Source: an uncultured Chloroflexota bacterium
GTDB taxonomy: Bacteria; Chloroflexota; Dehalococcoidia; Lucifugimonadales; CAJXCD01
Length of the DNA: 64,000 nt
Assembly: GCA_913051545.1 (NCBI GenBank)
Contig: CAJXCD010000002.1
Location: 55,991 to 119,990 of the forward strand
Direction: 5' to 3'
Shown piece after piece: positions 1 through 64,000 of this stretch (positions are counted from its first letter, which is position 1; the number at the start of each line of letters is the position of its first letter). Under the pieces are notes generated by a model. It was not told the DNA's origin and made no database searches. It saw only the letters and a list, made by a program, of their open reading frames with translations. The translations under genes were made by a program, and so were the position numbers.

Positions 1-1309
1 AATCGAGGATTTTTCTAGAGACATCATGCGCTGATTCTGAAAATTGTTTAGCCAGAGTCGAATCCAAGTTCCATTCCATATCCACTGAGCAATTTAGTCC
101 TTCGGTTTCACATACTTTTATGTACTCTGTCTTTAATTTATTGAACGCTTCGTTAGTCTTATACAGTACTGCTGTTACCATAAATCTATTTGACAAATAG
201 AGACCTAGCTCATTGTCAAATACCTGTATTAAATCAACGAATGGTATCCACCCCTCCATAGCAAAAAACAGATTCTCAGGAATATCTTGGGATACCCTGT
301 GATAGTAAAAATCTTCCTCTATTACTGCCATACGTACCGGAACTGAAAGTTTAGATTTGTATCGAAGGAGTTCTTCACATTGTGTGTCCATCAGAAAGAG
401 GAACGGAATGTTTCCATTTGTTGCGTCTACCAGTATGGATTTGTCTTCGACTTCGTAAATTAATGCGGTATGTTGCCAGTATCGCATATATTTTTTAGAG
501 AAGCTAAAATCGAAAGAAACTAGTAGATCTCTCAGCTTTTCTTCTGGCACCGGGTTTGGTACATATGGGCCTGCTATTAAAAACTCCGATTTTAACCCGT
601 AATGGTCTGTTAAAAATTTTAATGCCTGAACTTTTTCTGAGCATATACCACCTCCAGAATTTTCCATTATCGCTTGGATGGTTTCATCGCCAGACTTATA
701 CGTTATATAATTCCCGCTGAATCTCGAATAGTTTTCAAAATCACTACTCCATATTTTTTTAGACAATGCTCTTAGAAATTTCAGTTTTGATTCTGATGTA
801 TTCAGCCCTAAGATTGATTGTGCGGTATACGACCCATATTCCTCTTCGATAATGGAAGTTACAAATTTTATATATTCGTCTTTTCTAAGATCCCATCTTC
901 TACGGTTGAATCCTTTCCAGTTACGATCATATCCAACTCCTATTCTGTCAATATCAATGTTTATTAATTCAAAGGTTTTAGAATTTATGGTCATGGGTAC
1001 AGTGCCTAAGACATCATCGAGGGATACCCGCTCAGAATTCTGTTCGAAAGCCACACCATTGTAGATTCCCTTGAGGTTGCCGTAATCATCACTCAAATAG
1101 ACATAGTCTTGTATTGCTGTAAGTGATGTGGACGAATTAGGAGTTATCCTGTTTTGTGATTCAAGTTCTATCGCTGAAGCGTGCTTTAAATATTTTTCCA
1201 ATAATTCTCCGAGGGAGAAATTTCGATCTCGATTTTCTATCCTTATAGCGCATTGTCTTCCTGAAACCGTGTCATTTATTCTTAATATAGTGTTCTCATG
1301 ATTATCCAT
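1..1309 (-). CDS. Transglutaminase/arylamine N-acetyltransferase-like (Cys-His-Asp) protein, C-terminus beyond the window edge
   Basis: Absent from the ORF track. Hand translation gives ATG at 1309 with GGAG upstream and an open frame to position 2 (>436 aa): MDNHENTILRIND...GGGICSEKVQALKFL...YWQHTALIYE...ILVDATNGNIPF. Confidence 0.8.
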   Translation of the reverse strand, partial: MDNHENTILRINDTVSGRQCAIRIENRDRNFSLGELLEKYLKHASAIELESQNRITPNSSTSLTAIQDYVYLSDDYGNLKGIYNGVAFEQNSERVSLDDVLGTVPMTINSKTFELINIDIDRIGVGYDRNWKGFNRRRWDLRKDEYIKFVTSIIEEEYGSYTAQSILGLNTSESKLKFLRALSKKIWSSDFENYSRFSGNYITYKSGDETIQAIMENSGGGICSEKVQALKFLTDHYGLKSEFLIAGPYVPNPVPEEKLRDLLVSFDFSFSKKYMRYWQHTALIYEVEDKSILVDATNGNIPFLFLMDTQCEELLRYKSKLSVPVRMAVIEEDFYYHRVSQDIPENLFFAMEGWIPFVDLIQVFDNELGLYLSNRFMVTAVLYKTNEAFNKLKTEYIKVCETEGLNCSVDMEWNLDSTLAKQFSESAHDVSRKILD

Positions 1310-1452
1310 TTAGTCTCCATTGAGGCATATAGGTATTTTTTAAGTATCGTTCGATTTGATGGTTTTTTTCGTTAGGATTAGAGGGTTATTACAATTTCCA
1401 AACCTAATTTCAGAACGTGCCTCAATATTTTTTGTATCGTAGTATATATAGT

Positions 1453-4400
1453 TCAGGTAGTTAAACGACGGTACAGGTATAACATTCTACGTGGAAGTGT
1501 ATTTATGTCATCCAGTACTTCATAGCCAATATCTTCGCACATAGTTTTTAGGTAATCATGCCCATTTTTATCTACTGTTAGGCAAAATGCGGTTATGTCT
1601 TTGTCCCTAGCTTCGTCCAATGCCTTTTTGGTGTCATGAACCGCGTATTCTTTTTCCACTCCTTCTCTACTGTAGCCACGATCTTGGGGTCGTCCGTCAC
1701 TTATTAGGAATAGGATTTTAGTTCTTGCATCTTGAGACTCCAGTTTGGTAGTAGCGTGTCTTATTGCCGGACCCATCCTGGTAGCGTGCATTGGTGCGAC
1801 GCGGTCTATTCTGCGTTTGACTGTATCCGAGAACGCTTCTTCTATGTCTTTAATGGTATAAAATTCAACATTTTCTCTGCCATATCCAGAGAACGCATAT
1901 ATTCCGTATACATCTCCTATTGTTTCTAATGCATTAATAAGTAAAACGACAGCTTCCTTTTCGAGATCAATGATTCGTTTATAGGACCGTCTAGTCCCTT
2001 CTCCACGTCTTGCTCTGAGCCAAGCCATATATTCGGTTTGGTCATTAGGAGCTTCCCATTTATCATCCGGATTCCTTGTCTCTTCAATTGCCTCTGCTGT
2101 AGATGCACTGGTATCTAAGAGGAAAATAACTGCCACATCCCTCTGTACCTTGTTTCTTCTCCAGTACAATTTTTCACTGGGTCCGGAACCAGTTTTAATG
2201 TCTATCATCGCCTCGATTGCGTCATCGATATCTATATCTTCTCCATCCACTAACTTACGTACTTTCCGTAATGTTTCTGGTGCCATTAGTTCAAATTGTC
2301 TTCGTATTTGACCTACTAACGCTCGGTAATCGTGTAGTGTTGCACTGTAGTATTCAGGGTTACCTTCCTCCATGTTCTTATGTTTAATTATGCACCAACG
2401 AGGTTTGTAGTCGCCAGCTCGGAAATCCCATTCGTCATACACAAAAGATTGATGTTCAGATGGGTCGAGAGCTCCTCCTTTTTCTTCTACGTGAAGATTG
2501 TCTACTTTGCCAGATAGTTGATCGGTATCCAGTCTAGAAGATGCTTCTTTAAGAATATTACTAGCAAATTGACTAGATGAGGATGTAGAACGGCTATTCT
2601 CGACGTTGTTCACATCGGCACTTTCTTTTAATAATTCCTCTATCATTTCCTGAGTAATTTCAACTTGGTTTTGATCATTTTTTTCGGATTCATTTTCGTT
2701 ACGTAGAGCAGACAATAGTTGAACTAACTCTGGTTTAAAATCACCTCGATAATCTACGTTCTGAACACTTTCATATTGATTTTCATCAGCATTATTTTCT
2801 TCCTGTTTCTTAGCTTGAGATTTGATTATATCTCGAAGAACATCTTCATCTTTTGGTTGATCAATGTCTTCTTGAGACTCACTATTTGAGTCCAAATCCT
2901 GCCATTCGTCATCGCTTAAATCTTCGTTAGGTACTTGGGATAGCATTGAATATATTCGGAGTGTTGCTTCTGCAGAATCTTCTACTAGCGCCCCGATAGT
3001 ACGGAAATTTCTAAGTATGAGTGACATGTTCTTAGCTACTTTTGAATATTTAGACGGGACAGGAATTACTGTATTTTGCTTTAAACTCAAAAGCACTAAG
3101 AATTCAACTAATGCTTCGCGTGCAGGTAACGATTTGATTTTGGGACGAGTAGAGATAGAGTCTGTTTGAATAGTATTGTATGACTGCTTTAACCCTAAGT
3201 AATTTTTCTTAATGATGCTGTCTATTCTGTAATCTTCGACAACAGAGAATATGTCTAAGGCAAGTTGCTTGTCGTCAAATAGCCGGAAGAACCTTTGCAT
3301 GTCTGTTACAGAATGTGGATTGGAGATTAGTGTTGCAGGAACATATTTCTCCGAATTTTTAAGCATGGATGACTCCGAATACCGATTTTCCAGTTCGCAT
3401 CTCAAGTCGCTAAAAATAGTCGAAGGTCGCTCGAATTTAAACCCAAAACTACCAAATTCTAAGTGGCCAACTTGGTGAGTAGATACTACCTTCAACCAAG
3501 CAAAATTATCGATTTTATGACTGTATCTGTCTATAAGTGAAGGAAGATATACTATGGATCCTTCAGTGGATGGGGATTCATTTGATATCCATCCGATATT
3601 TTTGTCTACTAAGTCTTCACTGGGTGCAATTTGAATTTCTGATCCTGCTAAGGCTTGGCAATACATTTCTATTAAATGCTTAACTTTCTCGAATTCCACG
3701 CTTGATGACAAAGACTCTATTACTTGTTGGGAATGTGATGATTCCACTCTGAAAAAAGAGACTCCGGCATCAATGTTTTTCAGGAGAATGTTTAATCCTT
3801 CCTTGTGCCACCTTTCAATTTGGCCAATATCAATTCTTTGTAGGTTATTGGGTGCTGTAAGAACGAATTCACTGGTTGCTTCAGTCGAAATAGTTAACAA
3901 TTGCTCTGCAAGGCCTATTATTTGTCCTTGAATCGATTGGTCAATTAGTGAAAGAGATTTTGACAGCTGGAGTGTGGTAGAAGGAATATTTGATGAATTT
4001 TCAGATTCTTGAAAACACGATATTATATCCAGAAATCGTGGACGTTGAAGTGCATGTATTTCGGGAAGCATTTCAGATGAAATTTTCAAGAAACTAGGCA
4101 CCTCTTTCCAATTAGTTTCTAAGAGGATAGATGAGATTGATAGAATGGCTGTTTTGTTTTTGTCTAGTGAAGTGAATACTTTTTTGCAGTGATCGAGGCA
4201 GTCGATAGCCGTATCAATCGATTTTAAGGATATAGCATCTAGGAAATTTACAAATGTTTCCATCTCCATCATTGAGAGTGAAGATACTAATTCAGGACTG
4301 CTATTAAAAAATTTCGAGGCCAGTCTTCCCGATTTCCATGTCTCTTTATATAACGTATGACCAAAATTAGCCCAGGTTTCTATATGCCTTGACCTAAGTT

Positions 4401-4740
4401 TAGTCATCACGTTAGGGCTAGCTTGAAAATAACTGGTGGCAAGTTGCGGTGATTTTTTACACAGGTTGGCTCCGCAATGTGACCACTTTACGAAGTAAGT
4501 GTGAGGTATCAGATTTGCTATTTGGGAACTACTATAAAAATACGAAGCGGCAGTTTCCCATGACCTACTAGTTTGATTAGCTAAACTTAATCCTAGGTTT
4601 GCCCAAACGTTTAATTCATTGAGATCTTTTGTGGTTGAAATTATTTCCAAGGCAGATTCGAATTCCTCAATGAGCTTTGTAGGGTGTTTTAGTAACTCAG
4701 ACAATATTGTATTGTCAATCTCTTTGTGTTTCTGCGTCAC
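1453..4740 (-). CDS. CbbO/NorD-like von Willebrand factor A protein (AAA+ adaptor) with a long N-terminal helical extension
   Basis: YDEWDF motif and C-terminal MIDAS (DTSAS...TRMGPAIRHA...ISDGRP); lies in a cluster with a CbbQ-type ATPase. Confidence 0.85.
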   Translation of the reverse strand: MTQKHKEIDNTILSELLKHPTKLIEEFESALEIISTTKDLNELNVWANLGLSLANQTSRSWETAASYFYSSSQIANLIPHTYFVKWSHCGANLCKKSPQLATSYFQASPNVMTKLRSRHIETWANFGHTLYKETWKSGRLASKFFNSSPELVSSLSMMEMETFVNFLDAISLKSIDTAIDCLDHCKKVFTSLDKNKTAILSISSILLETNWKEVPSFLKISSEMLPEIHALQRPRFLDIISCFQESENSSNIPSTTLQLSKSLSLIDQSIQGQIIGLAEQLLTISTEATSEFVLTAPNNLQRIDIGQIERWHKEGLNILLKNIDAGVSFFRVESSHSQQVIESLSSSVEFEKVKHLIEMYCQALAGSEIQIAPSEDLVDKNIGWISNESPSTEGSIVYLPSLIDRYSHKIDNFAWLKVVSTHQVGHLEFGSFGFKFERPSTIFSDLRCELENRYSESSMLKNSEKYVPATLISNPHSVTDMQRFFRLFDDKQLALDIFSVVEDYRIDSIIKKNYLGLKQSYNTIQTDSISTRPKIKSLPAREALVEFLVLLSLKQNTVIPVPSKYSKVAKNMSLILRNFRTIGALVEDSAEATLRIYSMLSQVPNEDLSDDEWQDLDSNSESQEDIDQPKDEDVLRDIIKSQAKKQEENNADENQYESVQNVDYRGDFKPELVQLLSALRNENESEKNDQNQVEITQEMIEELLKESADVNNVENSRSTSSSSQFASNILKEASSRLDTDQLSGKVDNLHVEEKGGALDPSEHQSFVYDEWDFRAGDYKPRWCIIKHKNMEEGNPEYYSATLHDYRALVGQIRRQFELMAPETLRKVRKLVDGEDIDIDDAIEAMIDIKTGSGPSEKLYWRRNKVQRDVAVIFLLDTSASTAEAIEETRNPDDKWEAPNDQTEYMAWLRARRGEGTRRSYKRIIDLEKEAVVLLINALETIGDVYGIYAFSGYGRENVEFYTIKDIEEAFSDTVKRRIDRVAPMHATRMGPAIRHATTKLESQDARTKILFLISDGRPQDRGYSREGVEKEYAVHDTKKALDEARDKDITAFCLTVDKNGHDYLKTMCEDIGYEVLDDINTLPRRMLYLYRRLTT

Positions 4741-5321
4741 AAAATATCCTTTTTACTGGAGTTATGTATCAGGGTTAGTAGTTGGTAAAGTATGTTTGCG
4801 GTGGCTCCGTACACTAAATTGCCCTTGTAAGCGTATGCTGGTTTAGTTACTATTTCCCCTGCCTCAAATTTAGAATCATATCTTAATGATGCAGGTTTGG
4901 AGAGTTCGATTAATGGTATTTCAATTATATTTTGGACTTCTTTTGGGTTAGCTTTGAATGGGTAAGATTCACGAATTGTTCCAACCACAGGGCTTATTAA
5001 ATAATTGGTGTTAGTAACTGTATCGTCTAGTTCGCCTAGAATTTCTACGTCATTGGGCTCAATGCCCATTTCTTCATTGGCTTCTCGGAGTGCTGTGTCC
5101 CATGAATTCCTGTCAATAGATTCTTTTCGGCCTCCTGGCAAAGAAATTTCTCTTTTGTGATCTGTTACTAATTCACTCCGTCTATTTAACAACATGTGTG
5201 TTATGTCTGACTTTGGGTATATTAGTAGTAACACGGAAGCTGAAACCATTGTGGGATTATTAATCGACTTTTTTACTCTTGATGATAAGGCATTTCTAGT
5301 GAGGTTTACCAAGTCATCCAT
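4737..5321 (-). CDS. Nudix hydrolase, CoA pyrophosphatase family
   Basis: LLNRRS...H..EISLPGG, Nudix box ALREANEEMG, C-terminal YGATA. Confidence 0.85.
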   Translation of the reverse strand: MDDLVNLTRNALSSRVKKSINNPTMVSASVLLLIYPKSDITHMLLNRRSELVTDHKREISLPGGRKESIDRNSWDTALREANEEMGIEPNDVEILGELDDTVTNTNYLISPVVGTIRESYPFKANPKEVQNIIEIPLIELSKPASLRYDSKFEAGEIVTKPAYAYKGNLVYGATANILYQLLTLIHNSSKKDIL

Positions 5322-5505
5322 TTTTCAATCCTGAATGTGTATGTGTGAACCGATTACTATAGTAGCTAGAAGGCATCGTTAAATTTTTAGTCTCGTTTTA
5401 ATTCAGATAATTCAGTGTTTTTAGATGTATTCTATTTAAAAACTAAATCATATAAATGCCAGATTGCCACTTCTTGATCTTCTGATTTTGGTGAAAATAC
5501 TGTAT

Positions 5506-6423
5506 TTACTCAAAAATAGAGGAGATCACTTCCTCAACAGTGCGGTGGATAGAGAAATCATCAGTGATTGCCCAATTTACCGCCACTTGGCAAGCACGTC
5601 TGGGACTTATGCCTTGTGTCATAAGTTTGCCCGCATATATCAGCAGTCTGGTACTAGCACCTTCTGAAAGGCCATGTTCTTTGAGGTTGCGGACCTTTTC
5701 TCCTAGGCGTGCTAGTTGGTCGGCAGTTTGCTTATTAACTCCCGACTCATGTCTGATTATGTCAGATTCTATGTCTCTGGGTGGCGGATCAAATTCAATG
5801 GCAATGAAACGTTGGCGAGTACTGTGTTTTAAATCTTTCAAAGCGGTTTGGTATCCAGGGTTATAAGACATCACTAGTAAGAATCCTTCGGCTGCTTCAA
5901 TAAGCTCACCACGCTTTTCTATCGGTAAAATCCTTCTATGATCCGTAAGGGGGTGAATAAGTACTGTAGTGTCTTTGCGAGCCTCTACAATTTCATCTAG
6001 ATAACATATACCACCTGATTTTACTGCTCTGGTTAGAGGTCCGTCTATCCATTCGGTACTATCTCCTTGCAATAGGTAACGTCCAACTAGATCACTAGCC
6101 GTGAGATCTTCGTGGCAGGCAATAGTTACTAGAGGTAGATTTTGCCCACTGTTTTTGGACGATTTATTACGTGATAAAGAAGACTTTTGTGAGGAGTGTT
6201 TTTTAACTTTAGTGAGAGGTTTACCCAGCTTGTAAGACATGTATTCGACGAATCTTGTTTTACCCACGCCGGTAGGACCCTTAAAAAGGATAGGTATTTT
6301 TTGCTCATATGCTGCTTGAAAAAGCTCTACTTCATCCCCTATAGGTAAATAAAATGGTTCTTCAGAGAGAAAGTATTCTTCTACGATGTAACTTTGGTAC
6401 AGTGTTTGAGTTGTTGTGTTCAT
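5506..6423 (-). CDS. CbbQ/NirQ/NorQ-family MoxR AAA+ ATPase
   Basis: Walker A GPTGVGKT, CHEDLTASDLVGR, Walker B YLDE, SYNPGYQ, STRQRF, ASTRLL. Confidence 0.92.
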   Translation of the reverse strand: MNTTTQTLYQSYIVEEYFLSEEPFYLPIGDEVELFQAAYEQKIPILFKGPTGVGKTRFVEYMSYKLGKPLTKVKKHSSQKSSLSRNKSSKNSGQNLPLVTIACHEDLTASDLVGRYLLQGDSTEWIDGPLTRAVKSGGICYLDEIVEARKDTTVLIHPLTDHRRILPIEKRGELIEAAEGFLLVMSYNPGYQTALKDLKHSTRQRFIAIEFDPPPRDIESDIIRHESGVNKQTADQLARLGEKVRNLKEHGLSEGASTRLLIYAGKLMTQGISPRRACQVAVNWAITDDFSIHRTVEEVISSIFE

Positions 6424-7055
6424 TAAACATCTTCTCGTTTATTTTTAAGTGCAATATGTTGATTCCATATCTGTGAAACGGTGTGTTCTAAGTCATTTAG
6501 ATTCCCACTATTGTCTATTATTACGTCAGCATACTTTTTTCGTTCGCTTTGACTGGTCTGTGCTCTAATTGTTTCGTTTATCATCTCCATAGATATATTG
6601 TTCCGCTTTCTTAGTCTTTCCACAACCATTTCCGGAGGTGAGTCTGTTACCCAAATCTCATTTATGAGCGATGTCCAGGCTTCGTCTCGTATAATCGCTT
6701 CCACTAGCAAAGGAATCTCTATGACTAAAACTTCAGTTCCTCCTTTGGAATGCTGTTGTATTAGGTTTGTAATTAGCTTCTGTACTTCCGGGTGGACTAA
6801 TGAATTTAGTTTATTCAGAGCTAATCCGTCACTAAACACAATCTCTCGAAGTTTAGAACGGTCAATATCTCCGTTCGATCTAAGTATTTGATGTCCAAAT
6901 TCGGATACTATTTTGCTCCATGTTTGAGTCCCGTATATGTATGTCTGGTGGGCAAGTTCATCTGCATAGACCAACGGAGCCCCAAATCCCGAGAGGATTT
7001 TTGAGACTTCAGTTTTTCCGGTACCTATTCCACCCGTCAGTCCGATTACGAGCAT
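6423..7055 (-). CDS. coaE: Dephospho-CoA kinase
   Basis: IGLTGGIGTGKT P-loop, IDRSKLREIVF, LNSLVHP, EIPLL, ADVIIDN. Confidence 0.93.
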   Translation of the reverse strand: MLVIGLTGGIGTGKTEVSKILSGFGAPLVYADELAHQTYIYGTQTWSKIVSEFGHQILRSNGDIDRSKLREIVFSDGLALNKLNSLVHPEVQKLITNLIQQHSKGGTEVLVIEIPLLVEAIIRDEAWTSLINEIWVTDSPPEMVVERLRKRNNISMEMINETIRAQTSQSERKKYADVIIDNSGNLNDLEHTVSQIWNQHIALKNKREDV

Positions 7056-7203
7056 TCAGACCACTTAAATACAGATTCACGCTATTTTAGCATAAGATCA
7101 TTCTCAAGTTGTAAGATATCATTACAGGGTTATTTTTCTTACACCCTCGTGCGAATTAACCTGATTTTAGAGTGTTGGTAGTTATTGGGTACACCCTCTG
7201 GGT

Positions 7204-7209
7204 TATAAT
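7204..7209 (+). promoter_or_regulatory. Putative -10 box of selA
   Basis: TATAAT about 30 nt upstream of the GGAGG-preceded ATG at 7238. Confidence 0.4.
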
Positions 7210-7237
7210 ACCGGGGAAAGATTTGGAGGCCAAAGAT

Positions 7238-8611
7238 ATGGCGGCCGAGTTCCGAAAATTACCCAGCGTAGATAGTATCCTGTCGGATGAGAGGATAAAG
7301 GATCTTAGTGATAAATACTCTCGCCTAGTAGTAGTTTCGGTTGTTAGAACTCAACTCGATTATGCAAGGAAATTATTAAAGGAGGGTGGTCACTTACTTG
7401 AAGTCGAAGAGCTTGTGACATCAGTTTTAGATAGTGTAAATCAACATTGGTTTCCATCACCTATCCAAGTTATTAATGCTACCGGCGTTATTTTACATAC
7501 CAATCTTGGGCGCGCTCCTTTGTCTATTGAGGCGTTGGATTCCATCCGTCAGTCAAGTATGGGTTACAGTGACTTGGAATTCGATACCGGTACCGGACGT
7601 AGAGGTTCACGACACTCCTACGCAGCAAGAATTTTGTCCCATCTAACTGGTTCCGAGTCCGCTATCGTAGTAAACAACAATGCATCTGCAATTATGTTAG
7701 GACTAGTAGCTATAGCATCTGGGTCAGAAGTTATTGTCTCTCGCGGGGAGTCTCTTGAAATAGGTGGTGGGTTCCGCATTCCGGACGTTTTAAAACAAAG
7801 TGGTGCTACTCTGATAGAGGTTGGAACTACAAACCGCACTTACGTTAACGATTATGAGGATGCCGTATCTGATCGCACTGGGGCGATTTTGTCTGTGCAC
7901 TCCAGTAACTTTAAAGTTACTGGATTCACGCATTCACCATCTCTATTAGAATTGGTAAACCTTGGTCGTAAACATAACATTCCCGTTCTTCATGACCTGG
8001 GAAGTGGTTCATTGATTGACACTTCGTTATTCGGCTTAGCTCATGAGCCAATGCCTCAGGAGAGTATTGCCGCGGGAGCGTCACTATCCTTCTTTTCCGG
8101 GGACAAGTTACTAGGTGGTCCACAAGCGGGAATTATAGTAGGGGGTGAAGAGTATGTGTCGAAAGTTGCTAATCATCCTATAGCTAGAGCTGTTAGGATA
8201 GACAAACTTAGTTTATCAGCCCTTACTGCCACGCTCCTTGCGTATTTGAGAGACGATGTTATCTCAGTAGTTCCTGTGTGGGCAATGATTTCTGAAAAAG
8301 TTGATGCAATTGGTGATAGGGCAAGAAATTGGAATCGGATCTTGGGAAATAAATATGAGGTTGTTGAAGGTTATTCAACTGTAGGAGGAGGGAGTCTGCC
8401 TGATCAACAGCTTCCTACTTGGTTGCTATCCATAGACCCAAGTCCTGACGGGTCAGATTCTTTAAGTGCCGCTTTGAGGAATGCTTATAAACCTGTTATA
8501 TCTAGAATTGAAAACGATCGAATATTGCTAGACCCTCGTACAGTTTTGCATGACCAAGATGACGATCTGCTAGATGTAATAAAATCGGTGTTGCTAAGAA
8601 CACAGTCCTAA
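7238..8611 (+). CDS. selA: L-seryl-tRNA(Sec) selenium transferase
   Basis: INATGVILHTNLGRAPL, VNNNA, EVGTTNRT, PLP lysine FSGDKLLGGPQAG. Start moved to ATG 7238, which follows GGAGG. Confidence 0.95.
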   Translation: MAAEFRKLPSVDSILSDERIKDLSDKYSRLVVVSVVRTQLDYARKLLKEGGHLLEVEELVTSVLDSVNQHWFPSPIQVINATGVILHTNLGRAPLSIEALDSIRQSSMGYSDLEFDTGTGRRGSRHSYAARILSHLTGSESAIVVNNNASAIMLGLVAIASGSEVIVSRGESLEIGGGFRIPDVLKQSGATLIEVGTTNRTYVNDYEDAVSDRTGAILSVHSSNFKVTGFTHSPSLLELVNLGRKHNIPVLHDLGSGSLIDTSLFGLAHEPMPQESIAAGASLSFFSGDKLLGGPQAGIIVGGEEYVSKVANHPIARAVRIDKLSLSALTATLLAYLRDDVISVVPVWAMISEKVDAIGDRARNWNRILGNKYEVVEGYSTVGGGSLPDQQLPTWLLSIDPSPDGSDSLSAALRNAYKPVISRIENDRILLDPRTVLHDQDDDLLDVIKSVLLRTQS

Positions 8612-8662
8612 ATGTTCAGAGGGGAATGGATAACCGGGATTTTCCCGTCGGGTTCATAAACG

Positions 8663-10021
8663 GTGTCAAGTGTGACGTTATTTGATTATCAAGCAGATAT
8701 AAGTATGGGTAGTGACGGTCCTTTAGCATCCCGTATGAGGCCCACGTCATTTGATGAATTAATTGGTCAAGAGCATATTGTGGGGCCAGGTCGTGTGCTG
8801 AGGAAAAGCATAGAGTCTGACAAACTTCCTTCAATGATTCTATGGGGCCCCCCCGGTACTGGCAAAACGACTTTGGCACATCTGATATCTAATATTACAC
8901 GTAGCCATTATGCTTCGATTAGTGCTGTTGGGTCAGGTGTTGCTGATTTGCGCAAGGTTGTCGAAGACGCAAAAGAAAGACTGGGCATGCATGGTAAACG
9001 TACTATTTTATTTATTGATGAAATACATCGTTTTAATAAATCTCAGCAGGATGTAGTGTTGCCACATGTTGAGAGTGGGGTAGTTACTTTGATTGGTGCT
9101 ACCACAGAGAATCCATCATTTGAGGTTATATCACCTCTTCTTTCGAGGTCTCGAGTATACACTCTAAAATCCTTAACAGACCTTCAGATAGAGGAGATAC
9201 TGCGGAGAGCACTTACTGACGTCAAGCGAGGGGTAGGTTCGCTTTCTGCTAGATTAGATCCGGATGCACTAAGTACTATTGTTACACTTTCAGGGGGTGA
9301 CGCAAGAGTTGCATTGAATTCTTTAGAATTAGCGGTTCACGCAACTGATATAACTAAAGAAGGTGTTCGGCATGTTACCTCAGAGGTTGTAGAAGATGCA
9401 ATTCAGAGACAATCACTTTTATATGATAAGGCAGGGGATAAGCATTACGACACTATATCGGCATACATCAAATCCGTAAGGGGATCGGATCCAGATGCTG
9501 CTATATATTGGCTGGCACGTATGATAGAGGCAGGTGAAGATCCAATTTTCATTTCACGCAGGTTGGTAATATTAGCTGCCGAAGACATAGGTTTAGCCGA
9601 TCCGCAAGCGTTAACAATTGCAGTGGCAGCACAGCAAGCAGTTCATTTCATAGGTATGCCAGAGGGACGAATCCCATTAGCTGAGGCTACTATATACCTT
9701 GCTTCAGCTCCAAAAAGTAACTCAGCTTACAAAGCTGTAGATAAAGCTTTAGATGAAGTGAGACGTACGGGAAGTCAACCAGTGCCTATGCATTTGAGAA
9801 ATGCAGTAACCAGCCTGATGAAAGATTCTGGGTATGGAGCAGGATATAAATATGCACACAAATATAAAGATCATTTTACTCCGATGGAGAATTTGCCTGA
9901 AAAATTGAGAGGCTCTAAGTATTATGAACCGTCAAATTCCGGTTACGAGCGTTCAATATTGGACAGGTTGAAAAAGTGGTGGGGCAAAAGGCGGGAACAA
10001 AAAGCATCGGAAGATTCTTAA
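8663..10021 (+). CDS. rarA: Replication-associated recombination protein A (MgsA/RarA)
   Basis: PLASRMRP, GPPGTGKTT, FIDEIHRFNK, GATTENP, KSVRGSDPDAA, EDIGLADP. Confidence 0.95.
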   Translation: MSSVTLFDYQADISMGSDGPLASRMRPTSFDELIGQEHIVGPGRVLRKSIESDKLPSMILWGPPGTGKTTLAHLISNITRSHYASISAVGSGVADLRKVVEDAKERLGMHGKRTILFIDEIHRFNKSQQDVVLPHVESGVVTLIGATTENPSFEVISPLLSRSRVYTLKSLTDLQIEEILRRALTDVKRGVGSLSARLDPDALSTIVTLSGGDARVALNSLELAVHATDITKEGVRHVTSEVVEDAIQRQSLLYDKAGDKHYDTISAYIKSVRGSDPDAAIYWLARMIEAGEDPIFISRRLVILAAEDIGLADPQALTIAVAAQQAVHFIGMPEGRIPLAEATIYLASAPKSNSAYKAVDKALDEVRRTGSQPVPMHLRNAVTSLMKDSGYGAGYKYAHKYKDHFTPMENLPEKLRGSKYYEPSNSGYERSILDRLKKWWGKRREQKASEDS

Positions 10022-11247
10022 TTTTCTGAGTCATATATTAATTCATTGGATGTTGATCCCAATATATTCCGGCTTACTCCAATAAGGGACGTTAACATCA
10101 ATATGCCAGATCCTGCTATGGCTATTTGGACTCCAATCAAACCGCTAATAGTTCCCATGTAAAAACTTGATAATTTATTGATGCTCCATGCGAATGCCTG
10201 AAAGCTGCCTACGCGTCCCCTCATATGGCCTGGCACGGAAGTTTGAATTAATGTTGCCATGCACATTTCCCCAACTGATCCGAAACAATAGGCGGCAAAA
10301 ATTATTACTAGCGATAAAGTTAAGGATTCAGATATTGAAAGGGCGATGATTAATATACTGAATCCAGCAGATCCCACTATCGTAATGATTTCCTTCCATT
10401 TGATATCGCTGAAAATTGATATAACAAAACTACCTATGAAAAATCCTGCAAAGCTCGCAGATTGTAGATAACCCAGTCCTGACACACCTGAGTTAAGGAT
10501 GTCTCTTGCCAATACCGGTAGCATAGAAACATGGGCCCATCCAAACGCTTCGGACGCCAGGGCTAAAATAATCAGGTTTCGAATCTTGTTTGTCGAAAAA
10601 ATGTAGACGGCGCCCTGTTTAAATGTTTTATACGGTGATGTTAGATTCCTTGAGTTATTTTCCGTAGGTAGGCTGGGTATAGCAGTGATATTTAGTAAGA
10701 ACATTACAGAAATAATTTCAACAGATATAATAAATATGTATGCCCAACCTATTCCAAATGAATTTACTATTAAAGCCATAATAAGTGGAGCTGAAATGCC
10801 GGCGATGCCCAAGCCTACAAAGTTAGCAGCGTTTGCTGATAAGACCCTCTTTTCTCCTACGATATCTACGACAAATGCCATATGCGCGGGTGCCCGCATG
10901 GCGTCGGATATACCGAAAAGTAGGGAAGTTGCCAGTATTTGCCATAATTGTACGTCTCCCATAAAAATAGTTTGTGTTAGCAATATCAACGCTGCGGCTC
11001 GGAATATGCCAGAAAATACGATTATTGAACGTCTAGGCAGGAGGTCTGCAAGGACGCCACCTATGGCTACAGTTGATATCATTCCCACTCCGCCCATCCC
11101 CATGGTTGCCCCAACCCAGAATGGGGAATCAGTTATATCAAGAGTTAACCACCCCTGCACTGTAATAAATACGATGTCTCCTAATGATGCGAGTGTTATA
11201 GCAATCCATAGCAGTCTGAAACGGTAATTTTCGAATAGTAAAGTCAA
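10018..11247 (-). CDS. MFS transporter
   Basis: About 12 hydrophobic segments, GGVLADLLPRR motif A-like loop, QTSVPGHMRGRV. Confidence 0.85.
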   Translation of the reverse strand: MTLLFENYRFRLLWIAITLASLGDIVFITVQGWLTLDITDSPFWVGATMGMGGVGMISTVAIGGVLADLLPRRSIIVFSGIFRAAALILLTQTIFMGDVQLWQILATSLLFGISDAMRAPAHMAFVVDIVGEKRVLSANAANFVGLGIAGISAPLIMALIVNSFGIGWAYIFIISVEIISVMFLLNITAIPSLPTENNSRNLTSPYKTFKQGAVYIFSTNKIRNLIILALASEAFGWAHVSMLPVLARDILNSGVSGLGYLQSASFAGFFIGSFVISIFSDIKWKEIITIVGSAGFSILIIALSISESLTLSLVIIFAAYCFGSVGEMCMATLIQTSVPGHMRGRVGSFQAFAWSINKLSSFYMGTISGLIGVQIAIAGSGILMLTSLIGVSRNILGSTSNELIYDSEN

Positions 11248-11399
11248 ATTGAAATGCCTGAAGTTTTTCGATTAAAAGATATATATCAAATTGTATTATC
11301 TATTGATAATACAATTAATAGGAGACTGAAGTAAGATTTTCGAAGGGATATTGAGATTATATTAATTCAATGATGATTAAGAGATAAATCGATCTCTTC

Positions 11400-12467
11400 T
11401 TAGGGACCTGAATCGATAGATTGATGTGCGGTTGGTCTGAGTAATATTTTCGCTGCGTTTCCTTCTTTCAGCATATTTATAGCGTCTTCGATTTGTTCTA
11501 GGCTCATCGAGGCGCTTATGAGAGGTTGAAGGTCGACGGCTCTAGTTTCCAGTAAATTCCTAGTCATATACCATGTTTCAAAGATGCGACGACCATATTT
11601 GCCAACGATGTTAAGGTTTTTAAATATTATATCGTTGGATATATCGATTTCGATTGGAGAAGTTGGGATGCCGAAAAGAGTCACATGGCCCCCATTCTTA
11701 GCGCTTCCCAGTGCTGTTTTGACCGCATTTTGTGCGCCTGTCATTTCAAACACAATGTCTAATCCAAGGTTGTCGGTCATCTCTGATACCCACTGAGTGG
11801 TGTCCATAGTGTTAGTTTTTGGGTTGAAAACGTTATCGGCACCCATTTCTTTAGCAAGCGTAAGTCGGTATTGGTTTATATCAGATGCCAGGATCCTAGC
11901 CGCGCCAGACGCTTTAGTTATTCCGATCGTGAACAAACCTACTGGTCCACAGCCTAATACCAATATATTCTTCCCCGTGAGGTCTATCTCTGAAGTAGCG
12001 AAAACAGCGTTTCCGAATGGTTCCTGAAGAGCAGCAATTTCTGGCGCCAGTTTTATGCGGTCGTTTTGCCAGATTACTTTTTCCGGTACAGAAATATAGT
12101 CTGCAAATGCTCCGTCACGGTCTACGCCTAAAACATCAGTATTTGGGCATAGATGTGCTTGATTAGTTCTGCATTGGTGGCAGGTGCCACAAGTCACGTG
12201 GCTTTCAGCTGATACGTAGTCTCCTATTGAAACATTTGTGACAGATTTTCCTGTTTCTACCACAGTGCCCGCAAACTCATGACCGATAGTCAGTGGTGGG
12301 TTTAGACGTTCCGAACTCCATTCATCCCAGTCCCAGATATGTAAGTCTGTTCCACATATGCTAGCAGCTTCAACTGCTATTAGAACTTCATTGTCATTTA
12401 TATTAGGTATGGGAACGTCTTCGACTTTAAGACCTTTTTCTTTTCCTGTTTTTCGTACAGCTAACAT
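11400..12467 (-). CDS. tdh: L-threonine 3-dehydrogenase (Zn-dependent)
   Basis: SICGTDLHIWDWDEWS, GHE, structural Zn CGTCHQC...C, GCGPVG, GRRIFETW. Confidence 0.85.
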   Translation of the reverse strand: MLAVRKTGKEKGLKVEDVPIPNINDNEVLIAVEAASICGTDLHIWDWDEWSSERLNPPLTIGHEFAGTVVETGKSVTNVSIGDYVSAESHVTCGTCHQCRTNQAHLCPNTDVLGVDRDGAFADYISVPEKVIWQNDRIKLAPEIAALQEPFGNAVFATSEIDLTGKNILVLGCGPVGLFTIGITKASGAARILASDINQYRLTLAKEMGADNVFNPKTNTMDTTQWVSEMTDNLGLDIVFEMTGAQNAVKTALGSAKNGGHVTLFGIPTSPIEIDISNDIIFKNLNIVGKYGRRIFETWYMTRNLLETRAVDLQPLISASMSLEQIEDAINMLKEGNAAKILLRPTAHQSIDSGP

Positions 12468-12510
12468 ATATAAATCTGATCATCTCACATAAAATCTGGG
12501 GAACTTAATT

Positions 12511-13539
12511 TTAGCTAACCGCCTCAGATTTTATAACATCTATGGCGTAATCAACATCTTCTGAGGTTATTCCGTAGTGAGTGGTAAGACGCCAGGTCCC
12601 TCCTGGTCTTGCGTTGATCAGTACACCACGGTTATTGATTTGATTAATTAGGTCGTAAGGTGCTTCGGGAGGCTCTGCGAAGACGAGATTTGTTTTTACA
12701 GATTCGGGGTCGATAGAAAATCCAGGAATTGAATTAAGACCTTTTGCTAGTCTTTTGGCATTTGCATGGTCATCTGATAATCGTTCAATCATAGTGTTCA
12801 ATGCGACTATACCTGCAGCTGCAATTATTCCCGCTTGCCTCATTCCCGCCCCCAAAGTTTTACGCCACTCCCTGGCCTTTGCAATGGTCGTCTTGTCCCC
12901 GCAAACTATCGATCCGACAGGGGCGCTTAGACCTTTAGATAGGCAAAATGTTACTGTGTCGGCATCTTTAACCAATTCTGAAGCGGGCGTTTCCAGACAA
13001 ACAGCCGCATTAAATAATCTAGCTCCATCAACATGAACTCGTAAACCATTAGATTTAGCAATCTTACTTAGGTCACTCATGTAACTAGGTGTAATTGGTA
13101 TACCGCCACAGGCATTTTGAGTATTTTCTATGGCGACCATAGCGGTAGGGGACCAGTGTATGTTTCCAAATCGTACTGCGTTTTCGACTTGGTTAAGATC
13201 AAGGGTTCCAATATTGGTATTTGGAATGGGATGAAATGCGACTCCGCCTAGAGTAGAAGCGCCTCCTCCTTCAGCATTATAAATATGTGTTTGCTCGCCT
13301 AAGATAATTTCTTGTCCACGTTCACACTGGGCTAATATGGAAACGAAATTACCCATCGTTCCACTGGTAACCAGTAGTCCAGCCTCCTTGCCTAGCATTT
13401 CAGATGCCATGTTTTCTAGGGCATTAACTGTAGGATCCTCACCATATACGTCATCACCCAATTCTGCAGTTGCTATGGCTTGTCTCATTTCCTCAGAGGG
13501 CTGCGTGACTGTGTCGCTACGTAGATCCACTATTCGCAT
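12511..13539 (-). CDS. ltaE: Low-specificity L-threonine aldolase
   Basis: DLRSDTVTQP, GDDVYGEDPT, HVDGARLFNA, PLP lysine CLSKGLSAPVGS. Confidence 0.92.
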   Translation of the reverse strand: MRIVDLRSDTVTQPSEEMRQAIATAELGDDVYGEDPTVNALENMASEMLGKEAGLLVTSGTMGNFVSILAQCERGQEIILGEQTHIYNAEGGGASTLGGVAFHPIPNTNIGTLDLNQVENAVRFGNIHWSPTAMVAIENTQNACGGIPITPSYMSDLSKIAKSNGLRVHVDGARLFNAAVCLETPASELVKDADTVTFCLSKGLSAPVGSIVCGDKTTIAKAREWRKTLGAGMRQAGIIAAAGIVALNTMIERLSDDHANAKRLAKGLNSIPGFSIDPESVKTNLVFAEPPEAPYDLINQINNRGVLINARPGGTWRLTTHYGITSEDVDYAIDVIKSEAVS

Positions 13540-13667
13540 TATTGACCGCCTTTATTATTGCCTAGTCATTGTCTAATTTTAGCAACAAGGCTTGTTAAAT
13601 TCTATGGTGGTTTGTAAATAGCATGACTGTCGTGTAAATTTAGGACATCCATATAGTTTAAGGAATA

Positions 13668-15077
13668 TTGATGTCTACTAACGATAAAGTAAGAATAGAA
13701 AAAGATTCTATGGGAAAGCTTGAGGTTCCTTCAGGCTCGTATTACGGAGCTCAAACTCAAAGGGCAGCCTTGAATTTCCAGATAAGTAGTTTGAGATTTC
13801 CTAGATCATTTATTCGTGCAATAGGTGCTATAAAACTTTGTGCGTCACAGGTAAATTTGGATCTGGGTCTTCTAGATAGCAAGTTGTCAATTGCGATTAT
13901 GGGTGCATCTCAGGAAGTGATGGACGGAGATCATGACTCCCAGTTCGTTTTAGACATATTTCAAACCGGTTCAGGCACTTCTACAAATATGAATGCCAAC
14001 GAAGTCATAGCTAATCTGGCAATAGAAAAATTGGGAGGTGTTGTAGGCTCCAGAGAACCTGTACATCCCAATGACCATGTGAATATGGGACAGTCTTCTA
14101 ATGATGTCATTCCAACTGCTATACATATCGCGGCTTTGGATTCGATAAAAAATCGGTTAATTCCAGCTCTTACGTCTCTGAATTCGCAACTTAAAGAAAA
14201 ATCAGATGAGTTTATGCCGGTTGTCAAAACTGGGCGAACTCATTTACAAGATGCTACTCCGGTAAGGCTTGGACAGGAATTTTTAGGTTATGTAGGTCAA
14301 ATTGAGCGCTCTATATCACGAATTGAAATAGCTTGCGGTGAACTTTCTGAAGTTGCGCTAGGGGGAACCGCTGTAGGCACAGGTGTAAACACTCACGTAA
14401 ATTTTTCTACTATGGTGTGTGAGAAACTATCTGAAATCCTTAAACTTGATATTAATCAGACATCCAATCATTTTCAGGCTCAAAGCAGTCTTGATTCAAT
14501 CGTTTTGGTAAGTGGATCTTTGAAAACAATTGCGGTTAGTTTAATGAAAATATCTAATGACATCAGATGGCTTGGGTCTGGCCCCAGGGCTGGCATTGGT
14601 GAAATAGATGTGCCAGCTGTTCAGCCTGGGAGTTCTATTATGCCAGGAAAAGTTAACCCGGTAATTCCGGAGTCGGTATGTCAGGTAGCAGCTCAGGTGA
14701 TTGGAAATGATACGACTATAACTATTGCAGGTCAGTCCGGAAACTTTGAAATTAATGTAATGATGCCTGTGGCCGCTCACAATTTATTGGAATCGATAGA
14801 TATCATGGCTTCAGCTTCACAGAATTTGGCTGGAAAATGTATTGCTGGTCTGGAGGCGACAACTAAGGGTCCAGAGATGGTTGAAAAAGGCCTTGCCATA
14901 GTTACTACCCTGGTACCGCATATAGGATATGATGCATCGGCGTTGATTGCTAAGGAAGCTGGGGAAACAGGGGAGTCTGTTCGTGAGGTTGCGATACGCA
15001 GAACGGATCTATCTGAGCAGGAATTAGATTCTATTCTAGATCCCGCTTCAATGACACAGCCGTTGACTAATGAATGA
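13668..15077 (+). CDS. fumC: Class II fumarate hydratase
   Basis: QTGSGTSTNMN, KTGRTHLQDATP, signature GSSIMPGKVNP. Confidence 0.92.
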   Translation: MMSTNDKVRIEKDSMGKLEVPSGSYYGAQTQRAALNFQISSLRFPRSFIRAIGAIKLCASQVNLDLGLLDSKLSIAIMGASQEVMDGDHDSQFVLDIFQTGSGTSTNMNANEVIANLAIEKLGGVVGSREPVHPNDHVNMGQSSNDVIPTAIHIAALDSIKNRLIPALTSLNSQLKEKSDEFMPVVKTGRTHLQDATPVRLGQEFLGYVGQIERSISRIEIACGELSEVALGGTAVGTGVNTHVNFSTMVCEKLSEILKLDINQTSNHFQAQSSLDSIVLVSGSLKTIAVSLMKISNDIRWLGSGPRAGIGEIDVPAVQPGSSIMPGKVNPVIPESVCQVAAQVIGNDTTITIAGQSGNFEINVMMPVAAHNLLESIDIMASASQNLAGKCIAGLEATTKGPEMVEKGLAIVTTLVPHIGYDASALIAKEAGETGESVREVAIRRTDLSEQELDSILDPASMTQPLTNE

Positions 15078-15158
15078 CGTTAGTCACGTAACCAAATAAC
15101 GCTCCTCCAGTCAGTTTTCTGATCACCTATTTACCTCCGGTATTCCCATTAATTACCC

Positions 15159-16043
15159 GTGCGTAATTTATGCCGTTTACAGGAGTCTCCCCCTGCTGTA
15201 TTTAGTCAGGGGGCAGTGAATGTGCTCGTGAAAGCCGGATTCCCAATATCCAAAAAGATTAAGGACTGTAACCCGTTAGCTAAGGAATTATTCATAGCTT
15301 TACCTGATGAGGATACAGGTAAGTACAAATTTAATGACAATTTTCTGGGTTTAGAGAATACCCCTGAAGTACTTAATTTTTTCCGTAATTTTGTTACAAA
15401 AGAAGGTAGGAATAATTACTTGCCCTTTGGTTGGCTAAACTCCTTGCGGAACAATAACTTTGCAGGAGATTCACAAACTATTGCAGATCTTAGAGACTGT
15501 GCTTGGGATAGATCATTGAACCAAAATATGCCGGATAGTGTATTTAGAACCGATGACATGGAAATATTTATAAATAAGGTTATCGAAGGGGATATAAAGG
15601 CGATAGATGATTTCTTCATTTTAAAGCCATATGATAGAAAAAAGGCTGGCAATTTGTGTGCTTCGATTGATGAGATGATTTTTATAGTTAATAAATTGCA
15701 GCCGCGGCGGTCTTTAAGTCTGTCAGATCTGTTTACCGAAGGAGATTTAGTTATAGAGGTTATTAAATTGTTTAGTAAACAGGAACAGCCAGGTCAACCT
15801 ATGGGTATATTTGGGGGAAATGCAGGAGTATCTTACGATTCTAGGAGTACTACTTATTATGATGAGCAGAATCCTCCTGAAGTTCCTATGTTCAAAGATG
15901 AACCTGTATTTTTATTAGAGGAGCTTTTGTCAAAGTTGGATTATCGGTCGAGCGAAAATCTTTATTTTGGCGATGAGTTAGAACAAGACTGGGAGCGAGG
16001 GCTTAATTTAAGGAGCTTAAATAATGATGATACGTCAACCTGA
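15159..16043 (+). CDS. Hypothetical protein (start may be GTG 15216)
   Basis: 294-aa ORF filling the gap after fumC; no motif recognised. Confidence 0.6.
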   Translation: MRNLCRLQESPPAVFSQGAVNVLVKAGFPISKKIKDCNPLAKELFIALPDEDTGKYKFNDNFLGLENTPEVLNFFRNFVTKEGRNNYLPFGWLNSLRNNNFAGDSQTIADLRDCAWDRSLNQNMPDSVFRTDDMEIFINKVIEGDIKAIDDFFILKPYDRKKAGNLCASIDEMIFIVNKLQPRRSLSLSDLFTEGDLVIEVIKLFSKQEQPGQPMGIFGGNAGVSYDSRSTTYYDEQNPPEVPMFKDEPVFLLEELLSKLDYRSSENLYFGDELEQDWERGLNLRSLNNDDTST

Positions 16044-16055
16044 CCGGAGCCAAAA

Positions 16056-16397
16056 TTGATTCCTGCAAGAACTCTTGGTGAATACAAGCTGTTGTTTGAT
16101 ATATTCAGATCTTCGGACCAGAAAAGCTTCGTAACACCGTCAGGGTACTCCAGTTTGTGCAGTACCCTGACGAAAGTGTTTGATGATACTTTGAATGAAA
16201 ATGAAAATGAAAAGAAGGTTTTACGTTTTAAATATGGATTGGGTAATGTCAGTCCCAATTCAAGTACTATTGGTGTAGCACGTAAGATGAGTATTAGTCA
16301 AAAGGCTGTCTCGGAGATATTAGACACTGCTATCCGGAAGCTGAGGGCTCCATCTAATACAAAGGTACTTAACGAATTTCTTAGTCCCCTGCAGTAA
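16056..16397 (+). CDS. Stand-alone sigma-70 region 4-like HTH protein
   Basis: EKKVLRFKYGL...TIGVARKMSISQKAVSEILDTAIRKLRAPS..LNEFL parallels RpoD region 4 (ER.VL.LRFGL...TLEEVG.....TRERIRQIE.KALRKLRHPS). GGAG precedes the TTG start. Confidence 0.7.
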   Translation: MIPARTLGEYKLLFDIFRSSDQKSFVTPSGYSSLCSTLTKVFDDTLNENENEKKVLRFKYGLGNVSPNSSTIGVARKMSISQKAVSEILDTAIRKLRAPSNTKVLNEFLSPLQ

Positions 16398-16446
16398 GAT
16401 ATGTTTTCAATATCAAAAAACATGTATTGCTCATTTTGAGGTGGGA

Positions 16447-17679
16447 TTAGAAGGAATTTCGCTTCACTAAATTTTCCTCCTCTTGTCTTGATTTAATTCG
16501 ACCATCCAGACGTTCCTCGAGCAACTGTTTCAGTAATATTCCTATTTTTGGTCCTTCGGGTATTCCCATAGCTACAAGGTCTTTCCCGTTAAGAGTTGGA
16601 TGTGCTTGTTGGAGCTCGTCTAGATATAAATTTAAGTTGTTTTGAATATTTTCGACCTCTGTCATAGCACGAAACCCTTTAATGACAGGCACCTGTATGT
16701 CGCGTAGTAAAAAATAAATTTCACTTCGACGTATGTTTTCTGAACTCAGTTTTTGTGAGTGCTTATGTATGTGTTGAATATCGTATGCTATTTTTCTCCA
16801 CTGTCCTTCTATGGATAACCGCTCTACGATAGATTGAAGAAGCGAAGTTGGGACTGGGTATAGCAGTGCACTCAATATTTCCTGTTCATCTATCTTTTTC
16901 GAGCAGAGTAATACATCAATTTTATTTAGATATGAAATTGATGTATTGAGGCCTGGGTGGATAGCTTTCAGGATACCACGATGTTGGCAGTCCTTTAGGA
17001 TTTGGATTACTGTGGGTTCAATAAGTATCATGCGTAATTCGTTTCTTAATCTGTCACCGCTTAGTGTATCAAGATAGCCAAGTTGGCTTTGTACTAGTTC
17101 ATCTGTATCAGGGGATAGGTTAAAATTGAGTCTTGTCGCATATCTAATGGCCCGCAATATTCTTGTGGAATCATCAATAAAGCTGTCTTTGTGTAGTACG
17201 CGTACTAATTCATTCTCAAGATCCTGTCTCCCATTGAATGGGTCAAGCAATTCCCCCATGGTGTTAACGTTGATAGAAATTGCAATTGCGTTTATGGAGA
17301 AATCCCGCCTATTGAGGTCTTCCTCAAGGGATCCTTGTGAAACTGTTGGCAGTGCCCCCGGCTTGGAGTACGTTTCAGTTCGAGCTACAGCAATATCCAC
17401 ATCCTGGCAGCCAATGTTGAATTTAAAAGTGCCGAACTGTGATTCTGTTAGTATTTTCCCGTCTACTATTTCAGTTAAATCTTTTAGAAACTCATCCGGA
17501 GATCCGTCAATAACTATGTCTAGATCTTTGGGAGTTTTCCTTAGCAGTATGTCACGAACTGCCCCTCCTACTAAGAACACGTAGGCATTGCTCGAATCAG
17601 CTGCGGCAGACGTTAGTTCGAGTATCTCCTTTTGTGCCGCTGTTAGGCACTGGTACATTTGTGCGGCTATATCAGACAC
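16447..17679 (-). CDS. tRNA nucleotidyltransferase (CCA/A-adding, PolyA_pol family)
   Basis: LVGGAVRD, DLDI, ARTETY..PGALP, RRDFSINA, DDSTRILRAIRY. Confidence 0.9.
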   Translation of the reverse strand: MSDIAAQMYQCLTAAQKEILELTSAAADSSNAYVFLVGGAVRDILLRKTPKDLDIVIDGSPDEFLKDLTEIVDGKILTESQFGTFKFNIGCQDVDIAVARTETYSKPGALPTVSQGSLEEDLNRRDFSINAIAISINVNTMGELLDPFNGRQDLENELVRVLHKDSFIDDSTRILRAIRYATRLNFNLSPDTDELVQSQLGYLDTLSGDRLRNELRMILIEPTVIQILKDCQHRGILKAIHPGLNTSISYLNKIDVLLCSKKIDEQEILSALLYPVPTSLLQSIVERLSIEGQWRKIAYDIQHIHKHSQKLSSENIRRSEIYFLLRDIQVPVIKGFRAMTEVENIQNNLNLYLDELQQAHPTLNGKDLVAMGIPEGPKIGILLKQLLEERLDGRIKSRQEEENLVKRNSF

Positions 17680-17709
17680 TCTTGTTCTACCAGTCCTATA
17701 TTAGATTGT

Positions 17710-18468
17710 TTATTTTACTGACTGACTGACGGCTTCTAAATATGATTTGGCACCCTGCTCCAGCCACCGGTTTGGAGAGTTTGTTATGAATCGGACACCT
17801 TTATTTATAAACTCTTTTACGTTACCACTTTCGGTAACTGCTCCGGGAACTTTTCCAGCAGACACTATTTTTGCGAATGATTCATCTCTGACTTTAAGAA
17901 GCTCTGGGTTTGTCAATTGAGTAGGTATCCCCATAGATTGAGCTAGGTCACCTACGGCTACTAAATATACATCTACATTGTCTACTCTAAGCATTTCATC
18001 CAAGTTATCAATAGCAATTACATCTTCTATAAGTACTCCTACTAGAACTTCTTCATTGGATTTCTCGAAGTAGTCATCTACTCCATTGGCCTGTCTACCT
18101 TTGAAGACTCCCCTGTTTCCTTCTGGAAAAAATTTAGCGGCGTTTACAACAGCTGCCGCCTCTTCTGCTGTATTGCAGTGAGGCATTAATATAGCCTGTA
18201 CACCTTGGTCAAGAGTTCTATATATTAGCCCTTCTTCATTTGCGTGTACTCTTGCAACGGAAGTCATTCCCCAGAGGTCTGCAGCTCTAGTCTGATCACG
18301 AATATCTGTGAAACTTAGTCCTCCATGTTCTGCTTCAATCCATACTCCATCGAACCCGAGTGGACCTAGGAAGTCGATCAGGTCAGCACTTAGTTCACCT
18401 TGGATTATTGTGGCAACTCCACCATCGGCCAATTTTCGTTTCACTCGGTTAGGTCGCATATTAGTCAA
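17710..18468 (-). CDS. HpcH/HpaI aldolase family protein
   Basis: FDGVWIEAEHG, LDQGVQAILMP, G.RG, LIED, GDLAQSMG. Confidence 0.88.
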   Translation of the reverse strand: MTNMRPNRVKRKLADGGVATIIQGELSADLIDFLGPLGFDGVWIEAEHGGLSFTDIRDQTRAADLWGMTSVARVHANEEGLIYRTLDQGVQAILMPHCNTAEEAAAVVNAAKFFPEGNRGVFKGRQANGVDDYFEKSNEEVLVGVLIEDVIAIDNLDEMLRVDNVDVYLVAVGDLAQSMGIPTQLTNPELLKVRDESFAKIVSAGKVPGAVTESGNVKEFINKGVRFITNSPNRWLEQGAKSYLEAVSQSVK

Positions 18469-18617
18469 AGTTAAGCTCCTGAATATAAAGAATTAGTACT
18501 CACGGAATCATATACTACAGCCTTATTAACTAGCTGAATTATATGTCTGGCAAATAGACCCGTCAACTTAATATTTGCCTATAATATGTCTGTTAGACAT
18601 TTAGTTTTGACGTACAT

Positions 18618-19151
18618 ATGATTAATTTTGTATTTAATAGTAGAATCCATACCATGAATATAGAGATCAACTATTGCCCGCGCTGTGGTAATAAACTGGT
18701 TAACAAGGGTGCTTCTGTACGATCTAGACCATCGTGTACAGATTGTGGGTATGTGGTGTATCTAGATCCGAAGCTTGCTACGGTGGTACTGATTTCGGTA
18801 GGTGACGAATTGGTTTTAGTCCGGCGAGCAATAGAGCCGCAAATAGGACGCTGGAGTTATCCTGGAGGATATGTAGATCGTGGAGAAACAGTAGAGGCAG
18901 CAGCCGTACGTGAGGTGAAAGAAGAAACGACTTTGGATGTTAGCCTCACTGGATTTATAGGTCTTTACTCAAGTTCTAATAGGCCGGTTGTTATAGCAGC
19001 ATATTCTGCTGAGGTGATAGGTGGCACTCCATCCGCAGGAGAAGAAGTTCAGGAGATCTCTTTATTTAGACCATCAGATTTACCGGAAATGCCTTTCCCG
19101 CATGACGATCAAATTTTAGCGGATTGGTATTTACTAACAGATGATGGCTAG
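18618..19151 (+). CDS. Nudix hydrolase with N-terminal zinc ribbon (start may be 18654)
   Basis: YCPRCG...CTDCG and Nudix box GGYVDRGETVEAAAVREVKEET. Confidence 0.9.
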   Translation: MINFVFNSRIHTMNIEINYCPRCGNKLVNKGASVRSRPSCTDCGYVVYLDPKLATVVLISVGDELVLVRRAIEPQIGRWSYPGGYVDRGETVEAAAVREVKEETTLDVSLTGFIGLYSSSNRPVVIAAYSAEVIGGTPSAGEEVQEISLFRPSDLPEMPFPHDDQILADWYLLTDDG

Positions 19152-19600
19152 GTGTCTATCTGGTTTACGGATCTAACGGTAATATCAATAGGAATAGTTT
19201 TTTCCAATATCCTGTGTATACGGCACCGGCTTGCTATGTAATTCATCCTGTCCAACTGTTCTGAATTAAGGTCAGAGGTTATCTCAATGTCCATTTGGAT
19301 TCGATCATAAAAACCTTTATTGACTTCCTCTGAATCGCCAGAGGGCCCTTGATAAAATTGATCATGAGTGCATTTGATAACGAGTGAATATATGTCCCAG
19401 ATTTTTCTCCTCGCGTACAGGAGGAGTGTCATCGATGTTCAGGTGCTTAAGGAAGCTAAAAGGACTTCAAATGGACTGGGTCCTTTGCTGCCTCCTGAGG
19501 TCTTGAATTCATCTGTGACAAAGGTGTGATGTGGAGTTTCCGCGATGTGTTGCATGTCCCGCATATTTCGCACAGTAACTGTGTGTGATTCCGTCTTCAT
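19148..19600 (-). CDS. OsmC-family protein with in-frame UGA at codon 54 (predicted selenocysteine), 150 aa
   Basis: ATG 19600 with GAGGGG SD. Reads MKTESH...GPSPFEVLLASLST-UGA(19441-19439)-TSMTLLLYARRK...SRCRIHRIL. The UGA aligns with the first conserved Cys of OsmC proteins (GP.P.ELLLA.L..CTSMT..MYARRK). selA is in the window. Confidence 0.85.
19407..19426 (-). promoter_or_regulatory. Putative bacterial SECIS hairpin
   Basis: mRNA reads UGA-12 nt-CUCCUC-CUGUACGC-GAGGAG: a perfect 6-bp stem with a G-containing loop just downstream of the UGA. Confidence 0.65.
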
Positions 19601-19608
19601 AAAACCCC

Positions 19609-20856
19609 TCATATATTTCTTGTTATTTTGTCTTTTTTCACGAGATCATATTTTAGTCGTTGTAGAGCCAATATCGCTATTATAGCTATCAAACTAATAC
19701 TACTAAATCCAATTACCCATTTGTATGATTCCTGAGAAATATCTAGTATAGTCCCGAAGGTTATTGGACCCAAAACGGCTCCCAAGAGTCCCAATGAAGC
19801 TTGTACTGCCATAGCTGAACCTATCTTCTCCTTAGGTGTTGAGTCTAGTATGCCACTGGTGTATATGGCAGAATCTGCTGCTGTTGACCAACCATAGACT
19901 ATTAAAATTACACCTATCAAAGGCCACGGGAAACCTCCCGCCCAACCAATTAGCAATGAGCATATACCACTAATAGCGAATATTCTTATTGCTGATGTTA
20001 GACGACCCCATTTGTCTGATATCGCACCTCCCATTACTGGTCCCAGAGCTCCTAGAGTCAGTGCTATACCTGCAACAGTGGAGCCGATAGCTTCCCCATT
20101 TTCAATCCCCTGGTTAATTAAAATACTTCCAAGCAATATCGGTAGTCCCATTCTAACGCTATATAATTGGAAGGCATGTAAGGAATACCCGAATATAAAA
20201 TACTTAACTTGGCGGATTTTTAGTACGGAAAGATCGAGTTTGCCCGGCGTTTCTGTGTGGGGTTTGACAGGTGAGTGTGATCGTATAAGTATGTATAACA
20301 CAGGTAAGCCAATAATAGATATAAGAGATAGTAAGAGATATGCTTGTCTCCATTCTAATGTGGTTAAGAGTGCTCCGGTTAAAGCCATAGATATGCTGTG
20401 GGCGCCATACTGAGCAGTTACAAATATACCTGTCGATATTCCTGTGTATTGAGGATCAAATCGTTCCGATATGATCCTTACACCAGGCATGTACATCCCA
20501 ACTAAACCAACCCCGCATATTCCTCTGAGTACGATGGCAATTATCATATTTTCCGTAATTATTGGGAATAAGATATGAGTTATTATCGAAAGAATTGCTG
20601 ATCCAAAAAAAACGGGTTTTGGTCCTACACGATCGGTTAATGGAATTATGAACAGTGCAGATATAAGATATCCAGCTAGATACGCAGAATAAACTACTCC
20701 TGCTTGGAAGTTATTTAAACTCCATTCGTCTTGAATATATCGTAAGGCGGCTACATAGCTGGATATTGGAAGTAAAAGCATAAAAAAAGAAAGCGATAAT
20801 AGTATTAACCATAAAATGTCTTTGCGTGCCACTTTATTTACGCCGTTCATTATCAT
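19609..20856 (-). CDS. MFS transporter
   Basis: About 12 TM segments, LTDRVGPK and GGAISDKWGR motif A loops. Confidence 0.88.
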   Translation of the reverse strand: MIMNGVNKVARKDILWLILLSLSFFMLLLPISSYVAALRYIQDEWSLNNFQAGVVYSAYLAGYLISALFIIPLTDRVGPKPVFFGSAILSIITHILFPIITENMIIAIVLRGICGVGLVGMYMPGVRIISERFDPQYTGISTGIFVTAQYGAHSISMALTGALLTTLEWRQAYLLLSLISIIGLPVLYILIRSHSPVKPHTETPGKLDLSVLKIRQVKYFIFGYSLHAFQLYSVRMGLPILLGSILINQGIENGEAIGSTVAGIALTLGALGPVMGGAISDKWGRLTSAIRIFAISGICSLLIGWAGGFPWPLIGVILIVYGWSTAADSAIYTSGILDSTPKEKIGSAMAVQASLGLLGAVLGPITFGTILDISQESYKWVIGFSSISLIAIIAILALQRLKYDLVKKDKITRNI

Positions 20857-20963
20857 AATATTTCTTGTGTTCTAACTGATTCAGACAATTCGGTAACGAA
20901 TTAAATAATCATTTGTGTATAACTGGAATCGTCACAACTTGAGAATTGCTTACAATTAGTCCT

Positions 20964-21653
20964 TTAGTCCTCAGCCTCTCTTATTGTTGAAAGTAGCAGC
21001 TTGGATTCTAGAATTAGTTTTGGGTCTTCAGAAAGTGTAAATACCTGTTCTAGGTCTAGTTTAGACCCTACTGCATCTCCATTTAGTGCGCGTATTTGTG
21101 CACGCTCGAAAAAATATCTTGGTACATCAGACTTTATAGTGATCAATTCGGACATATCATTTTCAGCCGATTCGAAGTCATCCATGTAAAGGTACGTTGA
21201 AGCTCTGTTGTAGATGGCATCACTGAATTCTGGGTCAATCTGGATGGCTTTAGTAAAATTCAGTAATGCCATTGTTGTATCGCCTACATCATAATAGATT
21301 ATGCCGCGGTAGTTGTATGCTGTAGTTAAATCTGGATTGATTGACAGCGCCTGTGACAGATATTTCATAGCTGAATTATCTTTGCCTCGCAGGTGATCGA
21401 TAAATCCAAGTTCGGCGTACGCCTCTGCTAATTCAGGATTCAGCGAAATTGCTTTTAAATATGCATCTTCGGCTTTTGATATACCCCCAACTTCTTGAAA
21501 ATCAAGACCTTGTTGATACGATTCCATTGCTTGTTCGAGGTGTGAATTGGGTTTCCCAATACAGCCAACCACTATAAGTAGTAGCATGGCTTTAACCAAC
21601 GTTATTTTCAACATTTTACCTGGGTTTTGATCAACTAATTTTATGTTAGCCAT
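20964..21653 (-). CDS. TPR-repeat lipoprotein
   Basis: Lipobox-like IVVGC; repeated A...Y.KAI.LNP...AY..RG TPR units. Confidence 0.85.
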   Translation of the reverse strand: MANIKLVDQNPGKMLKITLVKAMLLLIVVGCIGKPNSHLEQAMESYQQGLDFQEVGGISKAEDAYLKAISLNPELAEAYAELGFIDHLRGKDNSAMKYLSQALSINPDLTTAYNYRGIIYYDVGDTTMALLNFTKAIQIDPEFSDAIYNRASTYLYMDDFESAENDMSELITIKSDVPRYFFERAQIRALNGDAVGSKLDLEQVFTLSEDPKLILESKLLLSTIREAED

Positions 21654-21721
21654 ATAAAATATGATGGCTTTCAGATTTTATTACGGTTTTAGGATTAACG
21701 TACATTTTTCCAGAAACGTGA

Positions 21722-22660
21722 TTAATGCTTTTGACTGGCTGCGAAAATCTCAGCAATTTCCAAAGTCGAATATCTGAATTTAATCCCCAAGTCTCGTCTT
21801 GCTTTTTCCGTATTGACTATCCAAGGGTATCTTATCAAGTTTAGTCCTGACGAGGGTGAACGAGATTGTATCCTTAGCTTCCATGTTAATTCAGTTAGGG
21901 GGTAAAGGATTGCTGCTGGCATTGAGATTTTCCATCGTCCAAGTATTGAGGCCATTTGGTTCCATGTGATAGAGTCTCTACCGGCTAAATTATAGATGCC
22001 ATGATGGTCTGAAAGTAAACATTTTGAAATTGAAGTAGTGATATCATCCTCGTGAATAAGCTGCATTTGGGGATTGTATCCGGTAATCCCCACAAGTATT
22101 TTTTGGGATAATGATTTTGATATAAAGTTGTCTGCATTAGGACCTAGTACAGGACAGCTTCTAAGAATTGTTGAAGTAACACTCTTGTATTTTTTTGAAA
22201 AGTCTTGGAAAATATTTTCTGATTGAATCTTATGTTCTGCGTAGATGTGTCCCTTTATCGGACGTGATATGTCTGACTCGCTGATATTATATGGGTTGTC
22301 AGGATGTGCACCGTACACGGTGGTGCTGCTTAGATACACCAGTTTTTTTACAACAGACGAATCGCATGCATTAACTATATTTTGAGATCCACCAACATTT
22401 ATTTTATATGCTTTACTATCATCTCTCCCGTGATGTATCTGATATGCCATATGGACTACTGAATCAACATTGTTTCTAGTGAGTAGATCTCCTAGCGGTA
22501 AGGAAATGTCGTGGCGGTGGAAATGTATCTTTGGTTCTAGAGTCTTTTTGGGCAGATTTTTGTCAATAGCTATAATGCGGTCTACATCAGACAGTTCGGT
22601 TAAGATTTGCATTAGTCTTGTCCCAAGGTATCCAGAAGCACCAGTGACAGCCACAATCAT
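21722..22660 (-). CDS. NAD-dependent epimerase/dehydratase (extended SDR)
   Basis: VTGASGYLG, YLSSTTVYG, YAEHK. Confidence 0.88.
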   Translation of the reverse strand: MIVAVTGASGYLGTRLMQILTELSDVDRIIAIDKNLPKKTLEPKIHFHRHDISLPLGDLLTRNNVDSVVHMAYQIHHGRDDSKAYKINVGGSQNIVNACDSSVVKKLVYLSSTTVYGAHPDNPYNISESDISRPIKGHIYAEHKIQSENIFQDFSKKYKSVTSTILRSCPVLGPNADNFISKSLSQKILVGITGYNPQMQLIHEDDITTSISKCLLSDHHGIYNLAGRDSITWNQMASILGRWKISMPAAILYPLTELTWKLRIQSRSPSSGLNLIRYPWIVNTEKARRDLGIKFRYSTLEIAEIFAASQKH

Positions 22661-22731
22661 AATGAGTTACGATTTTTCTTCAGGTTCATTTTTGGTAATG
22701 ATCATTTAGTGGTTGGTGTTATCGGATGTTG

Positions 22732-23580
22732 CTACGTTTTAGTTCCGGTAACTCGATTTATGTGTTCCGCTGGAGATTCTTCAGCCCTTTGTAGTGTGCG
22801 AGGTGATAATGTTAGGCTATCGAACACTTCCGGCTTTGACCGCACAAATCCCTCGGCATACGCTGTCCCTGCAGTCCATCCGGCTGCACCGCAGGAGATT
22901 TCTATCCGTTTCCGTGCATATGCTTCATTATGCCCTTGGCTTTTGAATAGTGTTTCTGCTTCTACTCTCTGTTCGTACCAATCACTAATGTCTACTAGAA
23001 TATCCCAATCTCCACGGTCGAAATATACTCCAGGATAAAAGGTAGCAGCTATTTTATGAGGGCGAATTTGTGACCCGTGCTCTGGGTTTGAAGAGTGAAG
23101 TTGTGCACGTTCGACTGCGTATGCTGTTTCAGTGTGGGAATTATTTACATATGGCTGTATTAAGCCATGAGGTCCACTACCATTTATATAGGGTGATTGA
23201 GTTATTAATATGTGAGGTCTAACCTCCGATATTATTTCCGAAAGTTCATTTATTATTCCAGGATTTTCGTCAACCCTGAATGGTTCCCCGCCATCTAGTA
23301 TTCTTACGTCGTTTATGCCAAACAACAAGGCTGCTTGCCTAAGCTCATCAGCCTTCTGCTCTGCATATTTTTCAGGAGGTTCATTAATTATATTTGGGTC
23401 TTGTTCTGATTTTGGCTTAAGTAGTTCAGTAGCTAATTTCTCGTTGTGGGCCTTTTTGCCTCCGGTTACCACTACAAGTGTAACGTCGTCTCCTTTATCG
23501 GTGTGGATTCCAAGAGTGCCAGCGCTGTGTGTGAAATCATGAGGATGTGCTTTTACAACCAATATCTGTAAGTTCGTCAT
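22732..23580 (-). CDS. PIG-L/LmbE-family deacetylase-like protein
   Basis: ILVVKAHPHD, VVVTGG, ELRQAALLFGI, VDIS, YAEGF. Start set at ATG 23580 after AAGGAG. Confidence 0.75.
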   Translation of the reverse strand: MTNLQILVVKAHPHDFTHSAGTLGIHTDKGDDVTLVVVTGGKKAHNEKLATELLKPKSEQDPNIINEPPEKYAEQKADELRQAALLFGINDVRILDGGEPFRVDENPGIINELSEIISEVRPHILITQSPYINGSGPHGLIQPYVNNSHTETAYAVERAQLHSSNPEHGSQIRPHKIAATFYPGVYFDRGDWDILVDISDWYEQRVEAETLFKSQGHNEAYARKRIEISCGAAGWTAGTAYAEGFVRSKPEVFDSLTLSPRTLQRAEESPAEHINRVTGTKT

Positions 23581-23590
23581 CAATATCTCC

Positions 23591-23968
23591 TTAATCCAAC
23601 TGATTAGATAGATTGTCGGTAAAGTCAAATTTCAGTGTCCCCAAACCGGGAACTTCAAAACTCATAACAATTGTATGGGATCCTGGTTCCAGACTAAAAT
23701 TATGTGATCGTATGGTTATATCTCTATTTATTGCCAGGGTAAATGTGTTTTCCTGATCTACTTCAGCAAACGAAACCTCACGTGCATCTAGAATGAAGAA
23801 GGTAGATAATAAAGGTATCGTATTTCCATCCAGTATCAGGGGATACATTTTGTATGCGTACCCGGATCCTAAGCTGTTTCTTAATTTGAATTCAAATCCG
23901 TCTCCATATTTGCTCAAGCTATTTTTGACGTATAGTCGTTTAAGTATGAAGCTTGGTATAGAAATCAT
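23591..23968 (-). CDS. Small beta-rich hypothetical protein
   Basis: 125 aa, PSFILKRLYVKNSL...GFEFKLRN; co-oriented within the sugar-kinase cluster. Confidence 0.65.
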   Translation of the reverse strand: MISIPSFILKRLYVKNSLSKYGDGFEFKLRNSLGSGYAYKMYPLILDGNTIPLLSTFFILDAREVSFAEVDQENTFTLAINRDITIRSHNFSLEPGSHTIVMSFEVPGLGTLKFDFTDNLSNQLD

Positions 23969-23983
23969 TTAACTGGTACCAGT

Positions 23984-24682
23984 TTATCCTTCACTATATA
24001 TTTCCCGCTGATTCATCATCTCGAAAATGGCCTCTTCTGCCGCTACTGATTCTTTTGGTATTCCGTTAATTTTTCCAAGCATTTTTGAATACACAAATAT
24101 TTTTGTTAAGCGTTCGGTAAAGACCGAAATCTCTAGAGCTTGTTCCAAATCTGTACCTACTCCAACCGCCCCATGGTTTCGAAGAAGGGCTGCATTTCGG
24201 TTTCCTAGAGATGTACAGATATTGTCAGCCAGATCTTGACTTCCAGGGAAGCCGTAGTCAGCCACATATATAGGTCCTCCTATAGTTACTACCATTTCGT
24301 CGACTATGGCTGGTATTTTATCTCCAGTGATAGAAGCTACTGTTGAGAATAAGGAGTGTGTGTGTATAACAGCCCCAACGTCTATTCGAGATTTATAGAT
24401 TGCCACGTGCATTAGTGATTCTGATGAAGGTATACACTGGCCTTCTACAGGATTCATGTCAAAGTCAACGACGGGTATTTGTTCTGCGGTAAGGCACGAT
24501 AGAGATTGTCGAGATGGGGTTATAGCCATCAGATTTGTTTTCCCATTGTCATTTATACGCAGACTTACATTCCCAGACTTTCCTGATACCAACCCCGAGT
24601 GGTGTACAGAACGGGCAGTGTTAGCAACTGATTCACGTTCCTTTATCCAATTGACCTTTGACTTATTATTATCTTCTCCCAT
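23984..24682 (-). CDS. Class II aldolase/adducin family protein (fuculose-phosphate aldolase-like)
   Basis: SGNVSLR, PSSESLMH, AVIHTHS, LLRNHG (Zn ligands). Start likely ATG 24682. Confidence 0.88.
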   Translation of the reverse strand: MGEDNNKSKVNWIKERESVANTARSVHHSGLVSGKSGNVSLRINDNGKTNLMAITPSRQSLSCLTAEQIPVVDFDMNPVEGQCIPSSESLMHVAIYKSRIDVGAVIHTHSLFSTVASITGDKIPAIVDEMVVTIGGPIYVADYGFPGSQDLADNICTSLGNRNAALLRNHGAVGVGTDLEQALEISVFTERLTKIFVYSKMLGKINGIPKESVAAEEAIFEMMNQREIYSEG

Positions 24683-24714
24683 ATGACACACCTTTATACA
24701 GCAAATGGAATATA

Positions 24715-25641
24715 CTAATTGACTACAGTCCAACCCCATGATTTCACTAATTTTCTAAGTTCATCCATTTCGTTTTCTGACATCGGATCTGATGGTGGTC
24801 TAGGATCTCCTATTGGGTATCCCAAAATTTTTGAAAGTCCTTTATGAACTGTACTCTGGCCACCTGTACGTTGGCTGACTTTTGTTTCCATTTCTACTAT
24901 ATCGTCATATACAGAATGGTAAAGTATCTCAGCTTCATCAAATTTCCCAGCTTTAAGCAGTCCCCACACCTTCATGTCATGTTTCGGGTTAGAATCTAGA
25001 ATTGTTTGCACGTAACCATGTCCCCCATTCTTAAAGCAGCGTACTGGGTTAGTACTATTATCGATGACATTAAAGCTGTCTTTAAACTTCAACATATCAT
25101 CGTAATTAGGGTCCCCTGGCCATTTAACAGCAATGATATTTTCTATGTCGCTCATCTTGACTATGGTGTCCGCATCAATTTTTCCCCAGGTCATCCACCT
25201 AGTGTTATAGATCATAATCCCTAGATCTATCTTGTTACTAACTTCATAATAATATTCGTATATATCTTGCTGAGTAGGTGAGTTAAAAACAGGAGGAGAT
25301 ATCTGAAGTCCTATTGCACCGAGGTCTGAAGCTCGTTTGGCATCTGCAATAGTTCTTTTTGTGTCTTTATGATGGATCCCTAGTAGTACGGGTGCTTTGC
25401 CTTGTGTTGCCTGAACGGCAGTTCCTAATAAAGCAGCCCATTCTGATTCATCTAGCATGGGGCCCTCGCCCAGGCCTGCTGCTATTTTTATTACCCCATT
25501 TTCATTCGATACTCCTCCGTCTATCATGCGTTGGATCATGGCATTTAGGGCGCCTAGATCGATCTCATATTTTTTGTCAAAAGGAGTTGGTACAGCTCCG
25601 AATGGGCCTACAAACAACTTCTTTAATTTATTTCTATTCAT
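24715..25641 (-). CDS. Dihydrodipicolinate synthase/N-acetylneuraminate lyase family protein
   Basis: PTPF...ID, GEG, MIYN, Schiff-base Lys IIAVKW, PRPP. Confidence 0.82.
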   Translation of the reverse strand: MNRNKLKKLFVGPFGAVPTPFDKKYEIDLGALNAMIQRMIDGGVSNENGVIKIAAGLGEGPMLDESEWAALLGTAVQATQGKAPVLLGIHHKDTKRTIADAKRASDLGAIGLQISPPVFNSPTQQDIYEYYYEVSNKIDLGIMIYNTRWMTWGKIDADTIVKMSDIENIIAVKWPGDPNYDDMLKFKDSFNVIDNSTNPVRCFKNGGHGYVQTILDSNPKHDMKVWGLLKAGKFDEAEILYHSVYDDIVEMETKVSQRTGGQSTVHKGLSKILGYPIGDPRPPSDPMSENEMDELRKLVKSWGWTVVN

Positions 25642-25669
25642 ATTAACTCCACTGTATTTAATATAGTTT

Positions 25670-27175
25670 CTAAATTTCTATTTCACATATTTTATCGGAA
25701 GATTTCATCCAGTGAAAATAGTGCTCTTCATATTCCTGCGATTCAGACTTGTCAGGTTCTAATATCTTCATGTTATCACTAAGCAGTAAAGAGGTATTAT
25801 TCAATGATGGTTTTCGGTTAATAGCGTTTAATACACATAGATAGGCTCCTAGTGAACTAACGTTGGGATTTGAAGATATTTTGACAGGTCTTCCTAAAAC
25901 ATTAACAATAATTTCAGTCAATAAATTTGATGTCGTCATTCCCCCACCTATAGATACTTGTGGTGTTTGGAATCCTGAAACTCTCTGCAATTGTTCTAAG
26001 TTAGCTCGAATTGCGTATGCGATGGACTCTAACGCTGACCTAACTATGTGTCCTCTTTCAGTGCCTCCAAAAGAAACTGGAGTTGGAAATAATATTCCTC
26101 CACTTTTAAATCCTAAATTACTCACATTCATTTCAGGCTTACCGAAGAACGTCATAGTTCCTTCAGATCCCACTGGAATATCTGATGCAAGCATATCCAT
26201 TTCCTCAAAAGATTCATTGTGTGATGCCAGTATCGTTTGAGACAGCCATTTGTAGGAATTGCCGGTATCTGTTGCACTGCTTTCGGCCACCCATGTATCT
26301 GGAGTTAAGAAACAACCTGCCCAAGTGCTTTGAGATTCGGATAATTTTGGTGTGTGAGTTATCATTTGGATCGGTGCACTCCATCCTGCGATTATACCCA
26401 CCTCTTTCTCATTAACAGTCGACATTCCTAGTAATCCGCACTGAGTGTCTGCACCTGAAACTACTACCGGTGTTCCAACAGGAATTCCAGTAGTAGCTGA
26501 TACCAATTTCTGAACGATACCAACCGATGTTCCAGCACGTATTAAAGTAACGTTTGTGTTATCAACAAGAGGTGTGCCATCAAGCTTTATTGCGTTCCAG
26601 TCTTGATTATGAATGTCTAGTAGCCCAGCTCCACTTGCCAGTGAATATTCACTGATGAGTTCTCCAGATAATCGATATATTATCCAATCGGCGAGACAAA
26701 GTGTATTAACTGGATTACTGAACGAATCAGGACGATTTTTATGCATCCATCTTAGTTTGGCAGGTGCGAATAGCATAGAAGGGGTGTGTCCAGTGATTTT
26801 ATAGATTTGTTCCCCTATAGTTTCGTCTATTTCTGCCCCTTCAAATACTGCTCTGCAATCGTGATTAGGTCCTGAATATATTTCACTGTTATTACTGTCT
26901 AGAAAAACTATCCCCTGTCTCTGACTTGTAGCGGTGACGGCAATAATTTTCCCTTTAGATGATGCTATACGATTAGATGTTTTATATAACAGTTCACAAA
27001 TGATTACCCATACTTTTTTTGTATCGAATTCTTTTGCATAGGTTGGTGAGTCAGCCGAATTTAGATATGGCCAAGCTGCCTGATTTTGGAAAGATATGTT
27101 CCCGTTTTGGTCTATTGCTGAACAACGTATTGCACTTGTACCAGCATCTATCACTAATACGTATTCGTTATACAT
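25670..27175 (-). CDS. FGGY-family carbohydrate kinase
   Basis: VIDAGTSAIR, TSQRQG, GADTQCG, ALESIAY, GGG. Confidence 0.9.
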   Translation of the reverse strand: MYNEYVLVIDAGTSAIRCSAIDQNGNISFQNQAAWPYLNSADSPTYAKEFDTKKVWVIICELLYKTSNRIASSKGKIIAVTATSQRQGIVFLDSNNSEIYSGPNHDCRAVFEGAEIDETIGEQIYKITGHTPSMLFAPAKLRWMHKNRPDSFSNPVNTLCLADWIIYRLSGELISEYSLASGAGLLDIHNQDWNAIKLDGTPLVDNTNVTLIRAGTSVGIVQKLVSATTGIPVGTPVVVSGADTQCGLLGMSTVNEKEVGIIAGWSAPIQMITHTPKLSESQSTWAGCFLTPDTWVAESSATDTGNSYKWLSQTILASHNESFEEMDMLASDIPVGSEGTMTFFGKPEMNVSNLGFKSGGILFPTPVSFGGTERGHIVRSALESIAYAIRANLEQLQRVSGFQTPQVSIGGGMTTSNLLTEIIVNVLGRPVKISSNPNVSSLGAYLCVLNAINRKPSLNNTSLLLSDNMKILEPDKSESQEYEEHYFHWMKSSDKICEIEI

Positions 27176-28172
27176 TGGAGCCCCAGATTTCCTGGTTCAC
27201 TAAATTCTTGGGCTTATGCCCTCGAATAAATCTAAATATATCGCTTGTCATCATATTAGAATGACGTTCAATAGTTTCTTGAGTGGCTCCTCCCACGTGT
27301 GGTGTTAATATGACATTATTGAGTGATAATAGTGGACTGGTCGGTTCTACAGGATGCGTTTCAAATACATCTAACGCTGCACCAGCCAAGGCACCTCGTT
27401 TCAAGGCAGTTATCAGGGCATTTTCGGACACTATTTCAGAGTTGGAAATGTTAATCAGGTATGACGAATCCTTCATGATCCTCAATCTGTGTGAGTCGAA
27501 CATACCTCTCGTTTCACTTGTCAATGGCGCCGTAATAGTTACAAAATCTGATATTTGAAGGAGACATTCTAAAGATTTCGATTTAATATCTTTGGGAATT
27601 TCTGAGGTATATGGGTCATATACCAGGCATTTCATTCCTAAACCTTGTGCTACTGAGGACAATCGCGTGCCTATGGCTCCAAACCCAATTATTCCGACTG
27701 TACGGTTTGCTAGTTCAATCCCTTGCATTGTTATGTACGGTTCTACAGGGTTTTCCCACTTTTTCTTAATAATATACTGGTGTAAATATGGGATTTTCCT
27801 TGCTAGTGAAAGCATTAATCCTATGGCATGTTCAGCGACCGCTTGGTCATTCCGGCTAGGTGTATTTACTACTATCACTCCGTTCTTTGTTGCTGAATCT
27901 ATATCTATATGATCTGTAGAACCTCTACATACTCCTAAAAACTGTAAATTAGGAGTACCCTCAAACACCTCTTGAAATACAAAGTCAGATTCAATTACAA
28001 GTATATTTATGCTCTCTTGTACTAGTCTTTCAGATAATTTATTTGGGTCCCATAAAATCCTCGTTTCAGCCCAGCTTTCATAAGTCACATCTATGGCCGT
28101 TTCTAAATCACGCAATTTACAGTCGCTGAATGGCGATAGAATTAGAACATGATGTGATTTAGTTTCCCCCAT
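27168..28172 (-). CDS. D-isomer-specific 2-hydroxyacid dehydrogenase-like protein
   Basis: AVAEH, GIIGFGAIG, YDPY, LDVFE, LTPHVGG. Confidence 0.85.
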   Translation of the reverse strand: MGETKSHHVLILSPFSDCKLRDLETAIDVTYESWAETRILWDPNKLSERLVQESINILVIESDFVFQEVFEGTPNLQFLGVCRGSTDHIDIDSATKNGVIVVNTPSRNDQAVAEHAIGLMLSLARKIPYLHQYIIKKKWENPVEPYITMQGIELANRTVGIIGFGAIGTRLSSVAQGLGMKCLVYDPYTSEIPKDIKSKSLECLLQISDFVTITAPLTSETRGMFDSHRLRIMKDSSYLINISNSEIVSENALITALKRGALAGAALDVFETHPVEPTSPLLSLNNVILTPHVGGATQETIERHSNMMTSDIFRFIRGHKPKNLVNQEIWGSNV

Positions 28173-28175
28173 AAT

Positions 28176-28418
28176 TTATAAGTAACACTCAATAAGTAAT
28201 ACGGAATTGTTCATAAGTACTCTCATTTCACCTTCTACTATAATAGAAGGCCGAAGGTATTCCCTCCTTAAATCATACGGGAAATTTTCGATAGCATATC
28301 TCAACATAGTTCTTGCTATTTGTACAGCATACTTATCTAGGAAAGTTATTTCTACGTCCAGATTTTTCTTGCCAACTTTACGAAGCATCCATCCTACAGC
28401 TTTATATATTTTATCCAC
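28176..28418 (-). pseudogene. C-terminal remnant of an AlkD-like DNA alkylation repair protein
   Basis: KAVGWMLRKVGK...FLDKYA..IARTMLRYAIE matches the AlkD-family C-terminus. An in-frame TAA lies four codons upstream and there is no room for the N-terminal part. Confidence 0.65.
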
Positions 28419-28567
28419 AGGATATTTTTAATTATCAGTATTCTAATAATAGATGTTGAATATATGCTATTAAGTTGTACTTCAATATAGTTCTTTCTAT
28501 AATGACGCCTGATGCAATAAAATTATTCTAGATATTGATTAATATCATTATCGGGTAGGGAATCGTA

Positions 28568-29413
28568 ATGAAAACTACTAACCCGCTGAGTGCTGAGCAG
28601 ATGTCATTCTTTGACACCTTTGGTTTTTTGTCATTTCCTAATCTACTTTCAGACCGGGTAGATCGTATCATTGAAGAATTTGAAGCGATATGGGCAGCAA
28701 ATGGAGGTGGACATAACGGTAAGCTTCACGACGGAGAAAAGCGCTCATCTATATTGCCATTCCCGGACAGGAGTGAGTATCTCAGTAGCCTACTAGATGA
28801 TCCGCGTATACATGATATTGCTTCTAGTATTTGTGGAGAAGACTTTAATTACTATGGGGGAGACGGGAATTTTTATTCGGGGGATACTAATTGGCACTCT
28901 GACGGATATGCCACTAGACCAGTTATTAGTATAAAAATTGCTTTTTATTTGGACAAACTCACTAGTACCACTGGTGCGCTGAGAGTTATTCCAGGGAGTC
29001 ACAAAATTGGAGATAAATTCGGACTTTCTTTGGAAGAATACGTCAAGGATACTGAAACTACCTTGGGTATGGACCCAAGCGAAGTGCCTTCACAGGTATT
29101 AGAAATTACTCCCGGTGATATAGTTGTTTTCAATCATAGTATTAAGCATGCGTCCTTTGGAGGATCTTCTAGAAGACGAATGTTTACGATGAATTTTTCT
29201 GAACGGTATCCAGATGACAAGATTGATGATTTGAGAGAGCAGTTAGGTAGTGAATCGAGGTTTTGGATAGATCGAATACATGGAGAAGAGATGATTCGCA
29301 CTGCATCCCCGGAACGCTGGGTCCATCTCGAACAGGTTCGTGCTAATGATACTCATTTAGCTGAATTGACTATGAAAAAAAAGAAGACAATGGAGGAACC
29401 ATCTAGGGGATAA
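28568..29413 (+). CDS. Phytanoyl-CoA dioxygenase (PhyH) family Fe(II)/2OG oxygenase
   Basis: FFDTFGFL, WHSD, GALRVIPGSH, PGDIVVF...HAS...RR. Confidence 0.9.
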   Translation: MKTTNPLSAEQMSFFDTFGFLSFPNLLSDRVDRIIEEFEAIWAANGGGHNGKLHDGEKRSSILPFPDRSEYLSSLLDDPRIHDIASSICGEDFNYYGGDGNFYSGDTNWHSDGYATRPVISIKIAFYLDKLTSTTGALRVIPGSHKIGDKFGLSLEEYVKDTETTLGMDPSEVPSQVLEITPGDIVVFNHSIKHASFGGSSRRRMFTMNFSERYPDDKIDDLREQLGSESRFWIDRIHGEEMIRTASPERWVHLEQVRANDTHLAELTMKKKKTMEEPSRG

Positions 29414-29422
29414 ATGATACTA

Positions 29423-30172
29423 TTATTGAGCTGTCATACCTCCGTCAATTAATAGATCTGAACCGGTGATAAATGACGACTCGTCCGAAGCTAGAAACAG
29501 TGCTCCATATGCTACATCTTCCGCTGTACCGATCCGCCCAGCTGGTATTCTTTTAATTGAAGCTGCTCTGCCTTGAGGGGTACCAATATTTTCAGCGATC
29601 ATTTCTGTATCAATAGAACCAGGACTAATTGAGTTAACTCTGATGCCTTCACTCGCGTGCTGTATTGCAGCATGTTTAGTTAATATTCTCACCGCTGCTT
29701 TTGAAGCTCCGTAAGCTCCTCCCCTGCTGCTACCTACTATACCGGTTGTGGAACAGATATTTATTATGGATCCACCGTTAGCTTTGCGCATAGCAGGAAT
29801 TACATATTTAGTTCCCAGAAATGCTCCCCTAGCATTCGTACTTATAACGTCATCCCATTCTTCCATGGATGTATTTTCGATAGTTGTAGTTCGGTATATG
29901 CTTGCATTATTGACAAGTACATTTAGTGCCTTGAATTTATCTAAGGTGTGTTGGATAGCTAGTACCCAGTCTTTTTCGGAGGACACATCTAGTTTCACAA
30001 ACGTTGCCTTACCACCTCCAGAGGAGATATCTTGAGCCACCTTTTCTCCAAGAGTGGATAATACGTCTGCAACTACTACAGTAGCTCCTTCTGCAGAAAA
30101 TAATTTAGCTTCGCATTCCCCTTGGCCTCGTGCGGCTCCCGTTATCAGGGCAACTTTCCCATTGAGTCTCAT
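29423..30172 (-). CDS. Short-chain dehydrogenase/reductase
   Basis: TGAARGQG, NNA, YGASK, IRVNSISPG, DGG. Confidence 0.93.
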   Translation of the reverse strand: MRLNGKVALITGAARGQGECEAKLFSAEGATVVVADVLSTLGEKVAQDISSGGGKATFVKLDVSSEKDWVLAIQHTLDKFKALNVLVNNASIYRTTTIENTSMEEWDDVISTNARGAFLGTKYVIPAMRKANGGSIINICSTTGIVGSSRGGAYGASKAAVRILTKHAAIQHASEGIRVNSISPGSIDTEMIAENIGTPQGRAASIKRIPAGRIGTAEDVAYGALFLASDESSFITGSDLLIDGGMTAQ

Positions 30173-30332
30173 TTTCCACCATGTGTTTATGAATGATTGT
30201 AAATATTTAGATATTCTTAGGGCAGTGGATATTTAGAATAGACGTGATTGTAGCATTTTATTTAACTCGCCGGGTACATGTGCAATATAAGCGTCAAAAT
30301 GTGACGTCCTTAATTTTTGGATAACCATAACC

Positions 30333-30362
30333 TTGACAGGAACATACGTTCTGTTCTAAACT
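30333..30362 (+). promoter_or_regulatory. Sigma70 promoter with a LexA (SOS)-type operator in the spacer
   Basis: TTGACA (30333-30338), 18 nt, TAAACT (30357-30362). GAAC-ATAC-GTTC at 30340-30351 matches the Gram-positive/Chloroflexota GAAC-N4-GTTC LexA box. Confidence 0.7.
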
Positions 30363-30370
30363 GTTCTAAA
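30351..30370 (+). repeat. Tandem 10-bp direct repeat (CTGTTCTAAA)x2
   Basis: Read directly; overlaps the -10 element and adds two GTTC half-sites. Confidence 0.8.
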
Positions 30371-30405
30371 ATAAGCTATAAATAATATTCAATGGAGATG
30401 AAGAG

Positions 30406-30672
30406 ATGGAAGTACTAGATATTCCTAAAGTCGCGGCACAAGTCAAAATGGAAGGGATGCCTCCTATTCCTAAGCCTATATCGGTTTCTCCAAAAGATCT
30501 TCGTCGCGGTCAATCTGTAAGATATATTGGTCATCTTTCTGGCGGTCCTCGGTATGGTTCTAATGGAGTTGTAAGGGATACTCTCATGCGAGGGGCGTTA
30601 GTCGATCTAGGTTTATCCGGGAGGTGGAGGATTCCGTTTCATTTTCTTGTTCCTGTCACTAGGGTTGCCTAA
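30406..30672 (+). CDS. Small hypothetical protein (possible SH3/KOW-like beta fold)
   Basis: 88 aa, GGAG SD, first gene after the SOS promoter; LRRGQSVRY...G.V...ALVDLG..GRWRIPF pattern. Confidence 0.7.
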   Translation: MEVLDIPKVAAQVKMEGMPPIPKPISVSPKDLRRGQSVRYIGHLSGGPRYGSNGVVRDTLMRGALVDLGLSGRWRIPFHFLVPVTRVA

Positions 30673-30713
30673 CTTTCTATATATTCCTTTCAATTATTCT
30701 GTTGTAGGAGCGT

Positions 30714-31805
30714 ATGGTAATGAATCAGTTAACTAAAAATAGGGTAAGAATAACAGTAGTTGGGGTTGGAGGAGGAGGAGGAAATACACTTTCTCGTATC
30801 GTTGATTGTGGCAATGATGATATGGATTTACTGGCACTTAACACAGACCTGCAGGCATTAAATATGGTTCATGGTGCACAAACATTTGCAATTGGTCCGG
30901 AAACTACTAATGGTATGGGCTCTGGTGGTGAGGCTGACGTAGGGAGGAAAGCAGTTAGAGAGAGCCAGGAAAAAGTGTCAGGAATTCTAGAAGGATCAGA
31001 TGTGGTGTTCATTACAGCTGGTATGGGGGGAGGTACCGGTACTGGCGGGGCACCAGTCGTTGCAGACATCGCCCGTAAGCAGGGTGCCCTTACCGTCGCG
31101 GTTGTGACAACTCCTTTTTCGTTTGAAGGTCATTTGAGAACTGAAGTTGCCTCTAAAGGACTTCGTCAACTTGAGTCTAAAGTGGACACAATGATATGTG
31201 TAGACAATGACCGGTTACTTTCGAATATAGATAGCAGTTCAAATTTGGATGATGCTTTCCAACTTGCGGATGATGTTCTGCGTCAAGGGGTCGAAGGTAT
31301 TTCTAAAATTGTTACAGGTATCGGCGTGATTAATGTAGATTTTGCTGATGTTAAGACTATTATGTCTAACGGGGGAAGATCATTTATGGCTATAGGGACA
31401 GGGAAAGGAAATTCTGCAGCAATAGATTCTGTTCAAGACGCGCTCGAAAATCCTATGTTTGATGCCCCAATAAAAGGGGCATCAGGAATATTGCTAAATA
31501 TAAAAGGTGGAAAGAACCTCAAGATAAATGAAGTAGAAGCTATTACACAAATGATAAGCGATGCTAGTGGCTCAGATCCTCAGGTTATGTTTGGGCTTAC
31601 AAAGGATAACAGCAGACAGTGGAGGAAAAAAGTCGAAGTTACAGTTGTGGCAACTGGAGTTCAAGGGGTAAACGAATTGAATTCCGAAGCATCGAATGTT
31701 GGTCAGAAAGTTTTCTGTCCAGTCCCCAAACCTATGCCTAATTTTTCTAATAATCGAATACCTGCTTCATCTTTGTTGGGATCCCATTTTCACAAAGGAT
31801 CTTAG
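30714..31805 (+). CDS. ftsZ: Cell division protein FtsZ (stand-alone, divergent C-terminal tail)
   Basis: VGVGGGGGN, NTDLQAL, tubulin signature GMGGGTGTG, PFSFEG, T7 loop INVDFADV, VTVVATG. Confidence 0.93.
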   Translation: MVMNQLTKNRVRITVVGVGGGGGNTLSRIVDCGNDDMDLLALNTDLQALNMVHGAQTFAIGPETTNGMGSGGEADVGRKAVRESQEKVSGILEGSDVVFITAGMGGGTGTGGAPVVADIARKQGALTVAVVTTPFSFEGHLRTEVASKGLRQLESKVDTMICVDNDRLLSNIDSSSNLDDAFQLADDVLRQGVEGISKIVTGIGVINVDFADVKTIMSNGGRSFMAIGTGKGNSAAIDSVQDALENPMFDAPIKGASGILLNIKGGKNLKINEVEAITQMISDASGSDPQVMFGLTKDNSRQWRKKVEVTVVATGVQGVNELNSEASNVGQKVFCPVPKPMPNFSNNRIPASSLLGSHFHKGS

Positions 31806-31818
31806 GGAATTTACTAAA

Positions 31819-32682
31819 TTATTGTTGACTACTGAAATATTCTTGAATCTCCTCTACCATTTCGTCGGGTGTAGGAATATTCCCATCTTCAGGCCTAGAA
31901 TCGTCATATCTTTTTTCTAATTGCCTAACATAAGCCATCATGTTAGGCTGTTTCAGCATCGCCTTGGTTATTCTGTCTTGGTAAGTCTCTACAAGTTTTC
32001 CTAATTCACCATGCGGTATGTCAATATCAATGAAAGTTTTTAGCTTATCTAGTAATGCACATGTTACTTTAGGATTAATTCCTGTAGTGATATAGTGGGG
32101 GCTATGTCCCCATATACTAATAAAGTCGATATTATTATTTTGGCATGTTTCCATTATCGCTGATTGGATACCCGTAGGACCTTTGTATCCTGAATTAGGT
32201 ATTCCAAGCCATGTCATTCGATTGGTCAGTTCGTTTGTACTGGCACGGCCTGTTACTATCGGATCTCTAGTATGTGGTGTTTCGTCCAGTAATGCTCCTA
32301 GATGTATAACTGTATTTATCTTGCACGATTCTATAATGTTCATTATTTCTTGCGAATATGTTTTCCACATCAAATTAGGTTCTGTTCCTTTGAACAAGAT
32401 GATCCCTTCGTCCCCTTCAAGTGGGAGGAAATAGTAGAATTCATTTGTTGGCCATTTTATATATCTTTCACCACTTTTATTGGTGAGGGTTAAGGGGCGT
32501 ACTTTTGTAAAGTCGTAAAAAGGTTCTGGATTCACATCCGCGAATTTTTTTGCAGGTAGTGTTTCAACAAGGTGACTGACGGCCAGCGTTGCTGATTCGA
32601 TTGCGTCAGGCCATCCGCTGAAGGCGAGGATCATGGTCGAAAATGTTCCTCTAGGAATCTCATTTATACGGAGTTTTTCCAT
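31819..32682 (-). CDS. PAC2 (proteasome assembly chaperone-like) family protein
   Basis: AFSGWPDA, FYDFTKVRP, EPNLMW, LGALLDETPHTR, YKGPTGI, PHY. Confidence 0.88.
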   Translation of the reverse strand: MEKLRINEIPRGTFSTMILAFSGWPDAIESATLAVSHLVETLPAKKFADVNPEPFYDFTKVRPLTLTNKSGERYIKWPTNEFYYFLPLEGDEGIILFKGTEPNLMWKTYSQEIMNIIESCKINTVIHLGALLDETPHTRDPIVTGRASTNELTNRMTWLGIPNSGYKGPTGIQSAIMETCQNNNIDFISIWGHSPHYITTGINPKVTCALLDKLKTFIDIDIPHGELGKLVETYQDRITKAMLKQPNMMAYVRQLEKRYDDSRPEDGNIPTPDEMVEEIQEYFSSQQ

Positions 32683-32956
32683 TAATTTAGTCCTGTTATA
32701 TCAATTTTGCATTATTAGCAATATATGCGTTCGTGGATCATTTTCGATATATAGATTGACAGATTGTCAAACTCTGATCGAGGTTTGAAGTCATTCTGGA
32801 CACGGAAAAGAGAAGTTGCAGAACCCTTTGTGCCGAAATCTAAAACGGCTCAGAATTCACCTGATCTATAACATAGATTGTTTCATAATATTCGATCGGT
32901 TTCAAGATAGCGATTATCGCAGTCTTTTAAGGATAATTAATGTGATTTTGCTGTTA

Positions 32957-34312
32957 TTATTCGACCAAGAGATCGTATGCTAGTGCCACCATTGTTTTGG
33001 CACCTGTAACGATACTACGAATTCCTTCTGATTCATCTGTCCCATGGTAATTAACGAGACTAGGATCATCATCAGGATGGAATCCATGAAATCCATAAGT
33101 ATCGACTCCTAGTTCTCGAGTGAATCTAGAGTCTGTGAATCCTGTTGCTAGTCCTGGGACCCATTGTATGTCATTTCGACCCAGCGTTATGGCAGTAGCG
33201 TTCTTAATTTTATTTACAAATCCTGATTCAAATGGAGATGAATTCGGCACAGCCATATAGTCGATCTGAAAATCTATTCCAGGGATATCTCCGATTACGT
33301 TTGATAGTTCGCTTCTGACGTAATCTTCATCTTGATGGGGCAGTGTTCTGACATCGCAAGTTAATCTGATTGATTCAGGAACGCTGTTTGACTTGATTCC
33401 TCCTTTAACTATCGTAGGAGTTAGAGTCATTCTAGATAGAGCTCTTAAGACAGATGCTAATTCGATGTCCTTTCGTTCTGTTTCAGCTATTATTTCGTCT
33501 ATGTTTCCGCCGGTAGGTTTATCTTCTATAGCAAATGTTGACAGGTGTTGGAAAAGGTCGGGTGATACATCCCGTTCTGCTTCATAGTTTTCTATTCGCT
33601 CAATGACTTTGCTAAGAGAGTATGATGCGTTCTCTCCTTTCCAAGGTGTGGATGCGTGAGCGCTAGAGCCTTTTATGTCTATTTCAATCTGCAGTCTTCC
33701 TTTTTCACCTACTCCTAGCATATAAGCTAGGCCATTTGTGGAACTTACCTGGGTCCCTCCACCTTCATTTATAGCATAAGGCGCATAGATCTTTTCCGGA
33801 TATGTTTTAGCTAACCACTCGAATCCATATCGGCCACCGTGTTCTTCGTCTGCTCCCGAAGCTAATATAAGACCATTTTTTAAAGCAGGTATGTTACGTT
33901 TGAGAGTACGCATGGCCATCATTTGAGCCGCGAGCAGTCCCTTACAGTCTGCTGCACCCCGGCCATATATTCTGCCATTAGAAATTGTTGCACTGAATGG
34001 TGGAAATCTCCATTTACTTTCTTCTTCGACTGGAACTACGTCTGTGTGAGACATGAACATTAGTCCTGCCTCACCCGAGGTGCCTTCTATCCTAGCTATA
34101 ATATTTCCACGTCCAGGCGTCTTTTCAAGTATTTCGGAATTTATACCGTATCGAGATAACCATTCACTTATGAATTCACATACTTTAGTTTCGTTACCTG
34201 TTGGCATGACACCGGTATTTATGGATGGTATTCGCACCAGTGCCTGTTCTAATTCAATTAGTTCATTTTTTGATTCGTCTATTTGTTCAAGAAGTTGTAA
34301 GATATCTGACAA
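32957..34312 (-). CDS. M20/M25/M40 family metallopeptidase (ArgE/DapE-like)
   Basis: SHTDVVP, YGRGAADCKG, DEE, NEGGG, TDSRF, HGTDE. Confidence 0.9.
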   Translation of the reverse strand: MSDILQLLEQIDESKNELIELEQALVRIPSINTGVMPTGNETKVCEFISEWLSRYGINSEILEKTPGRGNIIARIEGTSGEAGLMFMSHTDVVPVEEESKWRFPPFSATISNGRIYGRGAADCKGLLAAQMMAMRTLKRNIPALKNGLILASGADEEHGGRYGFEWLAKTYPEKIYAPYAINEGGGTQVSSTNGLAYMLGVGEKGRLQIEIDIKGSSAHASTPWKGENASYSLSKVIERIENYEAERDVSPDLFQHLSTFAIEDKPTGGNIDEIIAETERKDIELASVLRALSRMTLTPTIVKGGIKSNSVPESIRLTCDVRTLPHQDEDYVRSELSNVIGDIPGIDFQIDYMAVPNSSPFESGFVNKIKNATAITLGRNDIQWVPGLATGFTDSRFTRELGVDTYGFHGFHPDDDPSLVNYHGTDESEGIRSIVTGAKTMVALAYDLLVE

Positions 34313-34324
34313 GAAAATCTCCTG

Positions 34325-35170
34325 CTATATTTCTGATTTGTTTCCACTGAGTTTAGACGCTAAATTCCCGTAGAAGGCAGAATTATCTCCATGTCTTAGA
34401 AACAAGGTTGAGTGGGGGCTGCGAGATATATATACGATTGAATCCACATCGAGGATGTTAGAAGTTATATCTACACTGATAGTTGATTGTAATTTATCTT
34501 GGACTCTAAGATTAATCACGTCACTCCCACTTATAATGAGACTTTTGCTGAAGCTTATGTGTGCTGCTAGGGGTTGAACTAATATCGTGTTTGATTCTGG
34601 GTAAATAACTGGTCCTCCCGCTGCTAATGCGTAACTAGTACTTCCAGTGCCAGTTGAAATAATAATTCCGTCAGCTCTGTAAGTGGCGACATGTGTGTCA
34701 TTAATTTGCGTATTTATATCAAGCAGTTTTGATGTAGATGCTCTGTTTATTACTACATCATTTAGAGCATGCATAGTTGTTGATTGTGCTTCTTGTTGCT
34801 TTTTGAATGTAGCTTGTAGCATCATTCTCTTTTCGATCCTGGGACTCCCATCTAGATAAGATAACAATCTGTCTTGAGCTTCTGGGACGCTTAATTCTGT
34901 CATGAAGCCGATCCGTCCCATGTTGATTCCCAGAATAGCTATGTTGTTGGGCGATGCAATTCTAGCCACGCGTAAAATCGTTCCATCTCCACCGATAGTG
35001 ACGATGATTGAAGCAGATTCAATGTGTTCCGAATTTGCGTTGAGAGTTTCTACGGGAGATATCCAGCAAGTATAGTACCGCCTAGCACTATCCATTAGGG
35101 TGTTTGCAAGTTGGATAGCATCAGGAAGGGTAGAATTATATACGAAGCCTATCGAATTCTTATAGGTCAT
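34325..35170 (-). CDS. nadK: NAD(+) kinase
   Basis: GGDGTIL, GINMGRIGF, LND, DGIIISTGTGSTSYALAAGGP. Confidence 0.93.
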   Translation of the reverse strand: MTYKNSIGFVYNSTLPDAIQLANTLMDSARRYYTCWISPVETLNANSEHIESASIIVTIGGDGTILRVARIASPNNIAILGINMGRIGFMTELSVPEAQDRLLSYLDGSPRIEKRMMLQATFKKQQEAQSTTMHALNDVVINRASTSKLLDINTQINDTHVATYRADGIIISTGTGSTSYALAAGGPVIYPESNTILVQPLAAHISFSKSLIISGSDVINLRVQDKLQSTISVDITSNILDVDSIVYISRSPHSTLFLRHGDNSAFYGNLASKLSGNKSEI

Positions 35171-35229
35171 GACGGCAAGGAGTCTAACATTGGGTTATTG
35201 TAGGTGTCAACGAGGGTGCACTTAGTTGT

Positions 35230-36723
35230 TTAAGATAAGGTAGCAGCAGCTGATTGAGCAATTTTTATTAATGGTGTTGGATATATGCCGAATAACATTA
35301 CCATGAAAGTGCTGACTGTTATGGCTAAACGAGTGCGGATAGATGCCGTTATAGGTTCCTCTGTGTCACTGGATGATAAATACATCACTTTTATGACTCG
35401 TAGATAGTAGTATGCGGATAGAACACTATTAAGCACTCCGATCACGGCTAACCAAGCAAGACCTGAATCCACTGCAGCTCCAAAGATATAGAGTTTTACC
35501 ATGAATCCAACGGTTGGAGGTATTCCTATCAAAGATACCAGGGCCAATGCGAGCACTCCACCCGTAAGTGGGAATTTTCTTCCAATACCAGCAAAACTAG
35601 ATATTTTGTTGTCACCGACTGAGTTTGATATTATTATCACTGATCCAAATGCAGCGAGATTTGTCAGTCCATAACCACCCAAGTAGAACAATATTCCACT
35701 AATGCCTTGATGAGGACCTTGTGTGATTGTATTTGTGGATAAAGAAGCTAAACCAACTAATAAATAACCAGCATGGGCTACTGCACTATAAGCTAGCATC
35801 CGCTTAATGTTTGATTGCGAGATAGCAAGTAGGTTTCCGATTGTCATGGATAAGGCTGCTAATATTGCAAATATCATAGTCCACTCTACTCTTAGGACAT
35901 CATGCTGGAATGCTTCGTGGAAAACTCGTAGGACTATTGCGAAACCAGCCGCCTTACTAGCGACTGATAGAAATGCAGTTATAGGTGTTGGAGAACCTTC
36001 GTATACGTCAGGGGCCCACATGTGGAATGGCACCACTGTTATCTTAAATCCAAATCCGGCGATTATAAGGGTAATACCCAAGAGTAGAGCATAGTTTCCA
36101 AATGGTTGCGTTCCTAATAACCCGCCCTGATTTATAGCCGATGCTATTTCAGATAAAACCGTTGTACCAGTAAATCCATAAACCAATACCATACCGTACA
36201 GAAGTATTGCTGAACTGACCCCACTCAGAACGAGGAATTTCAGGCCAGCCTCTGATGATTTATTACTGCGCAGGAAAGTCGCTAATGCTGCAATCGGAAG
36301 TGCAGAAAGTTCCAAAGCAATGTATATCGTAATCAGTTCTACTGTTGACGCCATTAACATCATTCCAGACGTTGATAATAGGATTAATACTATAAATTCA
36401 GTCTGAAAATTTTGGAATTTCTTCGAGTAGTCCGTAGAAAGCAGTATTACAGTTTCAGCTGCCCCTAGAAGAATAAATTTTAGAAAAATACTAAATCCGT
36501 CGACTTTTAGGGAGTCTTTTAAGATCCCTTGATTTTGTACAATTCCATTTTCCATATCCATCCATAGTATGACACTTAATATGATTGGGATCACAAGGCC
36601 TATAGATGAAATTGATTGTGCTATCGTATCCTTTTTGGTAATGAAGTTAATAGCTAAAATGATGAAACTTAGAACTATTACGCTCAGTTCCGGCGAAAGG
36701 ATATATATATCATGAAATGTCAT
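35230..36723 (-). CDS. nuoN: NADH-quinone oxidoreductase subunit N
   Basis: EAGLKF, FKITVVPFHMWAPDVYEGSP, KRMLAYS. Confidence 0.95.
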   Translation of the reverse strand: MTFHDIYILSPELSVIVLSFIILAINFITKKDTIAQSISSIGLVIPIILSVILWMDMENGIVQNQGILKDSLKVDGFSIFLKFILLGAAETVILLSTDYSKKFQNFQTEFIVLILLSTSGMMLMASTVELITIYIALELSALPIAALATFLRSNKSSEAGLKFLVLSGVSSAILLYGMVLVYGFTGTTVLSEIASAINQGGLLGTQPFGNYALLLGITLIIAGFGFKITVVPFHMWAPDVYEGSPTPITAFLSVASKAAGFAIVLRVFHEAFQHDVLRVEWTMIFAILAALSMTIGNLLAISQSNIKRMLAYSAVAHAGYLLVGLASLSTNTITQGPHQGISGILFYLGGYGLTNLAAFGSVIIISNSVGDNKISSFAGIGRKFPLTGGVLALALVSLIGIPPTVGFMVKLYIFGAAVDSGLAWLAVIGVLNSVLSAYYYLRVIKVMYLSSSDTEEPITASIRTRLAITVSTFMVMLFGIYPTPLIKIAQSAAATLS

Positions 36724-36740
36724 TTATTAACCTTGACTTG

Positions 36741-38303
36741 CTAATTAAATATGAATGCCAGCAGATTATTTTGATTTGAACCTAGTTCTACTGACGCAGC
36801 GTTATCTGATATCCCCTGTATTATAGGGGATATCCCTAGTTGAAATACGTCACTTATAATTGAAGGGAACAATCCTATAACAAGTACACTAATAGCTAAT
36901 ATAGCTAGAGGTACGGCTTCTAAAGTAGATGCATCCCTAACATTATTGAATCTCTCGATAGACGGCCCAAAAAATGTTCGTTGTATCATCCAGAGGATAT
37001 ATCCCGCAGTTATCACTATACCAAATGCACTCAATAAGGTGCCTATGTTCCAGACGGGGAATGTTCCAAGAAACACCAATACTTCAGACACAAATCCACT
37101 TGTGCCAGGTAGTCCTAAGGATGCAAGGCCTGCTAGGATAAATCCCGATGCTAGAATTGGCATTCTAGTTGCGAGACCTCCAAGATCTGGAATATGTCTT
37201 GTATGAGCTTTCTCATACACTAGACCTACTAACAAAAACATCAGACCAGTAATTGTTCCATGAGTAAACATTTGCATCGCAGCACCAGTTAGCCCTACGG
37301 TGGCGTTTCCTGCTGCACCAGCTACAGATGATATCCCTACAAGTACATACCCCATGTGACTTATGCTACTAAAGGCTATCAGTCTCTTAAGATCCGTCTG
37401 GCGTAATGTGACGATAGCACCATAAAGCACATTTATAACTCCTAGGGTAATAAGTATCCATGCTACTTCAGTGATAACGTTTGGGAACATGCTTACTGAT
37501 ACCCTAAGCATGCCATATCCTCCCATTTTTAATAGCACACCGGCTAGCATAACGCTGACAGCTGTTGGTGCATCTGTATGCGCATCAGGGAGCCATGTAT
37601 GAAAGGGCCATACAGGTAATTTGACGGCAAACCCTACAAAAAGCAAAGTGAATATGAGCCCTGACGGGATAATCAGAGTCGCAGTTTGAATTTTGGAAGG
37701 CAATTCTGTCATATCAAAAGTGTGTATTCCGGTGGAAAAATAAAGAGCTAATATTCCTATTAACATGAAGGCACTAGCTAGGAATGTAAATATAAGGAAT
37801 TTCATGGCTGAGTATTCCTTACGTCCACTTCCCCATATAGATATCAGAAAGAACATTGGTATGAGTTCTAGTTCCCAGAGCAGAAAGAAAAGGATGAAGT
37901 CTAATGCAGTAAATACACCAACGACTGCAGTTTGTAGTACCAATAGCCAAACAAAATATTCTTTAACTCTTTGTTTTATTCCTAATGAAGCAAATATCGC
38001 AGAAATACCAAGTAGTCCAGATAGTAATACGAGAGGTGCACTAAGGCCATCAACAGCTAAGAAATAATTCACATTTAAAGAATCAAATGGAATCCATTCG
38101 GAAGTTTTATCCACAAATTGGTATTGAGCACCTCCTTTTTCGTATCCGAAAAATATTACGGATGTAAGGACTAGTTCAATTACTCCAATTAACACAGCAA
38201 AGTATCTTATGGATTTCGCACCATTAATAGCTAAAGCGATTATTATGGCTCCTACCAGAGGTAGGAATACTGTAATAGTCAATATGCCAGAAAAGTTTTC
38301 CAA
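36741..38303 (-). CDS. nuoM: NADH-quinone oxidoreductase subunit M
   Basis: KLPVWPFHTWLPDAH, LLKMGGYG, DLKRLIAFSS. Confidence 0.95.
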   Translation of the reverse strand: MENFSGILTITVFLPLVGAIIIALAINGAKSIRYFAVLIGVIELVLTSVIFFGYEKGGAQYQFVDKTSEWIPFDSLNVNYFLAVDGLSAPLVLLSGLLGISAIFASLGIKQRVKEYFVWLLVLQTAVVGVFTALDFILFFLLWELELIPMFFLISIWGSGRKEYSAMKFLIFTFLASAFMLIGILALYFSTGIHTFDMTELPSKIQTATLIIPSGLIFTLLFVGFAVKLPVWPFHTWLPDAHTDAPTAVSVMLAGVLLKMGGYGMLRVSVSMFPNVITEVAWILITLGVINVLYGAIVTLRQTDLKRLIAFSSISHMGYVLVGISSVAGAAGNATVGLTGAAMQMFTHGTITGLMFLLVGLVYEKAHTRHIPDLGGLATRMPILASGFILAGLASLGLPGTSGFVSEVLVFLGTFPVWNIGTLLSAFGIVITAGYILWMIQRTFFGPSIERFNNVRDASTLEAVPLAILAISVLVIGLFPSIISDVFQLGISPIIQGISDNAASVELGSNQNNLLAFIFN

Positions 38304-38315
38304 ACGAACTCCCTA

Positions 38316-40277
38316 TTATTTGAACAGGATATATATAACTATAATTAATATCGTACCCAGAGATAGAATTAAACCATAACCTTGAGACTGCCCTGTTTGT
38401 ATAGGAGCAATTATTTTTCCGAGGTTTCGGCTAACTAATCCAATTTGGCGAACTATTCCATCTATAACCAATCGATCCGCCCAATCTATTGATTTAGCTA
38501 TCGAGTTGTATATAACTCGAGTTGTGATGAATGACTCATAAAATTCATCCAGGAAATATTTATTGATAAGTACCCTGTGTATAGGATTCGTAATCCTATA
38601 CACACTATGTGAGATTAGTTTAGGTTGCCCATAAATCAGATAAGCTAAAAGTATACCTGCACCAGCTATTAAACTGGATAAAATAGCTACAACAAAATTG
38701 AATTTTATTGAATCAGCATGTAGGAAATGTGAGAGCCAGTGTTCTGGAATCACTACTAGGTTGACAGGTGGATTTACCAAGAATCCACCAATAATTGACA
38801 TTAATCCTAAAACTAGAAGAGGTACCACCATTGCTTTTGGGGATTCTTGTAGATGAACATCAGGATTAATCAGATTTAGAGATGGGTCTGATTGCGCACC
38901 TCCTTTAAAATCCCCTTCAAATGTCATAAATATAACTCTAAACATATAGAAGGCTGTCATAAATACAGCCAACAATGCAAATATGTAAACTATAGTAGAT
39001 ATGTTCATGCTGCTAGACCAGGCATGTGTTAATATTTCGTCCTTGCTCCAGAATCCAGCTAGAGGGAAAATTCCAGAAAGACTTAGTGCTCCGATTAGGA
39101 ATGTCGAGTATGTCCATGGCATAGATTTACGTAGTCCTCCCATGTACCTCATGTCAAACGTTCCTGTAGCATGGTTGACGCTTCCTGATCCTAAGAACAG
39201 TAATGCCTTGAAAAATGCGTGAGTGAAAAGATGAAATATTGCTGGTCCATAGGCACCTATTCCTAGAGCCAACATCATGTATCCTAATTGACTTATGGTC
39301 GAATAAGCCAAAACTCTCTTTATGTCGGTCATTACTAGTCCCATGGATGCCGCAAATAAGGCTGTAAAAACACCTGTTACAGCAACTGTTGTCATTGCTG
39401 CTTCCGAAGAATGAAAAAGATCAAAGAATCTAGCTACTAAAAATACTCCAGCAGCGACCATAGTGGCGGCATGGATTAATGCACTGACAGGGGTTGGTCC
39501 TTCCATAGCATCTGGTAGCCAGGTATGTAATGGGAATTGTCCAGATTTCCCGATAGCGCCAGCAAAAATGCCTATCGCTACCCAGGTCACCACTCCACTA
39601 GCTAAAATTCCAGTTTTAGCAGCAAGGTTAATATCGCTTATGTCTAACGAATTTAGACCGTTAGCTGCGAAAGTCTCTCCGTTTGAAAATAGGTAGAGTA
39701 TTGCTAAAAGCAACCCAAAGTCGCCAAATCGGGTAATTATGAAAGCCTTTTTGGCGGCCGCTGCAGCAGAAGGTTTATGGTACCAAAATCCAATTAGCAG
39801 GTAAGAACTGAGTCCAACGAGTTCCCAGAAGGCGTAAAGCTGAACAACATTGCTTGCCATAATGAGACCTATCATTGAAGCAGTGAAGAGTGACATGTAT
39901 GCAAAATAACGCGAATAGCCTGAGTCGTTCTCCATGTAGGATGTTGAATAAATTTGGACCATCAAACTAACACTCGTGACTACAATTAGCATAATGGCAG
40001 TTAGTGAATCCGATATAATCCCGATACTAATTTCCAGAATACCTAACGAGATCCAACTTTGTGATTGGTAGCTATCTATGCTCACATCGTTATTTATTAC
40101 GCTTATAAGAAACCAAATTGATAAGAATAGTGAGATACTTATAGACGCAATCGTCAAATGACTGGATACATTACGGAATTGATTAAAGAATGGACGTATT
40201 ACTATAGATATAACGGCGAACGATAGGAAGGGCGATAATAGTATAAGCCACACTACGTTTTCAGGTATCACGCACAT
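38316..40277 (-). CDS. nuoL: NADH-quinone oxidoreductase subunit L
   Basis: WELVGLSSYLLIGFW, GKSGQFPLHTWLPDAMEGPTP, HAFFKALLF. Confidence 0.95.
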   Translation of the reverse strand: MCVIPENVVWLILLSPFLSFAVISIVIRPFFNQFRNVSSHLTIASISISLFLSIWFLISVINNDVSIDSYQSQSWISLGILEISIGIISDSLTAIMLIVVTSVSLMVQIYSTSYMENDSGYSRYFAYMSLFTASMIGLIMASNVVQLYAFWELVGLSSYLLIGFWYHKPSAAAAAKKAFIITRFGDFGLLLAILYLFSNGETFAANGLNSLDISDINLAAKTGILASGVVTWVAIGIFAGAIGKSGQFPLHTWLPDAMEGPTPVSALIHAATMVAAGVFLVARFFDLFHSSEAAMTTVAVTGVFTALFAASMGLVMTDIKRVLAYSTISQLGYMMLALGIGAYGPAIFHLFTHAFFKALLFLGSGSVNHATGTFDMRYMGGLRKSMPWTYSTFLIGALSLSGIFPLAGFWSKDEILTHAWSSSMNISTIVYIFALLAVFMTAFYMFRVIFMTFEGDFKGGAQSDPSLNLINPDVHLQESPKAMVVPLLVLGLMSIIGGFLVNPPVNLVVIPEHWLSHFLHADSIKFNFVVAILSSLIAGAGILLAYLIYGQPKLISHSVYRITNPIHRVLINKYFLDEFYESFITTRVIYNSIAKSIDWADRLVIDGIVRQIGLVSRNLGKIIAPIQTGQSQGYGLILSLGTILIIVIYILFK

Positions 40278-40305
40278 ACTCCATAATTTTTATGTGGATT
40301 TGGTT

Positions 40306-40500
40306 TCATATTTTTCGAAGGATTTCATCAGCTACGTGTTCTCGACCTTTTGGTACCATTATTTTGAATACTACTCTTTCACCCCAAGACAATATATCTC
40401 CTTTAGGTATTATCTTTGTGGGAAGGCCATCACCTTCTAGCACATCTTTCCACATTTCCGCCATCATAAGATTAGGGGCCTCTCGGTAATCTATCCACAT
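40306..40500 (-). CDS. Small protein, DUF2007/putative signal-transducing-like, between nuoK and nuoL
   Basis: 64 aa, AEMWKDVLEGDGLP...IMVP......ADEIL; co-oriented with tight spacing and a GAGGG SD. Confidence 0.7.
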   Translation of the reverse strand: MWIDYREAPNLMMAEMWKDVLEGDGLPTKIIPKGDILSWGERVVFKIMVPKGREHVADEILRKI

Positions 40501-40509
40501 TTAATTCCC

Positions 40510-40848
40510 TCAGTGCCTCATTTGATTGACGTCTGTTATGAATACGGTTTCTCGACTACGATAAACTGTGATTATTATAGCTACACCAAGAGCTATTTCT
40601 GCAGCAGCTACAGTTACGATGAATAGTGAAAAAATTTGACCAGTTAATGCCGAACGAGTTACATCAGTGCCCTGGCTAATTAGTGAGGGATCCAAGTATC
40701 TAGAAAATGCTACAGCAGCAATGTTTACCGCATTTAACATAAGTTCTATACTCATTAGAACAGTTATAACATTTCTTTTTGAAATTGTCCCATACAACCC
40801 AATGGCGAAAATAGCCGCACTAACTATAAGAAAATTTTCAAGATTCAT
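40510..40848 (-). CDS. nuoK: NADH-quinone oxidoreductase subunit K
   Basis: MSIELMLNAVN, GQIFSLF, AAAEIALG. Confidence 0.95.
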   Translation of the reverse strand: MNLENFLIVSAAIFAIGLYGTISKRNVITVLMSIELMLNAVNIAAVAFSRYLDPSLISQGTDVTRSALTGQIFSLFIVTVAAAEIALGVAIIITVYRSRETVFITDVNQMRH

Positions 40849-40863
40849 ATTGTCGTAAGATTC

Positions 40864-41577
40864 CTATTTTTCTCTTATTAGAGTCAAAGCTCCTATCATA
40901 GCTGCGAGAAGTAATATAGAGACTAATTCGAACGCTAGTACGAAATCACGTAGTAATAATTCAGCTATGGAGGGGATGGTATCTGTAAATATCTTGTCTA
41001 ACCCAGATTGGTCTCGATCAGAATCAAGTTTTTCATCTAACACATATGATGTATCATCTTGTACTTCACGATCCGCTGGAGATTCTGAGTCTGAGTGTTT
41101 AGGATCACAAAAGAACCAAAAGCAAACATGGAAGTAAGAAAATTTAGTGTAAACTTCTACGGAATCCTCTTGATACGTATCTGGCAGCGGATCTGGATGA
41201 GGTTGGATATTCCAGTCTACTTGTACCATAACAAACGTAAACACCAGAAAGAAAATTAACCCAACTATTGAAGCAGGAATTTTTAGTCGGTTGGGAGGAT
41301 TACCGTCTGACACATCCCTTGTCATCAAAATCGCAAATATTATGAGTACAGAGATTGCTCCAACATATATCAGAATTTGAACTACTGCTAAAAACTCAGC
41401 CCTTAGTAGAATAAACATACCAGCGATACCGATAAATGCTAAAACCAAGAATAATGCCGCGCGGAAAAGATCTCGAATTTGTACCACTGCGAATGAGGAC
41501 ACTATGACTGAAATTGATACTACCCAAAATGCTATGTTTGTGATAACAGATGATTCAATCGTTGAGCTTAAACTCAT
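40864..41577 (-). CDS. nuoJ: NADH-quinone oxidoreductase subunit J (with long loop insertion)
   Basis: AEFLAVVQILIYVGAISVLIIF, FELVSILLLAAMIGA; ATGA overlap with the nuoI stop. Confidence 0.93.
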   Translation of the reverse strand: MSLSSTIESSVITNIAFWVVSISVIVSSFAVVQIRDLFRAALFLVLAFIGIAGMFILLRAEFLAVVQILIYVGAISVLIIFAILMTRDVSDGNPPNRLKIPASIVGLIFFLVFTFVMVQVDWNIQPHPDPLPDTYQEDSVEVYTKFSYFHVCFWFFCDPKHSDSESPADREVQDDTSYVLDEKLDSDRDQSGLDKIFTDTIPSIAELLLRDFVLAFELVSILLLAAMIGALTLIREK

Positions 41578-42245
41578 CTTTTCGCCCACTTTGCAGCTTG
41601 ATCATCTGATGAGGGGCTTTCATGTCTCCCTGCTTCTGTCCAGTCTACATCTCTTCCAATTCCAGGGTCATAAGATTTTTCTTCTAATTGTGGTCTGAAC
41701 CAAGTACTTGGCTTTTTACGTGACTTGCGAAGTCGGTCAATATCTATCACTAGTTCTTCTCGCTTGTAGGTTCCTTCCTCAAACCCACTGCCGAGGTGCA
41801 ACGCATCGTATGGACATGCTTCTACGCAAAGACCACAGAACATACATCTACCAATATCTATATCAAATACTTCTATACCGTATTTTTCTCCTTCAGGCAT
41901 AGCGTTTCCACTTGGTTCGGTTACTATGCGAATTATGCCCAGGGGACAGTATTTAGCGCAGCTAGCACATCCGGTGCAGCGTTGTTCATACCATGTAAAT
42001 TCTTCCCCTCTGAAACGGGGGTGTTTTGGTTGCCTGTCTTCTACGGTTTCCAGCCCTATAATTGCACGGATAGACTTTCCAGGATTAGCAAGTACATACT
42101 TTAATGGGTTAATGTCAGCGTTTTGTGCGAGCCACAAAATTCCGACCTTCCTGTCTGGATATTGGTGTAACGTGAACATTCTGCTTGGAAGCAATAAATT
42201 TTTTAAGGTAATTCTGAGTCCCCTGATTATTCCTGTTCCATACAT
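41574..42245 (-). CDS. nuoI: NADH-quinone oxidoreductase subunit I
   Basis: Two [4Fe-4S] motifs, CTGCASCAKYCP and CMFCGLCVEACP; PRFRG. Confidence 0.93.
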   Translation of the reverse strand: MYGTGIIRGLRITLKNLLLPSRMFTLHQYPDRKVGILWLAQNADINPLKYVLANPGKSIRAIIGLETVEDRQPKHPRFRGEEFTWYEQRCTGCASCAKYCPLGIIRIVTEPSGNAMPEGEKYGIEVFDIDIGRCMFCGLCVEACPYDALHLGSGFEEGTYKREELVIDIDRLRKSRKKPSTWFRPQLEEKSYDPGIGRDVDWTEAGRHESPSSDDQAAKWAKR

Positions 42246-42247
42246 GC

Positions 42248-43438
42248 TTATTCGGCCTCCGCGTACATGTTGGCAAGAGGTGATGGTACCGGTTTCTTTG
42301 GTTGTAATGATGGTTGGCCAAGTACATTAGCTAATATATAGATAGCTATACCAGTCACAAGCCAATTGATTCCCGACATGATTAGGAGTGTAGATACTCC
42401 GATAGGTTCGATCCCTCCACTTTGAAAAAATTGAATCTCTGCTGCTATCAGGAAGATATTAAGTAAAGCAAGTGGAAATAAACCTTTCCATGCGAATCCC
42501 ATAATTTGGTCTACCCTGAGTCGTGGCCAAGTTGCACGAATCCATAGCAATAAAAATGTCGCAGCAAGTGCTTTTAGTATGAACCACACTTGCCCTGGTA
42601 TTAAATCAGGTCCTCTGCTGCCTCCTAAGAAAACCACCGTTAATATAGCAGCAGTAACTAGTGGGGCCATAAATTCTGCTAGCTGAAATATCGCGAACTT
42701 AATTCCACTGAACTCTGTATGATAGCCTCCAGTTAGTTCAGATTCAGCTTCTATCATATCGAATGGTGCTCTGCTCATCTCTGCTGATGCGGCTATTATG
42801 AATACTAGGAAACCTAGTGGTTGTACGATTAGGAACGGCAGTGTTTGACTCGCTACAATGCCTGACAAGGATAATGATCCTGCCAAGAGTACTGCCCCCG
42901 CTAGGGCTAACGCCATGGGCACTTCATAGCTCACAAGCATAGCTACTCCACGCATGGCGCCAAGCATGGCGTACTTGTTCCGGGAGCCCCAGCCACCCAT
43001 AAATATCCCAAAGGTATTCATGCCGGTCACTCCCATTATGAAAAGGACACCCACATTGAGATCACCAAGAAAACTGTTGGTACCGAATGGGATGATGGCA
43101 AAAACCAGAAATGCTGGGACCAGTAATGCTATAGGCGCTAACGTAGAGACAATACGATCAGCTGAATTGGGAGAAATATCTTCTTTTGTTATCAGCTTTA
43201 TAATATCTGCAAGTGGTTGAAGGAGCCCGAATGGACCCCAGCGATTTGGGCCAAGGCGAGATTGAAATCTACCTAGTACCCTGCGTTCAAACCAAGTGTA
43301 TAGAGCAGCTACTCCAACGAGTGCATTTATTACAACCAGAGCTAGAAATATACCTGATATAGAGAACGCGATCCATTCTAGACCATCAGGTAGAATTCCA
43401 GAGACAAAGGCATGAATATTTCGGAATCCCAATTCCAT
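42248..43438 (-). CDS. nuoH: NADH-quinone oxidoreductase subunit H
   Basis: ERRVLGRFQSRLGPNR, QPLADIIKL, RAPFD..EAESEL, PRLRVDQ. Confidence 0.95.
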   Translation of the reverse strand: MELGFRNIHAFVSGILPDGLEWIAFSISGIFLALVVINALVGVAALYTWFERRVLGRFQSRLGPNRWGPFGLLQPLADIIKLITKEDISPNSADRIVSTLAPIALLVPAFLVFAIIPFGTNSFLGDLNVGVLFIMGVTGMNTFGIFMGGWGSRNKYAMLGAMRGVAMLVSYEVPMALALAGAVLLAGSLSLSGIVASQTLPFLIVQPLGFLVFIIAASAEMSRAPFDMIEAESELTGGYHTEFSGIKFAIFQLAEFMAPLVTAAILTVVFLGGSRGPDLIPGQVWFILKALAATFLLLWIRATWPRLRVDQIMGFAWKGLFPLALLNIFLIAAEIQFFQSGGIEPIGVSTLLIMSGINWLVTGIAIYILANVLGQPSLQPKKPVPSPLANMYAEAE

Positions 43439-44541
43439 TACCTATCCACCTCTCCCATGTTAACTGCTAGGCTTCCGAATATTACAATTAAGTCTGACAT
43501 TTTCCCACCTACAATCATGTCTCTAAGCATGGTGGTATTAATAAAAGAGGGCGAACGTATCTTACACCTATAAGGCGAAATTCCCCCATCACTGACTATG
43601 TAGAATCCTAGTTCTCCTCTTGGAGCTTCTACGCATCCGTAAGCATCGCCTTCTGGCGGTCTCATAAAAAAAGCACCATCAGTTTTAACTGTCCCATCTG
43701 GTATTTTATCTACGCATTGTTTTATTATTTTGACGCTTTCCCGCATCTCTTGCAGCCTAACTATATATCTGTCAAAACAATCCCCTGTTGCTCCAATAGG
43801 TATTTCGAAATCCATCTCTGAATAGATTTCGTATGGATCTGCTTTTCTGAGATCCCATTGTACTCCGCTAGCCCGTAGTATTGGTCCAGATATTGATGCA
43901 TCGATAGCAACTTCAGGATCCAATACGCCTACGTCTCTCGTTCTAGACAAAACTATTTCGTTACGAGTTATAAGTTCTTCAAGTTCATCTATATATCCGG
44001 GCATATCTTCAAGAAAATCATTCAGGGCTGGCCAGAAATCTGATGGTGCGTCTTGGGTAAGTCCTCCTGGTCTCATGTAACTTACTGTTATTCGAGCCCC
44101 ACAAAGCATTTCGAACAAGTCTAAAATACGTTCTCTTTCTCTAAAACAGTACATTAACATAGTTACAAATGTTCCTAGTTCTTGCAGGAAAAACCCCGTA
44201 AAAACTAGATGAGAAGCTATTCTCTGCAACTCTACGGATATTACCCTCAGGTACATTGCTCGCTCAGGGACTTCGATCCCGCCTAGCTTTTCCAAAGCTG
44301 TTACATAACCCAGATTATTACTCATTGCCGATTCATAATCGAGTCTGTCAGTCAGAGTCACAATTTGAGTGTATGTCCGCTCCTCAGCGAGTTTTTCTGT
44401 ACCTCTGTGAAGATAACCAAACACCGGTTCCAAATCTATAACCTCTTCGCCATCAAATGTAACTCGAAGCCTAAATACCCCATGAGTACTTGGATGTTGC
44501 GGTCCTAGGTTTATAGTTACTGGCTCTGTACGTATAGGCAT
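43438..44541 (-). CDS. nuoD: NADH-quinone oxidoreductase subunit D
   Basis: NLGPQHPSTHGVFRL, GYLHRGTEK, EAPRGE, GEVDR. Confidence 0.95.
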   Translation of the reverse strand: MPIRTEPVTINLGPQHPSTHGVFRLRVTFDGEEVIDLEPVFGYLHRGTEKLAEERTYTQIVTLTDRLDYESAMSNNLGYVTALEKLGGIEVPERAMYLRVISVELQRIASHLVFTGFFLQELGTFVTMLMYCFRERERILDLFEMLCGARITVSYMRPGGLTQDAPSDFWPALNDFLEDMPGYIDELEELITRNEIVLSRTRDVGVLDPEVAIDASISGPILRASGVQWDLRKADPYEIYSEMDFEIPIGATGDCFDRYIVRLQEMRESVKIIKQCVDKIPDGTVKTDGAFFMRPPEGDAYGCVEAPRGELGFYIVSDGGISPYRCKIRSPSFINTTMLRDMIVGGKMSDLIVIFGSLAVNMGEVDR

Positions 44542-44558
44542 TATTCTTAAGCTATAAA

Positions 44559-45002
44559 TTACCTCAGGAAATCTTTTCTAAGAGGATGTCCTTGGAATCC
44601 TTCCCACAGCATAATTCTTTTCATGTTTGGATGTCCGTCAAACCGTATTCCCATTAAGTCCCAAATTTCTCTTTCTTGAAGGTTTGCTCCTCTCCACACA
44701 TCTACGACGCTTGGAACGCAGGGGTCTTCTCGACCAGGGCATTTCGTTTTTACAACAGCGCTTAAGTTAAGACGCATGGACAGTAAGTGATAGATGATTT
44801 CAAAGTGATCTATGTAATCAACTGCACTTACGGACCTCAGGAAAGCAAAATTCAGGTTCGGGGTTTCCTTGAGGAACCTAGCTACTTTAGGTAAGTCATT
44901 CGATTGTATATAACAACTTATGTCGGTGTATTCATCTACCGTATTAGGGAAGTTATCATTAATCTGTACAGCCAGTTCGCCACCTGTCAAAGCCCTGGTC
45001 AT
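44559..45002 (-). CDS. nuoC: NADH-quinone oxidoreductase subunit C
   Basis: EREIWDLMGIRFDGHP, GHPLRKDF. Confidence 0.95.
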   Translation of the reverse strand: MTRALTGGELAVQINDNFPNTVDEYTDISCYIQSNDLPKVARFLKETPNLNFAFLRSVSAVDYIDHFEIIYHLLSMRLNLSAVVKTKCPGREDPCVPSVVDVWRGANLQEREIWDLMGIRFDGHPNMKRIMLWEGFQGHPLRKDFLR

Positions 45003-45616
45003 TATAAGTTAAACAATTTTCCTTTCATGGAGTACCGTTTGATTTTTTCTTGAAGCTGCATAATCCCGTAAAGGAGTGCATCAGGTCTTGGGGGACAACC
45101 AGGGACATAAACGTCTACAGGTATTATATGGTTTACTCCAGGAACTACACTGTAGGATTCGAAATATGGCCCCCCACTTGTTGCACAGACACCCATCGAT
45201 ATTACCCATCTGGGTTCAGCCATCTGCTCGTATACTCGCTCGATTGCTGGTGCCATTTTCCATGTAACGGTTCCGGCAACAATCATCAGGTCTGCTTGTC
45301 TGGGGGATGCTCTAAATACTTCAGCCCCAAATCTTGCCAAATCGAATCTAGACATTGCACTTGCCATCATTTCAAATGCGCAACATGCTAATCCAAAAGA
45401 CAATGGCCATATGGCTGATTTCCTGCCCCAGTTTACTAAGGCATCTATCGATGTGATAGCCAGATTATTCTTGAGATCATCTGGGACTTCTATAAATGGC
45501 TCTGACATTGGTTCAGTGCGGTTTGCTTTTAGACTGTTAACGTATTCACCCTCGGATTGGTCTAGGCTCCATGTAGTTGCATGTAGAGGAATTGTTCCAG
45601 GCTTTTCTAGTTCCAT
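45002..45616 (-). CDS. nuoB: NADH-quinone oxidoreductase subunit B
   Basis: [30 protein letters not shown]. Start likely ATG 45616, overlapping the nuoA end. Confidence 0.95.
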
Positions 45617-46002
45617 TCTAGCGCTCCCTTCCGCCACGCGTATAACCATCCTAGTAAGAGGATTCCTATGAAAATCACCATTTCGAAAAATATAAAAGCG
45701 CCAAATTCCTTAGACAGTACACCAAAGCTTGCTGCCCAAGGGAACAAAAAAATCACTTCTACATCAAAAATCACAAAAATTAGAGCGAATGTATAAAAGC
45801 GGAAATTAAACCGATTCCAGGTGCCACTAAGAGTTCCAAATCCACATTCGTAGATGCTTTGCTTTATCGCACTAGGCTTATTAGGCCGAATCCCTATCAC
45901 TGATAGTACGTAAGAAACCACCATCATGCCGGTAGGAACGGCTACAGCGAAGGCGGTAAAAATAGCAATCAAGCCATACTGCCTGAAGTAATCGTCTAGC
46001 AA
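45607..46002 (-). CDS. nuoA: NADH-quinone oxidoreductase subunit A
   Basis: [30 protein letters not shown]. Confidence 0.95.
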
Positions 46003-46096
46003 TTAGCCTAGCCTCAAGTCCCTATTCATCAGGTGTCGAAACAATTTCAACGTTTCCTTCTGAGACAGGTATTTTTAGATATAACAAGCTTGGCGG

Positions 46097-46125
46097 AATA
46101 TAGCATAAAGTGAAAAAATTCGCAA
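46097..46125 (-). promoter_or_regulatory. Putative nuo promoter overlapped by a Rex-like operator
   Basis: Minus strand TTGCGA-17 nt-TATATT with TG extension. TTGCGAA-TTTT-TTCACTT (46125-46108) matches the Rex consensus TTGTGAA-N4-TTCACAA at 11 of 14 positions. Confidence 0.5.
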
Positions 46126-46197
46126 ACTATGATTATGGTTGTTAATTGGTTAGATTACACATTGGCTTTTAAACCGAACTTGGATTATCTGAGTAAA

Positions 46198-46243
46198 TAC
46201 ATTCCAATACTTCAATTAGTCTTGATTGACGTATTGGAATGTA
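46198..46243. repeat. Long inverted repeat in the nuo/polyprenyl synthase divergent region
   Basis: TACATTCCAATAC ... GTATTGGAATGTA (13-bp perfect arms) plus inner TCAAT/ATTGA pairing. Confidence 0.75.
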
Positions 46244-46340
46244 CGATACTAGCACCAATTACGAGGTTATTTAGGCACTCTTCAGATATATGTGCTGATA
46301 CCAGTGAATTTCCTCCGTGTAGTCATAGGTATATCCGTAA

Positions 46341-47402
46341 TTGAATTCTTCGTATAAAAAAAACCGTAGTGATAAAGTTCCAATCCCACATTCTCTCTTG
46401 AGATACAGGGAATTGCTAGACGATTCTTTGCGATTAAGTGTCCCGAATTGTGGAAACAGCGTTTATAAGTTATTAGAGTATGCCATGGGTTGGATAGACG
46501 AAGATGGCAGACCCGTATCCAAGAGTAAAGGTAAAGCTTTAAGGCCGACTCTATGTTTACTATCCAGCGTTGCAAGTGGAGGTACTATACAGTCTGCTTT
46601 ACCAGCAGCGGTGGCTCTTGAATTGATCCACAATTTTTCGCTTATCCACGATGACATTCAGGACAAGGATAAAATTCGTCACCATCGTAGGACCGTATGG
46701 GCTGTTTGGGGTAATTCCAAAGCTCTAGTTGCAGGAGATGTGCTGAAAATTATAGCAGACAGATCGCTTACCGATGTGAAAGATAAAGGGTTGAATTCCA
46801 TCATTTCAAACAGAATAAATGGTTTGCTTACTGAAGCGTATTTAGAAATGATAGAAGGACAGTACCTGGACCTTGATTATGAACGACGTACAGATGTGGG
46901 GATATCGAATTATCTAGATATGGTTTCTAGGAAGACTGGTGCATTGATACGCAGTTCTATGAATATAGGTGCTTTACTTGGATCTGAAGATGATTCTGTG
47001 GCAGATACATTCCGTAAATGTGGGAGTGCTGTAGGTTACTTATTTCAAGTACGCGATGATATTCTTGGTATTTGGGGACAGGAAACTTTAACAGGGAAGC
47101 CTGTTGGATCAGATATTCGTAGAAGGAAGAACACTTTTCCTGTTGTCTACACTATTTCAAAAATTGGTGGTTCAGATAAAAGGGAGTTACTTCATATATA
47201 TCAAAAGGATAATATCGATGACAATGATGTGCAGAGTGTTCTTGAAATAATGGATAAAGTAGATACTAGATCATATGCACAGGATTTCGCCCAAAGTTGC
47301 AGGGATGATGCTGTTAAGTTACTTTCATCTGTGAATTTGGTAACCAAGCCTCATAAAGACTTGGTAGACATATTCAACTTTTTGTTAGTTAGGGAGAACT
47401 AA
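46341..47402 (+). CDS. Polyprenyl diphosphate synthase (FPP/GGPP synthase, IdsA-like)
   Basis: GKALRP, FSLIHDDIQD..R, GQYLD, KTG, FQVRDD, GSDIRRRK. Confidence 0.92.
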   Translation: MNSSYKKNRSDKVPIPHSLLRYRELLDDSLRLSVPNCGNSVYKLLEYAMGWIDEDGRPVSKSKGKALRPTLCLLSSVASGGTIQSALPAAVALELIHNFSLIHDDIQDKDKIRHHRRTVWAVWGNSKALVAGDVLKIIADRSLTDVKDKGLNSIISNRINGLLTEAYLEMIEGQYLDLDYERRTDVGISNYLDMVSRKTGALIRSSMNIGALLGSEDDSVADTFRKCGSAVGYLFQVRDDILGIWGQETLTGKPVGSDIRRRKNTFPVVYTISKIGGSDKRELLHIYQKDNIDDNDVQSVLEIMDKVDTRSYAQDFAQSCRDDAVKLLSSVNLVTKPHKDLVDIFNFLLVREN

Positions 47403-47519
47403 ACACTTTCATTTTTCACCATTGTGAAATTTATCTAATCCATTTTTTATTCAATTAAGGTATAATTTTATCGGTTTTACACAACATTGTGCAGATGTAT
47501 CTGCGGGAGGATGGATTAG

Positions 47520-47990
47520 ATGGAATTGTCGATTGAAACATTTAAGACGCATGTTTCTACTTTATTGATTGAAACTAATACTATGCCTGAGTTCGTGAAT
47601 ATTACTCAGGAAGTCGTGGAAGCTGTTGAGGAATCGGGAATTCAGAATGGTACTGTTACCGTATTTTCTAGACACACTACAGCAGGTATTACAATTCAAG
47701 AAGATGAACCGCTTCTTCTGAATGATATGTCGAGTATGCTTGACAGATTGGTTCCGCGAACAATCCGATATGGTCACAACGATTTCAGCATTCGGACTGT
47801 TCACATGGAGGAGGATGAATGTCCTAATGGCCATTCTCATTGTCAGCATCTTATAGTTGGCAACAGTGAGACTATTCCAATTATTGGTGCCAAGTTAGCC
47901 TTGGGAAAATGGCAGAATATTTTTTTGGTTGAGTTAGACGAAGCAAAAATCATACCCCGCGAAGTCTTACTGCAATCAATGGGGATTTAG
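47520..47990 (+). CDS. YjbQ/UPF0047 family protein
   Basis: HTTAGITI.E, NGHSH, LGKWQNIFLVELD. Confidence 0.9.
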   Translation: MELSIETFKTHVSTLLIETNTMPEFVNITQEVVEAVEESGIQNGTVTVFSRHTTAGITIQEDEPLLLNDMSSMLDRLVPRTIRYGHNDFSIRTVHMEEDECPNGHSHCQHLIVGNSETIPIIGAKLALGKWQNIFLVELDEAKIIPREVLLQSMGI

Positions 47991-47998
47991 CATTAAAT

Positions 47999-48886
47999 AT
48001 GTCGCTCCACCCTTTTGAACAAACAGGAGTGACATTGGATCAGGCTTATGACCTCTGCGAAAAGTTAACCAATACTCATTACGAGAATTTTTCTATAGCT
48101 TCCTGGTTTCTTCCGAGGGCAAAACGCCGGTACCTATATTCAATATACGCATTTTGCAGGCATGTGGATGATATAGGTGACGTCTATAAAGGCGACAGGT
48201 TAATAGAGCTTGATATATGGCAAAATGATTTTTTGAAATGCTATGGTGGAGAACCGACTCATCCATACTTAATTGCACTTCAAGATACTATAAGTAAGTT
48301 TGGTATTCCTGAGGATCCTTTCCTGAAACTTATAGAAGCCAACAGGATGGACCAAAAGGAAAATAGATATGTTAGCTATGCTGATTTAGAAGACTATTGC
48401 CTGCATTCTGCGGAGCCTGTAGGGCAACTTGTGTTGTATGTTTTTGGCTATCAAGATCACGAGCGACAGGCACTTTCAGATTACACTTGTAGAGCTTTGC
48501 AACTGACTAATTTTTGGCAAGATGTGAGCAGGGATCTATCCAATGGAAGGATATATATACCCCTCGAAGACATGAAGCAATTTGGATATTCAGAGAAAGA
48601 TCTGAAAGATCGTATAGCGGATCGTAGATTTCGTGATTTGATGCGTTTTCAGGTTGGCCGGGCACGTCACCTTTTCAGAATGGGTACACCCTTAGTTGAT
48701 ATGGTTCACGATGATTTTAAACTCGATTTAATCTTGTTCACTAGAGGAGGATTAAAGATATTAGATGCGATTGAGGATTTGGACTATGATGTTCTCAATA
48801 ATAGGCCAGTAATTTCTACATTTAAGAAGGTTAGTCTTATGTTGGGAACATTTATAAAACTTAGAATACTTGGAAGATTCGTATAA
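47999..48886 (+). CDS. hpnC: Squalene synthase HpnC
   Basis: HYENF, YAFCRHVDDIGD, SAEPVG, ALQLTNFWQDV..D...GRIYIP. Confidence 0.9.
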   Translation: MSLHPFEQTGVTLDQAYDLCEKLTNTHYENFSIASWFLPRAKRRYLYSIYAFCRHVDDIGDVYKGDRLIELDIWQNDFLKCYGGEPTHPYLIALQDTISKFGIPEDPFLKLIEANRMDQKENRYVSYADLEDYCLHSAEPVGQLVLYVFGYQDHERQALSDYTCRALQLTNFWQDVSRDLSNGRIYIPLEDMKQFGYSEKDLKDRIADRRFRDLMRFQVGRARHLFRMGTPLVDMVHDDFKLDLILFTRGGLKILDAIEDLDYDVLNNRPVISTFKKVSLMLGTFIKLRILGRFV

Positions 48887-48926
48887 TTTGATTTGATGGT
48901 TAAATCTATATCTCTAAGGACTAGAA

Positions 48927-49802
48927 TTGTTTAAGGAACTTGATTGGGCTTATTCGGAGTGTAGCAGGATTACGAAGTCCAGGGCACGTAACTTTTACTA
49001 TGCATTTCTGACCTTGCCAGTTGATCAACGAAAGGCTATTTATACTGCTTATGCGTTTTGTAGGTTGTGTGATGATATAGCTGATGGAAACGAATCTCTC
49101 AGTGAAAAGCGATTTCAGTTAAATTCAGTACGTGAAAAGCTTCGAGACATGGAACACGTTGACACAGATTCTTTCATATTTAAGGCTTTGAATGATACAC
49201 GTATAAAATTTGGTATACCAGTGCACTATTTTGAGACAATTATTGATGGGGTTGAATCAGATCTTGTGCCGAATCGTTACAATACTTTTGATGACCTCAG
49301 GAGTTACTGTTACAAAGTAGCATCTGTTGTAGGTCTTATAAGTATAGAAATATTTGGATACGATGATGCGTCTGCTAAAGCGTATGCAATTGATTTGGGA
49401 ATTGCTATGCAGCTCACAAACATTTTGCGTGATATACGAGAAGACTCGCAGCTGGGACGTATATACATTCCTGCGGAAGAGATAGAAATGTTCAATTATT
49501 CTGAATCACAATTGACTGGTAGAGTTATTAATGACTCTTTCCGAGATTTGATGGCATATCAGGTTGATAGAGCAAGAATGCATTTTGTTTCCTCAAGGCC
49601 TTTGATAGATTTGCTACCTCCTCGATCCAGAGCATGCCCAATGGTTTTGGCGGGAGTTTATGCTAGATTATTGGTTAGAATGGAGTCTGTTGGATATGAT
49701 GTTTTTAGTAATCGAATAAGTCTCGGTACTACTGAGAAATTCTTTTTGATGGTAAAACTATGGTTTGCGAGTCTAATCCCGATAGAAAAAATACAAGGAT
49801 AG
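48927..49802 (+). CDS. hpnD: Presqualene diphosphate synthase HpnD
   Basis: NFYYAF, YAFCRLCDD, VASVVGL, QLTNILRDIRED...GRIYIP. Confidence 0.88.
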   Translation: MFKELDWAYSECSRITKSRARNFYYAFLTLPVDQRKAIYTAYAFCRLCDDIADGNESLSEKRFQLNSVREKLRDMEHVDTDSFIFKALNDTRIKFGIPVHYFETIIDGVESDLVPNRYNTFDDLRSYCYKVASVVGLISIEIFGYDDASAKAYAIDLGIAMQLTNILRDIREDSQLGRIYIPAEEIEMFNYSESQLTGRVINDSFRDLMAYQVDRARMHFVSSRPLIDLLPPRSRACPMVLAGVYARLLVRMESVGYDVFSNRISLGTTEKFFLMVKLWFASLIPIEKIQG

Positions 49803-58929: not shown

Positions 58930-60522
58930 ATGAATAGGGCTGAGAAGGCCCTTGCAGATATAGACAATACTGATTTAATAAGACGTATTTGGTGTAAAGA
59001 TCATACCGTATGGAGTCCTGATGACAGTGAGATTTCTAGTTCATTAGGATGGTTGGATGTCGATTCTCAAATAGATGGATTAGTTCAGTATCTTAAAAAA
59101 CTCGAGAGTTTTATCCAGTCTTCCGATGTTAGGCATGTAGTTCTATTGGGCATGGGTGGTAGTAGTTTGGGACCAAGGGTACTGAGAGACTTGTTGGGTA
59201 CAAACCTAGGGTGTACTGATCTCATAGTTTTAGATTCCATACTCCCAGGCGTTGTTAAGTCTGTGACAGACGTAATAGATGTTTCAAAGACAATATTTAT
59301 TGTTTCTTCTAAGTCTGGTGCCACGGCAGAAACGAATGCTTTATACAAGTATTTTAGATCTATTGTTGTAGATATACTCGGTGAAAAATCGTTAGGGCAA
59401 AGATTCTTTGCAATAACTAATAAAGATACAGAACTTGAAACAATTAGTAGAAGGGATCTTTTCCGAGACATATTCTTAGCACCTTCAGATGTGGGTGGCA
59501 GATATTCTGTTTTGACCTATTTTGGAATGGTTCCTGCCACGTTTATCGGAGTCGATGTGGCTGTGTTTTTAGGTCGTGCAGCTGTTATGCAAAGATCTTG
59601 TGGACCTGAAATACCTCTTAGAGAAAATCCCGGTGCTGTCTTAGGCGCTCTACTAGGATCAATGGCGTTGGAAGGGCGTAACAAGTTAACTTTGGTTACA
59701 TCTCGTTCACTTGATAGTTTTGGTATGTGGGTGGAACAGTTAATATCTGAAAGTACTTGTAAGGACGGAAAGGGAATAGTACCTATTACAGGAGAGCCTT
59801 TCGTATCTGTTGATTGTTACGGCACGGATCGAGTTTTTGTTTACATCCGTTACGATGATGATGAAAATGATGAAAATGATTCAAAAATGGCTAAAATCGA
59901 AACATCTGGACATCCGGTAATACGATTAAATTTGTCTGATGCCTATGATCTTGGGGCAGAGTTTTACAGGTGGCAATTTGCGACGTCTGTTATAGGAGCT
60001 TTATTAGGAATCAATCCGTTTTCTCAACCTGATGTCGAATTATCAAAAGATAGGGCTAATGTAGCGCTCATACATAATTTCAAATATGGCATGCCTATTG
60101 ATTTCAAATCGTCCCAATCTTTTAAAATGATTTTGAACAAATCGAGGCCAAACGATTATTTCGCCATAATGGTTTTTTGTGAAGTTACAGATAAGATCAA
60201 GATTTTGGTTCAAAAGTTAAGACAGCGGTTATTAGAAAAATATGGTTTACCTACAACAGTTGGATACGCACCTAGATTTTTACACTCTACAGGCCAGATG
60301 CATAAAGGAGGTCCGAATTCGGGTTTATTCCTGCAGTTAATTGCGGATAGATCCGAAGATATAGCTATTCCAGATGAGCCTTATACATTTGGGACTTTAA
60401 CCGATTCACAGGCGATAGGAGATTTGGGTGCACTTTCAGATCTCGGTAGGAGAGTAGCAACTGTTCGTCTTGGTCTTGACCCAGAAAATCAGGTGCTTAA
60501 ACTTATAAAAGACATTGGCTGA
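58930..60522 (+). CDS. pgi: Glucose-6-phosphate isomerase (Tal/Pgi-type PGI domain)
   Basis: GMGGSSLG, SSKSGAT.E, VGGRYS, EQL..EST.K, NPFSQPDVE, HSTGQ.HKGG. Confidence 0.88.
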   Translation: MNRAEKALADIDNTDLIRRIWCKDHTVWSPDDSEISSSLGWLDVDSQIDGLVQYLKKLESFIQSSDVRHVVLLGMGGSSLGPRVLRDLLGTNLGCTDLIVLDSILPGVVKSVTDVIDVSKTIFIVSSKSGATAETNALYKYFRSIVVDILGEKSLGQRFFAITNKDTELETISRRDLFRDIFLAPSDVGGRYSVLTYFGMVPATFIGVDVAVFLGRAAVMQRSCGPEIPLRENPGAVLGALLGSMALEGRNKLTLVTSRSLDSFGMWVEQLISESTCKDGKGIVPITGEPFVSVDCYGTDRVFVYIRYDDDENDENDSKMAKIETSGHPVIRLNLSDAYDLGAEFYRWQFATSVIGALLGINPFSQPDVELSKDRANVALIHNFKYGMPIDFKSSQSFKMILNKSRPNDYFAIMVFCEVTDKIKILVQKLRQRLLEKYGLPTTVGYAPRFLHSTGQMHKGGPNSGLFLQLIADRSEDIAIPDEPYTFGTLTDSQAIGDLGALSDLGRRVATVRLGLDPENQVLKLIKDIG

Positions 60523-60570
60523 CTAAAACATCGTTGCGACACATATTACATGGTTATTTGATTTATGTGT

Positions 60571-60599
60571 TTGACAGTATGTAGTGTCCTAACTATACT
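60571..60599 (+). promoter_or_regulatory. Near-consensus sigma70 promoter for the cupredoxin genes
   Basis: TTGACA-17 nt-TATACT. Confidence 0.7.
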
Positions 60600-60670
60600 G
60601 AGGTTCTCTCGCCCTAGTTGAATTTTACACTTGTCACGTAGAACTGAGGTGTCATGTGCTATCACCGTAT

Positions 60671-61120
60671 ATGAAATCAATTCGTCTGTATTCTGTAGTA
60701 TTCGCACTAGCCCTCACTTCTTTTGTTGTAGCTTGTGGTTCAAGTGGAGGAGAACCAACTGCAGAACCCGAGGCTTGGGAAGCACCTCTTGCTATGGCTG
60801 ATTCTGGTTATCAGGATGTCACTGATAGTATGAAGAGGGGAACGACTAATAGCGGCGATAAGAACGTTACTATAGATGGTTTAGCTCATAAAAATCTGGA
60901 CATTTTAACTGGTACAGTAGTCAAGTGGGAAAACAAAGATGATGTTGCACACACAACAACTTCCGGGTCTTCTGGTGAACCAGACGGATCTTGGGATAGC
61001 GGTGATATAGGACCTGGGGCAGAGTACACATTCAAATTCGATGAAGTTGGAGTGTACGATTACTTTTGCAAAATACATTCTGAGATGACAGGTACTATAA
61101 CTGTTAGGGCAATCGAATAG
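60671..61120 (+). CDS. Cupredoxin (plastocyanin/azurin-like) lipoprotein
   Basis: VVAC lipobox; type-1 Cu ligands AHTT...YFCKIHSEM. Start likely ATG 60671. Confidence 0.88.
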   Translation: MKSIRLYSVVFALALTSFVVACGSSGGEPTAEPEAWEAPLAMADSGYQDVTDSMKRGTTNSGDKNVTIDGLAHKNLDILTGTVVKWENKDDVAHTTTSGSSGEPDGSWDSGDIGPGAEYTFKFDEVGVYDYFCKIHSEMTGTITVRAIE

Positions 61121-61160
61121 TTTTCAGGTACTTTTTCAGTGTGGTTAATAATTACACCAT

Positions 61161-61601
61161 ATGCATAGAAATATTCACATATTTATTGCTCTTGCTTTAG
61201 TTGGGTTCGCTTGTGGTGGCTCGGGTAGTGAAAAGTCGACCGTCGAGCCAGAAGCATGGGAGCCTAGTGAGGGTGTGCTTGCAGCTGAGTATGCCTCTGT
61301 TCCTTCCTATGGTGTGGCTGGACAAAAAAAGGGTGGTGACAGGAGCGTATCCATAGATGTCTTAAATCACCAGGATTTGACAGTTTTAGTTGGTGCAGTA
61401 ATAAATTGGGAAAATGAAGACACTGTTTCGCATACGGTGACATCTGGTATACCAGGTAACGATGACGGAGTTTTTGATTCTGGAGAAATTGCCTCAGGAG
61501 ATAGCTTTGAGTTTAGCTTTTCAGAACCAGGCGAATACTCGTACTATTGTGATATTCACCCTGAGATGACGGCTACTATAACCGTTACATTAGCAGAATA
61601 A
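61161..61601 (+). CDS. Cupredoxin (plastocyanin/azurin-like) lipoprotein
   Basis: GFAC lipobox; SHTV...YYCDIHPEM. Confidence 0.88.
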   Translation: MHRNIHIFIALALVGFACGGSGSEKSTVEPEAWEPSEGVLAAEYASVPSYGVAGQKKGGDRSVSIDVLNHQDLTVLVGAVINWENEDTVSHTVTSGIPGNDDGVFDSGEIASGDSFEFSFSEPGEYSYYCDIHPEMTATITVTLAE

Positions 61602-61829
61602 TTTGTCTGGTTGTGTCTTGTCGAGCTCGTGGAATAAACCCTTGATGAAGATGTAAATCTTTAAATTGATCTGGTCTGTTAGATATGATACGAAGCATAC
61701 TGTTTTTGGATTAATGCCTAATATATATAAGGTTGTTTATACATAAAGCTATTGCACGAAAGTGCCTTTCTGACTATATAAAGGTATAAATATTATTCGG
61801 TGCTGAAAATTTATAGGGAGAAGAATCTA

Positions 61830-62876
61830 GTGCCAAAAATACAAGCAACTGAATTGCACAAAATTGTTAGTGAATTGTTATCGGCCGCTGGTGCTGATGA
61901 AAGAAACTCGGATCGTGTAGCCGAAGCCTTGGTTTCGTCGAATTTGTGTGGCGTAGATACCCATGGTGTATTTCACGTTCCACGCTACATTAATGAGATT
62001 AAAGAAGGTACCCTTATTCCAACAGCTTGGCCCGAGTTAGATACCGAAACTCCTACATCTGCACTGGTAAAGGGTAACTGGACCTTTGGTCATGTTGTTG
62101 CAAAATACAGTATGGAAATAGCTATCGAAAAGGCCTGTGGGCAGGGTATTTCAGTGGTTAGTTTTGTGAGGTCTAATCACATTGGAAGGTTAGGGGAATA
62201 CGCCGAAATGGCTGCCGATGCAGGAATGATATCTCAGATATGGGCATCAGGTTATGGAGTTGGTATGCCTGCAGCTGTGCCTTTTGGAGGCAGGGAACCA
62301 TTTTTGCATTCAAATCCTATTGCTATAGGTATTCCAGGTGGTGATGAGCCAGCTATGATTCTTGATTTCGCGACTACTAACATAGCTAATTCAAAGGTTA
62401 AAATCGCTCAGAATAGAGGACAGGAGGTTCCTCCAAATTCCCTAACTGATGAGGAAGGAAATCCAACAACAGATCCAAGTGGTTATCCAGATGTAGGAGG
62501 ATTGATGCCTTTTGGCGCGCACAAAGGCTACTCAATTATGTTGGCAAATGAGTTTCTGGGAAGAGTATTGTCTGGTGCGGACGGTTTTGTTGAGGAAGGC
62601 AGGGGAGGGGCCGTTATGAGAAATCAAGGGGTGACGATGCTGGTTATGAAATCTGATCTATTTCAAGCAGTTAGTGAATTTGGAAAAAGTTCAGACACTT
62701 TACAGAGAGGAATTAGAGGAGTAGCCCCAAGAAAAGGATTCGAATCGGTAATGGTACCGGGGGATCTGGAAAATAAGGCGCGTTCAGTTAGAAGTATTGA
62801 TGGAATTCCATTACCTGAAGATCACTGGGACGCTCTAATCGATTTAGGTAATGAGCTAGGAGTTAATATCATATAA
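61830..62876 (+). CDS. Ldh_2 family oxidoreductase (malate/L-lactate/ureidoglycolate dehydrogenase-like)
   Basis: GVDTHG, NHIGRLG.Y, NPIAIG, DFATT, FG.HKGY. Start likely GTG 61830 after GGAG. Confidence 0.9.
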   Translation: MPKIQATELHKIVSELLSAAGADERNSDRVAEALVSSNLCGVDTHGVFHVPRYINEIKEGTLIPTAWPELDTETPTSALVKGNWTFGHVVAKYSMEIAIEKACGQGISVVSFVRSNHIGRLGEYAEMAADAGMISQIWASGYGVGMPAAVPFGGREPFLHSNPIAIGIPGGDEPAMILDFATTNIANSKVKIAQNRGQEVPPNSLTDEEGNPTTDPSGYPDVGGLMPFGAHKGYSIMLANEFLGRVLSGADGFVEEGRGGAVMRNQGVTMLVMKSDLFQAVSEFGKSSDTLQRGIRGVAPRKGFESVMVPGDLENKARSVRSIDGIPLPEDHWDALIDLGNELGVNII

Positions 62877-62963
62877 TTACCATTGAATAGGTGGTAGTTG
62901 TACAATTAAGTCATGGCTATGTTTCTATGTGTAAAGTAACATCTCATTTCAGGAGTAAATGTA

Positions 62964-63284
62964 ATGCCAAAGTATTTGATAAAAGCTTCCTACTCACAAG
63001 AGGGAGTTAAGGGACTTTTAAAAGACGGTGGAACTTCAAGGCAAAAAGCGATCGAAGGTTTAGCAGAAAGTCAGGGCGCCAAGATAGAGTCATTCTACTA
63101 TGCGTTCGGTGAGGCAGATATATACTGCATTATCGATGTTCCGGATGAGGCTACAATGACGGCCATATCCCTGACCGTTGCTGCAAGTGGTGCGGTCAGT
63201 CTTAGCACGACGGTTCTTATTGACCCAGAAACTATAGATGCTGCTACGGAGAAGACGGTTAGTTACATTCCACCCGGTCGGTAA
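62964..63284 (+). CDS. GYD domain-containing protein
   Basis: MPKYL....YS.EG, FYYAFGEAD, AGGAG SD. Confidence 0.82.
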   Translation: MPKYLIKASYSQEGVKGLLKDGGTSRQKAIEGLAESQGAKIESFYYAFGEADIYCIIDVPDEATMTAISLTVAASGAVSLSTTVLIDPETIDAATEKTVSYIPPGR

Positions 63285-63321
63285 ACAGGTATTTTTAAAT
63301 AGTAGTCCTGTACAGATGTTC

Positions 63322-63396
63322 GCCAACGTAGCTCAGAGGCAGAGCAGCTGTTTCGTAAACAGCAGGCCGTGGGTTCGATTCCCACCGTTGGCTCCA
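63322..63396 (+). tRNA. tRNA-Thr(CGT)
   Basis: Acceptor stem GCCAACG/CGTTGGC, anticodon stem GCTGT/ACAGC with loop TTCGTAA, TTCGA T-loop, encoded CCA. Confidence 0.95.
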
Positions 63397-63402
63397 TCCT
63401 CA

Positions 63403-64000
63403 CTATAAGATTATGTATTGGTGATACAGTTTTTCTTCATCTACTTCGACTATTCGAATGCCAGATGGGTCTTCGCCAATAGGAAATGTGATTGGTCCGG
63501 AAGTGATTAGTTCCGTATTTTTGTAAGAGATTACGTTGTTGGCGTGCCAGTGCCCTGTAAAAACTGCTTTCACATCGAACTTGGAAATTAAGTTTAGGAT
63601 TAATGATCTTTGACTTATCGGTAAGACCATATGGCCGTCGTCCTCATTTGGGTCAGTTCCAAACAGTGGATGATGCATAAATACAAATTGATACTTCGAG
63701 TTGAATTTCTTGCCAACTTGCAATTGGTTTTCCAGAAATTGTGTTTGTATCACGTTTTCACCTGGGACTTTAGACCAGTCAGACAGTACGCAACTATTCA
63801 GCATTATGAAATGACAATCTTTATGGAAAAAGCTGTAATAATCTGCGCCAAACCTCTCCCTGTATCGCTCTATATCTATTTTTTCGGGAGTGTTGGTTAA
63901 ATCTGAATTTCCAGGAGTAAAATAGTAAGGACAATTTAGCGTGGCATACAACTCTTTAATAATATCAACGTGTTTTTGTTCTAGCCTGTCTTGAACTAAA
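63403..64000 (-). CDS. Calcineurin-like metallophosphoesterase, N-terminus beyond the window edge
   Basis: Frame stays open to the window end; PGNSD, FMHHP, FTGHWH. Confidence 0.85.
   Translation of the reverse strand, partial: LVQDRLEQKHVDIIKELYATLNCPYYFTPGNSDLTNTPEKIDIERYRERFGADYYSFFHKDCHFIMLNSCVLSDWSKVPGENVIQTQFLENQLQVGKKFNSKYQFVFMHHPLFGTDPNEDDGHMVLPISQRSLILNLISKFDVKAVFTGHWHANNVISYKNTELITSGPITFPIGEDPSGIRIVEVDEEKLYHQYIIL

Follow-up and report, generated by a model that had tools for sequence, protein, structure and literature searches.

The window, that is, the whole stretch of 64,000 nucleotides that was analysed, contains an OsmC-family gene on the reverse strand at 19148..19600, where translation and alignments delineated a frame of 150 aa that begins at an ATG (19600), ends at a TAG (19150–19148) and is interrupted solely by an in-frame UGA at 19439..19441 (reverse strand) in the context LASLST-U-TSMT. 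The first-pass annotation had regarded a 94-aa ORF (19148..19432, reverse strand) as the C-terminal part of a 150-aa OsmC protein with an upstream ATG and Shine-Dalgarno (SD) sequence, and this was borne out: the 150-aa frame from ATG 19600 is present, the 94-aa ORF is its C-terminal portion, and an SD-like GAGGGG (19605..19610, reverse strand) was recognized in the sequence, ending 4 nt before the ATG. An alternative start at ATG 19612 would extend the product to 154 aa (19148..19612, reverse strand), with the UGA read through and no further stop in frame, and the N-termini of relatives matched the start at 19600 in the alignment. The two short ORFs at this locus are a single OsmC-type gene with a UGA within it.

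Immediately upstream on the same strand lies a gene for an MFS_1 transporter of 415 aa (19609..20856; PF07690, E 9e-44), likely in the same operon, whose stop codon TGA (19611–19609) overlaps the SD-like sequence (19610–19605), as had been claimed beforehand, and also the alternative ATG at 19612 (ATGA). On the other side, a convergent NUDIX hydrolase gene (18618..19151, forward strand; PF00293) overlaps the OsmC stop codon by 4 nt with its own stop. Among 31 other loci, the NUDIX neighbour was present in 13 and a same-strand MFS gene was located directly upstream of the OsmC gene in nine; in the eight of these nine that were analysed, the MFS stop was positioned between just inside the OsmC frame and approximately 130 nt upstream of its likely start. 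Co-transcription of the OsmC and MFS genes is probable, and the overlapping signals suggest that the two may also be translationally coupled. A promoter and terminator scan around the OsmC gene detected nothing beyond shuffled controls, and a check of the listed sequencing runs for RNA data containing the gene came up empty.

The PF02566 profile matched residues 40–144 of the protein (E 2.2e-13, 50.9 bits versus a cut-off of 27.5), with the TGA inside the domain, and the match covered profile positions 1–99 of 100, that is, the whole domain, which places the protein in the OsmC/Ohr superfamily. This frame was the only PF02566 match in the source assembly. The UGA, proposed to be a selenocysteine (Sec) codon (U54 in the 150-aa form and U58 in the 154-aa form), falls in the first conserved Cys column, which was occupied by Cys in 21 out of 21 aligned full-length homologues. 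The second conserved Cys codon (19223..19225, reverse strand; C126 or C130, context SRCRIH) belongs to an invariant column, is presumed to specify the resolving Cys and aligns to the Cys of the C-P-V motif in solved OsmC-like proteins. Both catalytic Cys columns are kept (U at the first, C130 at the second), each aligned to Cys in solved OsmC-like proteins, in agreement with the earlier placement of the UGA at the first active-site Cys position with the second Cys retained. The first conserved Cys of the OsmC/Ohr fold is the peroxidatic residue in Ohr and OsmC.

Homologues had been expected to carry either Cys or a conserved TGA in this column, and the latter was found among relatives from the same order. 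A search of 151 genomes of the order yielded a match in 37 of them, and among the 32 strong matches (rows of more than 100 bits) 26 contained one TGA and six contained none, so that close relatives do not all have TGT or TGC. The TGA column was identical in all 24 TGA-bearing loci that were fetched, which came from different families of the order, and the TGA-bearing order relatives were only 29–38% identical to the window protein, with both halves open and conserved. The frequency of TGA among the strong matches and its fixed column at such low identity indicate that the TGA is no recent mutation. Members of the clade occur in many phyla, as at least 598 of the 600 pattern-matched stretches among the matches listed encode a clade relative. 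The best 80 listed loci from other species contained TGY in 68 cases and TGA in two, with ten unparsed, a set that leans to Cys forms because one of the two search patterns contains Cys.

Bacterial SECIS elements are stem-loops that follow the UGA at a short distance and carry G/U in their apical loop. A SECIS-like stem-loop was identified at 19400..19433 (reverse strand), with a predicted folding energy of -10.8 kcal/mol and a counterpart at the same position in relatives. Its upper stem comprises the 6 bp CUCCUC/GAGGAG (19426–19421 paired with 19412–19407) enclosing the loop CUGUACGC (19420–19413), so that the hairpin CUCCUC-CUGUACGC-GAGGAG (19426–19407) begins 12 nt past the UGA, as the first-pass annotation had described it and in keeping with the definition of bacterial SECIS elements. 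The outer helix is weak, with 3 bp (19433–19431 paired with 19402–19400), and most relatives show a lower helix. The folding energy of the window hairpin was nothing special relative to shuffled sequences (z of 0.06 and -0.92), and 46 of 500 synonymous resamplings produced a stem of at least 6 bp; the support for the hairpin comes from comparison with relatives and not from its own energy.

For this comparison, stems of at least 6 bp with a loop enclosing nt 24–26 were counted per sequence, with Cys forms as the control. Of the 25 distinct Sec sequences, 21 had such a stem, versus 10 of 69 Cys sequences, counts that ignore kinship; the five Cys forms that belong to the same order or class all lacked one. 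At least eight differing stems were observed among the Sec forms, including CUCCUC/GAGGAG, UCCUCC/GGAGGA, UUCUCC/GGAGAA, UCGGC/GCCGA, CUCCUCAU/AUGAGGAG, CUCCUGAU/GUCAGGAG, UUCUUUU/AAAAGAA and GCCGCGC/GCGCGGC, and some of the stem changes switch amino acids on both arms. The median local minimum free energy was -9.9 kcal/mol for Sec forms versus -6.1 kcal/mol for Cys forms, kinship again being ignored, despite the lower GC content of the Sec forms. The stem register varies between sequences (50, 51 or 54 as the sum of paired positions), which makes a single consensus structure unsuitable. The hairpin, whose conservation had been named as decisive for the Sec reading, is thus kept in relatives with compensatory changes.

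The source genome encodes components for selenocysteine synthesis and insertion. The selA gene, for selenocysteine synthase, is located within the window at 7250..8584 (forward strand; contig 2, 63240–64574; TIGR00474, 526.8 bits versus a cut-off of 267.9), at a distance of 10.9 kb where about 11 kb had been estimated. The selD gene was above its cut-off and itself contains a TGA in the motif NCAG-U-ASK. Confirmation of both selB and selC had been proposed. The first was obtained, with selB scoring 315 bits (339 when another stretch matched in this frame is included) versus a cut-off of 242, and the second was not, as tRNA-Sec (selC) was not found in the source draft assembly (31 contigs, 92% complete). 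All matches to Rfam RF01852 in this assembly were tRNA-Ser or tRNA-Leu; ARAGORN called no tRNA-Sec in it at default settings and only noise at lowered thresholds; a pattern scan of it for the anticodon loop plus T-loop gave two matches, neither of them a tRNA; and blastn of it with the tRNA-Sec of relatives gave no match. Placement of selC by synteny was also attempted, and no tRNA was present at C4:140.8-141.1 kb, which matches the gene adjoining selC in three relatives. An ordinary tRNA-Tyr was likewise not called in the source assembly, so its tRNA set is incomplete. Among the relatives, selB was over the cut-off in 138 of the 151 order genomes; of the 26 genomes carrying the TGA form, 25 had selB, and tRNA-Sec was found in five out of five near-complete relatives with the TGA form.

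The selenoprotein reading that had been proposed from the letters is supported by a TGA conserved in 26 of the 32 strong order matches, by the hairpin kept in relatives and by the selA, selB and selD genes of the genome. We consider it highly likely (probability of roughly 0.9) that one gene specifies a 150-aa, or possibly 154-aa, OsmC-fold thiol/selenol enzyme and that its UGA is decoded as Sec with the aid of the downstream hairpin. The UGA at 19439–19441 would be decoded by SelB and Sec-tRNA(Sec), guided by the stem-loop 12 nt downstream. The two arms of this stem coincide with codons for Leu-Leu and Arg-Arg in the conserved motif L-L-L-Y-x-R-R-K, and the loop contains the G-U-A of the Leu-Tyr codons. 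The most likely chemistry, modelled on Ohr/OsmC, would proceed in three steps: the selenolate would attack a hydroperoxide or similar oxidant, Cys126/130 would resolve the resulting selenenic acid to a selenenylsulfide, and a dithiol reductant would regenerate the enzyme.

It is also conceivable, but unlikely, that the protein is a real selenoprotein without peroxidase activity, in which the Sec/Cys pair serves another redox or transfer reaction tied to the MFS cargo, such as reduction or detoxification of small electrophiles or the handling of sulfur or selenium species. No published function for any clade member was found in a literature search, which agrees with the earlier remark that OsmC-like selenoproteins are little characterised, and the recurrent pairing with an MFS gene would fit such a role. 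The clade is, furthermore, far from the characterised proteins. The Ohr/OsmC organic hydroperoxide reductases (PDB 1vla, 1ukk and 3eer) belong to the same superfamily and share the two conserved Cys columns, with Sec in the window protein at the position of their peroxidatic Cys, but they are distant from it, matching the clade profile at E values of 8.5e-6 to 7e-3 (about 1e-5 or weaker). On the other hand, the protein retains the two catalytic Cys columns of the OsmC/Ohr fold, and the MFS protein scored above the cut-off for none of the specific transporter families, so that it offers no hint of what the substrate might be. The nearest solved structure is PDB 9wo1_A ('Osmotically inducible protein C', 400 aa), whose C-terminal domain is a Cys-containing member of the clade (profile match E 4.5e-49); the protein differs in being a fusion with an N-terminal part of ~260 aa, and no paper on 9wo1_A was found.

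A pseudogene, with the catalytic Cys codon mutated to a stop and two dead fragments left behind, appears very improbable. Public catalogues do hold the gene as fragments of 57 aa and 94 aa annotated as 'hypothetical proteins', which is the truncation by standard pipelines that the first-pass annotation had foreseen, and selC was not found in the source assembly. In addition, the window protein lies on a long branch in the tree and departs from the clade in two conserved motifs (DEF for DEP, and C-R-I-H for C-P-V/I-H), suggesting that its activity may have diverged. Decay is nevertheless difficult to reconcile with the identical TGA column and the open, conserved halves in different families of the order, with compensatory changes in the hairpin, or with nearer relatives (76–89% identity) in which both halves are intact and split at the same codon. 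The TGA is unchanged in contigs that span the site from four independent marine studies, and the frame is the sole OsmC-family gene of the genome. A non-Sec reading of the TGA, whether by general readthrough or under an alternative genetic code, has nothing specific in its favour beyond a frame that is otherwise open and is extremely unlikely, because TGA terminates 199 of the genome's 878 open frames of at least 300 codons, among them the neighbouring MFS gene, the codon falls in a Cys column, and dedicated Sec machinery is present.

An OsmC-like selenoprotein with a UxxT motif has been known since 2005 from marine metagenomes (Zhang, Fomenko and Gladyshev 2005, PMC1088965) and is also included in tables of PMC2398784, PMC9312934 and PMC13188914. 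NCBIfam has a curated model for this family, NF041052 'OsmC-related (seleno)protein'. The window protein resembles it in its OsmC fold (PF02566; COG1765/YhfA type), in having Sec in the first conserved Cys column while keeping the second Cys, and in a hairpin with a GUA-containing loop that starts about as far from the UGA as in NF041052 members of the class. In the same class, NF041052 was over its cut-off in 17 of 201 genomes, which are of marine bacteria. This gave 18 rows above the cut-off, of which 17 contained one TGA; the other was a C-terminal fragment at the end of a contig, short of the Sec column. In contrast to true members, which scored 98–170 bits, the window protein scored 46.8 bits and nine relatives 34.4–59.3 bits against a cut-off of 95, and one further relative (L036) had no NF041052 match at E 0.001. 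The motifs differ as well: the clade of the window protein carries S/T-U-T-x-x-T...Y-x-R-R-K and R-C-P/R-V/I-H, whereas NF041052 has G-F-U-L-L-T and G-C-Y/F, and the window U-T-S-M-T, with Thr at +1 and +4, is not a UxxT motif and differs from the U-L-L-T, U-T-L-A or U-E-M-T of NF041052 members. No NF041052 member was found in the source genome. The window gene belongs to a sister clade of NF041052 that is missed by the curated model and by public gene calls. Cys orthologues of 140–147 aa, annotated as 'putative redox protein' or 'uncharacterized OsmC-like protein', share the motifs D-E-P, L-Y-A-R-R-K-x-W-P-L and R-C-P-V-H with the clade but have Cys (TGC/TGT) instead of Sec, and 59 of 69 of them are without a stem of at least 6 bp.

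A tentative scenario, to which we give slightly less than even odds, is that the clade gained Sec apart from the UxxT family and that its SECIS was built from codons of an older motif conserved at the protein level, L-L-Y-x-R-R-K. In this motif the codons for Leu (CUN/UUR) and Arg (AGR/CGN) are naturally complementary and suitably spaced from the catalytic Cys codon, and such codon pre-adaptation would explain repeated switching between Cys and Sec within one family. Parsimony placed five Cys/Sec changes on the tree, of which well-supported branches force at least two, and the Sec form of a Gemmatimonas MAG was nested among Cys forms. Stems of at least 6 bp already exist in some Cys forms, as counted above.

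Re-annotation of the gene would be an incremental addition to a known kind of selenoprotein and would open no new kind of system. It would provide one more Sec-dependent redox enzyme for a lineage in which, as the distribution of selB indicates, the Sec trait is near-universal, and a clear example of a SECIS that shares its sequence with a motif conserved in the protein. No literature on selenocysteine in SAR202 was found in our search. Since the NF041052 model misses the clade and the gene is split by public gene calls, the mis-annotation recurs in many marine Dehalococcoidia/SAR202-type genomes, and a clade-specific model would recover the sole OsmC-family redox enzyme of such genomes.

Two minus-strand open reading frames in the ORF list, a C-terminal piece of 94 aa (19148..19432) and an N-terminal piece of 57 aa (19439..19612), lie in the same frame, and translation with the TGA read as U joined them into one 154-residue frame (19148..19612) that contains a single U (U58) and is otherwise stop-free. 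A second minus-strand ATG at 19600, with which the N-termini of relatives align, gives a 150-aa protein and is preceded by GAGGGG (19610-19605), which overlaps the stop of the upstream MFS gene (TGA, 19611-19609). On the same strand, the in-frame TGA (19441-19439) stands in the context LASLST-U-TSMT, the second Cys codon (19225-19223) in the context SRCRIH, and a hairpin, CUCCUC-CUGUACGC-GAGGAG (19426-19407), begins 12 nt past the UGA. The first-pass annotation had described the 94-aa ORF as the C-terminal part of a 150-aa OsmC selenoprotein, with a Shine-Dalgarno sequence overlapping the MFS stop, UGA in place of the first Cys, a retained second Cys and a 6-bp hairpin 12 nt after the UGA. Since the frame, ATG, GAGGGG, TGA, Cys codon and hairpin were all located in the sequence, every element of that observation is real.

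From residue 40 to residue 144 the read-through protein matched the complete Pfam OsmC domain (PF02566; E 2.2e-13; 50.9 bits, cut-off 27.5), so that the OsmC domain spans the TGA, and nothing else in the assembly matched PF02566. When it was aligned with 21 full-length homologues from the databases (137-166 aa), named by their sources 'putative redox protein' or 'uncharacterized OsmC-like protein', the U column was Cys in all 21, as expected from the first-pass annotation, and the second Cys was likewise invariant. The alignment profile matched the C-terminal domain of PDB 9wo1_A ('Osmotically inducible protein C', 400 aa) with E 4.5e-49 and both Cys aligned, whereas classical OsmC/Ohr structures matched it weakly (E 8.5e-6 to 7e-3). 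The 9wo1_A domain is itself a Cys form belonging to the clade of the window's protein; a literature search found no paper on this structure. Cys forms of the clade are widespread in many phyla, with 598 relatives encoded among the 600 pattern-matched stretches listed; in the best 80 loci the Sec column was TGY (TGC or TGT) in 68, TGA in 2 and unparsable by the search pattern in 10.

Within the order Lucifugimonadales, a first sample of 40 genomes, all from different families, yielded 10 with a protein match, of which seven had a single in-frame TGA, found on translation at exactly the same column, and one had Cys; the other two were G006, with Cys and a frame break, and G009, a weak match whose Sec column was left out of the count. 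When 151 genomes of the order were searched with a profile, 37 gave a match at E 1e-10 or better. Rather than carrying TGT or TGC throughout, as relatives of a gene with a recent nonsense mutation would, the 32 rows above 100 bits held one TGA in 26 and none in six (G011, G265, G293, G299, G242 and G260). The TGA column was confirmed in 24/24 TGA-bearing loci fetched (23 plus locus L147), a check that left out the TGA-bearing genomes G273 and G304. Eight aligned relatives, 29-38% identical to the window's protein, all had clean frames, and six of them started with ATG; L029 starts with TTG, and TTG codons are the only start candidates in the Cys form L031.

Nearer public fragments are cut at the same codon, either as 94-aa pieces beginning MTLLLYARRK (76-89% identity) or as a 57-aa piece ending LASLST (84% identity). 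Contigs of four independent marine or seawater studies span the site at 95-100% identity and vary at only five positions, leaving the TGA unaffected. The same-column TGA in the order, in near relatives and in these independent contigs excludes a recent nonsense mutation or an assembly error.

The window hairpin is unremarkable by energy (-10.8 kcal/mol; z-scores of 0.06 and -0.92 against shuffles). Conservation of a hairpin, which the first-pass annotation had named among its tests, was examined in 25 distinct Sec sequences (23 from the order, one from a Dehalococcoidia MAG and one from a Gemmatimonas MAG, with L147 left out): 21 of them have, in the same place, an uninterrupted stem of 6 bp or more whose loop encloses nt 24-26, and the others have stems of 5 bp (two, GC-rich UCGGC/GCCGA) or 3 bp (L142, with a bulged stem, and L067). 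Stems of 6 bp or more occur in 10/69 distinct Cys forms and in none of the five from the same order or class. The comparisons of minimum free energy (MFE) and codon resampling used 21 of the Sec sequences, as did the analysis behind the 10/69 count, the filter having dropped L134, L142, L143 and L153. Sec forms had a median local MFE (nt 13-42) of -9.9 kcal/mol, against -6.1 in Cys forms, despite their lower GC (53% versus 61%; Mann-Whitney p 2e-5, sequences counted as if unrelated). When synonymous codons were resampled 500 times per sequence, the observed stem length came up in 1 to 124 draws for the 20 sequences whose stem is at least 5 bp, including 46 for the window, and in 280 for L067.

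At least eight different stem sequences are used at this position. Some stem changes are synonymous on one arm and make up for an amino-acid change on the other (I-L-L...K-R-K, UUCUUUU/AAAAGAA), and others alter residues in both arms (F-R-L...A-D-R, UCGGC/GCCGA). The loop contains G-U-A in all, from Leu/Met-Tyr codons, and a lower helix (GGCCAU/AUGGCC) is found in most relatives, with only 3 bp of it in the window. At the same distance from the UGA, curated OsmC-like selenoproteins of the NCBIfam family NF041052 from the same class, Dehalococcoidia, have hairpins whose loops are of the GGUAC type; these are a positive control for the structures accepted by this lineage's SelB. What decides the case for the putative SECIS is recurrence, not any one sequence.

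The window's own genome (G000; 1.86 Mb in 31 contigs, 92% complete, 3.1% contamination) encodes selB, whose absence the first-pass annotation would have counted against its reading, at 315 bits (cut-off 242), a score that rises to 339 when the frame's second matched stretch is counted. It also has selA (window 7250-8584, 527 bits) and two selD matches with one in-frame TGA each (G000:C3:95668-96591, reading NCAG-U-ASK, and G000:C31:5-814). The latter sits on a 3.2-kb contig and could represent a duplicate, strain variation or contamination. TGA also serves as an ordinary stop, ending 199 of the 878 open frames that are at least 300 codons long. In this 92%-complete draft all RF01852 hits were tRNA-Ser or tRNA-Leu, and no tRNA-Sec (selC) was found by ARAGORN, by a pattern search or by blastn with the tRNA-Sec of relatives. 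ARAGORN, which called 43 anticodon types, made no call for the ordinary tRNA-Tyr either, so the draft lacks part of its tRNA set. All five of the five near-complete relatives with the TGA form have a clear tRNA-Sec (66-73 bits). Since selB was over the cut-off in 138/151 genomes of the order, the Sec trait is nearly universal there; among the TGA-form genomes it was over the cut-off in 25/26, the exception being G024 (81% complete). Twelve of the 13 remaining genomes of the order had no selB match at the E-value threshold; G242 and G260, two of the six genomes with the Cys form, are among these twelve.

On a quick maximum-likelihood (ML) tree of 90 sequences, unrooted and built from a short protein, 5 changes of the Sec label were needed, where shuffled labels needed 19.3 on average; at least 2 Cys/Sec changes were forced by well-supported branches, and the window's row was on a long branch. 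One Sec form from outside Chloroflexota, L081 (Gemmatimonas MAG, 2612-2665), was placed among Cys forms and has a GC-rich stem of unrelated sequence (GCCGCGC/GCGCGGC) at the same position, which together suggest an independent Cys-to-Sec switch or a transfer. A SECIS built on the conserved Leu-Leu...Arg-Arg motif may have eased repeated switching between Cys and Sec. The homologue in G006 (L038/L035, G006:C12:21965-22329) has TGC at the Sec column and still keeps a downstream hairpin (UUUUCC/GGAGAA); its frame is lost three codons after that column, with a run of N inside, and it may be a recent Sec-to-Cys copy, broken or mis-assembled.

The upstream gene encodes an MFS_1 transporter of 415 aa, for which no specific MFS subfamily was matched. 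In 9/31 other loci, one of them a Cys-form locus, the gene immediately upstream on the same strand is a homologous MFS gene (47-53% identity), and in the eight of these that were analysed (L147 left out) its stop falls anywhere between a point just within the OsmC frame and ~130 nt before the likely OsmC start. A convergent NUDIX gene downstream (18618-19151, plus strand), which recurs in 13/31 related loci, overlaps the OsmC stop (19148-19150, minus strand) by 4 nt. A scan around the OsmC gene gave no terminator-like site, and shuffles had promoter-like sites at least as often. Co-transcription with the MFS gene is likely, and the ATGA overlap, together with the Shine-Dalgarno sequence overlapping the MFS stop, points to translational coupling.

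The locus holds one gene, in which a Sec codon takes the column of the first catalytic Cys and a conserved stem-loop follows downstream, in a genome with Sec machinery genes. The first Cys of Ohr and OsmC is the peroxidatic one. SelB with Sec-tRNA(Sec) would read the UGA, and the enzyme would act like an OsmC/Ohr peroxidase, in which the selenolate would attack a hydroperoxide, Cys126/130 would resolve the selenenic acid and a dithiol donor would reduce the selenenylsulfide. Because characterised OsmC and Ohr are only distant relatives of the clade, and because no function of the clade was found in print, some room is left for a different redox chemistry, which we judge unlikely.

The Sargasso Sea study lists an 'OsmC-like protein' as a prokaryotic selenoprotein family with three sequences, motif UXXT and COG1765 (PMC1088965), and the same family and motif appear in the GOS study (PMC2398784), the Olavius symbiont study (PMC1976440) and reviews of 2022 (PMC9312934) and 2026 (PMC13188914). 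NCBIfam NF041052 is the model of this family; it was over the cut-off in 17/201 genomes of the class, where its true members have G-F-U-L-L-T or the like, in keeping with UxxT, and no member was found in G000. Against the cut-off of 95 bits, the window's protein scored 46.8 and nine relatives 34-59, and L036 had no match at E 0.001. Instead of UxxT, the window's clade has U-T-x-x-T and R-C-P-V-H; the fold and the Sec position appear to be common to both, and the window's gene would work like its catalogued counterparts. On these sequence comparisons it belongs to a sister clade that does not reach the curated cut-off for membership. In conclusion, the selenoprotein gene is well supported and the re-annotation of the OsmC gene is correct; the kind of selenoprotein is not itself new, and what the finding adds to this known kind is a sister clade.

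Follow-up and report, generated by a model that had tools for sequence, protein, structure and literature searches.

A putative SOS operon encoding a small protein and an FtsZ paralogue in one order of Chloroflexota

Layout and conservation of the operon

The window, that is the whole stretch of 64,000 nt that was analysed, carries on its + strand a two-gene operon in which the ORF of a small protein of 88 aa (30406..30672) is followed by the ORF of FtsZ2, a full-length FtsZ paralogue of 363 aa (30714..31805), with a gap of 41 nt between the two and an AGGAG 5 nt ahead of the FtsZ2 ATG. The operon promoter consists of a TTGACA -35 hexamer (30333..30338, + strand) and a TAAACT -10 hexamer (30357..30362, + strand), separated by an 18-nt spacer and matching at 10 of 12 hexamer positions. 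A predicted LexA operator, GAACATACGTTC, or GAAC-ATAC-GTTC (30340..30351), lies within this spacer, and two additional direct GTTCT half-sites (30353-30357 and 30363-30367, + strand) flank and overlap the -10 hexamer. A sequence-only reading of this DNA had described a perfect box between TTGACA and the -10 element, ahead of the 88-aa ORF and ftsZ, and had seen neither ftsA nor dcw genes close by. The sequence coordinates agree with the first statement and the gene annotation of the window with the second, as all neighbours of the operon are metabolic (FGGY kinase, 2-hydroxyacid dehydrogenase, PhyH, SDR, PAC2, M20 peptidase, NAD kinase) and dcw genes are absent among them. The divergent SDR gene, a conceivable target of the box, was discounted, as the box is located inside the + strand promoter and 168 nt from the SDR start. 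At the transcript level, a single 306-nt metatranscriptome contig covers 30435-30721, and comes from one library, which may contain DNA; two other RNA runs (X20 and X21) gave no contig here, which argues neither way.

The promoter is retained before orthologues of the small gene across an order, a check that the sequence-only reading had suggested. The box is perfect in 13 of 30 orthologous loci, has one mismatch in another 13, and is missing from the remaining 4; the best upstream site reaches at least 12 bits in 18 of these 30 loci, compared with 1 of 545 control windows, each 150 nt long, and a site of that strength is found in 12 of 20 further genomes. TTGAC(A) stands immediately 5' of the box in 25/30 loci and 19/20 further ones, and the entire promoter architecture is retained in the same proportions (25/30 loci, 19/20 further genomes). 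Within this architecture, the extra GTTCT repeats hardly vary, but degenerate forms of the left GAAC half-site are frequent; GTTCTA-N(3-6)-GTTCT is found in 25 of the 30 loci and is retained better than the left half-site. Other contigs of a DNA run have the 31-nt core at 30340-30370 alone in common, with differing flanks. Where the two genes are linked, they have the same orientation, and the gap between them has a median of 52 nt.

LexA and its predicted operators

The genome has an intact lexA (185.8 bits, for a cut-off of 110.95), the translation of which contains an Ala-Gly site plus Ser and Lys contexts. The sequence GAACATACGTAC is found upstream of this lexA, and the core AACATACGT is common to the lexA upstream region and the window operator, and recurs more weakly before recA, so that both an intact LexA and a shared motif are present, as the proposal of LexA control had implied. 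This motif, GAAC-N4-GTTC, is the Gram-positive SOS box, as excerpts of PMC3323433 describe it.

In order to rank candidate sites, an operator matrix was derived from the lexA-upstream sites of 24 relatives, with the genome itself excluded. The window box is the best match to this matrix genome-wide, with 18.9 bits, followed by sites before lexA (14.6), at the start of ruvB (13.9), downstream of which sits an imuB/dnaE2 cassette, and before recA (12.2); it is thus the tightest predicted operator of the genome. Among relatives, lexA is preceded by a box with at most one mismatch in 26 of 30 cases, and recA by a site of at least 12 bits in just 8 of 30, which suggests a small and atypical regulon. 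The bare box pattern remains within chance, as perfect GAAC-N4-GTTC occurs 14 times in the genome for about 25 expected from composition, and promoter-like matches in the region number 5 versus 4.1 in shuffles; the significance of the window site therefore rests on its matrix rank and its conservation.

The near invariance of the GTTCT repeats beside a degenerate GAAC half-site means that the site may be bound mainly by LexA in a different mode, or by some other factor. Accordingly, the operator may not be that of LexA, or not only, if a different repressor reads the three direct GTTCT repeats and the operon responds to something else than DNA damage. The better conservation of the repeats speaks for this, as do the lack of genome-wide enrichment of the perfect palindrome and the single occurrence in the genome, at the window promoter, of the composite GTTCTGTTCTA. 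We nevertheless hold it to be improbable, since a matrix made from lexA promoters alone still places the window site first, and since two stand-alone FtsZ2-type genes, described below, have clean palindromes. Direct repeats do not exclude LexA either, given that the LexA of alpha-Proteobacteria binds the direct repeat GTTC-N7-GTTC, according to the same excerpts (PMC3323433). LexA control of the window operon is well supported by these sequence comparisons, and LexA would be expected to bind the predicted operator and DNA damage to induce the genes behind it.

The FtsZ paralogue and the small protein

FtsZ2 matches the Pfam families Tubulin (1e-41) and FtsZ_C (4.9e-19), and scores 335.5 bits against TIGR00065 (cut-off 295.2 bits), to which the housekeeping FtsZ scores 395.5. 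The gene of the latter, a second ftsZ located on contig C17 directly 3' of an FtsA gene (PF14450, 2e-33), encodes a protein that ends in ...DIPPFLRR... and is 42% identical to FtsZ2. The sequence-only reading had taken the window ftsZ for a paralogue with intact GTPase motifs, and both points stand: a canonical ftsA-ftsZ pair exists elsewhere in the genome, and the GTPase signature GGGTGTG (columns G103-G111) as well as N207/D209/D212 of the T7 loop are invariant in the FtsZ2 alignment (A2). FtsZ2 is accordingly predicted to be catalytically intact, and none of its features would identify it as an inhibitor as opposed to a functional filament. Only FtsZ proteins at 39-50% identity, and no orthologue, were found when a contig collection was searched with FtsZ2.

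In the FtsZ tree, which was built with a quick search, all 17 FtsZ2 proteins linked to the small gene are found, together with two encoded without it, on one side of a branch with an SH-aLRT support of 100. These two unlinked FtsZ2-type copies were placed in the tree before their promoters were inspected, and in each the -35 and -10 elements enclose a box that matches TAGAAC-N4-GTTCTA perfectly (18.5 and 20.5 bits). A predicted LexA box precedes every FtsZ2 copy examined (19/19), and no site of at least 12 bits occurs within 200 nt upstream of 42 ftsA-linked ftsZ genes or of 12 genes of a third paralogue.

The C-termini set the two types of FtsZ apart. FtsZ2 orthologues finish with NGH-x(9-11)-[KR]LL at the extreme C-terminus; the linker and tail of the window copy (about residues 317-363; 31662..31802, + strand) are divergent, with ...NNRIPASSLL, 8 extra residues and no NGH. 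The peptide PPFLRR is absent from window FtsZ2 and from the aligned orthologues, a few of which retain a degenerate P-G-L-L-E remnant, and [PS]F[LV]R is present in 41 of 42 ftsA-linked FtsZ. RIPASSLL had been seen as a degenerate C-terminal anchor, an idea that has to be abandoned, as the orthologue alignment puts it in the separate conserved tail, PPFLRR being simply missing. Judging from this alignment, FtsZ2 has lost the FtsA-binding peptide. In the housekeeping FtsZ, PPFLRR is followed by NG[H/S/Y] in 16 of the 25 genomes that have the small gene and in none of the 17 that lack it, a pattern that was defined post hoc and compared among genomes that are kin.

Is a LexA-controlled FtsZ2 a brake on division, or a helper? 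In the latter case, it would form a filament of its own or replace FtsZ1, for example in restarting division, in membrane remodelling or in nucleoid organisation, and the small protein would be an adaptor, perhaps to DNA-loaded clamps. The entirely intact GTPase motifs and T7 loop speak for such a helper, its own conserved tail suggests a dedicated partner, and both the box before all FtsZ2 copies and the occurrence of NG[H/S/Y] with the small gene (with the reservations just given) are in keeping with it. However, no membrane anchor or other partner gene accompanies the operon at the orthologous loci, FtsZ2 has been lost in many lineages that retain the small gene, and the SOS-induced division factors described to date are, as far as is known, inhibitors. 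A helper role seems unlikely to us, and FtsZ2 is considered below mainly as part of a brake.

The small protein has no family match in Pfam, NCBIfam or PHROGs. Its AlphaFold2 model (pLDDT 85) comprises a disordered N-terminus and a five-strand SH3/KOW/Tudor-like barrel, with no predicted membrane segment, and the protein ends in ...RVA. Foldseek against the PDB returned nothing at E <=0.001 (best 2.5e-3), and the VIA wide structure comparison gave generic SH3/KOW/Tudor barrels only (best Z 8.8), so that the fold points to no function. The family forms 96 clusters among 1.84 billion representatives. Within the order, 133 of 301 genomes carry its gene, and outside it none of the 400 Chloroflexota sampled does. 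A phage origin, raised by a mostly viral cluster (Atlas feature, rank 2, 0.90), is not supported, PHROGs being empty. Of 29 small proteins, 18 end in Ala-Ala, versus 2 of 150 control ORFs, and the same end is seen in 19 of another 20; the window protein ends in VA, not AA.

Near its N-terminus, the small protein has a motif like those that bind the beta clamp (residues 9-22, VAAQVKMEGMPPIP; 30430..30471, + strand), with the consensus Q-L-x-M-P-G-M-P, of which the window copy, QVKMEGMP, is divergent. Q12 is retained in at least 90% of alignment A1, and 32 of 52 representatives have Q-h-x-h-x-G-h. The sole modelled partner is the beta sliding clamp, DnaN, of the organism itself, with which the complex model scored 0.64 (runs 0.64, 0.64 and 0.66); the best of 3 controls, the one in which DnaN was replaced, still scored 0.28. 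Of 157 solved complexes, 116 reach the mark used for this score, as do 2 of 215 mismatched pairs. The runs have at least 75% of their contacts in common, with a partner pLDDT of at least 66, and the modelled interface involves residues 9-22 only of the small protein, facing DnaN residues 151-155, 172-177, 245-250 and 369-376, many of which are invariant in alignment A3. The model places the motif in the clamp's peptide cleft, which indicates likeness and not binding, all the more so as clamp-peptide complexes have been solved abundantly and the model may owe its pass to memory. Taken together, the small proteins look like a new family whose members resemble clamp binders.

FtsZ2 is absent from 13/30 and 6/20 small-gene loci, which implies that the small protein does not need FtsZ2 and, on the evidence of gene content, makes the small protein rather than FtsZ2 the conserved core of the operon. 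The small protein could act solely as a clamp binder at the replication fork, for instance by competing with polymerases or by steering translesion synthesis, with FtsZ2 as a passenger that shares no mechanism with it. DnaN as the only modelled contact, the loci in which the small gene stands alone (the 13 of 30 above), and the imuB/dnaE2 cassette downstream of the box-bearing ruvB are all compatible with such a role. Against it, gene order, strand and short gap are retained in 17/30 and 14/20 loci, and the perfect boxes of FtsZ2-type genes without the small gene argue that LexA control of FtsZ2 has been selected in its own right. A fork-only function therefore appears quite unlikely, and a joint role for the two proteins is pursued here.

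A possible division checkpoint and its relatives

We propose, with about even confidence, that the locus is a LexA-repressed two-gene checkpoint operon of one Chloroflexota order. Its anatomy, conservation, paralogy and operator rank are observed and the clamp docking is modelled, while LexA binding, induction, co-assembly, a division block and degrons are inferred. In undamaged cells, LexA would occupy the palindrome in the promoter spacer and hold the operon off, probably assisted by the further pair of GTTCT half-sites that cover the -10 and the start region. DNA damage would cause RecA-stimulated self-cleavage of LexA, and hence production of the small protein and FtsZ2. The former, which carries the SH3-like barrel, would dock on the beta sliding clamp by its disordered N-terminal Q-L-x-M-P-G-M-P, and the latter, presumably still able to bind and hydrolyse GTP, could still polymerise. 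As FtsZ2 lacks the peptide by which FtsZ is linked to FtsA, any filaments in which it co-assembles with the housekeeping FtsZ would be weakly anchored at the membrane, and division might be delayed until repair is complete. The sequence-only reading had likewise suggested that such a paralogue could poison or replace the Z-ring. Terminal Ala-Ala (small protein) and Leu-Leu (FtsZ2) could then act as degrons, marking both proteins for rapid proteolysis once LexA returns. A more specific version, in which the small protein is an adaptor that docks on beta clamps remaining on damaged DNA and captures with its barrel the NGH tail of both FtsZ proteins, so that FtsZ is retained on the nucleoid or goes into untethered co-polymers until the two induced proteins are degraded, is speculative and seems unlikely to us.

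The known cases of division control by the SOS response involve a few small inhibitors that are unrelated to one another, and to our knowledge the cell's FtsZ has always been the target in these systems and never the tool. SulA of Escherichia coli is a LexA-repressed FtsZ inhibitor that is removed by Lon. The window operon resembles it in lying behind one of the tightest SOS operators, in having FtsZ as presumed target, and in encoding products that are presumably short-lived, but differs in what it encodes, namely an SH3-like protein together with a paralogue of FtsZ; SulA (PF03846) is absent from the genome at E values up to 0.01, in a search whose control detected E. coli SulA. YneA, ChiZ, DivS, SosA and SidA, from Gram-positive bacteria and alpha-Proteobacteria, are likewise lineage-specific small proteins under SOS control, in Gram-positives by way of a GAAC-N4-GTTC box, and none of them is, as far as is known, homologous to the others. 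They are membrane or peptidoglycan-linked and act late in division, in contrast to the small protein of the window, whose model has no predicted membrane segment. At a genome completeness of 92%, FtsW/RodA and a PBP transpeptidase were not found. Additional FtsZ paralogues that lack the C-terminal peptide occur in Rhizobiales, in magnetotactic bacteria and as plastid FtsZ1, and represent the same situation, in which a complete housekeeping copy is accompanied by a second, catalytically intact FtsZ that has no anchor-binding peptide; none is known to be under LexA, unlike FtsZ2 with its consistently predicted LexA box.

The sequence-only reading had considered the checkpoint to be of an undescribed type, and a literature search yielded neither a report of an FtsZ paralogue under LexA control nor any other published equivalent. 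Here, a tubulin-family paralogue is itself under predicted LexA control, together with what looks like a new small-protein family, in an arrangement retained across an order of abundant marine Chloroflexota that appears to lack the peptidoglycan division machinery. If the proposal is true, it would add a new type of effector to the SOS response, provide, in a "tail-less FtsZ", a natural experiment on the control of the Z-ring by membrane tethering, and offer a testable connection between the status of the replication clamp and division. An adaptor between clamp and FtsZ would go further, as a direct physical link from the replication clamp to the Z-ring in wall-less marine bacteria. The proteins of the operon being small and soluble, in-vitro work is possible without culturing the organism.

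The clamp motif also has a counterpart among SOS proteins. Mycobacterial ImuB uses the clamp motif QLPLWG (352-QLPLWG-357), as excerpts of PMC10421592 report, and the small-protein motif modelled into the clamp cleft resembles it, as a motif of the Q-L-x-hydrophobic-x-G type in a putatively damage-induced protein. The small protein differs from ImuB in that its 88 aa hold the motif and an SH3-like barrel only, without a polymerase fold and outside described families. A sequence resembling the small-protein motif, QLSLPL, is present in the organism's own DnaE2.

Operon layout and genome setting

The arrangement proposed by the sequence-only reading, a perfect box between TTGACA and a -10 ahead of an 88-aa ORF and ftsZ, is borne out over 30333-31805. 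In the window sequence, the -35 hexamer TTGACA (30333-30338, forward strand) precedes the box GAACATACGTTC (30340-30351) and the -10 hexamer TAAACT (30357-30362, forward strand), with an 18-nt spacer and hexamers matching the consensus at 10 of 12 positions. The small protein ORF (88 aa, 30406-30672) and, 41 nt further, the FtsZ2 ORF (363 aa, 30714-31805) follow on the same strand, each with a GGAG-type ribosome site. FtsZ2 contains the Pfam domains Tubulin and FtsZ_C, and passes a curated FtsZ model (335.5 bits, cut-off 295.2). Surrounding genes are metabolic (FGGY kinase, 2-hydroxyacid dehydrogenase, PhyH, SDR, PAC2, M20 peptidase, NAD kinase). One metatranscriptome contig (99% identity) covers 30435-30721, from within the small ORF to the ftsZ2 start. 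It weakly suggests that the two genes are co-transcribed; such libraries can contain DNA. At its 30435 end, 19 loose letters resemble a cDNA-synthesis adapter remnant, so that 30435 would be where a fragment stopped within the small ORF and not where transcription begins.

The assembly comprises 1.86 Mb (41.6% G+C, estimated 92% complete), and DNA runs containing this stretch are marine or seawater metagenomes. The second, ftsA-linked ftsZ whose presence had been in question was found on contig C17, directly 3' of the ftsA gene: this housekeeping copy (FtsZ1) carries DIPPFLRR, and shares 42% identity with FtsZ2. The genome also encodes the LexA that the earlier reading presupposed (185.8 bits, reading as intact), as well as recA. 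FtsW/RodA, a PBP transpeptidase and SulA were not found in this 92%-complete genome; SAR202 bacteria possess ftsZ and ftsA and lack ftsW and ftsI, according to an excerpt of PMC11994032.

Evidence for probable LexA control

In Bacillus subtilis and Mycobacterium, the published recognition motif of LexA is GAAC-N4-GTTC (excerpt of PMC3323433). On its own, the box pattern is within chance expectation: 14 perfect copies occur in the genome for about 25 expected, and promoter-like matches in the region equal those in shuffles. The motif is reportedly that of LexA in Dehalococcoides too, according to one study. The check proposed by the sequence-only reading, whether the box precedes lexA and recA, gave the core AACATACGT upstream of lexA, more weakly of recA, and of the window operon, reading GAACATACGTAC before lexA and AAACATACGTGC, overlapping TAGAAT, before recA. 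In the 250 nt upstream of lexA, 26 of 30 relatives show a box that departs from the motif at one position or none (6 of the 26 perfect). Using a matrix built from 24 relatives' lexA-upstream sites, own genome excluded, the window site ranks first genome-wide (18.9 bits); other scores are 14.6 for lexA, 13.9 at the ruvB start, 13.7 in the spacer between nrdR and a ribonucleotide reductase gene, and 12.2 for recA. A recA site of at least 12 bits exists in only 8 of 30 relatives, which counts against a classical regulon.

The box is also kept before orthologues, being perfect upstream of the small gene at 13 of 30 loci, with one mismatch at 13 and absent at 4; the best upstream site reaches at least 12 bits at 18/30 of these loci versus 1/545 control windows from the same loci. 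The full promoter, TTGACA-(A)GAAC-N4-GTTC-T-GTTCTA-N(3-6)-GTTCT, is conserved at 25/30 loci and in 19/20 additional genomes, of which many are closely related. Two additional GTTCT half-sites extend over its -10 and start region, and their conservation exceeds that of the palindrome's left half. As alpha-Proteobacteria LexA recognises a direct GTTC-N7-GTTC repeat (same excerpt of PMC3323433), a second LexA dimer is possible there; alternatively, these repeats might be read by a regulator other than LexA. Two further contigs of a marine DNA run align to the window over 30340-30370 alone, 31 bases that span the box and the GTTCT repeats, at a single difference. Their flanks, one of which ends in TTGACA, are unrelated to those of the window, so other organisms of the same water carry this operator core. 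That LexA controls the window's two genes, the FtsZ paralogue among them, as one operon is well supported and very probable. The literature searched, mainly outside subscription journals, yielded no report of a LexA-controlled FtsZ paralogue.

Several other predicted sites were observed. The second-best in the genome, CAGAACATGTGTTCTT (18.7 bits; L148:2524-2539, contig C6, about 66923), abuts TTGACA, 45 nt before a 131-aa ORF (L148:2569-2964) that matched no Pfam or NCBIfam family and may be another SOS gene. The 13.9-bit site overlaps the ruvB start (L154:2477-2492, contig C1 of the same genome, about 249676); about 2.5 kb downstream, the same strand contains an ImuB-like gene of the Y family, a 95-aa ORF and DnaE2 (1044 aa). 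The 13.7-bit site (L161:2531-2546, C17, about 13030) is located 43 nt before the class II-like reductase large subunit gene, with the housekeeping ftsZ about 1.4 kb away. In three relatives (G034 C10, 43979-45762; G030 C40, 9954-11152; G019 C1, 2780386-2782218), lexA and dnaN are divergent neighbours, an arrangement in which the operator region of lexA may serve dnaN as well.

The small protein and its possible link to the sliding clamp

Searches of Pfam, NCBIfam and PHROGs assigned the small protein to no family. Of 61 genomes chosen to represent one family each within the order, 29 encode it. A broader sampling of the order gave 133 positives among 301 genomes (all-or-none by family), and 400 others from across the phylum, including 6 of this order, gave none. 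Among 1.84 billion representatives, 96 clusters belong to its family, and its Atlas cluster bears a Chloroflexota label. The structural model (pLDDT 85) has a disordered N-terminus followed by a five-strand barrel, for which fold searches returned only generic SH3/KOW/Tudor barrels. An Ala-Ala end occurs in 18/29 aligned members versus 2/150 control ORFs, and VA in three more, window copy included; these conserved last residues suggest that the products may be rapidly removed.

The N-terminal motif Q-L-x-M-P-G-M-P, present in 32/52 representatives with Q conserved in at least 90% of members, resembles the ImuB clamp motif QLPLWG (excerpt of PMC10421592), and also QLSLPL in the genome's own DnaE2. 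Complex prediction with the genome's own beta sliding clamp, DnaN, scored 0.64 (best of three controls 0.28), a mark reached by 116/157 solved complexes and 2/215 mismatched pairs; the runs share at least 75% of contacts, with partner pLDDT of at least 66. Modelled contacts join small protein residues 9-22 to DnaN 151-155, 172-177, 245-250 and 369-376, which form the cleft holding peptides in solved clamp complexes. Because such solved complexes are many, this score may reflect structures already known to the predictor, and the model shows a likeness to clamp binders, not binding. The small protein would thereby contribute a link to the clamp; a competing reading gives it a purely replication-side role.

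FtsZ2 as a separate lineage

FtsZ is the next gene after the small gene at 17/30 loci and at 14/20 loci from further genomes (median gap 52 nt, range 2-308); without linked FtsZ, the small gene directly faces the next gene, and the 12 such genomes contain no FtsZ match above 46% identity to FtsZ2. In a tree built by a quick method (79 sequences, 43 genomes; 42 ftsA-linked, 17 small-gene-linked, 20 others), the 17 small-gene-linked copies and two long-branch copies lie on one side of a branch (SH-aLRT 100, length 1.33). Both long-branch copies come from genomes without the small gene, and their promoters, inspected after placement in the tree, contain a perfect TAGAAC-N4-GTTCTA (18.5 and 20.5 bits) between TTGACT and the -10, 51-56 nt before the gene starts. 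No site of at least 12 bits was found within 200 nt upstream of the 42 ftsA-linked ftsZ or 12 third-paralogue genes. LexA control would therefore track the FtsZ2 lineage itself.

FtsZ2 retains GGGTGTG and the T7-loop residues, and lacks PPFLRR, present in 41/42 ftsA-linked copies; it usually ends in NGH-x(9-11)-[KR]LL, the window copy being divergent. In model bacteria, tail-less FtsZ co-assembles and weakens membrane tethering. FtsZ2, presumably polymerisation-competent and devoid of the FtsA-binding peptide, would similarly co-assemble with FtsZ1 and loosen its tethering; as a rival, it would act as a helper or form a separate filament. Under co-assembly, the operon would work like the SOS division checkpoints SulA, YneA, ChiZ, SidA and SosA, yet it is a member of none.

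The ftsA-linked FtsZ carry NG[H/S/Y] after PPFLRR in 16/25 genomes with the small gene versus 0/17 without (e.g., L001:904-2022, reverse strand), the NGH being that of FtsZ2 tails; the genomes are related and the motif was chosen post hoc, so that a single common origin may account for this distribution. The third paralogue group in the order (12 copies, 10 genomes; L166, L169, L172, L185, L189, L191, L197, L199, L201, L202, L208, L209) forms its own clade (SH-aLRT 99), and has neither adjoining ftsA, PPFLRR tail nor LexA site. One genome (G001) has seven FtsZ matches, and one relative (G051, contig C1) a tandem pair of closely related ftsZ, both near ftsA (L204:2552, L204:3666).
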